In this document: positions 1-33,994 of the stretch, in pieces
Position numbering within the stretch: position 1 is the stretch's first letter
How the letters are laid out: the number at the start of each line of letters is the position of its first letter
DNA from: a virus
Taxonomy: Duplodnaviria > Heunggongvirae > Uroviricota > Caudoviricetes
Direction: 5' to 3' (one strand)
DNA length: 33,994 nucleotides
IMG/VR virus record: IMGVR_UViG_2585427621_000012
Made by a program: the position numbers and the translations under genes
Notes under the pieces: generated by a model
The model's database searches: none
Told to the model about the DNA's origin: nothing
What the model saw: only the letters and a program-made list of their open reading frames with translations

Positions 1-1362
1 ATGTTTAAACCGGAACTCCTTTCCCCGGCGGGAACGCTGAAAAATATGCGTTACGCTTTCGCTTATGGCGCAGATGCTGTTTATGCGGGCCAGCCGCGTT
101 ACTCCCTGCGTGTGCGCAACAACGAATTCAACCACGAAAACCTTCAGCTCGGCATCAATGAAGCCCACGCGCTGGGGAAAAAGTTTTATGTCGTGGTCAA
201 CATTGCACCGCACAACGCCAAGCTGAAAACCTTTATCCGTGACCTGAAACCGGTGGTGGAAATGGGGCCGGATGCGCTGATTATGTCCGATCCAGGGCTG
301 ATTATGCTGGTGCGTGAGCACTTCCCTGAAATGCCGATCCATCTCTCGGTACAGGCTAACGCCGTGAACTGGGCGACGGTGAAATTCTGGCAGCAAATGG
401 GACTGACCCGCGTGATCCTCTCTCGCGAGCTGTCGCTGGAAGAGATTGAAGAGATCCGCAATCAGGTGCCGGATATGGAGATCGAGATCTTCGTTCACGG
501 CGCACTGTGCATGGCCTACTCCGGTCGCTGCCTGCTCTCTGGCTATATCAACAAGCGCGATCCGAACCAGGGTACCTGCACCAACGCCTGCCGCTGGGAG
601 TACAACGTCCAGGAAGGGAAAGAAGATGACGTTGGCAACATCGTACACAAGTACGAGCCGATTCCGGTGCAAAATGTTGAGCCGACGCTGGGTATCGGCG
701 CGCCAACCGACAAAGTGTTTATGATCGAAGAAGCCCAGCGTCCGGGCGAGTATATGACCGCGTTTGAAGATGAGCACGGCACTTACATCATGAACTCGAA
801 AGATCTGCGCGCCATCGCCCATGTAGAACGCCTGACCAAAATGGGCGTGCATTCGCTGAAAATCGAAGGCCGTACTAAATCTTTCTACTATTGCGCACGC
901 ACCGCACAGGTTTATCGTAAAGCTATCGATGATGCCGCTGCGGGCAAACCGTTCGATACCAGCCTGCTGGAAACTCTGGAAGGTCTGGCGCATCGTGGCT
1001 ATACCGAAGGTTTCCTGCGTCGTCATACTCACGACGATTATCAGAACTACGAATACGGTTATTCAGTTTCTGACCGCCAGCAGTTTGTTGGTGAGTTTAC
1101 CGGTGAGCGCAAGGGGGACCTCGCGGCGGTAGCGGTGAAAAATAAATTCTCCGTTGGCGACAGCCTTGAGCTGATGACGCCGCAAGGCAACATTAACTTT
1201 ACCCTTGAGCACATGGAAAACGCCAAAGGCGAAGCTATGCCGGTAGCACCAGGCGATGGTTATACTGTGTGGCTCCCGGTGCCGCAGGATCTTGAGCTAA
1301 ATTACGCGCTGCTGATGCGTAATTTCTCCGGGGAAACTACGCGTAACCCCCACGGTAAGTGA
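1..1362 (+). CDS. yegQ: U32-family peptidase-like protein YegQ (TrhP, tRNA hydroxylation)
   Basis: Complete 453-aa ORF from ATG at 1; sequence recognised as E. coli YegQ (MFKPELLSPAGTLKNMRYAFAYGADAVYAGQPRYSL...); host flank to the left of the prophage. Confidence 0.85.
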   Translation: MFKPELLSPAGTLKNMRYAFAYGADAVYAGQPRYSLRVRNNEFNHENLQLGINEAHALGKKFYVVVNIAPHNAKLKTFIRDLKPVVEMGPDALIMSDPGLIMLVREHFPEMPIHLSVQANAVNWATVKFWQQMGLTRVILSRELSLEEIEEIRNQVPDMEIEIFVHGALCMAYSGRCLLSGYINKRDPNQGTCTNACRWEYNVQEGKEDDVGNIVHKYEPIPVQNVEPTLGIGAPTDKVFMIEEAQRPGEYMTAFEDEHGTYIMNSKDLRAIAHVERLTKMGVHSLKIEGRTKSFYYCARTAQVYRKAIDDAAAGKPFDTSLLETLEGLAHRGYTEGFLRRHTHDDYQNYEYGYSVSDRQQFVGEFTGERKGDLAAVAVKNKFSVGDSLELMTPQGNINFTLEHMENAKGEAMPVAPGDGYTVWLPVPQDLELNYALLMRNFSGETTRNPHGK

Positions 1363-1396
1363 TTAATTTCGATTATTTTTCCCGGATGGAAAATTC

Positions 1397-1412
1397 TTAG
1401 AAACCGATCACA
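1397..1412 (+). promoter_or_regulatory. Putative CRP site (TTAGA-N6-TCACA) and TATCAT -10 (1434-1439) of the cyaR promoter
   Basis: Half-site TCACA with 6-nt spacer, centred about 42 nt upstream of the inferred cyaR 5' end; cyaR is known to be CRP-activated. Confidence 0.35.
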
Positions 1413-1446
1413 TACAGCTGCATTTATTAAGGTTATCATCCGTTTC

Positions 1447-1533
1447 GCTGAAAAACATAACCCATAAAATGCTAGCTGTACCAGGAACCACCTCCTTAGC
1501 CTGTGTAATCTCCCTTACACGGGCTTATTTTTT
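1447..1533 (+). ncRNA. cyaR: CyaR (RyeE) Hfq-dependent small RNA
   Basis: Matches the remembered CyaR sequence GCTGAAAAACATAACCCATAAAATGCTAGCTGTACCAGGAACCACCTCCTTAGCCTGTGTAATCTCCCTTACACGGGCTTATTTTTT; terminator hairpin CCTGTGTAA/TTACACGGG followed by a U-run. Confidence 0.8.
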
Positions 1534-1534
1534 A
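1507..1534. repeat. att core, left copy (AATCTCCCTTACACGGGCTTATTTTTTA), overlapping the 3' end of cyaR
   Basis: Identical 28-bp copy at 33492-33519; reverse complement matches the remembered 27-bp P2 att core AAAAAATAAGCCCGTGTAAGGGAGATT. Confidence 0.8.
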
Positions 1535-1596
1535 CGCGTAATACAATGAAATAAAAGGATTTATTTCTGGTCACGTCCACATATTGACCACATCGA

Positions 1597-1623
1597 CAAA
1601 AAAAGCCCCTCAACTGAGGGGCT
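1597..1623 (-). terminator. Rho-independent terminator downstream of ogr
   Basis: Hairpin AGCCCCTC-aact-GAGGGGCT; on the minus strand it is followed by a T-run (plus-strand A-run 1597-1604). Confidence 0.5.
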
Positions 1624-1635
1624 TTCTGTTTGTAA

Positions 1636-1854
1636 TTACATCCACATAATTTGCTGCCCTGACGGCAACGGGTGCGGTCTTACGGCGTGGACTTCTCCCG
1701 GCTTCACGATGTATCGCTGTACCGACTCATAAGTGATGAACGTGGCGCTGCAATTCACGTTCTGACACTGGTGATAACGCTCTTTTGTCGTGTCAGTGAT
1801 ATAGCGACTTGTACGCGCATGTGCGGCATGCTGGCATAAAGGACAATGAAACAT
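1636..1854 (-). CDS. ogr: Late-gene transcriptional activator Ogr (zinc-finger)
   Basis: 72-aa product MFHCPLCQHAAHARTSRYITDTTKERYHQCQNVNCSATF... recognised as P2 Ogr; the 93-aa track ORF has a spurious N-terminal extension. Confidence 0.9.
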   Translation of the reverse strand: MFHCPLCQHAAHARTSRYITDTTKERYHQCQNVNCSATFITYESVQRYIVKPGEVHAVRPHPLPSGQQIMWM

Positions 1855-1935
1855 CGCGAGCACCTCTTCCGGTTTTGTTGATGGTGCCATTTTAGTTAAT
1901 TTATCCTTATAAAACAAACAGATAAAATAAAAACA

Positions 1936-3099
1936 TCATTCATCATCTTCTGTTTCGTATTCCACATCAGAAAGCCTGACCTCAAGCTCTAAGGACGTCG
2001 TGAAGCCGCTATTATTCAGAAAATGTGTCACCTTAGTGATGGTCCAGTCCTGCTCGTCTATGACGCGCTTAAAGCCTGACACTCTGACCGGTGTTTCCGT
2101 GTAAATATCTGCACGACCGGTAGCCAGGATGATGGAGAACTCCGCAACGCCCCGTTGCAGTTTGTCCCACTTCGCCTGAGCAGCACGCATGGCCTGTGCT
2201 TTCGTGGCATATACCGTGGTCAGGGCAAAAACGTTGTCAGCCTCACCGGCCATGTATTCACCTTCGCGCGCTTCCGGTACTTTTGGCGCTTTCTTCTGCC
2301 TGACCGGTTTCGCTTTCGGGTGCTCCAGTGCGCGCAGGTGTTTCTCTTTCTTTTTGCGTTTCAGTTTTACCTTCTGCTTTTGCGGTTTCGGGTCTTTGGT
2401 GTGTAACCACTTTGCCGTTACACCGGTATAGGCTCCACGGTCAGCAATCGCAAAATGATGGCGGTCGCCGTCGCTGCGGGTTATGGTGACCTGCGGGATT
2501 TTTTTACCGCTGGCCGTCACCCCCTGCCCCGCTTTGAGAAACAACAGTTTTCCCATTTTTACCGAGACCTCACCGCCGTTGCGTTCAGCAAGGCGGGTCA
2601 GGAATTTTGCATCAGACTCCTGCGACTGGTCGATGTGCGGGATTTTAATTCCGGCCAGTGACGGCGCGACACTGGCTTCCAGCCTGTTACGGGAGGCTAT
2701 TGCCTCAACAATCGCACCGAGCGTGGTGTCATGCCAGGAGTCTTCACGGCGGGAATTGAGCGTCCCGCGAAAATCTGCACTCCGGGCGCGGATGGTGACC
2801 ACATCCGGCGCGCCCCGGTGTTCAACCTCATCAACGGTAAATTTCCCTTTGCATACCAGGGCAAAACCTTTCCAGCCGATATACACCGTCAGGACAGCGC
2901 CACGAATCGGCAGCCCGACCTGCCCGTCGGCATCGTTCAGTTCAATATCAAGCTGGTCAGCCTCAAAGCCCCGGTTATCCGTCAGAGTCATGCTCATCAG
3001 ACGGTCGCTGATATTGCCGGTAATATCCCTGCTGTCGAGCATCAGCATGTAATCCGGCGTCAGCGTACTGCCTGCATCAAATGTCAGTGCATCCAGCAT
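1936..3099 (-). CDS. D: Tail protein gpD
   Basis: 387-aa ORF, P2 gpD-like in sequence and in position (between ogr and U). Confidence 0.9.
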   Translation of the reverse strand: MLDALTFDAGSTLTPDYMLMLDSRDITGNISDRLMSMTLTDNRGFEADQLDIELNDADGQVGLPIRGAVLTVYIGWKGFALVCKGKFTVDEVEHRGAPDVVTIRARSADFRGTLNSRREDSWHDTTLGAIVEAIASRNRLEASVAPSLAGIKIPHIDQSQESDAKFLTRLAERNGGEVSVKMGKLLFLKAGQGVTASGKKIPQVTITRSDGDRHHFAIADRGAYTGVTAKWLHTKDPKPQKQKVKLKRKKKEKHLRALEHPKAKPVRQKKAPKVPEAREGEYMAGEADNVFALTTVYATKAQAMRAAQAKWDKLQRGVAEFSIILATGRADIYTETPVRVSGFKRVIDEQDWTITKVTHFLNNSGFTTSLELEVRLSDVEYETEDDE

Positions 3100-3578
3100 T
3101 ATCCCGCCCCCGTCATACCTGTGAATTTAGTCGCCATACTGCCAGCCTTACCGATGAGCGATTCCGCCTGTTTACCGATATCGCCATAAAGCGCGGCCAG
3201 TGGTTCGTCAACGCGGGTGAGCGACAGCGTAAAATCAATTTTTCGGGGTGTGCCGTCTGCAAAGAAAATACTCCCTGTTTCACTCACCCTGCTGATGACA
3301 TACATGCCGTAAATCATGCCGGTGCCATCCAGCAACGGCCACGCCCGACCTTCCTCTGCCATCAGCCTGAGCGTGGTCATCGTCAGCTTGCCGCCGGTCA
3401 GTTCGGGATAAAGCACACCGGCCAGCGTCATGTTTTCCTCGCCAACGCCGAGAAACTGGTAGGCATCCCGTTTACCGATACGGGAATTTGACGGCCAGCG
3501 ATAATCTGATTCACGCTGCATGGTCTGGTGTGGCAGCGTCTGGCGCATAAAAACAAACATACCTAACGCGAGCATCAT
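3099..3578 (-). CDS. U: Tail protein gpU
   Basis: 159-aa ORF, same size and position as P2 gpU; overlaps the D start. Confidence 0.85.
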   Translation of the reverse strand: MMLALGMFVFMRQTLPHQTMQRESDYRWPSNSRIGKRDAYQFLGVGEENMTLAGVLYPELTGGKLTMTTLRLMAEEGRAWPLLDGTGMIYGMYVISRVSETGSIFFADGTPRKIDFTLSLTRVDEPLAALYGDIGKQAESLIGKAGSMATKFTGMTGAG

Positions 3579-3592
3579 TTTTCGTCACCTCC

Positions 3593-6040
3593 TTAACCGT
3601 CATGCATCATGCTGGCACGGGCGCGCGCACGTTTATCCCGCTCGTATTTTTCGAGCGCATCCTGTAACTGGCGGTCAAGCTGTGTCCCCGGCGCAGTACC
3701 ACCCGTCAGGCTGATGTGATATTCGTTTTTACTCTGGTCCACATAAGAGCGGCCAGCCGGTGCCGTGACCGGCTGATAAGCCTGATAGCCTGCATAAGAG
3801 CTGGTCGCCGGAATATAACCACCGGTGCCATACGTGGCGGCATGAGTTCTGGCGGCGGTCTGGTCAAGTGTGTCTGACTCTTTGTTGATAACACCGAGTT
3901 TTTCCAGTACCCAGTCAATACCACTGCGCAGTTTGTTGAACGCATTAAGCGGCAGCATCAACGCGTCAGCCAGTGCCTGCCCGAACATGACGCCCGTGTC
4001 ACGGCAACGGTTCAGGGTGTCCTGGGTGGCTTTGACCGGGGCAATCAGTTTTTTAAACCACTGCCACGCGGCCTGTAACTTTTCACCCAGCCAGTCAAAC
4101 AGCGGCTTAAGTGGCGTGAACAGTTCCCCCACCGGCGCAAATGCAGCTTTCAGCCCTTCAACCACACCGCCAAAGAATGCGCTGACAGGCTCCCAGTATT
4201 TACGGATAAGCAACGCCCCGGCGACAATTGCAGCCACCACGGCCACAACCGGCCAGCTAATCGCCCCGATGGCCGTCATAACAGCACTGCCAACCGTCGT
4301 GAAGATTGCCCCCATTGCGCCTGCTGCCGCGATGATGGCATTAATGCCGGTGATAACCGGCCAGGCTACAAGACCAATTGCACCGATGATGCCAATAAGC
4401 GCCAGTGCGCCACCGACAATAAGGCCGATGGTTGACGCCAGTGATTTGTTTTTCTGGATCCAGCCGTCGAGTTTTAACACATACTTTGTGGCCGTCTGCG
4501 TGAGATTACGCAGTGCGCCTTCCTGTTGGTCAAACAGGTCAGTCCCCACCGCCTCATAAGCGGACTGAAACTCCTTAAAGTCACCGCCGAGGTTGTCCTG
4601 CATGATATTTACCAGCTCTGCGGTCTTCCCGTCTGAGGCTTTAAACGCAGCGGTCAGTTTGTCCAGCTTTCCGGTTGAGGCGGCAGTCATCAGCACGGCG
4701 GCGGCTGAACTGGCCTCCTCCCCGAAAATGGTTTTCATGTATTCAGCCTGCTGGGCAGTACCGAGCCGGTTTTTCTCAAAACTGGCCTGCATTTCTTTCA
4801 GAATGGTAAATATTGGTCGGGTATTCCCCTTGCTGTCTGAGGTTTTCACTCCAAGCTCTTTGAGTGCATCCCATGCTTTTCCCGTCGGTGCCTGCAGGCG
4901 ACTTAACACGGCACGGCTTCCCGTCCCCGCCATTGAGCCTGTGATTTTTGCATCATGCAGCGCCCCGACCATTGCGGCGGTTTCTTCAATGCTGACACCG
5001 GCATTTTTTGCCACAGGTGCGGCATAGGTCAGCGCATCGCTCATACCGTCAAAATCGGCGGCGGTTTTGTTCATCGTCATGGAGAGAACATCCCCGATAT
5101 GAGCAACCTTATCGTTTGAAAGCTGAAAGGCAGATTTCATCCCCATCAGCAGGGCGGCGTTTTCTTCCATCGTGCGACGGTTCGCCAGCGCCATATTCAG
5201 CGTGACCGGCGTTGCCGCCTGAATGGCATCAACATCCCCACCCGCTTTCGCGATGATAATCTGTGCACCGGCCGCATCATCCGCCGAGGCGGCGGTATTG
5301 TCGCCGAGCTGGCGCGCCTGCTTGCGTAGCGCGGCCATTTCGGCGGAGTCTTTTGCCACACCGAGCACGGCCTGTAATTCTGAGTTTTTCTGCGCAAATT
5401 CATAACCGGGCATCAGCAGCTTAACACCGGCCATCGTTCCCGCCGCCGCAATCCCCACACCGGCAGCGCCCACTGAGGCCATATTTCCGGCCAGCTCCTT
5501 TCCTGCCTGATAGCGCTGTTTTACTGCGTTAAGTTTTGCCTGTTGCGCACTGACACGCGCCAGCGCGTCACGCTGCCGGTTAAGCTGTGCGGTGGTTTCA
5601 CTGATACGGTTTTTCAGCCCCAGCTCATCATGTGCAAGATTGCGGGTATTAATTCCCACAGCGGCCAGTTCCCGCTGCTGGCGTTTAACGGAATCCGTCA
5701 GGCGGTTATATTTCGCCTGTAAGTCCTCCGCCGCACGCTTTGCGGATTCCAGCACTTTCGCCTGAGCACGGGTCGGACGTTCGGTGTTTTTAAACTGTGT
5801 GGCAAGGGCTTCGGCCTCCTGCCGTGCCTTTTCAAGTGCATGACCAGTCACGGCGAGCTGTGCGCTGGTCTTGCGGAATCCCTCAATACGGGATGCCTGC
5901 CCGTTCAGCTCGCGCAGTGATTTTTGTGTTTCCCGGATATCCCCCGACAGCGACTTACTCGCTGTGCGGATGGATTTAAACGGGCGGGATGCCTGGTCAA
6001 CAGCCCTGAGCAATACCTGTAATTTTACATTGTTACTCAT
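3593..6040 (-). CDS. T: Tail tape-measure protein gpT
   Basis: 815-aa ORF, Ala/Gly-rich with coiled-coil and hydrophobic segments; P2 gpT size and position. Confidence 0.9.
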   Translation of the reverse strand: MSNNVKLQVLLRAVDQASRPFKSIRTASKSLSGDIRETQKSLRELNGQASRIEGFRKTSAQLAVTGHALEKARQEAEALATQFKNTERPTRAQAKVLESAKRAAEDLQAKYNRLTDSVKRQQRELAAVGINTRNLAHDELGLKNRISETTAQLNRQRDALARVSAQQAKLNAVKQRYQAGKELAGNMASVGAAGVGIAAAGTMAGVKLLMPGYEFAQKNSELQAVLGVAKDSAEMAALRKQARQLGDNTAASADDAAGAQIIIAKAGGDVDAIQAATPVTLNMALANRRTMEENAALLMGMKSAFQLSNDKVAHIGDVLSMTMNKTAADFDGMSDALTYAAPVAKNAGVSIEETAAMVGALHDAKITGSMAGTGSRAVLSRLQAPTGKAWDALKELGVKTSDSKGNTRPIFTILKEMQASFEKNRLGTAQQAEYMKTIFGEEASSAAAVLMTAASTGKLDKLTAAFKASDGKTAELVNIMQDNLGGDFKEFQSAYEAVGTDLFDQQEGALRNLTQTATKYVLKLDGWIQKNKSLASTIGLIVGGALALIGIIGAIGLVAWPVITGINAIIAAAGAMGAIFTTVGSAVMTAIGAISWPVVAVVAAIVAGALLIRKYWEPVSAFFGGVVEGLKAAFAPVGELFTPLKPLFDWLGEKLQAAWQWFKKLIAPVKATQDTLNRCRDTGVMFGQALADALMLPLNAFNKLRSGIDWVLEKLGVINKESDTLDQTAARTHAATYGTGGYIPATSSYAGYQAYQPVTAPAGRSYVDQSKNEYHISLTGGTAPGTQLDRQLQDALEKYERDKRARARASMMHDG

Positions 6041-6460
6041 TCGTGTTTCCGCTTCGCCTGAGCGCCTTTTCGCGCCATGTGATGAGTTCGGTCAGGCTCA
6101 TGGGATACAGTTCTGATGGCGGCCAGTGAAATACCACTGCCACATCCGCCATCAGGTCATCGACCGAGAGATTTTTCGGAAACGTCACTGCACCGAGTTC
6201 GGCGACAAAAAACCGACCACCTTACCGGCCAGCGCCACAAGGTCAGGCAGTTCCAGCGCGGCGACCTCCTGTTCGGTCAGCATCGGTGCCGTCATGCGCG
6301 GCAGCACTTTAATCAGTGCATCGACTTCGGAGTTCGCGACCGCAGCCAGACTGACACCGCGCAGCGTCCCGGCATTGGGTTTCATCAGCGTGACCTGTTC
6401 GATAACCTGCTCACCACGCTTGACCGGATTGTCCAGGGTAATCACATTTTCTTTGTTCAT
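6033..6460 (-). CDS. Tail assembly chaperone E+E' fusion produced by a -1 programmed frameshift
   Basis: After the T_TTT_TTG slip the -1 frame stays open for 57 codons to a TAA at 6035-6033, overlapping the T start; total 142 aa, as for P2 E+E'. Confidence 0.7.
6185..6460 (-). CDS. E: Tail assembly chaperone gpE
   Basis: 91-aa ORF in the P2 gpE position between FII and T. Confidence 0.85.
   Translation of the reverse strand: MNKENVITLDNPVKRGEQVIEQVTLMKPNAGTLRGVSLAAVANSEVDALIKVLPRMTAPMLTEQEVAALELPDLVALAGKVVGFLSPNSVQ
6206..6212 (-). other. Slippery heptamer T_TTT_TTG for the E to E' -1 frameshift
   Basis: Minus-strand TTTTTTG covering codons F84-L85 of gpE (plus-strand CAAAAAA). Confidence 0.7.
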
Positions 6461-6516
6461 GGTTTTCTCACTTCTGAATCAGGGTTAACCGGTCAGCCTG
6501 GCTGACCGGATGAAAA

Positions 6517-7035
6517 TCACAGGCCGATATTGCGGCGGTGTTGCTCCAGCCGGTCGACGCCGTTCACCTTCTCAATCATGTTGATGGTGTCGATTTCGAC
6601 CAGCTCCTTACCGTCCATCGTCAGCCGGAAATAGGTGCAGACCACGGAGATTTTCGACTCGGTGTCTTCTCCCTGTTTACCCTCGCCGGTGTCGATTTCT
6701 TTCTGACGGCCACGCATGACCACCTCGACGGCCACCGTTTCGCCGGTATCGTCGCGCTGGTAAGAGCCTGCAAAACGAATCGGTACGGCATCCACACCGG
6801 TTGCGGCGTAAAGCTCCCAGATAACCGAATCCGGGAAGCCACCGAGCGACCACTCCATTGACAGCGCATCGTCATCAAGGCCGAGGTCTACCGGTGCGCT
6901 GCCATTCATCCCCGCACCGCGATAGTTTTCGAGCTTACGGGTCAGTTTTGGCAGCGTGACGGACTTCGCGACGCCCTGATAGCTGTAGCCGTTCAGAAAG
7001 ACGTTCATTAACTTGAGTTTGCGCGGCATTGCCAT
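6517..7035 (-). CDS. FII: Tail tube protein gpFII
   Basis: 172-aa ORF, P2 FII size and position. Confidence 0.9.
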   Translation of the reverse strand: MAMPRKLKLMNVFLNGYSYQGVAKSVTLPKLTRKLENYRGAGMNGSAPVDLGLDDDALSMEWSLGGFPDSVIWELYAATGVDAVPIRFAGSYQRDDTGETVAVEVVMRGRQKEIDTGEGKQGEDTESKISVVCTYFRLTMDGKELVEIDTINMIEKVNGVDRLEQHRRNIGL

Positions 7036-7047
7036 CGGTCAGGCTCC

Positions 7048-8238
7048 TTAATTGCTGTTAACCGAGGTGACCAGATTTGCCAGGTATTTATCGGTGATAC
7101 GCTGGCGCAGGGTCAGGTTTTCAAGAGGAGGTACCGGTGTATAGTCGTAGTCGATATACAGTTTTCCGGCCTTGAGGGTTTCCGCATCGCTGGATTCTTC
7201 GCTGAACCAGCAGGTCGCATCCACGATATAGCCGTTTGTTTTCAGCTCACGGAATTTGGCATTGATGCCGTCAACGATGTCGCGAATCAGCGTTGCGGTG
7301 ATGGGCTTGTCCACCGCCCACATGTGCGCCTCAGCCATCGTGTCGGCCAGCACCTGCGCGGTGCGGGTGTAGTTTTCAAAGAGGAACAGCGGGTCATCAG
7401 AGCAGGTACGGTTACCCCAGAAGCGGAAACCGTCGCGGCGAATCAGCGTAGTGACGCCTGACTCGTTAAGCAGGTCAGCATCGGTGCCGGACTCCTGCAA
7501 ATCCCAGAATACAGATGCGCTGATGCCGTTAACACCGTTTACCCCGACGTTGGACAGCGTTTTATGCCAGCCCTGCTCCTGGTCGATTTTCGCGCGCAGA
7601 CCCAGCGCACGGGCGGTGGCATACGCGGTGGCGGTGGTGCTGCTGACCGTATCCCATGCGAGGAAATCCAGCCAGATGACCATCAGCTCACGCTGGCTGA
7701 AATTCTGGCGGTAGGCTTTCACCTCGGAAATGGTTTTACAGCCCCATGCGCTGATATACCCGAAAGCGCGCAGCTTCTGACAGACTGATGCCAGTGCAAC
7801 AGCCACCTCTTTGGTGTCCAGTCCCGGCACGCCGAGAATACGCGGTTTAACACCGGTTACCGACTCTGCCGCCAGCAGGGCTTTCAGTCCGGTATACTGA
7901 CCGTTTTCGTCAGTGGTGCCGATGATATTGGAAACGGTCTGCGCGAGTTTCGTTTCTTCGTCGTCGCCGGTGCCGTCTTCAACACGCACGACAACGGTAA
8001 CCGGTTTTGACTGGTCAGCGATGGCCTGCAACGATGCCGCCAGCGTGCCTTTTTTACCGGCCTTTGCAATTGCGCTCTGCACATTGGTAATCAGCACAGG
8101 TTTATTGAGGGGGAAGGTTTCCGCATCCGCATCGCTGGCCGTGCAGACCATGCCGACAATGGCGGTGGATACGGTGGAAATGACGCGGGTGCCGTCGTTA
8201 ATCTCCAGCACCTGCACGCCGTGATGATAATCACTCAT
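7048..8238 (-). CDS. FI: Contractile tail sheath protein gpFI
   Basis: 396-aa ORF, P2 FI size and position. Confidence 0.9.
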   Translation of the reverse strand: MSDYHHGVQVLEINDGTRVISTVSTAIVGMVCTASDADAETFPLNKPVLITNVQSAIAKAGKKGTLAASLQAIADQSKPVTVVVRVEDGTGDDEETKLAQTVSNIIGTTDENGQYTGLKALLAAESVTGVKPRILGVPGLDTKEVAVALASVCQKLRAFGYISAWGCKTISEVKAYRQNFSQRELMVIWLDFLAWDTVSSTTATAYATARALGLRAKIDQEQGWHKTLSNVGVNGVNGISASVFWDLQESGTDADLLNESGVTTLIRRDGFRFWGNRTCSDDPLFLFENYTRTAQVLADTMAEAHMWAVDKPITATLIRDIVDGINAKFRELKTNGYIVDATCWFSEESSDAETLKAGKLYIDYDYTPVPPLENLTLRQRITDKYLANLVTSVNSN

Positions 8239-8296
8239 CCGTTTAACTCCGTGGTTAATGGGTGAGTGATATTTCAGTTGTGCCGGAGATGTCAGG

Positions 8297-8890
8297 CTAT
8301 TTGTCCCGGTTGGCTAAGGGATGACACAATTTATTCTTTGTCGCTGATGAGGGGAATTTTTTATAGAGCGTGGACAGGCCAATATCAAAAATCAGCGCCA
8401 CACGTTGACGAGATTCCCCCGCAGCCAGCAACCGTCCGACCTGCTCCCACTCACTCGTGGTGAGTTTCGGTCGTCTGCCACCAATACGACCTTTGGCTCT
8501 GGCCGCTTCCAGTCCGGCGCGTGTCCGCTCGACAATGAGTTCTCGCTCCATTTCTGCCAGGGCCCCCATCACATGAAAGAAAAAGCGCCCCATCGGCGTG
8601 CTGGTATCAATAGCATCCGTCAGGCTGCGAAAATTAACGCCGCGTTCGCGCAGTTCCTCAACCAGAATGACCAGATGCCGCATACTACGCCCCAGCCTAT
8701 CCAGCTTCCAGACTACCAGAGTGTCACCTGCTGATAATGTTCTGAGCAGTTTTTTCAGTCCCGGTCGGTCGGACTTCGTGCCGCTGATTTTATCCTCAAA
8801 ATCAGCTCACATCCTGCACACTCCAGCGCATTACGCTGCAATTCCGTGTTCTGGTCATTTGTTGACACGCGTACATAGCCAATAAGCATG
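8297..8890 (-). pseudogene. Serine DNA invertase (Gin/Hin/Pin/Cin family), frameshifted as sequenced
   Basis: N-terminus MLIGYVRVSTNDQNTELQRNALECAGCE (8890 downwards) and C-terminal 128-aa ORF (...VVWKLDRLGRSMRHLV...GRIGGRRPKLT...) are in different frames; one missing base in a T-run (plus-strand A-run 8788-8791) relative to the expected ...ELIFEDKISGTK... reading. Confidence 0.7.
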
Positions 8891-8916
8891 AGCATCTCCC
8901 TGAATAAAAACCGGAG

Positions 8917-9450
8917 ATGATGCCAGTTACCCGTTATTTCTGCATTTTCATAAACGTTGGTTTGGGAGAAGGTTCGGCATTACCCGTTGGTGTGCCTGTT
9001 CCGTGGCCTTCAGCCACTCCGCCGACAGGCTGGCTGAAATGCAACGGGGCGGCTTTTTCTGCTGAAGAATACCCGGAACTGGCAAAGGTTTACCCGACAA
9101 ATAAATTGCCTGATTTACGTGGTGAGTTTATTCGTGGCTGGGATGACGGACGTGGAGTGGATAACGGAAGGGGATTATTGACGCTTCAGGACGGTGCGAT
9201 TGTCAGTCATAACCACTATTGGGGAATCTGGACTTCACGAACTAACGACCAGACTCTGGAAAGTTTTACAGGCACCACGATTTTAAAACAAATCACGCCC
9301 CTGTCTCCGGCCATTAACTTCGATAATTACCCAATTCCCAACCCGGCTATTACAGAGGGTGGTGTTGTTGCGGCAACGACTAAACCTGCAGGTGCGAATG
9401 AAACACGCCCACGAAATGTCGCTTTTAACTATATTGTGAGGGCTGCATAA
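8917..9450 (+). CDS. Alternative tail-fibre C-terminal cassette (Sv'-like), silent in this orientation
   Basis: Conserved tail-fibre C-terminal motifs (LPVGVPVPWPSATPPTGW..., LPDLRGEFIRGWDDGRGVD); no upstream constant part on this strand; the first 28 nt lie outside the invertible segment and are probably not coding. Confidence 0.6.
   Translation: MMPVTRYFCIFINVGLGEGSALPVGVPVPWPSATPPTGWLKCNGAAFSAEEYPELAKVYPTNKLPDLRGEFIRGWDDGRGVDNGRGLLTLQDGAIVSHNHYWGIWTSRTNDQTLESFTGTTILKQITPLSPAINFDNYPIPNPAITEGGVVAATTKPAGANETRPRNVAFNYIVRAA
8945..8970. repeat. Invertase crossover site, left (26 bp, hix/gix-like)
   Basis: TTTTCATAAACGTTGGTTTGGGAGAA; its reverse complement matches 10877-10902 at 20 of 26 positions, including an identical 15-bp block TTCTCCCAAACCAAC/G. 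Confidence 0.65.
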
Positions 9451-10052
9451 TGAATAACGCAGAATTAAACAGTGAATTAATTGCCACTATGGCAGGAGAA
9501 ATTACTGTTTATAACTTTGATGTCATGAGTCGGGAATATATTTCAGCTTCAACTGAATATCTTGCTATTGGTGTCGGCATTCCGGCATATTCCTGTTTAG
9601 ATGCCCCAGGCGCATACAAAGCTGGTTATGCAATCTGCCGTTCTGCAGATTTTAACTCATGGGAATATGTGCCAGACCATCGCGGTGAAATCGTCTTTAG
9701 CACCGAAACAGGAGAATCAAAAGAAATCACCGCTCCGGGTGATTACCCTGATAATACAACCACTATCGCCCCGTTAACGCCATACGATAAATGGGATGGT
9801 GAGAAATGGGTGACGGATACCGAAGCACAGCATAGCGCCGCAGTAGAAGCGGCAGAAACACAACGCCAGTCGCTGATTGATACTGCAATGGCTTCCATTA
9901 GTCTGATTCAGCTGAAATTACAGGCCGGACGGAAGCTGACGCAGGCAGAAACCAACCGACTTAACACGGTGCTGGATTACATTGACGCGGTGACGGCAAC
10001 AGATACCAGCACCGCGCCGGATGTCATCTGGCCTGAACTGCCGGAGGCGTAG
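9450..10052 (+). CDS. Tail fibre assembly protein, alternative copy (U'-like)
   Basis: 200-aa ORF with the conserved Tfa C-terminus (...LDYIDAVTATDTSTAPDVIWPELPEA); start overlaps the stop of the preceding cassette (TAATG). Confidence 0.75.
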   Translation: MNNAELNSELIATMAGEITVYNFDVMSREYISASTEYLAIGVGIPAYSCLDAPGAYKAGYAICRSADFNSWEYVPDHRGEIVFSTETGESKEITAPGDYPDNTTTIAPLTPYDKWDGEKWVTDTEAQHSAAVEAAETQRQSLIDTAMASISLIQLKLQAGRKLTQAETNRLNTVLDYIDAVTATDTSTAPDVIWPELPEA

Positions 10053-10496
10053 GCCATTCAATATCTGGCGCACTGGCGGTATCGACCAGCTCCAGTGCGT
10101 CCAGATAATCCAGCCACAAATTATATTGTGCCAGTTCCTCACCTTTCAGACGACCAATAGCGGCTTTACCGGGCCATTGCTTACTGTTCATGTATTCGTT
10201 GGCCTGGTTAATTAGTAGCTGTCTTTCTGATTCAGTAATTTCAATAAGTTCTTCATGCGTGGGTGGAGGAATATCTGCCACGCAGGCAGCCCATCATCTC
10301 CGCATGCGGAATTACTGTGACGTTCAGTCCATTAATACACTGATAATATGTTGTTCGCTTCAGCCATAAACTCACTGATAATATTTTGATTTACTTCCTT
10401 AGCGTCTGATAAATCCCATCCCTCTGATTTATATTTATCAATCATATCCACAGGGAAAAAAGCATTATGCCTTGCGCTATAAACATATTCGTTCAT
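10024..10496 (-). pseudogene. Tail fibre assembly protein for the active orientation, apparently split across frames
   Basis: N-terminal 54-codon ORF (10332-10496, MNEYVYSARHNAFFPVDMIDKYKSEGWDL...) and a GTG-initiated 85-aa ORF (10024-10281, conserved Tfa C-terminus ...LDYLDALELVDTASAPDIEWPTPP) are in different frames, separated by stops. Confidence 0.5.
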
Positions 10497-10516
10497 ATAA
10501 ATCACCCTGAATAAAA

Positions 10517-11716
10517 TTACTCACCAACAGCCCACCAACTGTAATTCATCGATACCGTGTCGCTGGTTGATGACGTTCTGTAAGCAGAATTAAAGCCGGT
10601 TAACGTTGGGCCTTCTGCAGTCATCACGAACCCTCGCCCAGCGCCTAAAGGCGCACCGCCATCACCAGAATGAGTAAGCATGGCGCAGTCCGCTTTTTTG
10701 GGGAAAGGGATGCTGAATGTAATTCTCATTGTTTGCGTCGATAATGTCGGCGTAACCGCACCACGACCATATTGCAGGATTTTACCGTTGGGTAATTTCA
10801 TCCATCCATCACCACTGGCAAAAGAGGCCATGTCCGGTATCTGATTTTCCCCTGTCCCCACATCCCGTTTTGCCGCTTCTCCCAAACCAAGGTATGCGAG
10901 AAGACCGGCAACATCCTTTCCACTCAAATGAGTCAGCGTCTCATCCAGTGGCTGCTTACCTGACAGCGCATTGTTAATGGTGGTGCTGAATTTCGGGTCA
11001 TTGTTAATGGCCGCGGCAATTTCTTTCAGTGTGTCCAGCGTGTCTGGCGCGCCGTTAATCAGAGCGGTAATAGCGGTCTGAACAAACTCAGTGGTCGCAA
11101 TCCGCGTGGTGTTATTTCCTGCGGCAGGCGTTGGCGCTTTTGGTTCTCCGGTAAATGTCGGATTATGTTTCTGCGCATACTGGGTATGAGGATCCTGTGC
11201 GGCAATGTGGTTTCTCATCTGGTCATCCACATACAGCCTTAATTCCAGGACTTTATCATCCACGTATTTACGGGTCGCCAGTACCACCGACGGGTCGATT
11301 TTCAGCGTGATGGCTTCGGTATTCGTGACAACCAGAATCATGCGGATAGTCTGGGTACGACCGCTGCCTTCCTGTAACTGCGGTTTGTACGTTTCCGGGC
11401 AGTTCGCCACCGCAATGAGTACGCCTTCATCATCATAAAGCCCAATCTCACGGATCCAGAATCCGCCCTCGTTCTCAGGGATGATTTGCTCCGCAATAAT
11501 CTGGCTCTGGTTGTTCGGGTCAACACTCAGAAGATTCAGCGGCGCGATGCGTTTCTGGTTAATAAGTTTTGTCTGTGCCGGGTCAGGTGTCGGCAAGACA
11601 CCATTTGCATCACCAACGGCCATTTGCGTCAGATTCAGCTTACTGCCGAGCATCGTCGCGTTAGCCAGCCGTGCCGCGCCCTGATTAGTCAGAATGGCGT
11701 AGTATTTCACTGTCAT
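10517..11716 (-). CDS. H: Tail fibre protein (gpH-like), active orientation
   Basis: 399-aa ORF; N-terminal about 250 aa resemble P2 gpH (...GGFWIREIGLYDDEGVLIAVAN..., ...NDPKFSTTINNALSGKQP...); C-terminal part differs and begins at the crossover site (..YLGLGEA..). Confidence 0.85.
   Translation of the reverse strand: MTVKYYAILTNQGAARLANATMLGSKLNLTQMAVGDANGVLPTPDPAQTKLINQKRIAPLNLLSVDPNNQSQIIAEQIIPENEGGFWIREIGLYDDEGVLIAVANCPETYKPQLQEGSGRTQTIRMILVVTNTEAITLKIDPSVVLATRKYVDDKVLELRLYVDDQMRNHIAAQDPHTQYAQKHNPTFTGEPKAPTPAAGNNTTRIATTEFVQTAITALINGAPDTLDTLKEIAAAINNDPKFSTTINNALSGKQPLDETLTHLSGKDVAGLLAYLGLGEAAKRDVGTGENQIPDMASFASGDGWMKLPNGKILQYGRGAVTPTLSTQTMRITFSIPFPKKADCAMLTHSGDGGAPLGAGRGFVMTAEGPTLTGFNSAYRTSSTSDTVSMNYSWWAVGE
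10877..10902. repeat. Invertase crossover site, right (26 bp), inside the tail-fibre gene
   Basis: TTCTCCCAAACCAAGGTATGCGAGAA; imperfect internal dyad (TTCTCCCAAACC / GGTATGCGAGAA) around a central AA; encodes YLGLGE at about residue 270 of H. Confidence 0.65.
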
Positions 11717-12324
11717 GCGTTTACTCTCAGGTTATCAATTAAATGAATGGCCGAGGCCGGGAAATAATCCCCTCCGACAATAATGGCCTCCGGGGTGTAG
11801 GGATAAACCGTCAGGGCGTCGCCGTGATAGCATCCCGCACCGGCAAAAATGTTGCCGGTTGTACTTAAACTGATAGCCAGTCCCGTCAGATGGCGGCTTG
11901 CAGGTTTTGCATCAGCAACGAGACGCTCCAGCTCCTGATACATTTCCTCGGTAATACCCTGCTCAAGCACGCCAACAACGATGCGGAACGTCCCCGGCTC
12001 CTCGTTGAGCTGCCACCACTCCCTCACCTCAATCAGATAGCCGAGCGGCTCCACCACACGGCGAATCGCACCAATAGTGCCCTTATGGCAGTGAATGAAA
12101 TACGCATCGCGGATAACAGCGCGTTTTGTCGCTTCCGGCCACTTATCATCCCAGCGGTCAACCGAAAATGACCACGCCAGCCACGGCAGCAGATTTGCCG
12201 GACAGGTATCCGGGTTCCACAGCTCACGAATACTGACCGGCGTTTTTTCAATTTCCGCACAGGCTCTTGCGGCGGCGACTTCAAGCGGTGATGAGCCGGT
12301 CGGCAGCAGGCGCGAATCACTCAT
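11713..12324 (-). CDS. I: Baseplate assembly protein gpI
   Basis: 203-aa ORF in the P2 gpI position, overlapping H and J. Confidence 0.8.
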   Translation of the reverse strand: MSDSRLLPTGSSPLEVAAARACAEIEKTPVSIRELWNPDTCPANLLPWLAWSFSVDRWDDKWPEATKRAVIRDAYFIHCHKGTIGAIRRVVEPLGYLIEVREWWQLNEEPGTFRIVVGVLEQGITEEMYQELERLVADAKPASRHLTGLAISLSTTGNIFAGAGCYHGDALTVYPYTPEAIIVGGDYFPASAIHLIDNLRVNA

Positions 12325-13225
12325 CCGAGCCTCCGGTCACGACGCTGTATTCGGTGCAGAAAGACGCCTGCGTACTGTTGAGCACAATGTCAGCCAGAGG
12401 TGCAGTCAGTTCGACACGTTGCACGCCTTCCACATGCAAAGCGGCATAAATGGCAGACAGACGGATGTCGCGCCCAAGCCGGTGCTGTGCCGTGATGTAC
12501 GCTTCCAGTTTTTTCACGGCAGCAGCGCGGATGGGTTCGCTTTCGGGACCTGGGTAAAGGTAAAGCGTGGCGTTTATCTGATATTCAACAATGGCGGCAG
12601 ACTGCACGGTCACGCGGTCGGCCACCGGCCTGACGTCCTCGCCATTAAGGGCGTTACGCACCACGGCCAGCAGGTCTTCGGATGCGACGCCGTTATTTTC
12701 ACGTGACAGCACGGAGATAGTGACGCAGGCCGGAGACGGACTGGTGACAGAGATATCCGCGACACGCCCGTCAGCACTGCGACCATGATACTGATAGGCT
12801 CCCACCGACCCGGCGACGCTTAAGCCCTCAAACGCCTGCTGAATACGCAGACGATAATCGGTGTCAGACTCCATCACTGCCGGTGTCGGCGGGATAGTCG
12901 AATCATCTGCCGGGGTGATAATCAGGCGTGTGGTGTTGTAATTGGCACCAATCACATCAAGGTCATTACCGGCGGCACAGGCCAGCATCACCGCCCGTGC
13001 GGCCTCATTCACACGCTGACGCCAGATAAGCTCACGATAAGCATTTTCCTCCAGAAGTTTGACGAGAGGCTCGGATTCCAGCGTCAGGGTACGGGCGACC
13101 GCCTCCTGCTGGTCTTCCGGGTAAAGGGAAATCAGTGTCGCCTTGCGTTCGGCAAGAATGGTTTCAAAGTCCAGCTCCTCGACCACATCCGGTGCGGGTA
13201 GCTGGTTCAGGTCGATAATCGGCAT
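12317..13225 (-). CDS. J: Baseplate assembly protein gpJ
   Basis: 302-aa ORF, P2 gpJ size and position. Confidence 0.85.
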   Translation of the reverse strand: MPIIDLNQLPAPDVVEELDFETILAERKATLISLYPEDQQEAVARTLTLESEPLVKLLEENAYRELIWRQRVNEAARAVMLACAAGNDLDVIGANYNTTRLIITPADDSTIPPTPAVMESDTDYRLRIQQAFEGLSVAGSVGAYQYHGRSADGRVADISVTSPSPACVTISVLSRENNGVASEDLLAVVRNALNGEDVRPVADRVTVQSAAIVEYQINATLYLYPGPESEPIRAAAVKKLEAYITAQHRLGRDIRLSAIYAALHVEGVQRVELTAPLADIVLNSTQASFCTEYSVVTGGSDE

Positions 13226-13229
13226 GGTT

Positions 13230-13577
13230 TCAACTCACAGGGATGGTTAACGAAAGTGGCTGGCCGGTGTCGTTGTGCTGGCCGGTTAACGTGACCGTCA
13301 TTCGCCCGTCAAAACTGCGCTCAGTAGTGACGGATGACAGGGTGACGCGGGGTTCCCATTTCAGCACCGCCATGTAACAGGCGACCTTAATCTGCAACTC
13401 AAGCGCCGGGGTCTGCGGCTGGTCAATCATTAATGCCAGCAACGAGCCGTAATCACGACGCATCACCCGTGAGCCGACCGGTGTACGCAGGATATCGCCG
13501 ATACTCTGGCTGATATGCTCAAGGTCAGTGACAGTCAGGCCATCACTGCGATTCATTCCGAGATAACGCGCTGTCAT
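13230..13577 (-). CDS. W: Baseplate wedge protein gpW
   Basis: 115-aa ORF, P2 gpW size and position. Confidence 0.85.
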   Translation of the reverse strand: MTARYLGMNRSDGLTVTDLEHISQSIGDILRTPVGSRVMRRDYGSLLALMIDQPQTPALELQIKVACYMAVLKWEPRVTLSSVTTERSFDGRMTVTLTGQHNDTGQPLSLTIPVS

Positions 13578-14209
13578 AAAGGACTCCCGGTTGTGCCGCC
13601 GCTGTCGCCGGGGTGTTTATGGGTATGCAGTACCTTACCGTTTGATGAGAGTTCACCACCGGTGTGTTCAATGTTGCCGCGCATCGTCCCGCCCTTCTGT
13701 ACTTCCAGCGTGCCGGTAATCAGCCTGTTGGTGCAGACCACCTCCGGTGTGTCCAGGGTGATGCGGGTTGACGCTTTCACCATGACCACCGGCACCGTGG
13801 CAGTAACAGAATCAGAAGCCGTCACGCTGGCCGTTTTAATTCCGCTTACCGTCAGTGCACTGGTTTCAGGTTCATACTCAATCACCGCCCCGTCAGGGAA
13901 ACGGATATGCAGGGCATCCGCCGACGCAGACGGCGCGGGGTTATCGCCGGAATAAATCCCCGGCAGAACAAACGCTGTGTCAAGTTCACCGCCCACGGCC
14001 AGAATCAGCACCTGCTCCCCCACGGAAGGTGCCCACCATGTGCGCGAACGCCCGGCACGACAAGTCAGCCACTGAAGCCAGTCGGTGCACATGCCGCCGG
14101 TCTGCACACGGCAGCGACCGGCGTTAAGGTCGGTTTCGACGACAAGGCCGGTGCGAATCATGTTGCGCAGTGCGCGCGCGAGTTCCTGGATATTTGCGAG
14201 AGTGTTCAT
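13574..14209 (-). CDS. V: Baseplate spike protein gpV
   Basis: 211-aa ORF, P2 gpV size and position. Confidence 0.85.
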   Translation of the reverse strand: MNTLANIQELARALRNMIRTGLVVETDLNAGRCRVQTGGMCTDWLQWLTCRAGRSRTWWAPSVGEQVLILAVGGELDTAFVLPGIYSGDNPAPSASADALHIRFPDGAVIEYEPETSALTVSGIKTASVTASDSVTATVPVVMVKASTRITLDTPEVVCTNRLITGTLEVQKGGTMRGNIEHTGGELSSNGKVLHTHKHPGDSGGTTGSPL

Positions 14210-14275
14210 AACGGGAAGGATGCCGCCGGGTCATACCGGCGGCAATGTGACGATGAGGTGTCAGGAATGGCACAA

Positions 14276-14728
14276 CTAACGGTCGAGGTGAGCCAGGATA
14301 ATCTCTTCAATCATCTGCACATCCTCACCGGTAAAGCCGAGCAGAGGACGCGCCGGATAATCAATTTTCTTACCGTCTTTCCGGTTTTCTTCCGACAGAC
14401 CGAACTGATGCACGCTGGCGATTTTCGGTGACTTCCCGCCGTAAAACTCCATTGATGCCTGTTCCTGGCTGGCACGGATATGCAAAAAACGACTGGTAAT
14501 AAGTTTCGCAAACATTTTTCGCTTAACGCGACCGGTCTTTTTTCTGACGCTCTGCTGCTGGCGTGGCGCGTAGGGTGTGCCGTCCGGGGCTTTCTGTGTC
14601 ATCACCCGACGCTGCTGACTCTGCCGCAGACGTTTCGCCAGTTCGGCGCTCAGTCGTCGACGCCCTGACGGTGACAGCGATTCAGTCAGTCCGGTCAGCC
14701 GGTCTTCAAAACGCTTAAACTCATTCAT
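14276..14728 (-). CDS. S: Tail completion protein gpS
   Basis: 150-aa ORF, P2 gpS size and position. Confidence 0.8.
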   Translation of the reverse strand: MNEFKRFEDRLTGLTESLSPSGRRRLSAELAKRLRQSQQRRVMTQKAPDGTPYAPRQQQSVRKKTGRVKRKMFAKLITSRFLHIRASQEQASMEFYGGKSPKIASVHQFGLSEENRKDGKKIDYPARPLLGFTGEDVQMIEEIILAHLDR

Positions 14729-15188
14729 CCCACTTGCTCACCAGTTCGCCATTGATATAAAGCTCCATCGGGCGGGTGACCGGCTCCGGCGGCGGAGGTT
14801 CCGGGATATTCTTCACATGCAGTGCGCCGACCACCTCACTGACCAGCGTGCGCTCGGTCAGCATCAGGCTGATGCTGATATCAAAGCTGCTGTCATTGTT
14901 GATGTCTGCATAAAACGTGAAGCCCTTTTTCTGGCCTGCGTCGGTGGTCATGATGTCGGGCTGATTTTCCCGCAGCCACGCCAGCACCGGCACGATGAGC
15001 AGGTCAAAATCACCGGTAAAGTCGGTCACAATGACATTGAGCGTGTAACGCTTTTCGAATGACAGCGACGCCGCCAGTGTGGAGGCAATACTCCCGTTAT
15101 CCACGAATATCCGCAGCATATCGGGGTTAGTTTTCAGCACCGTGACGGCATCAGTCAGCGCCCTGCGCAGGCTGTCGGGTTTGAGCAT
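14721..15188 (-). CDS. R: Tail completion protein gpR
   Basis: 155-aa ORF, P2 gpR size and position. Confidence 0.8.
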   Translation of the reverse strand: MLKPDSLRRALTDAVTVLKTNPDMLRIFVDNGSIASTLAASLSFEKRYTLNVIVTDFTGDFDLLIVPVLAWLRENQPDIMTTDAGQKKGFTFYADINNDSSFDISISLMLTERTLVSEVVGALHVKNIPEPPPPEPVTRPMELYINGELVSKWDE

Positions 15189-15441
15189 CGTTTTCGTCCT
15201 GACAGTGTTTAATCATTTTTACCTGGCTGGCACAGCGTGCCAGCGCGTTCTCAAGCTGCCGGATATCAGCACTTAAATCGCCGTTCGTCTGCGGGTCACT
15301 GCCCGGCATCGGGCAAAGGCTCACTTTCGGGCAGGCGTTGGCGACAATCACTGGCGTCTGCGCAGGCGGGGCGCTGGTGCAACCGGCGCACAGCATCAGG
15401 CAGGTCAGTGCCGTACCAGCGGCGAAAATCTTCGTTTTCAT
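15151..15441 (-). CDS. lysC: LysC, Rz1-like outer-membrane spanin lipoprotein, embedded out of frame in lysB
   Basis: 96-aa product MKTKIFAAGTALTCLMLCAGC... with signal peptide and lipobox; GAGG ribosome-binding site 8 nt upstream; lies in an alternate frame of the lysB 3' half and overlaps the R start. Confidence 0.7.
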   Translation of the reverse strand: MKTKIFAAGTALTCLMLCAGCTSAPPAQTPVIVANACPKVSLCPMPGSDPQTNGDLSADIRQLENALARCASQVKMIKHCQDENDAQTRQPAQGAD

Positions 15442-15721
15442 TGAGTAACCTCGTGATGGCTTTCTCGCGCTGTGCTTCACGCTTCGCGGCGTTCTCCAGC
15501 TCCTGACGCAGTGCCACCTGCGCCATCTCGTTTTTGTCTGCCCTGGTGAGGGCAACATGAAGCTGATTTTTCAGCATGATGATGGTCGTCTGCTGCCCAC
15601 TGGCGACATTGTTTGCCCTGTCCAGCGAGGCGCGCAGGCTGGCGTTTTCATGCTTCGCCAGAAACAGACCGGCCACCGCCAGTGATAACAACACAACCAG
15701 CACAATCATCAGCTTTGACAT
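15296..15721 (-). CDS. lysB: LysB, Rz-like inner-membrane spanin
   Basis: 141-aa ORF with an N-terminal transmembrane segment and a charged coiled-coil periplasmic part; P2 lysB size and position. Confidence 0.8.
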   Translation of the reverse strand: MSKLMIVLVVLLSLAVAGLFLAKHENASLRASLDRANNVASGQQTTIIMLKNQLHVALTRADKNEMAQVALRQELENAAKREAQREKAITRLLNENEDFRRWYGTDLPDAVRRLHQRPACADASDCRQRLPESEPLPDAGQ

Positions 15722-16134
15722 GGTTCCCGCCCCTCAAAACGCTGACGGCAGGCCGTACGTATCAGCCGGAAAAACAGCGACGCCACAAGATAAATCAGCG
15801 CGGTAAAAATCCACCCGGCGGCGACCAGCGAGATAAACGTCGCCACCATCACCACCAGAGCCGCCGCCCGTCTGCGCCACGGCACCGGCTGCAAAAACAG
15901 CGACGTGACAATCTTCACGGCCAGCGATTCCGGCGGCAGCTCCCGCCCGTAGCGTTCCAGTACATACTCTGTGGCATACACCCCGACACCACCGGCAACC
16001 ACACAGATAACCGTCGCCAGAATCGCCCAGGCAGCGACAAAACTGACGGCCACGCTCTGCGGATAAATCAGGGACAGTGCCAGCATCAGCGCCAGCGACA
16101 CGTGCAGCATCAGTGAAAGGGATAATTTCTTCAT
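15709..16134 (-). CDS. lysA: LysA, lysis-timing membrane protein
   Basis: 141-aa hydrophobic ORF in the P2 lysA position. Confidence 0.75.
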   Translation of the reverse strand: MKKLSLSLMLHVSLALMLALSLIYPQSVAVSFVAAWAILATVICVVAGGVGVYATEYVLERYGRELPPESLAVKIVTSLFLQPVPWRRRAAALVVMVATFISLVAAGWIFTALIYLVASLFFRLIRTACRQRFEGREPCQS

Positions 16135-16148
16135 GGTGTTTACTCCGT

Positions 16149-16646
16149 TTAAGCCGGTACGCCGCCAGCGGTACGCCAGACGGTGACCAGTTTTTCCAGT
16201 GAATGCTCACGCTGACCGTAACCGGCACCCGGCAGGGACGCCCAGATATTGCGACAGCGTGAAATGGCACGCTCAATGCGTCCCGCCCGGATGTCATCCA
16301 GTGCACCGCGTTCGCGGATCAACTGAATGGCGAGCCTGTCCTGTGACAACGGACTGAAATCCGGCAGGGCAAGCTGTTTGCGGTAATGCGGCCAGAACAG
16401 GTAAAGCTGCTGATAGCGACCGGAGGCCGTGGATTTTTCACCGCGACGGTTAAACACCTTCGCCGGTCGGCCATGCGCGAACGGGTGGTCACTGTAGTCG
16501 GTGAAAATTTCCGGCTTTCCGTCCAGTCCGGTGACTATCACGTCATAGCCCCGGTTTTTCGTCAGCGGATGATTCGCCGTCCCTTCGGACACGGCCAGCA
16601 TGTCGAGAAAGGCGGCGATATTCTGATGCGTGTTAATTACCGGCAT
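16149..16646 (-). CDS. K: Endolysin gpK (lambda R-like lytic transglycosylase)
   Basis: 165-aa ORF, P2 K size and position. Confidence 0.85.
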   Translation of the reverse strand: MPVINTHQNIAAFLDMLAVSEGTANHPLTKNRGYDVIVTGLDGKPEIFTDYSDHPFAHGRPAKVFNRRGEKSTASGRYQQLYLFWPHYRKQLALPDFSPLSQDRLAIQLIRERGALDDIRAGRIERAISRCRNIWASLPGAGYGQREHSLEKLVTVWRTAGGVPA

Positions 16647-16927
16647 TACGGTTTCCCCCTGCCCTTAAAGCGGCGCTGAATGGCAATCTCAATCACCTGA
16701 TAACCGGCGATACCCAGCATGGAGCCGATACCGCACACCGCAGGCAGTGACAGGTCAGGAAACTGCACCAGAACAACACCGGCAACCATCGAGACAAAAC
16801 CACCGAGCAACATGCGCCCGATAAACAGACGCGGGGTGATGGGTTCACCACCGGCAAGCACCTTGCCGACAACAATCAGCACTCCAATCATGAAAAGCGA
16901 CAGGACGCTTTTTTCTTCTGCTGTCAT
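16646..16927 (-). CDS. Y: Holin gpY
   Basis: 93-aa ORF with transmembrane segments and a basic C-terminus; P2 Y size and position. Confidence 0.85.
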   Translation of the reverse strand: MTAEEKSVLSLFMIGVLIVVGKVLAGGEPITPRLFIGRMLLGGFVSMVAGVVLVQFPDLSLPAVCGIGSMLGIAGYQVIEIAIQRRFKGRGKP

Positions 16928-16930
16928 GCG

Positions 16931-17134
16931 TTACTCCCACAGATTGACAGTTTCAGCCACGGGCGCGGTCTGAACGTCGGGCAGTTCGACGGCGGTGCCG
17001 TGCGGCAGCATCGCACCCAGTTCAGCCAGTCCCGGATTTGCGGCGAGCACGGTCTCAACCACGCCCTCAGTGCGCCCGTAATACCGGACACAAATGGCGT
17101 CGAGCGTGTCGCCCTGTAGCGCAAAGGTCTTCAT
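16931..17134 (-). CDS. X: Tail protein gpX
   Basis: 67-aa product MKTFALQGDTLDAICVRYYG...; the track ORF has an N-terminal extension; start overlaps the L stop. Confidence 0.8.
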   Translation of the reverse strand: MKTFALQGDTLDAICVRYYGRTEGVVETVLAANPGLAELGAMLPHGTAVELPDVQTAPVAETVNLWE

Positions 17135-17643
17135 CAGATTTGACTCACGATGCAGCGCGGCTTGTCCTGGATACGTGCCACCGCCCAGCGCATATCCCGC
17201 CACAGTTCATCAATGGTGCTGTCAATGCTGTCGGCCTTCTTGTCGCCCTTGGCACTGGCATCCACGCCGCGATAACGCTCATAAAGCGATGCGGTCGCCA
17301 TCGCACACACGGCGCGCTCGTAGTAAAAAACTTTGATGCTTTCACCGTCGATGTCGTCCGCCGGGACGTCCGCCAGACGCGTAAAACCGGCAGCAATTTT
17401 CTGTTCGCGGTACTCGTACAGCTCCGCATTCGTTTCCGCCATGCCTGACTTGATGGCCTCACGCAGACGGGCGGGGGCGACGGTCTGCTCAAGGCGCATA
17501 CGTTCCCGGACGCGCTTCGGGTCGATATCGGGAAAAAAGAACGTGTTTTTAATCACCGGCTCGTCGCCTGCCGGTTGCGGGATGACCACCGTACCCTCAC
17601 CGGACACGGGAGCCTCCTTTCGCGGAATAATCAGCGTCATCAT
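17134..17643 (-). CDS. L: Capsid completion protein gpL
   Basis: 169-aa product starting MMTLIIPRKEAP...; P2 L size; track ORF extended at the N-terminus. Confidence 0.8.
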   Translation of the reverse strand: MMTLIIPRKEAPVSGEGTVVIPQPAGDEPVIKNTFFFPDIDPKRVRERMRLEQTVAPARLREAIKSGMAETNAELYEYREQKIAAGFTRLADVPADDIDGESIKVFYYERAVCAMATASLYERYRGVDASAKGDKKADSIDSTIDELWRDMRWAVARIQDKPRCIVSQI

Positions 17644-17742
17644 GACTACCTCTGAAAAGTCGGGCGGTGGACGCCGGTGCAGTGTCAGGTGATTCACCCT
17701 CACTGACCGGCGTGCCGCCCTGGCGCGGGGCGCATTCGGTTG

Positions 17743-18486
17743 TTAACTGGCTTTCTTTTTCGGGCGTCCACGTTTTGCCGGTGTCACGCTCCGGGTCTTA
17801 CGCGGGGCGCGGGTGGCCGCTTTGGGCTGCGGCTCCGGCTTCGGTTTCAGCTCCCGCTCCAGTCGTTCAATCTCTTTTTTGACGCCTGCCTGACAGTCGA
17901 GCTGTGTCGCACGTTGCAGGTGAGCCAGCGCACCGGCGGCATCACCAGCGTCACGCAGAAACAGACCGGTGATTTTGTGCAGCTTTGCACGCACTTCATC
18001 AGGCATGTCTGCCGTGGCGGTCAGTGCAAGGGTCTCCGTCAGCAGGCGGGTATCCACAGACTCACCGGCAGCGTGGGCGCGCATGGCCGCGAGCGCCACC
18101 TCCTCGGTGAACATATACGGCGGGGTGCGGCGGTGTTTACCCGGCATGGTCAGACCGTACTTCAGGGCATAACGGGCAATCTCCAGCGCACCGGCAATAT
18201 CGCCGGTATCCAGACGCCACAGCATGACCGTCATCAGAATGTCATCCTGTGCACCTTTGCCCTGCTCCAGCACGCCGTTCACCCACGGCAACCAGAACGG
18301 CAGCAGTTCGCGTTTTTTCGCGGCCTTCAGCTCTTTTGAATAAATCGCTTTCAGTGTGCGCTGGTCTGCGGCCAGCTTGACCAGCATCTGCTCATAGACA
18401 GTTGCATGTCGCAGCGGGGCGGCGTCCCGCTGCGCGGTCATCGCTGCCGAGACCCGCATCATGTGGCGCTGTGCGGGACTCGTCAT
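17743..18486 (-). CDS. M: Terminase endonuclease (small) subunit gpM
   Basis: 247-aa ORF with a basic C-terminus; P2 M size and position. Confidence 0.85.
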   Translation of the reverse strand: MTSPAQRHMMRVSAAMTAQRDAAPLRHATVYEQMLVKLAADQRTLKAIYSKELKAAKKRELLPFWLPWVNGVLEQGKGAQDDILMTVMLWRLDTGDIAGALEIARYALKYGLTMPGKHRRTPPYMFTEEVALAAMRAHAAGESVDTRLLTETLALTATADMPDEVRAKLHKITGLFLRDAGDAAGALAHLQRATQLDCQAGVKKEIERLERELKPKPEPQPKAATRAPRKTRSVTPAKRGRPKKKAS

Positions 18487-18489
18487 CGG

Positions 18490-19563
18490 TTACGCTCCCG
18501 GCTCTGCGGTCACTTTAGTCGGTGTGGAGAAGTCACCGACCTTAATTTTTTCCACCAGACAACCGGCGGCGTAGTCTTCCACCACGTAATCAATGTTCAT
18601 TGACTCGTAGTTCTCCACGCGGTCGAGTTTCGGGTTTTCCACAATCACGCGGCGATGGCTGTCATCCATGTAGTAGATGGACAGGTTTTCCAGCTTCGTG
18701 ATGAGCATCGCATCCGCCGGGAAGTACGGGACGCGTACCGCCGGCAGGTTACCGATGCGTTTCTGGCTGATGATGACGTCAGCGGCCAGCATCTCGCTGT
18801 TGTCCTGCTCCCTGTTGACGATGGGAAAATACTTGTCCGCCAGCAGCTGACGCCCCACAATCACCACAAGGTCAGGGTCTTCCTGATACCACGGCTCAAT
18901 CAGGTTGTTGGTCGCATCCATCACCAGTGCATCGAGGCTGGCATAATCACCGCCCTTACCCACGCGGATGACCTCAGAGGTCGTGTGACCTTCCTCGTCA
19001 GTAACCTTGCTCATCACGCGCGCCGGGGCTTCATTGCGGTATTTCTGCAGCCAGCCGACCGCCACATCCTGCAGCATCTGGTTACTGCTGCGGTCAGAGG
19101 TTTCGGCACGCCTCACGCCGTTAAAACCGGCCATGATTAAATCAAGGGACTGGCGTTTGATAATGGCGTTACGGACACGGAGCTGGAAATCCTGATAACG
19201 CGCCCACAGGTCAAGCGTTTTGTAGCGGATATAAAAATCGAAGTTAATCTGGTCGCATTCGTACTTGTTTGACGCCAGCTTCGAGAAGTCCTTCGGCTGA
19301 CGCTCGGTGCCACCGGCGGTGTCTGTGGTGCTGGCGATGGAGCCGGTGACACCAATACCAATTTTTTCCCCTTTCATTTCGCTGACCGGCACAATGTTGA
19401 TGCGGGTCAGAAAGTCAGAGGACTCCTGCATGGTGTTCATCAGGGTCTGGGTGACCGACGGTTCAACGGTGAATTTTTTCGACACATCACCGGCGTCGAT
19501 GCCGTTCAGTTCGGCAACACGGGACAGGTAGGCATTAAATTTAAAGCGGGTTTCCTGGCGCAT
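18490..19563 (-). CDS. N: Major capsid protein gpN
   Basis: 357-aa ORF, P2 N size and position. Confidence 0.9.
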   Translation of the reverse strand: MRQETRFKFNAYLSRVAELNGIDAGDVSKKFTVEPSVTQTLMNTMQESSDFLTRINIVPVSEMKGEKIGIGVTGSIASTTDTAGGTERQPKDFSKLASNKYECDQINFDFYIRYKTLDLWARYQDFQLRVRNAIIKRQSLDLIMAGFNGVRRAETSDRSSNQMLQDVAVGWLQKYRNEAPARVMSKVTDEEGHTTSEVIRVGKGGDYASLDALVMDATNNLIEPWYQEDPDLVVIVGRQLLADKYFPIVNREQDNSEMLAADVIISQKRIGNLPAVRVPYFPADAMLITKLENLSIYYMDDSHRRVIVENPKLDRVENYESMNIDYVVEDYAAGCLVEKIKVGDFSTPTKVTAEPGA

Positions 19564-19621
19564 AGTTTTTCCTGAAATTAAGGGTTAATCGTGAAGGTTT
19601 TCCCGGACTGGCTGACGCCGG

Positions 19622-20476
19622 TCAGCAGTTCGTCATCAGGGCGTCACCGCCACCGCCGGTGGCCTTGCTGCGGCGCTGCTGGGTCAGACTTTCGGTGTGG
19701 TCGAGACTGTTTTTCAGGCGGCTGAATGCCTGGCTGGTTTCATCCGCCCTGTCAGTCACCTCCTGCTTAAGTGCGGAAAAGGCGGTTTCCATCTCAGCGA
19801 GTCGCTGCTCAGTGGCGCTCAGCTTTTCCTGCACATGTTCAGCAACAGCGGTCACCGCTTCATGCACGTCATTCAGACGGGCGTCATCGCTGGCCTGTTT
19901 GCGGCCAAAAATGGATTTCACCTTTTCGGTCAGGGCGGTGAACACGGTTTCAGGCAGGTCTTCAAATTCCAGCTCAACAGGCGTTGCTACTGAAATCAGG
20001 TTTTCAGGGCTTAATTTGAAGCGGTTCAGGGGGTTGTGTTTTGCCGTGCGGCAGAATTCCAGGTATTCCGTGCCGAGGCTTGCCGGGTCATCGGTGACGG
20101 CCAGACCCACCAGATAACATTTGCCGGTGTTGGCAAAGTTCGGCTGAATTTCCATTGAGGTGTAGACCTTCTGCGCGGCCTTGTTCATCGCGATAAGGTC
20201 ATCGGTCGGGGTGATTTTCGCAAACAGCGCCCATTTGCCTTTCAGCGCCGAATCGTCATCAATCTTTTCGGCCTTCAGTTCGGCCACATCGCCATAACGT
20301 TTAAAAATACCGTCAGGCAGGATGCCGCGCAGATGTTCCAGGTTAATGCGGCAACCATAGACACGCGGGTCAAAGGTTTCGGCCATTTCCTGAATATCCT
20401 GCGCACTGATGACACGCCCGTCACAGGTGTCACCCTCAACGCCGATACGAAAGAATTTTGAGACTTTTTTTGCCAT
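19622..20476 (-). CDS. O: Capsid scaffold protein gpO
   Basis: 284-aa product starting MAKKVSKFFRIGVEGDTCDGR...; the track ORF carries a 22-aa upstream extension. Confidence 0.9.
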   Translation of the reverse strand: MAKKVSKFFRIGVEGDTCDGRVISAQDIQEMAETFDPRVYGCRINLEHLRGILPDGIFKRYGDVAELKAEKIDDDSALKGKWALFAKITPTDDLIAMNKAAQKVYTSMEIQPNFANTGKCYLVGLAVTDDPASLGTEYLEFCRTAKHNPLNRFKLSPENLISVATPVELEFEDLPETVFTALTEKVKSIFGRKQASDDARLNDVHEAVTAVAEHVQEKLSATEQRLAEMETAFSALKQEVTDRADETSQAFSRLKNSLDHTESLTQQRRSKATGGGGDALMTNC

Positions 20477-20649
20477 TGTCAGGAGTCCTGAATAGTGATT
20501 AGAAGAGTCACATGTCGGCATCAGTTTCCCGACGATGCGCATCCTCCGCCATCAGTCCCGGATGGCTTATCACTGACACAACAGCACCTTAGCGAATCGC
20601 GGGGCGCGACTCAGTAGCCTTGCCGTGTATTCATCACGGCGAGGTATTC

Positions 20650-22422
20650 ATGACCATCACCACAGACACCACTCTTTTACACGACCCGCGTCGTCAGGCG
20701 GCGCTGCTGTACTGGCAGGGATTTTCCGTGCCGCAGATTGCCGCCATGTTGCAGATGAAACGCCCGACGGTGCAGAGCTGGAAACAGCGCGACGGCTGGG
20801 ACAGCGTTGCCCCCATCAGCCGTGTCGAAATGAGTCTGGAAGCGCGGCTGACCCAGCTCATCATCAAACCGCAGAAAACCGGCGGTGACTTCAAGGAAAT
20901 TGACCTGCTCGGACGCCAGATTGAACGACTGGCACGGGTAAACCGCTACAGCCAGACCGGCAACGAGGCAGACCTTAATCCGAACATCGCTAACCGCAAC
21001 AAAGGCGGGCGGCGCAAACCGAAAAAGAATTTTTTCAGTGACGAGGCTATCGAAAAGCTGGAGCAGATTTTCTTTGAGCAGTCTTTCGAATATCAGTTGC
21101 ACTGGTATCGCGCCGGGCTTGAGCACCGCATCCGCGATATCCTGAAATCCCGCCAGATTGGCGCGACGTTTTATTTTTCCCGCGAGGCGCTGCTGCGCGC
21201 CCTGAAAACCGGTCATAACCAGATTTTTCTGTCGGCCAGTAAAACGCAGGCGTATGTGTTCCGCGAATACATCATCGCCTTTGCCCGGCTGGTTGACGTT
21301 GACCTGACCGGTGACCCGATTGTCCTGGGCAATAACAGCGCAAAACTGATTTTTCTCGGCACCAACTCCAACACCGCGCAGAGCCATAACGGCGACCTGT
21401 ACGTCGACGAGATTTTCTGGATACCGAATTTTCAGGTACTGCGTAAGGTGGCATCAGGTATGGCCTCACAGAGTCACCTGCGCTCGACCTATTTCTCCAC
21501 CCCGTCCACGCTGGCGCACGACGCCTACCCGTTCTGGTCGGGTGAACTGTTCAACCGGGGACGCGCCAGCGCCGCCGAACGCGTGGAAATCGACGTCAGT
21601 CATAACGCTCTTGCCGGTGGGCTTCTCTGTGCGGACGGTCAGTGGCGGCAGATTGTCACCATTGAGGACGCCCTGAAAGGTGGCTGCACGCTGTTCGACA
21701 TTGAGCAGCTTAAACGCGAAAACAGCGCCGACGATTTTAAAAACCTGTTCATGTGTGAATTTGTTGACGACAAGGCGTCGGTGTTCCCGTTCGAGGAGCT
21801 GCAACGCTGCATGGTCGACACGCTGGAAGAATGGGAAGACTATGCGCCGTTTGCCGCGAATCCGTTCGGCTCCCGCCCGGTCTGGATTGGTTACGACCCG
21901 TCACACCGTGGCGACAGTGCCGGATGCGTGGTGCTGGCACCGCCGGTGGTGGCCGGTGGCAAATTCAGAATACTTGAGCGTCACCAGTGGAAAGGCATGG
22001 ACTTTGCCACCCAGGCTGAATCCATCCGCAAACTCACCGAAAAATACAACGTCGAATACATCGGAATTGATGCCACCGGCCTCGGTGTCGGCGTGTTCCT
22101 GCTCGTTCGCTCGTTCTATCCCGCCGCACGCGATATCCGCTACACGCCGGAAATGAAAACCGCAATGGTGCTCAAGGCAAAAGACGTTATTCGCCGTGGC
22201 TGTCTGGAATATGACGTCAGCGCCACCGACATCACCAGCTCGTTTATGGCTATCCGCAAGACCATGACCAGCAGCGGACGCAGCGCCACCTATGAGGCCA
22301 GCCGCAGCGAGGAAGCCAGCCACGCCGACCTCGCCTGGGCGACCATGCACGCCCTGTTAAATGAGCCACTCACCGCCGGTATCAGCACCCCGCTGACATC
22401 CACCATTCTGGAGTTTTACTGA
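20650..22422 (+). CDS. P: Terminase large (ATPase) subunit gpP
   Basis: 590-aa product starting MTITTDTTLLHD...; divergent from O, as in P2. Confidence 0.9.
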   Translation: MTITTDTTLLHDPRRQAALLYWQGFSVPQIAAMLQMKRPTVQSWKQRDGWDSVAPISRVEMSLEARLTQLIIKPQKTGGDFKEIDLLGRQIERLARVNRYSQTGNEADLNPNIANRNKGGRRKPKKNFFSDEAIEKLEQIFFEQSFEYQLHWYRAGLEHRIRDILKSRQIGATFYFSREALLRALKTGHNQIFLSASKTQAYVFREYIIAFARLVDVDLTGDPIVLGNNSAKLIFLGTNSNTAQSHNGDLYVDEIFWIPNFQVLRKVASGMASQSHLRSTYFSTPSTLAHDAYPFWSGELFNRGRASAAERVEIDVSHNALAGGLLCADGQWRQIVTIEDALKGGCTLFDIEQLKRENSADDFKNLFMCEFVDDKASVFPFEELQRCMVDTLEEWEDYAPFAANPFGSRPVWIGYDPSHRGDSAGCVVLAPPVVAGGKFRILERHQWKGMDFATQAESIRKLTEKYNVEYIGIDATGLGVGVFLLVRSFYPAARDIRYTPEMKTAMVLKAKDVIRRGCLEYDVSATDITSSFMAIRKTMTSSGRSATYEASRSEEASHADLAWATMHALLNEPLTAGISTPLTSTILEFY

Positions 22423-23456
22423 TGAGCAAGAAAAAAGGGAAAACACCGCAACCTGCGGCAAAAAAAATGACCGCCAGCGCCCCGAAAATGGAGGCATTCA
22501 CCTTTGGTGAACCGGTGCCGGTACTCGACCGCCGTGACATTCTGGATTACGTCGAGTGCATCAGTAACGGCAGATGGTATGAGCCACCGGTCAGCTTTAC
22601 CGGTCTGGCAAAAAGCCTGCGTGCTGCCGTACATCACAGCTCACCGATTTACGTCAAACGTAATATTCTGGCTTCAACGTTTATTCCGCACCCGTGGCTT
22701 TCCCAGCAGGATTTCAGCCGCTTTGTGCTGGATTTTCTGGTGTTCGGTAATGCGTTTCTGGAAAAGCGTTACAGCACCACCGGTAAGGTCATCAGACTGG
22801 AAACCTCACCGGCAAAATATACCCGCCGTGGCGTGGAGGAGGATGTTTACTGGTGGGTGCCGTCCTTCAACGAGCCGACAGCCTTCGCGCCCGGCTCCGT
22901 GTTTCACCTGCTGGAGCCGGATATTAATCAGGAGCTGTACGGCCTGCCGGAATATCTCAGCGCCCTTAATTCTGCCTGGCTGAATGAGTCGGCCACGCTG
23001 TTCCGCCGCAAGTATTACGAAAACGGCGCTCATGCCGGATATATCATGTACGTCACCGATGCCGTGCAGGATCGCAACGATATCGAAATGCTTCGCGAAA
23101 ACATGGTCAAGTCGAAAGGCCGCAACAACTTTAAAAATCTGTTTCTCTATGCCCCGCAGGGGAAAGCCGACGGCATTAAAATTATCCCGCTCAGTGAAGT
23201 GGCAACGAAGGACGATTTTTTTAATATCAAAAAAGCCAGCGCCGCTGACCTGCTGGACGCGCACCGCATCCCCTTTCAGTTGATGGGCGGCAAGCCGGAG
23301 AACGTCGGGTCGCTGGGTGATATTGAGAAAGTGGCAAAGGTCTTTGTCCGCAATGAGCTTATCCCGCTACAGGACAGGATCCGCGAGATAAACGGCTGGC
23401 TCGGTCAGGAGGTCATCCGCTTTAAAAACTACTCACTGGACACTGACAACGGCTGA
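22422..23456 (+). CDS. Q: Portal protein gpQ
   Basis: 344-aa ORF, P2 Q size; start overlaps the P stop. Confidence 0.9.
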   Translation: MSKKKGKTPQPAAKKMTASAPKMEAFTFGEPVPVLDRRDILDYVECISNGRWYEPPVSFTGLAKSLRAAVHHSSPIYVKRNILASTFIPHPWLSQQDFSRFVLDFLVFGNAFLEKRYSTTGKVIRLETSPAKYTRRGVEEDVYWWVPSFNEPTAFAPGSVFHLLEPDINQELYGLPEYLSALNSAWLNESATLFRRKYYENGAHAGYIMYVTDAVQDRNDIEMLRENMVKSKGRNNFKNLFLYAPQGKADGIKIIPLSEVATKDDFFNIKKASAADLLDAHRIPFQLMGGKPENVGSLGDIEKVAKVFVRNELIPLQDRIREINGWLGQEVIRFKNYSLDTDNG

Positions 23457-23461
23457 ACATC

Positions 23462-23483
23462 GCCGCCTGCGGGCGGCTTTTTT
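23462..23483 (+). terminator. Rho-independent terminator after Q
   Basis: GCCGCC-tgcg-GGCGGC hairpin followed by TTTTTT. Confidence 0.6.
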
Positions 23484-23625
23484 ACACCCCGTCATCACGC
23501 CCTCACACGCTCACCACCGCACAAAACACCCCGCAGACACACCAACGCCTCAACGGGCAGACTAAGCGCCATCACGACGCGCTCAGACGCTGAAAAAATA
23601 AAATCAGCACCACCGCCAGCGCGCA

Positions 23626-23644
23626 GTGCTTTCCCCGCCTCGCC
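23626..23644. other. cos site (19-nt cohesive end, GGCGAGGCGGGGAAAGCAC on the minus strand)
   Basis: Reverse complement of 23626-23644 equals the remembered P2 cohesive-end sequence; flanking sequence toward Q matches the remembered P2 left end. Confidence 0.75.
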
Positions 23645-23773
23645 CGCCCGCTTCATGTGGCGATTTTAATGCGGTTGCATTTTTATCGAAAGTCTCGTCT
23701 CACAAATCCCTCCCTTCACTAAATAGACTCATTATCCACATGCAATCTAATTCAAAAAAATGCATGTATAGTA

Positions 23774-25744
23774 TTAAAGGTCATCAATTAAACCTAAAGG
23801 CAAACCGTCCTCACCAACCGAGCTATAATGAGCGATAATATTCGAAAGTTCACCAGTAGAAAACGAATTAGGCAAATCATTATCAACTAATATAATCTGG
23901 CACGGAACATTTTTTCTTTCTGCTTTTTGAACTGTATTCAATAGTTGTTCATAAATATTTTGATACTTCATCGGATCTGACATTCCCTCAAGGTCATCCT
24001 CGAATGCAAGAGTTTCTTTTGAATATTTTTCCTTGGTCTGTTTCCCTAAATATTTGCCAACCGTATCAAATATCAAAAGTAAAGGATGGTTAACATTATG
24101 ATCTATTGCATAATCAAGAATAGACAAAAGATACCCAATAGAAGAAATAGTTCTCAAACCTCCGGATGTTATTTTAAAATATTCTTTTTCTCTTATAACA
24201 GGAATGTAATAGCTTTCAGAGATTTTTATCCCCGTTCTGTTTTTGATATTAATACCCTTCAAATACTGACTAAATCTATCACCCAAACCTTGTAAAATGC
24301 CCTCCATGCTAGGTGCGTTTTTCTTTAACGCCTCCAAGCGTTCAGTTAATGCTTCAATATCTTTTCTCAGTACCTGATACTTTTCAAGCAGTTCCTCTTG
24401 CTGGTTTCTAACCTTCAAATCTTTTACTAACTGCTCCCTAACCTTCTCATTTTTTGAGATCTCTTTAATATAAAAATCTCTCTGAGTCAAGAATGGTGTA
24501 ATCATTGACTGGCTTTCTTCGTCAATCAATTCTCTCAACTCGTCAAGTCGTTCATCTAATTCCTTTTTATAACCTGATTCTTTTTTTAATTTAAATGACA
24601 TTTCTGAGATCATGTCATTAATATTTCGTCTACGTCGACTAAGTGAATTCAACTCTTCATTAAGATCTTTTTCTGATGAAATTTCAAATGGAAAATCAGA
24701 ATCATCTATTTTAATGTGGCTATCACAGACTGGACAGGAAAATACTTCCTTATCCAATACACCAATGCGAGAATTTGCTGTTTTAATCGCTTTGAGTTTT
24801 TCAATATCATTATCATAGTCATTTTTTAACCGCGAATATTTATCAATCTTATCCTCAAGCGCAGTAATATTTAATATGCACTCTTTGTATTTAAGCGAAA
24901 TAAAATTGTGAGCATCTTTCAATTCTGTATACTGTATGGAATCCGCTTTCATATTTTTATCGAGAGCAGACAAACCTGCAACAAGTTCTTCTAAAACAAG
25001 ATCTATCCTATTAATCTCATCATCAATTGATTCAATCGTTTCATAGTCTGTATCGCGAAGAAATTCAGATATTATCTGATACTTCCTATTTAATTCCGTT
25101 ACTAAACTACTTTTTGCAGATATTTCACCTTGGAGTCTGGCGATGCTTTCATCCAACACATTGAACATGTATTTAAAAACTTCTTTCGTAAATGCGTAGC
25201 GGGACCAATCACCCAATCGCAAGAAAGATTTACTACCAATATCATCCTGACTTACATAAACAAATTTATATATATTTCTAAAACTTAACCTGCGCATCTG
25301 TGAATGAGCTTTAGAAGGAGACACCTTAATTTCAATCTTTGGAAAATTAAGACTATCAAGTAAAAACTCCGAAAAAACACCATCAACATTTGATAATGGG
25401 CTATAATTAGGAGCGTATTTTTTCGGAAAATGTTTATGTAAATCATCAAACTTACAACGATAAACTTCTATTGCTTTTTTATGATCATAGATATCTCTTA
25501 CGATTGTGAATACAGTATCATTGATCACTACTTCAAGAGCAGCATAGTTTACTGATGTTTTTATTTCATCTGCTAAATCTATAGAGCTAGCACCTAAAAG
25601 ATAATTAATAAACTCCAGAATGCTTGACTTACCTGTGTCAGAGTCTCCGTAGATAACATTGAGACCTTTATAAAAAGTAGTGACGTAGTTTTTACGAACG
25701 CCAACAAGAATCAAACTATTGATATTGAGATATGATTTCATCAT
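23774..25744 (-). CDS. Rad50/SbcC/SMC-like ABC ATPase with coiled coil and CxxC zinc hook (candidate defence ATPase, LmuB-like)
   Basis: 656 aa; Walker A GDSDTGKSS near the N-terminus; long low-complexity charged, helical middle with CPVCD at about residue 336; C-terminal signature-like TSGG, Walker B LLLIFD, and ILVDND; AT-rich codon usage. Confidence 0.7.
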   Translation of the reverse strand: MMKSYLNINSLILVGVRKNYVTTFYKGLNVIYGDSDTGKSSILEFINYLLGASSIDLADEIKTSVNYAALEVVINDTVFTIVRDIYDHKKAIEVYRCKFDDLHKHFPKKYAPNYSPLSNVDGVFSEFLLDSLNFPKIEIKVSPSKAHSQMRRLSFRNIYKFVYVSQDDIGSKSFLRLGDWSRYAFTKEVFKYMFNVLDESIARLQGEISAKSSLVTELNRKYQIISEFLRDTDYETIESIDDEINRIDLVLEELVAGLSALDKNMKADSIQYTELKDAHNFISLKYKECILNITALEDKIDKYSRLKNDYDNDIEKLKAIKTANSRIGVLDKEVFSCPVCDSHIKIDDSDFPFEISSEKDLNEELNSLSRRRRNINDMISEMSFKLKKESGYKKELDERLDELRELIDEESQSMITPFLTQRDFYIKEISKNEKVREQLVKDLKVRNQQEELLEKYQVLRKDIEALTERLEALKKNAPSMEGILQGLGDRFSQYLKGINIKNRTGIKISESYYIPVIREKEYFKITSGGLRTISSIGYLLSILDYAIDHNVNHPLLLIFDTVGKYLGKQTKEKYSKETLAFEDDLEGMSDPMKYQNIYEQLLNTVQKAERKNVPCQIILVDNDLPNSFSTGELSNIIAHYSSVGEDGLPLGLIDDL

Positions 25745-25853
25745 TTCTCCTTGAAGACTTGATTTATAACAGAGTTTAACTTAGAGGTAGGCAATGCTTG
25801 TAGCGGTAACAATGCTTCGGATAGTCGTTTTATTTCTTTAAAATATCCATCAG

Positions 25854-26252
25854 TCAATGAGCTAGCAAATTCCTTACCTTTTTCAGATAAAAATAATTTA
25901 ACACTCTCATTATTTTTTTCTCAGCTGAGAGCAATCCCCGCAATGACATAATTTTTATAAGATATTTCACTTTGGAATTGTCGAATAAGATATCTACATT
26001 TGTTGAAAAACTCTTTATTGTATAAGTTAACTGGGACTCGACACAAGCAGGCTTTTTCCCCGAAACTGTAAGAGCATAATCAATTTTTGATGGGTTTTTT
26101 ATCAGATACATAAAAATTTGTATTTTATTAATATCTAATGATAACACTCCTTTTTTGCTATGAGATAATATAGATATAGCAATGGCAAGCATAGCAAAAT
26201 TCAAGCTATACTCTTCATCAAGAGGAATATACGGCAAGTTATTTTTCTTCAT
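25854..26252 (-). CDS. Small middle-component protein of the three-gene module; as sequenced 132 aa, possibly about 170 aa if a frameshift at an A7 run is resolved
   Basis: ORF between the hydrolase and ATPase genes; a second open frame (25741-25912, ...SVKLFLSEKGKEFASSLTDGYFKEIKRLSEALLPLQ...) continues to a TGA overlapping the ATPase ATG. Confidence 0.55.
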   Translation of the reverse strand: MKKNNLPYIPLDEEYSLNFAMLAIAISILSHSKKGVLSLDINKIQIFMYLIKNPSKIDYALTVSGKKPACVESQLTYTIKSFSTNVDILFDNSKVKYLIKIMSLRGLLSAEKKIMRVLNYFYLKKVRNLLAH

Positions 26253-27462
26253 GATTACCTCGCCGTAATTGCTCCAAAGTTTCTACGCTGGTTTCAGATG
26301 ACCAGACAATATCCCTGTCATTTTTGTTAGCCAGTTGATGCAACATTCCTTTCTTATGTATCGTTTCTAAACTTTTTATAAGAGAATCTAACGACGACTT
26401 ATCCTCTTGGGCTATTCGTCTATGAACAGCAGCAATAAATTTATCTGGGGAAATTGAATTCGCGATATATTGCTCATACTCTTCCTGGTAAATCTCCCTT
26501 ATTTTAGAATACAAATGACCAAGTAGTTTCCTATCGTAATCACTCGTAAAAATATTTCTCGCAAGCTCAGCATTATAATAATATTCCTTTGCATGCATAG
26601 CGATATCCTGATGTATATCTGCGACAATCATTTTTAAGACGAAATACTCATTATCATATTGTTTCTCATCAGAAAAACGCTCAACACATATCTTCTTGGG
26701 TGCTTCTAAATTTATCTGCTGAATAAATTGCTTTACCGCAACAAACACTGTAGACGAGCTGTTTTCGGGCTTGCAAATTGAGCTATGCCCTTCATTAACT
26801 GCAATTGAGTTATTTCGTTCACTATCCATCGGTAATGCGCTTTTTTTATCAACTATAGTGTCATGAGAACCATAAACATATCTAGTGATAGGAAGTTTTT
26901 TGCTACAATTTATCCAGCGCCTATTCAACGTATCGGTCGCTTCACTTAACAATCCAAGATCTACTAACTGAGCATTTGAAGATACCATTGAAGTTATATT
27001 CGCCAATTTAGCACCAAAGTGAGGGACTGCTAACGAAATGAATCCAATTATATTAGATTGTTCCTCATGCTCAACTTTTTTTAGAATTAGATTTTTTGAT
27101 ATTACCCCCCCCATACTATGGGCGATTATTATAATTCGAGAGTAATCACTTAGCGTTACCCTAATCTCAGTATACAATAACTCAGCTATTTCATCAGTTG
27201 GTAAATTTCTCTCTAACTTATTTTTCTTAGAGAAAATACGAGCCCATAATCCTGACGTTTTAGCATACGTTTGTGTAAATTTGGTGAAATAATTGAAACA
27301 TGCAATATCAAATACATTGCCAATGTCTTCATCTTCTGCTAATAGTTTTGGAAATGAAGTTTCTTTATTAAAGTTCCATGTTTCCAAACCACCATTTAAT
27401 CCATGTACAAATAGTATCAGGCTATCTTTTTTCTCGTGGCTTATCCATTCAACCATGCTCAT
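26239..27462 (-). CDS. Lipase-like alpha/beta-hydrolase (serine hydrolase) with C-terminal helical domain (candidate effector, LmuA-like)
   Basis: 407 aa; oxyanion-hole motif LILFVHGLNG, nucleophile elbow AHSMGG (AxSxG), downstream GSHDT (Asp) and NEGHSS (His) consistent with a Ser-Asp-His triad; about 170-aa helical C-terminus; AT-rich. Confidence 0.7.
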   Translation of the reverse strand: MSMVEWISHEKKDSLILFVHGLNGGLETWNFNKETSFPKLLAEDEDIGNVFDIACFNYFTKFTQTYAKTSGLWARIFSKKNKLERNLPTDEIAELLYTEIRVTLSDYSRIIIIAHSMGGVISKNLILKKVEHEEQSNIIGFISLAVPHFGAKLANITSMVSSNAQLVDLGLLSEATDTLNRRWINCSKKLPITRYVYGSHDTIVDKKSALPMDSERNNSIAVNEGHSSICKPENSSSTVFVAVKQFIQQINLEAPKKICVERFSDEKQYDNEYFVLKMIVADIHQDIAMHAKEYYYNAELARNIFTSDYDRKLLGHLYSKIREIYQEEYEQYIANSISPDKFIAAVHRRIAQEDKSSLDSLIKSLETIHKKGMLHQLANKNDRDIVWSSETSVETLEQLRRGNHEEK

Positions 27463-27551
27463 ATGCTTTTCTGCCGTGTATAAAAATTAAACTATAACAA
27501 ACAATTCCTCAACAATAACATATTGTTACCCCGTTTGACCGTTTTTTTCAA

Positions 27552-29834
27552 CTACCACTCACGCTGTCTGTCAAAAAAGTCGATATCGTTATCAAATTTA
27601 AAACGCTTATGCCCAAAATCCAAAACAGCTCCGCGAGCGAGAGCTTCAAGCTCCCAATAACTAGCCTGAATGTCACTTTGTGCAAGAAGAACCTTAATTT
27701 TCGGGATAGTCTTTCTCTCCTGCCTTGTCAACCGGGCGGATGGGGCAGGAAAGTAGCTTCGACCATTGAAAGGGGTAAAGCTCTGCTGTGAACGATTACT
27801 GCATTTCAGTTCATTACTCAATAAGTCTCTAAGTACCTTCATAATGCCTGGCTCGGTCCAACTTAGAATCCCTTCATCTATTAAATTTAACACCGCTGCA
27901 GCATGCTCAGTCGGTGTGGGAGCCGGTAACGAAGTATCACCACCGGTGAGTTTTCCACAGTTATTGACAGGACTCCGAGGCGCGGCGATGCCGCTTTTTA
28001 AAGTCAAAGGCTCAACGACCGGAACTTTCGGCACAATGCGCCAGTCCGTCGTTCTGGTGATATGAATATGACGCGCGCCGAGATGCGGCGCGTAAATGCC
28101 GACCACTCTCTCGACTTCTTCCTCGTACTCGTTAACGTCATCCGACGGGCTACGGGCGACCCTGACAGTCTGACAATCGCGCGGGACATTTGCCCCACCC
28201 TGCGCGCTGATATACAACGCAAAATCACCACTGTCTGCGGCAGCGCGAGCAGCCTCGACGCGTTCGTCAAACTCATCAGCAATACTGACGCCGCGAGGCA
28301 ATTTGCGTAGTTCACGGTAAGCCCCCATTGTCGGCAGTCCAACCGTTTTAAATTGCGGAATGCGCCACGTTGACGCCCATGCGGTAACAGCCGCGGCAGT
28401 ATCTTTAAGCGGCTTACCGGTATCGTTATCGAGCTGACCATCCAGTGCATAGCCGTCGATGTTTTTTGAAATGTATTTCGCGATATATCCCGCAGCACCG
28501 CCCCGGTTAAGGTGTTTTGCCTGAAAACGGTTTCGCGCAGCTCCTCTTTCGTCTCCATCCTCTTTGAGCGCGTAGCGACGCATGATTTCGATAATCTGGT
28601 TACGCTGGCGTGGATTACAAAAAAGCATCATATGCCAGTGCGGCGTTCCGTCGTGGTGTGGCTCGACGACACGCAAACCGTAGACCTGTAAATCATTATC
28701 CTTGAATGCCGTGCGCATCAGGCTCCAGATGCGGCAGAGATAACGCTGCGCATCCTTTGGATTAAATGCCTCATCGTTCCAGCCGTGATTAAGCTGAACG
28801 GTTTTACTTTCGCCTTTTCTGACCTGACGTGTCGGGTGATACTTTGACGGCGCGGTCAGCGTGATAAACATCCCCACATCACCCTCTGCGGCGGCGTAAC
28901 GCTCAATACCGGCAATGGTGTTCATCAGCTCCATCCGGCGAATTTCAGGATTAGAAATACTGCCCATCACCTTACTGATAAGGTCGATGCGCTCGCCGGT
29001 TTCCCTGTTTTCAAGGTCACACGATTTAAGAAATTCCAGATTTGCCTGGCGGCGCGCACGCACATCACGAATGGCGTGTTTACTGGCATAAGGAGAACGG
29101 TCTTTATTGACCTCCCCGACAGCTATCAGTAACGCTTCATGCCAGCGCATACGCTGGCCTTTAAGCTGATGAGTCCACCACTCATCGTTAAACAGACGGG
29201 CAATGGCAGAATATGCCTGCCTCGTGGTCATCTGCCCTTTACGGTATATTTTCCAGTAGAGAGGGGAAATATTGAAAGCACGTGCAGCGCCAGCAACATG
29301 ACCATAGAGGTGAGCCTGCGCCTCATCCGTAAACAGCGATTCTTTTTCGCCATGCGCATCCACCCAGGCATCACTGAGTTCCCCATACATCATGAAAAGC
29401 TGCGATGAGATACGGGCAGCAAACTTTTTCAGCTCCTTGTCATTCATTCCCGGCAGGCGCGCATAGTGGTCACGCTCTGCCAGAAACAGTAACGACGCGT
29501 CGGTGTTCATTTCATGGCGCTGATTCACACGCTCAATGCGCGGCCATAAACGACGCTGAAAAGTGGATGTGAGGAAATAAAACCCGTGCACCGGGCTTTT
29601 ATTGCGCCGGATGTGGTCATAGCGTGAAGTAAACAGCGAGCGCAAAAAGTAAGGCAGGCGGTTAATCGTGGATAAAACACCTTGCACCTGACGCATCTCG
29701 TCACGTGTAAGGGGTCTTTCGCGCCCGACGGCCTCGCGTGGCGCGTTCCATGCATAAGCACCGGTAAACGCCTTACCGGTGCCTGCAGCAAATGCTGACG
29801 GAGGGACAAAACGCCCGGAGGCTTTAACGGCCAT
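27552..29834 (-). CDS. A: Replication initiation protein gpA (rolling-circle nickase)
   Basis: About 760 aa, recognised as P2 gpA (...GFYFLTSTFQRRLWPRIERVN...HDGTPHWHMMLF...); start chosen at MAVKASG (ATG 29834) for the smaller overlap with the upstream ORF; the track start at 29876 is an alternative. Confidence 0.8.
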   Translation of the reverse strand: MAVKASGRFVPPSAFAAGTGKAFTGAYAWNAPREAVGRERPLTRDEMRQVQGVLSTINRLPYFLRSLFTSRYDHIRRNKSPVHGFYFLTSTFQRRLWPRIERVNQRHEMNTDASLLFLAERDHYARLPGMNDKELKKFAARISSQLFMMYGELSDAWVDAHGEKESLFTDEAQAHLYGHVAGAARAFNISPLYWKIYRKGQMTTRQAYSAIARLFNDEWWTHQLKGQRMRWHEALLIAVGEVNKDRSPYASKHAIRDVRARRQANLEFLKSCDLENRETGERIDLISKVMGSISNPEIRRMELMNTIAGIERYAAAEGDVGMFITLTAPSKYHPTRQVRKGESKTVQLNHGWNDEAFNPKDAQRYLCRIWSLMRTAFKDNDLQVYGLRVVEPHHDGTPHWHMMLFCNPRQRNQIIEIMRRYALKEDGDERGAARNRFQAKHLNRGGAAGYIAKYISKNIDGYALDGQLDNDTGKPLKDTAAAVTAWASTWRIPQFKTVGLPTMGAYRELRKLPRGVSIADEFDERVEAARAAADSGDFALYISAQGGANVPRDCQTVRVARSPSDDVNEYEEEVERVVGIYAPHLGARHIHITRTTDWRIVPKVPVVEPLTLKSGIAAPRSPVNNCGKLTGGDTSLPAPTPTEHAAAVLNLIDEGILSWTEPGIMKVLRDLLSNELKCSNRSQQSFTPFNGRSYFPAPSARLTRQERKTIPKIKVLLAQSDIQASYWELEALARGAVLDFGHKRFKFDNDIDFFDRQREW

Positions 29835-30099
29835 ATGAGCCAAAAGCCTCTGAGCAACGCTTGCTGAGTTGCTCAACCTGCGCGTTTAAATCAGCAAAAG
29901 ACTTTGCGCTTCCGGTCAGAATATCGTGATGCATCAGGCCGGAAACGAGCTGGCTTAATTTCGGGTAATAACCAACCACCGCCAGCCATTCCTGACCGGC
30001 GTTTTTACCGCTTTCCGCTCTCTTTTTCTCGTGGAGAATAAACTGAAAGCTGTCACTGGTAACGACATAACGTTCGCCAATTTCAATACGAATACTCAT
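29824..30099 (-). CDS. Hypothetical early-operon protein (P2 orf83-like position)
   Basis: 91-aa ORF tightly packed between a zinc-finger ORF and A; function unknown. Confidence 0.55.
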   Translation of the reverse strand: MSIRIEIGERYVVTSDSFQFILHEKKRAESGKNAGQEWLAVVGYYPKLSQLVSGLMHHDILTGSAKSFADLNAQVEQLSKRCSEAFGSYGR

Positions 30100-30320
30100 G
30101 CCGTTCTCCGGTAACGTTTGTTTTTTGCTTCAAAGACTGACTGACAGGAAACACAACGCGTGGCTGACGGGTAAGCCGCACGACGGGCAGCAGGTATTGG
30201 CGCGTCACACTCTTCGCAAACCAGCGCAGAAGCACCGCAATGTTTTACCCTTGCCGCGTTAATCTGGCGCTCCAGTAATTCAGCCTGTTGTTCCTGAATA
30301 AAATCTACGTTGTCCGGCAT
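30096..30320 (-). CDS. TraR/DksA-family C4 zinc-finger protein
   Basis: 74 aa with a CxxC-N17-CxxC arrangement (CEECDAPIPAARRAAYPSATRCVSC) typical of the DksA/TraR zinc finger. Confidence 0.6.
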   Translation of the reverse strand: MPDNVDFIQEQQAELLERQINAARVKHCGASALVCEECDAPIPAARRAAYPSATRCVSCQSVFEAKNKRYRRTA

Positions 30321-30322
30321 TA

Positions 30323-30625
30323 TCAGCTCCTTTTATCGTTAAGTTTCCTGGATACATCAGCGCAATAACTGGCAAGTTCTGTCGTTAATTTTGTCAGTTC
30401 ATCCACTGAGGAAATTTGCTTGTGGAATACAGCGCGTTTAACAAGTAAATTGACCACATCAGACAGGAGGTTTAATTCATTCTGATAAATCGCGATAACA
30501 GATTCAGTTATGTCGCGTTTTTCTTTATCAAGGCAAAGTTGAATAAGAGACAAATCGCCATTTTTCATAACGGCGATTTTTAAGGCGTTATTCAGTAATA
30601 CAACTGAATGAGAACAGGACATCAA
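30323..30625 (-). CDS. Hypothetical early-operon protein
   Basis: 100-aa ORF in operon context between B and A. Confidence 0.5.
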
Positions 30626-30846
30626 AGCACCTCCCCGCGAGACAATCCGATATTGTGAAATTTTTCCGACTCCTGACTGAGCAGCTCGACTATCTCCACG
30701 CGGGATAACTCCGCCTTTGTGATATGGCGAATCATGGCGTCAAGATGAGAAGAAAAGCGTGTCGCTGCGTCGGCCTGTGCTTCGGCTCTGGCCTGTTGCA
30801 GCAGTAATGCGTATTTACCGCACTTGTTTTCAGAAACTGTATGCAT
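30622..30846 (-). CDS. Hypothetical early-operon protein
   Basis: 74-aa ORF overlapping the next gene by 4 nt. Confidence 0.5.
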
Positions 30847-30909
30847 GACTTTCTCCAGGCAAAAAGAAGCCCCGCACGATTAAGTGCGTTAAAAACTCTG
30901 GTTAATTAT

Positions 30910-31410
30910 TTAATGCAGATATTGCTCTGGTTTTACCGACGTCAGAATTGTCGGTGCATACTCAAACAGGCTGAATAATTCACGTAATGCACGGAATAAA
31001 GCATCACGCCAGTAACATGATTCTTCATTAATTCGCCAGTATGGCTGGTTGAATTCTTTTTCAGTCAATCCGGCATGCATAAATAAAGTACGACGCTGAC
31101 TGACTGTTAAAAAACTAATATATGCATACTCACTTGCGCCAACCTGACGGCGTTTTGAGAATGCCCCACGCAATTCATCAATTGCACAAACCAGCCGTTC
31201 ACGTTCGACGTCGTTCATTTCTTCAAAACGCATCGTTGCGTGACGCTGTTTTAACTGCGCATGGAAGCAAACCGTTAGCCGTTCGCGTTCCATCATCTGA
31301 TTATAATAATCACATGTATCCTGCCAGCGAGGGACGGCAAGATGCTTGCCAATTATCCGGCGCATAGCTGCTGGCTGTTTTTCAACGAGATTGAGCGTCA
31401 TCACTGTCAT
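30910..31410 (-). CDS. B: Replication protein gpB (helicase-loader-like)
   Basis: 166-aa ORF, P2 gpB size and position. Confidence 0.8.
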   Translation of the reverse strand: MTVMTLNLVEKQPAAMRRIIGKHLAVPRWQDTCDYYNQMMERERLTVCFHAQLKQRHATMRFEEMNDVERERLVCAIDELRGAFSKRRQVGASEYAYISFLTVSQRRTLFMHAGLTEKEFNQPYWRINEESCYWRDALFRALRELFSLFEYAPTILTSVKPEQYLH

Positions 31411-31577
31411 TTCCAGACCCTCCGGCTTTTCAGAAAGGTCAGAGCCTTTTTTAACGGACTCTGTTTTTTGGTGCGGATAATGATTCCCTTACGCCCCTTA
31501 CCGTGGGTGATGGTGAAGTCAATCGCCCTGGGGCTTTCGTTACGCAATAACTGAGCAATACAACGAGGCTCATTCAT
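31407..31577 (-). CDS. Small early protein (P2 orf78-like)
   Basis: 56-aa product from the internal Met (MNEPRCIAQLL...); the track ORF would overlap cox. Confidence 0.45.
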   Translation of the reverse strand: MNEPRCIAQLLRNESPRAIDFTITHGKGRKGIIIRTKKQSPLKKALTFLKSRRVWK

Positions 31578-31587
31578 ACGGTTCTCC

Positions 31588-31863
31588 TTAACGTGGTTCA
31601 CCGAGACCTAACCACATCAACCAGCCGTCACGAATCTCTTTAGGACGGCTTTCATAAGCCAGTTTTAGTCCGTTATTCCATGCCGGAAGGTATACCCAAT
31701 ATTCACCAGCACGCCCCGATACTGACTGAGGGTCAGTAATCTCAATAACTGGTAATTTCCCTTTCTCAATCATGCCCCTTACAGCTCTTGGAGTTTTACC
31801 AATGAGTTTTGCAAACTCCTGATAAGGCACGGCATCAGTCACGCTTACAAGCTGTCTATTCAT
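31588..31863 (-). CDS. cox: Cox (excisionase and repressor of the Pc promoter)
   Basis: 91-aa ORF, first gene of the early operon, divergent from C; P2 Cox size. Confidence 0.8.
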   Translation of the reverse strand: MNRQLVSVTDAVPYQEFAKLIGKTPRAVRGMIEKGKLPVIEITDPQSVSGRAGEYWVYLPAWNNGLKLAYESRPKEIRDGWLMWLGLGEPR

Positions 31864-31984
31864 CTGCTACGATTCTCCCTTAGTGCTTCTAATGGCTCCT
31901 AATGGCTAATTATTGCCTAAAAGGATAACTCCAGAAGCACAACATTTCACACTATCAGCAAGAAATTACGCAATCGGAGTAATT
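31864..31984. promoter_or_regulatory. Immunity switch region (Pe/Pc promoters and repressor operator), with tandem CTAATGGCT repeats at 31889-31897 and 31899-31907
   Basis: 121-bp gap between divergent cox and C; two 9-bp direct repeats spaced 10 bp apart, resembling the direct-repeat operators of P2-type C repressors. Confidence 0.45.
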
Positions 31985-32284
31985 ATGTCAATAGACGTTT
32001 CGGAGAAGTTGAAGCTAATCCGTGAATCTGAAAGGTTAAACCGTAAAGAATTCAGTGAATTAACTGGTGTAGCCTACAGCTCACTTTCGAGCTATGAGAG
32101 CCGGTCAAAAAACGCTGGAGTTGAAGCCATAATGAAGGTCTTACAACATCCTAGATTTACTAAATATACTTTGTGGTTCATGACTGATCAGGTAGCTCCA
32201 GAAGCCGGGCAAATTGCGCCCGCTCTCGCACACTTTGGGCAAAACGAAACAACGTCGCCCCACTCCGGTCAAAAGACTGGTTAA
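31985..32284 (+). CDS. C: Immunity repressor C
   Basis: 99-aa product from ATG 31985 (MSIDVSEKLKLIRESERL...); C-terminus ...FTKYTLWFMTDQVAPEAGQIAPALAHFGQNETTSPHSGQKTG is P2 C-like; track ORF is 5'-extended. Confidence 0.8.
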   Translation: MSIDVSEKLKLIRESERLNRKEFSELTGVAYSSLSSYESRSKNAGVEAIMKVLQHPRFTKYTLWFMTDQVAPEAGQIAPALAHFGQNETTSPHSGQKTG

Positions 32285-32398
32285 CAATTTATCGTGAATA
32301 TATTCATCACAAGTGCCTACTATTGGTGGCTAAATTTCAGCCACACGAAAAAAGCGATTAGTAGTAGCAAAAAAAAGTACCACTCGGAGGGTTTTCTG

Positions 32399-33412
32399 AT
32401 GGCAATCAAAAAACTCGATGATGGTCGATATGAAGTGGACATCCGCCCTACTGGACGTAACGGAAAACGCATCCGTAGGAAGTTTGATAAGAAAAGCGAA
32501 GCTGTCGCTTTCGAAAAATACACGTTGTACAACCACCACAATAAAGAATGGCTATCAAAACCAACAGACAAACGACGTCTGTCGGAACTGACACAGATCT
32601 GGTGGGATTTAAAGGGTAAACACGAAGAGCATGGGAAATCTAATCTTGGAAAAATTGAAATCTTCACAAAAATAACGAATGACCCATGCGCATTTCAAAT
32701 CACGAAATCCCTTATCAGCCAGTACTGCGCCACCCGAAGAAGTCAGGGTATTAAACCTTCGAGTATCAATCGTGATTTAACATGTATTAGCGGCATGTTT
32801 ACAGCCCTGATTGAAGCGGAGTTATTCTTTGGTGAGCATCCTATCAGAGGGACAAAGAGGCTTAAGGAGGAAAAACCAGAAACAGGCTATCTCACACAGG
32901 AAGAAATAGCCTTACTGCTTGCAGCACTTGACGGCGACAATAAAAAGATTGCGATTCTTTGCCTAAGTACAGGAGCACGTTGGGGAGAAGCAGCTCGTTT
33001 GAAAGCAGAAAATATCATCCATAACCGCGTCACGTTTGTTAAAACGAAAACAAACAAACCACGCACCGTCCCGATCTCAGAGGCTGTTGCCAAAATGATC
33101 GCGGATAACAAACGAGGTTTTTTATTCCCTGATGCTGATTACCCTCGCTTCAGACGAACAATGAAAGCAATAAAACCGGATTTGCCAATGGGGCAAGCCA
33201 CACATGCACTAAGGCACAGCTTTGCCACTCATTTCATGATTAATGGAGGAAGTATTATCACGCTACAACGGATACTAGGTCACACGCGGATTGAGCAAAC
33301 TATGGTTTACGCTCATTTTGCGCCAGAGTACCTTCAGGACGCCATTTCTCTTAATCCGCTAAGAGGTGGTACTGAGGCCGAGAGTGTCCACACAGTGTCC
33401 ACAGTAGAGTAA
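32399..33412 (+). CDS. int: Integrase (tyrosine recombinase)
   Basis: 337-aa product from MAIKKLDDGRYEVDIRP...; catalytic-region motifs (...HALRHSFATHF..., ...LGHTRIEQTMVYAHF...); next to the right att copy. Confidence 0.9.
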   Translation: MAIKKLDDGRYEVDIRPTGRNGKRIRRKFDKKSEAVAFEKYTLYNHHNKEWLSKPTDKRRLSELTQIWWDLKGKHEEHGKSNLGKIEIFTKITNDPCAFQITKSLISQYCATRRSQGIKPSSINRDLTCISGMFTALIEAELFFGEHPIRGTKRLKEEKPETGYLTQEEIALLLAALDGDNKKIAILCLSTGARWGEAARLKAENIIHNRVTFVKTKTNKPRTVPISEAVAKMIADNKRGFLFPDADYPRFRRTMKAIKPDLPMGQATHALRHSFATHFMINGGSIITLQRILGHTRIEQTMVYAHFAPEYLQDAISLNPLRGGTEAESVHTVSTVE

Positions 33413-33491
33413 CGTTTAAGGGCTTTCAGTGGTAATTTATGCCGCTCAAACCCGCATTGTACCGTTGAAAGCCCCTACTGGTGACACCCTA

Positions 33492-33519
33492 AATCTCCCT
33501 TACACGGGCTTATTTTTTA
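33492..33519. repeat. att core, right copy
   Basis: Identical to 1507-1534; lies 80 bp downstream of int. Confidence 0.8.
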
Positions 33520-33676
33520 TGCATAAGCCCTATCCCTGATAACCGTCTTCCATTGACCACATCGATAGAATCTCCCTTCATAGCACGATGCCTTTCACGT
33601 AACGGCATCGTGCTCGCACAGGTTCCGGCTAAGCACAACCAGAACGCGCATGTTTGACGCTTACCAAAAAATATTC

Positions 33677-33994
33677 TCACTCTCCACATTTGAATGTCAG
33701 ACGAGCGACGCCATGTAATCCTGCACCTTCTGTCTTCAGGTCAACTATCTGCATTTTTTTGCCCTGAGTAACACAGAAATGGGCTGCATCATTTTTTACT
33801 ATATTTTCTGCACCAGATATTCTGCCCCTGGCTAAAGAAGCTTCGGCTTCGGTGTAGTATTGGTTATCGAGTTTACGCTGAATATTACTTTTATATGCAA
33901 GACCAAATTTACCGATACTTGTCTCATCATTATGCACAGCACAACCAGACATAAGAAAAACACTAATTAATGATATAGCAGCTATCTTTTTCAT
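33677..33994 (-). CDS. yegR: Lipoprotein YegR
   Basis: 105-aa ORF MKKIAAISLISVFLMSGCAVHNDETSIGKF... with signal peptide and lipobox; recognised as E. coli YegR; host flank on the right. Confidence 0.8.
   Translation of the reverse strand: MKKIAAISLISVFLMSGCAVHNDETSIGKFGLAYKSNIQRKLDNQYYTEAEASLARGRISGAENIVKNDAAHFCVTQGKKMQIVDLKTEGAGLHGVARLTFKCGE

Follow-up and report, generated by a model that had tools for sequence, protein, structure and literature searches.

A probable remnant of an ancient P2-like prophage end beside the P2 attachment site of Escherichia coli

The DNA adjoining the int-side end of a P2-like prophage in the window analysed here (the whole stretch of 33,994 nucleotides in IMG/VR record IMGVR_UViG_2585427621_000012) probably derives from an ancient P2-like prophage, of which it is the decayed ogr-side arm, and has become fixed in E. 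coli. The segment extends from position 33520 to about 33570; two Int arm-type boxes and an IHF site would once have been part of it, and in this window box 2 with a few flanking bases alone is still phage-like. It now serves as the native flank of the P2 attachment site in E. coli, and the ancient junction appears to have been fixed before the species diversified. The fossil adds to the familiar relics of prophage ends that are found at integration hotspots.

The window opens with yegQ/trhP (1-1362) at its left end, followed by the cyaR small-RNA gene (1445-1530, plus strand), which matches the Rfam family RF00112 over its full length with 100.7 bits. The att core consists of the loop, the 3' stem and the T-run of the cyaR terminator. 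One copy of the core lies at the cyaR/ogr-side junction of the resident prophage (1507-1534, plus strand) and is identical to the attP core annotated in the P2 genome (AF063097), and its direct repeat forms the int-side junction (33492-33519, plus strand). Beyond this 28-bp repeat, eight further bases are similar (ACGCGTAA versus ATGCATAA). The open reading frame list places the late-gene activator gene ogr at 1636-1854 on the minus strand, in a position matching that of ogr in P2 and of ogrK in K-12, and the integrase gene int at 32399-33412 on the plus strand. Outside the prophage, a 157-bp spacer sits between the int-side core and yegR (33677-33994, minus strand), which codes for a predicted lipoprotein of 105 amino acids, and the fossil P2-type arm (33520-33570, plus strand) is located at the core end of this spacer.

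The initial annotation had noticed a 14-bp motif, ATTGACCACATCGA, just beyond the right att copy and inside the left prophage end, and had read it as part of an integrase arm-type site. The motif is indeed exact at 1583-1596 and at 33552-33565, both on the plus strand. With up to two mismatches allowed, there is only one extra match in the window, at 30449 within a coding sequence; shuffled controls under the same setting contain 0.27 matches on average, and none of 100 reaches three. At the left end of the prophage, GTCCACA (1575) and GACCACA (1586) are direct repeats 11 bp apart, located between the att core and ogr. They belong to the ogr-side arm of the resident prophage, an Int arm-binding site at 1568-1596 (plus strand; termed the 'P arm' in AF063097), in which box 1, GTCCACAT, occupies 1575-1582, box 2, GACCACAT, occupies 1586-1593, and the 14-mer spans the second box. 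This segment aligns to the protein_bind feature for the Int 'P arm' of P2 (24293-24320), which reads GGTCACGTCCACACATTGACCACATCGA and corresponds to both ogr-adjacent repeats. The second Int-binding site of P2, the 'P' arm' at the 3' end of int, spans two GTGTCCACA repeats; an identical sequence is found here at 33384-33403, with the int-side boxes GTCCACA at 33386-33392 and 33397-33403. The published consensus of P2-type arm repeats, tgTGGaCa (PMC3448106), agrees with these assignments. Because of the Int annotation in AF063097 and of this consensus, the reading of the GWCCACAT repeats as P2 Int arm-type sites proved correct.

The box in the spacer (33555-33562) reads GACCACAT, with the reverse complement ATGTGGTC, and has the same sequence as P2 box 2; it agrees with the consensus at each of the five upper-case positions within TGTGGTCA. 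The spacer departs from a working P2-type arm in several respects. It contains just one GWCCACA, so that the paired direct repeats about 11 bp apart are missing, and in place of the phage's CGTCCACA the partner position has CGTCTTCC. The distance from the start of the core to the box is 63 nt in the spacer versus 79 nt in the prophage arm, and the box lies in host flank, at a spacing other than that of attP and with the IHF-site region gone.

Local alignment of 1535-1640 with 33520-33676 recovers the 14-mer (or a match of 17 out of 19 positions), and its score is reached by 2 of 2000 dinucleotide shuffles. Read outward from the core, the fossil in this window comprises ATGCATAA (33520-33527), sharing six of eight positions with the phage ACGCGTAA, a deletion of the IHF-site region, which accounts for a 16-nt gap relative to the phage arm, a decayed box 1, CGTCTTCC (33544-33551), the intact box 2, GACCACAT, and a tail, CGATAGAA. 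The derived states of the fossil are CCGTCTTCC and CGATAGAA.

Other alleles of the flank preserve more of the phage sequence. We scanned IMG/VR for the att core followed by TTGACCACAT and obtained three classes of sequences, including 63 true P2-type arms, 54 flank copies of the common length (70-72 nt) and four flank copies that are longer by 12 nt, such as ATGCATAAGCTGTAAATACGGATTGATCCCTGGTCACCGTCTTCCATTGACCACATCGATAG. The common short allele reads CTGGTCACCGTC, and the O157-type allele of this window is mutated there to CTGATAACCGTC. All flank alleles are collinear with the P2 arm from the core edge to box 2. The long allele and the P2 arm agree in 48 of 65 aligned columns (74%); after exclusion of the core and the 14-mer the long allele scores 14, against a mean of 5.9 in shuffled sequences, and none of 5000 shuffles reaches this value. 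Under the same exclusion, 39 of 5000 shuffles attain the score of the common short allele, and 37 of 5000 that of the K-12 allele. In the allele of this window, the part left of the 14-mer shows no significant similarity to the P2 arm by shuffling with the 14-mer excluded. Judged from these sequence comparisons, the case for a P2 arm rests on the other E. coli alleles and on the outgroups, and in the allele of this window the 14-mer alone is significant.

When the long allele, stripped of the core, was compared by BLAST with 50,697 phage records, it matched P2 and 14 other P2-like records, in each case through the Int/IHF arm segment, with 82.9% identity over 40 nt. The remaining matches comprise records that include host flank and three matches of 19 nt to unrelated Microbacterium phages. 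It is through the long allele that significant collinear homology to phage sequence directly beside the att core is seen; no modern phage with an arm nearer to the fossil was found among the 50,697 records. The long allele occurs in unoccupied sites, with 100% identity across the whole junction in four genomes and at least 90% identity in about 105, and it is therefore a chromosomal allele rather than a by-product of lysogeny. As the 12 nt that set it apart can be aligned to phage sequence, the simplest view is that the long form is the older one and that the common form arose by a later deletion.

The surviving box is nearly invariant in E. coli. Among 108 flanks that were picked by a yegR anchor, blind to the 14-mer, and that represent 27 alleles with 38 variable sites, the 14-mer is unchanged in every one. 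The longest unvarying run among the alleles is a 20-nt block, TCTTCCATTGACCACATCGA; under random placement of the 38 variable sites a run of this length has P = 0.038, a post hoc and marginal value. Of 5426 complete genomes, 5223 carry the 30-mer surrounding the box in exact form (28 nt or more out of 30), although whole-spacer alleles differ by up to 10%. The box is altered in Shigella flexneri and decayed in L104, a divergent genome described below. Apart from the 14-mer, the fossil is 55-74% identical to the phage arm, and a perfect 14-mer is not what a neutral sequence of this kind would be expected to retain. This hints at constraint but may also be luck.

These observations bear on an alternative that shares the fossil origin and differs on present-day function, namely that the intact box is not inert. 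It could be bound by the N-terminal domain of P2 Int, so that attB and the int-side junction would act as a partial attP, or it could have been co-opted by the host. If so, an Int-bound box could affect integration, aid the strong preference of P2 for this site, locI, or contribute to the poor excision of P2 there, and the near-invariance of the box in E. coli would reflect selection. We consider this unlikely, despite the conservation described above and the match to the arm consensus at all conserved positions. The host has no obvious gain from a phage Int site; P2 arm sites act in pairs, and box 1 is gone; the distance from box to core departs from the attP value by 16 nt (common alleles) or 4 nt (long alleles). 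The changes in S. flexneri and L104, together with the marginal statistic, weigh in the same direction. Pattern scans also revealed no promoter or terminator at the box region, and a promoter scan on the TTGACC of the box gave no match. The interest of the fossil is modest unless this surviving Int box proves functional.

The direction of transfer was addressed through the gene order around cyaR, using a genome listing of cyaR-yegS loci that left out E. fergusonii and E. marmotae. Among the matches listed, cyaR directly adjoins yegS in Klebsiella, Enterobacter, Kosakonia, Citrobacter, Atlantibacter and others, and yegS follows the outgroup cyaR terminator within about 90 bp, without the spacer or yegR. 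Within the genus Escherichia, the same direct adjacency is found in E. whittamii and Escherichia sp. E1V33. The flank is thus absent from these two and from at least five other genera, which identifies the arrangement without it as the ancestral gene order. The yegR block between cyaR and yegS is present only in E. coli, Shigella and one related lineage among the matches listed. Complete two-box P2-type arms adjoin cyaR in prophages of Citrobacter and other genera.

Two further loci carry arm stubs of their own. In E. albertii (L060), a P2-arm stub with 77% identity breaks off within Int box 1 at an IS-like end, TGTAAGTATCCC. This stub lies approximately 55-200 bases from the cyaR pattern match and is followed by transposase-like fragments and AT-rich DNA, and no yegR was found within 3 kb. 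The divergent genome L104, labelled E. coli, has an arm stub with 68% identity, beyond which come the right-hand portion of the E. coli spacer and then yegR. At box 1, CTT replaces the phage CCACA in both L104 and E. coli, a shared change at few positions that hints that the two flanks may descend from one old event.

Phages integrating into RNA genes carry host-derived 3' gene ends, and homology alone shows no direction, so the flank might in principle be original host DNA taken up by a P2 ancestor via imprecise excision. This reverse scenario appears very unlikely. The outgroups and two Escherichia species have cyaR beside yegS and lack the flank among the matches listed, two-box P2-type arms occur in prophages of genera whose chromosomes are without the flank, and the same type of Int box recurs on the other arm of the phage, inside int. 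Moreover, it is the host copy that looks degraded, with box 1 decayed and the IHF-site region deleted. Because the host copies look degraded and the ancestral gene order is without them, we conclude that the transfer ran from phage to host.

The initial annotation had gone further and suggested that the right flank was left by an earlier P2-like prophage at the same site, mostly replaced or deleted. Descent of the flank from a P2-like end is upheld, but its attribution to an earlier prophage of this strain is not. The spacer (33521-33676) was found in 5376 of 5426 complete E. coli genomes (99%), nearly always in a single copy. In E. coli O157:H7 PV15-279, which has the order yegQ-cyaR-core-spacer-yegR with an empty site, it is 100% identical. 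We further queried the genomes with a 112-nt junction that runs from cyaR through the core into the initial 57 nt of the spacer, and required a one-piece match over at least 80% of its length; such a match marks an unoccupied site, since lysogens and remnant carriers give split matches. The cyaR-core-spacer junction is unbroken in at least 4207 E. coli genomes. The strain-variable presence expected of a recent relic is thus not observed. Recent remnants do arise at the cyaR site, as exemplified by attL, ogrK, yegZ and a half core in K-12, which is the point in favour of this scenario. However, the K-12 remnant ends in the half core, TACACGGGCTTATTTTTTT, and the same spacer continues beyond it to the right, i.e., outside the recent remnant. 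As the spacer is present in empty sites and lies outside the K-12 remnant, it is not a relic of a prior prophage of this strain or lineage, an explanation that we regard as extremely improbable. The annotation would have been contradicted by alignment to the native sequence of prophage-free strains coupled with a lack of similarity to P2 ends; the spacer does align to such native sequence, but similarity to P2 ends exists as well.

A 10-mer, AATCTCCCTT, located at 33569-33578 (plus strand) had been described as a degenerate second core. The word itself is exact and copies the left end of the att core, but its identity as a core is not borne out, because it has zero extension beyond the 10 bases, varies among alleles and in its K-12-type form is at chance level. 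In the window it occurs at 1507, 33492 and 33569, as well as at 26491 inside a coding sequence. For the allele of this window, a 10-nt word in common with the core turns up in 0.14% of shuffles, the alignment score is attained by 1.4%, and the K-12-type allele, AATCCTCCTT, is at the chance level against the core by the same kind of shuffling. The 108 independently sampled flanks contain three versions, including AATCTCCCTT in 58, AATCCTCCTT in 43 and AATCCCCCTT in seven. Known P2 secondary sites reportedly share well over half of the core positions, according to the work of Barreiro in 1992; the match here is limited to 10 contiguous bases. The phage-like alignment of the fossil enters the first bases of the 10-mer (CGATAGAA versus CGATACAA in a Citrobacter prophage arm), and the 10-mer, which is unproven as a core and sits at the fossil's right-hand edge, probably matches by coincidence. 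We also scanned the 880-bp interval between cyaR and yegS for more core copies and obtained a score of 10, which is reached by 40% of shuffles. A degenerate right-hand core near yegS, which would bracket the spacer-yegR insert as a single integrated element, was tried as a candidate by local alignment of the ancestral terminator with a 70-nt segment upstream of the resumption of homology; it was rejected, as its score of 6.5 is equalled by about 65% of shuffles. That the 14-mer and the 10-mer are both chance matches in unrelated sequence is scarcely credible: the 10-mer alone fits chance, as does the window allele to the left of the 14-mer, but the alignment score of the 14-mer, the collinearity of the other alleles and the BLAST retrieval of the P2 arm all speak against it.

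Descent of the flank from an ancient prophage end is best accounted for by the following history, in which integration was followed by deletion. An ancient P2-type phage would have inserted at the cyaR terminator in an ancestor of E. coli, and nearly all of this prophage would then have been deleted, a process that may be seen as ongoing in K-12. The leftover cyaR, core and arm stub would have been fixed in the E. coli lineage, where they now would serve as locI. The resident prophage of the window would later have recombined within the 28-bp core, and recombination within the core places the fossil just outside the int-side junction. Today the fossil is most likely inert. Accordingly, locI would be not untouched host DNA but the leftover junction of an older P2-type lysogeny, and being such a junction, it would mean that present-day P2 phages integrate into the footprint of their ancestor.

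The closest counterpart of this fossil is the cryptic P2 remnant of K-12 at locI, which was reportedly described by Barreiro and Haggard-Ljungquist in 1992 (PR-X: ogrK, yegZ). Both share the cyaR-terminator site, the phage family and the deletion process. The K-12 remnant leaves the ogr-side junction beside cyaR and is recent, strain-variable, about 630 bp long and clearly phage-like, still encoding Ogr, whereas the fossil is about 50 nt long, gene-free, present in about 99% of E. coli, located outside that remnant and older. Compared with the ogr-side arm of attP in P2 (AF063097), the fossil retains the same order and orientation relative to the core and 14 identical nucleotides comprising box 2 and its flanks, but it is chromosomal DNA that has lost box 1 and lacks the ogr terminator, and its IHF-site region has been deleted or has decayed.

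The cyaR locus resembles other integration hotspots at tRNA, tmRNA and small-RNA genes, in that the 3' end of the gene is reused, foreign DNA lies downstream and sister lineages carry differing relics. It is a clear small example of a small-RNA terminator reused as a phage landing site. Unlike the usual hotspot stubs, the fossil forms the immediate flank of an active attB and keeps one intact recombinase arm box. Another small-RNA hotspot that gathers decayed att sites and stubs is the sdsR locus (PMC3333887). A literature search found no paper linking cyaR or yegQ with a fossil in this flank; the primary P2 att papers were outside the reach of that search. For annotation, the locus illustrates that DNA just outside a prophage can be phage-derived and yet "native".

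There is no phage coding sequence in 33520-33676, and no phage gene survives in the whole cyaR-yegS insert. We considered yegR as a possible phage cargo gene and rejected it: tblastn against the 50,697 phage records returned two records, both with host flank. A Pfam search with YegR gave nothing above the threshold, and PHROG family 21109 matches the protein over its full length, which would fit a family assembled from prophage calls overrunning into the flank. Although ON470606.1 and AY639599.1 are deposited as phage records, they include parts of the host chromosome (yegR, yegS or the K-12 remnant region). Phage records bearing host flank in this manner can make host genes such as yegR look phage-borne in phage-derived families, possibly including PHROG 21109.

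An inverted repeat with a perfect 11-bp stem and an 11-nt loop (AGCACGATGCC / GGCATCGTGCT) is located at 33582-33614, downstream of yegR and outside the fossil arm, and the minus-strand RNA fold of 33540-33680 has z = -3.4. This hairpin was tried as an intrinsic terminator and rejected, as it has no T-run, the pattern scan was negative and the stem mismatches in other alleles are uncompensated. A mechanical ORF of 59 amino acids spans the spacer (33510-33689, minus strand), and ON470606 annotates hypothetical proteins over the same flank; the ORF is probably not a gene, as its reading frame would be disrupted by single-base indels that distinguish the alleles. Some E. coli loci (L130, L276, L295 and others) and L104 carry an AT-rich insert of about 170-220 bp, which separates the spacer (after TTACCAAAAAAT) from the yegR stop and in L104 occupies 225-445 counted from the cyaR pattern match; it represents an insertion/deletion polymorphism.

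Some int-side junctions (L141 and two other IMG/VR loci) read core, ACGCGTAA and GCCCTATCC, so that the eight phage-type bases past the core run directly into host flank, and represent either an older host allele or an exchange past the core. In short flank alleles only, an 8-bp inverted repeat (GGGCTTAT/ATAAGCCC, 33506-33513 and 33523-33530) straddles the border between core and flank and is probably coincidental. Inside the resident prophage, an ORF of 407 amino acids at 26239-27462 (minus strand) contains the chance occurrence of AATCTCCCTT at 26491; its N-terminal part looks by eye like an alpha/beta hydrolase, and the gene may be variable cargo of the P2-like phage.
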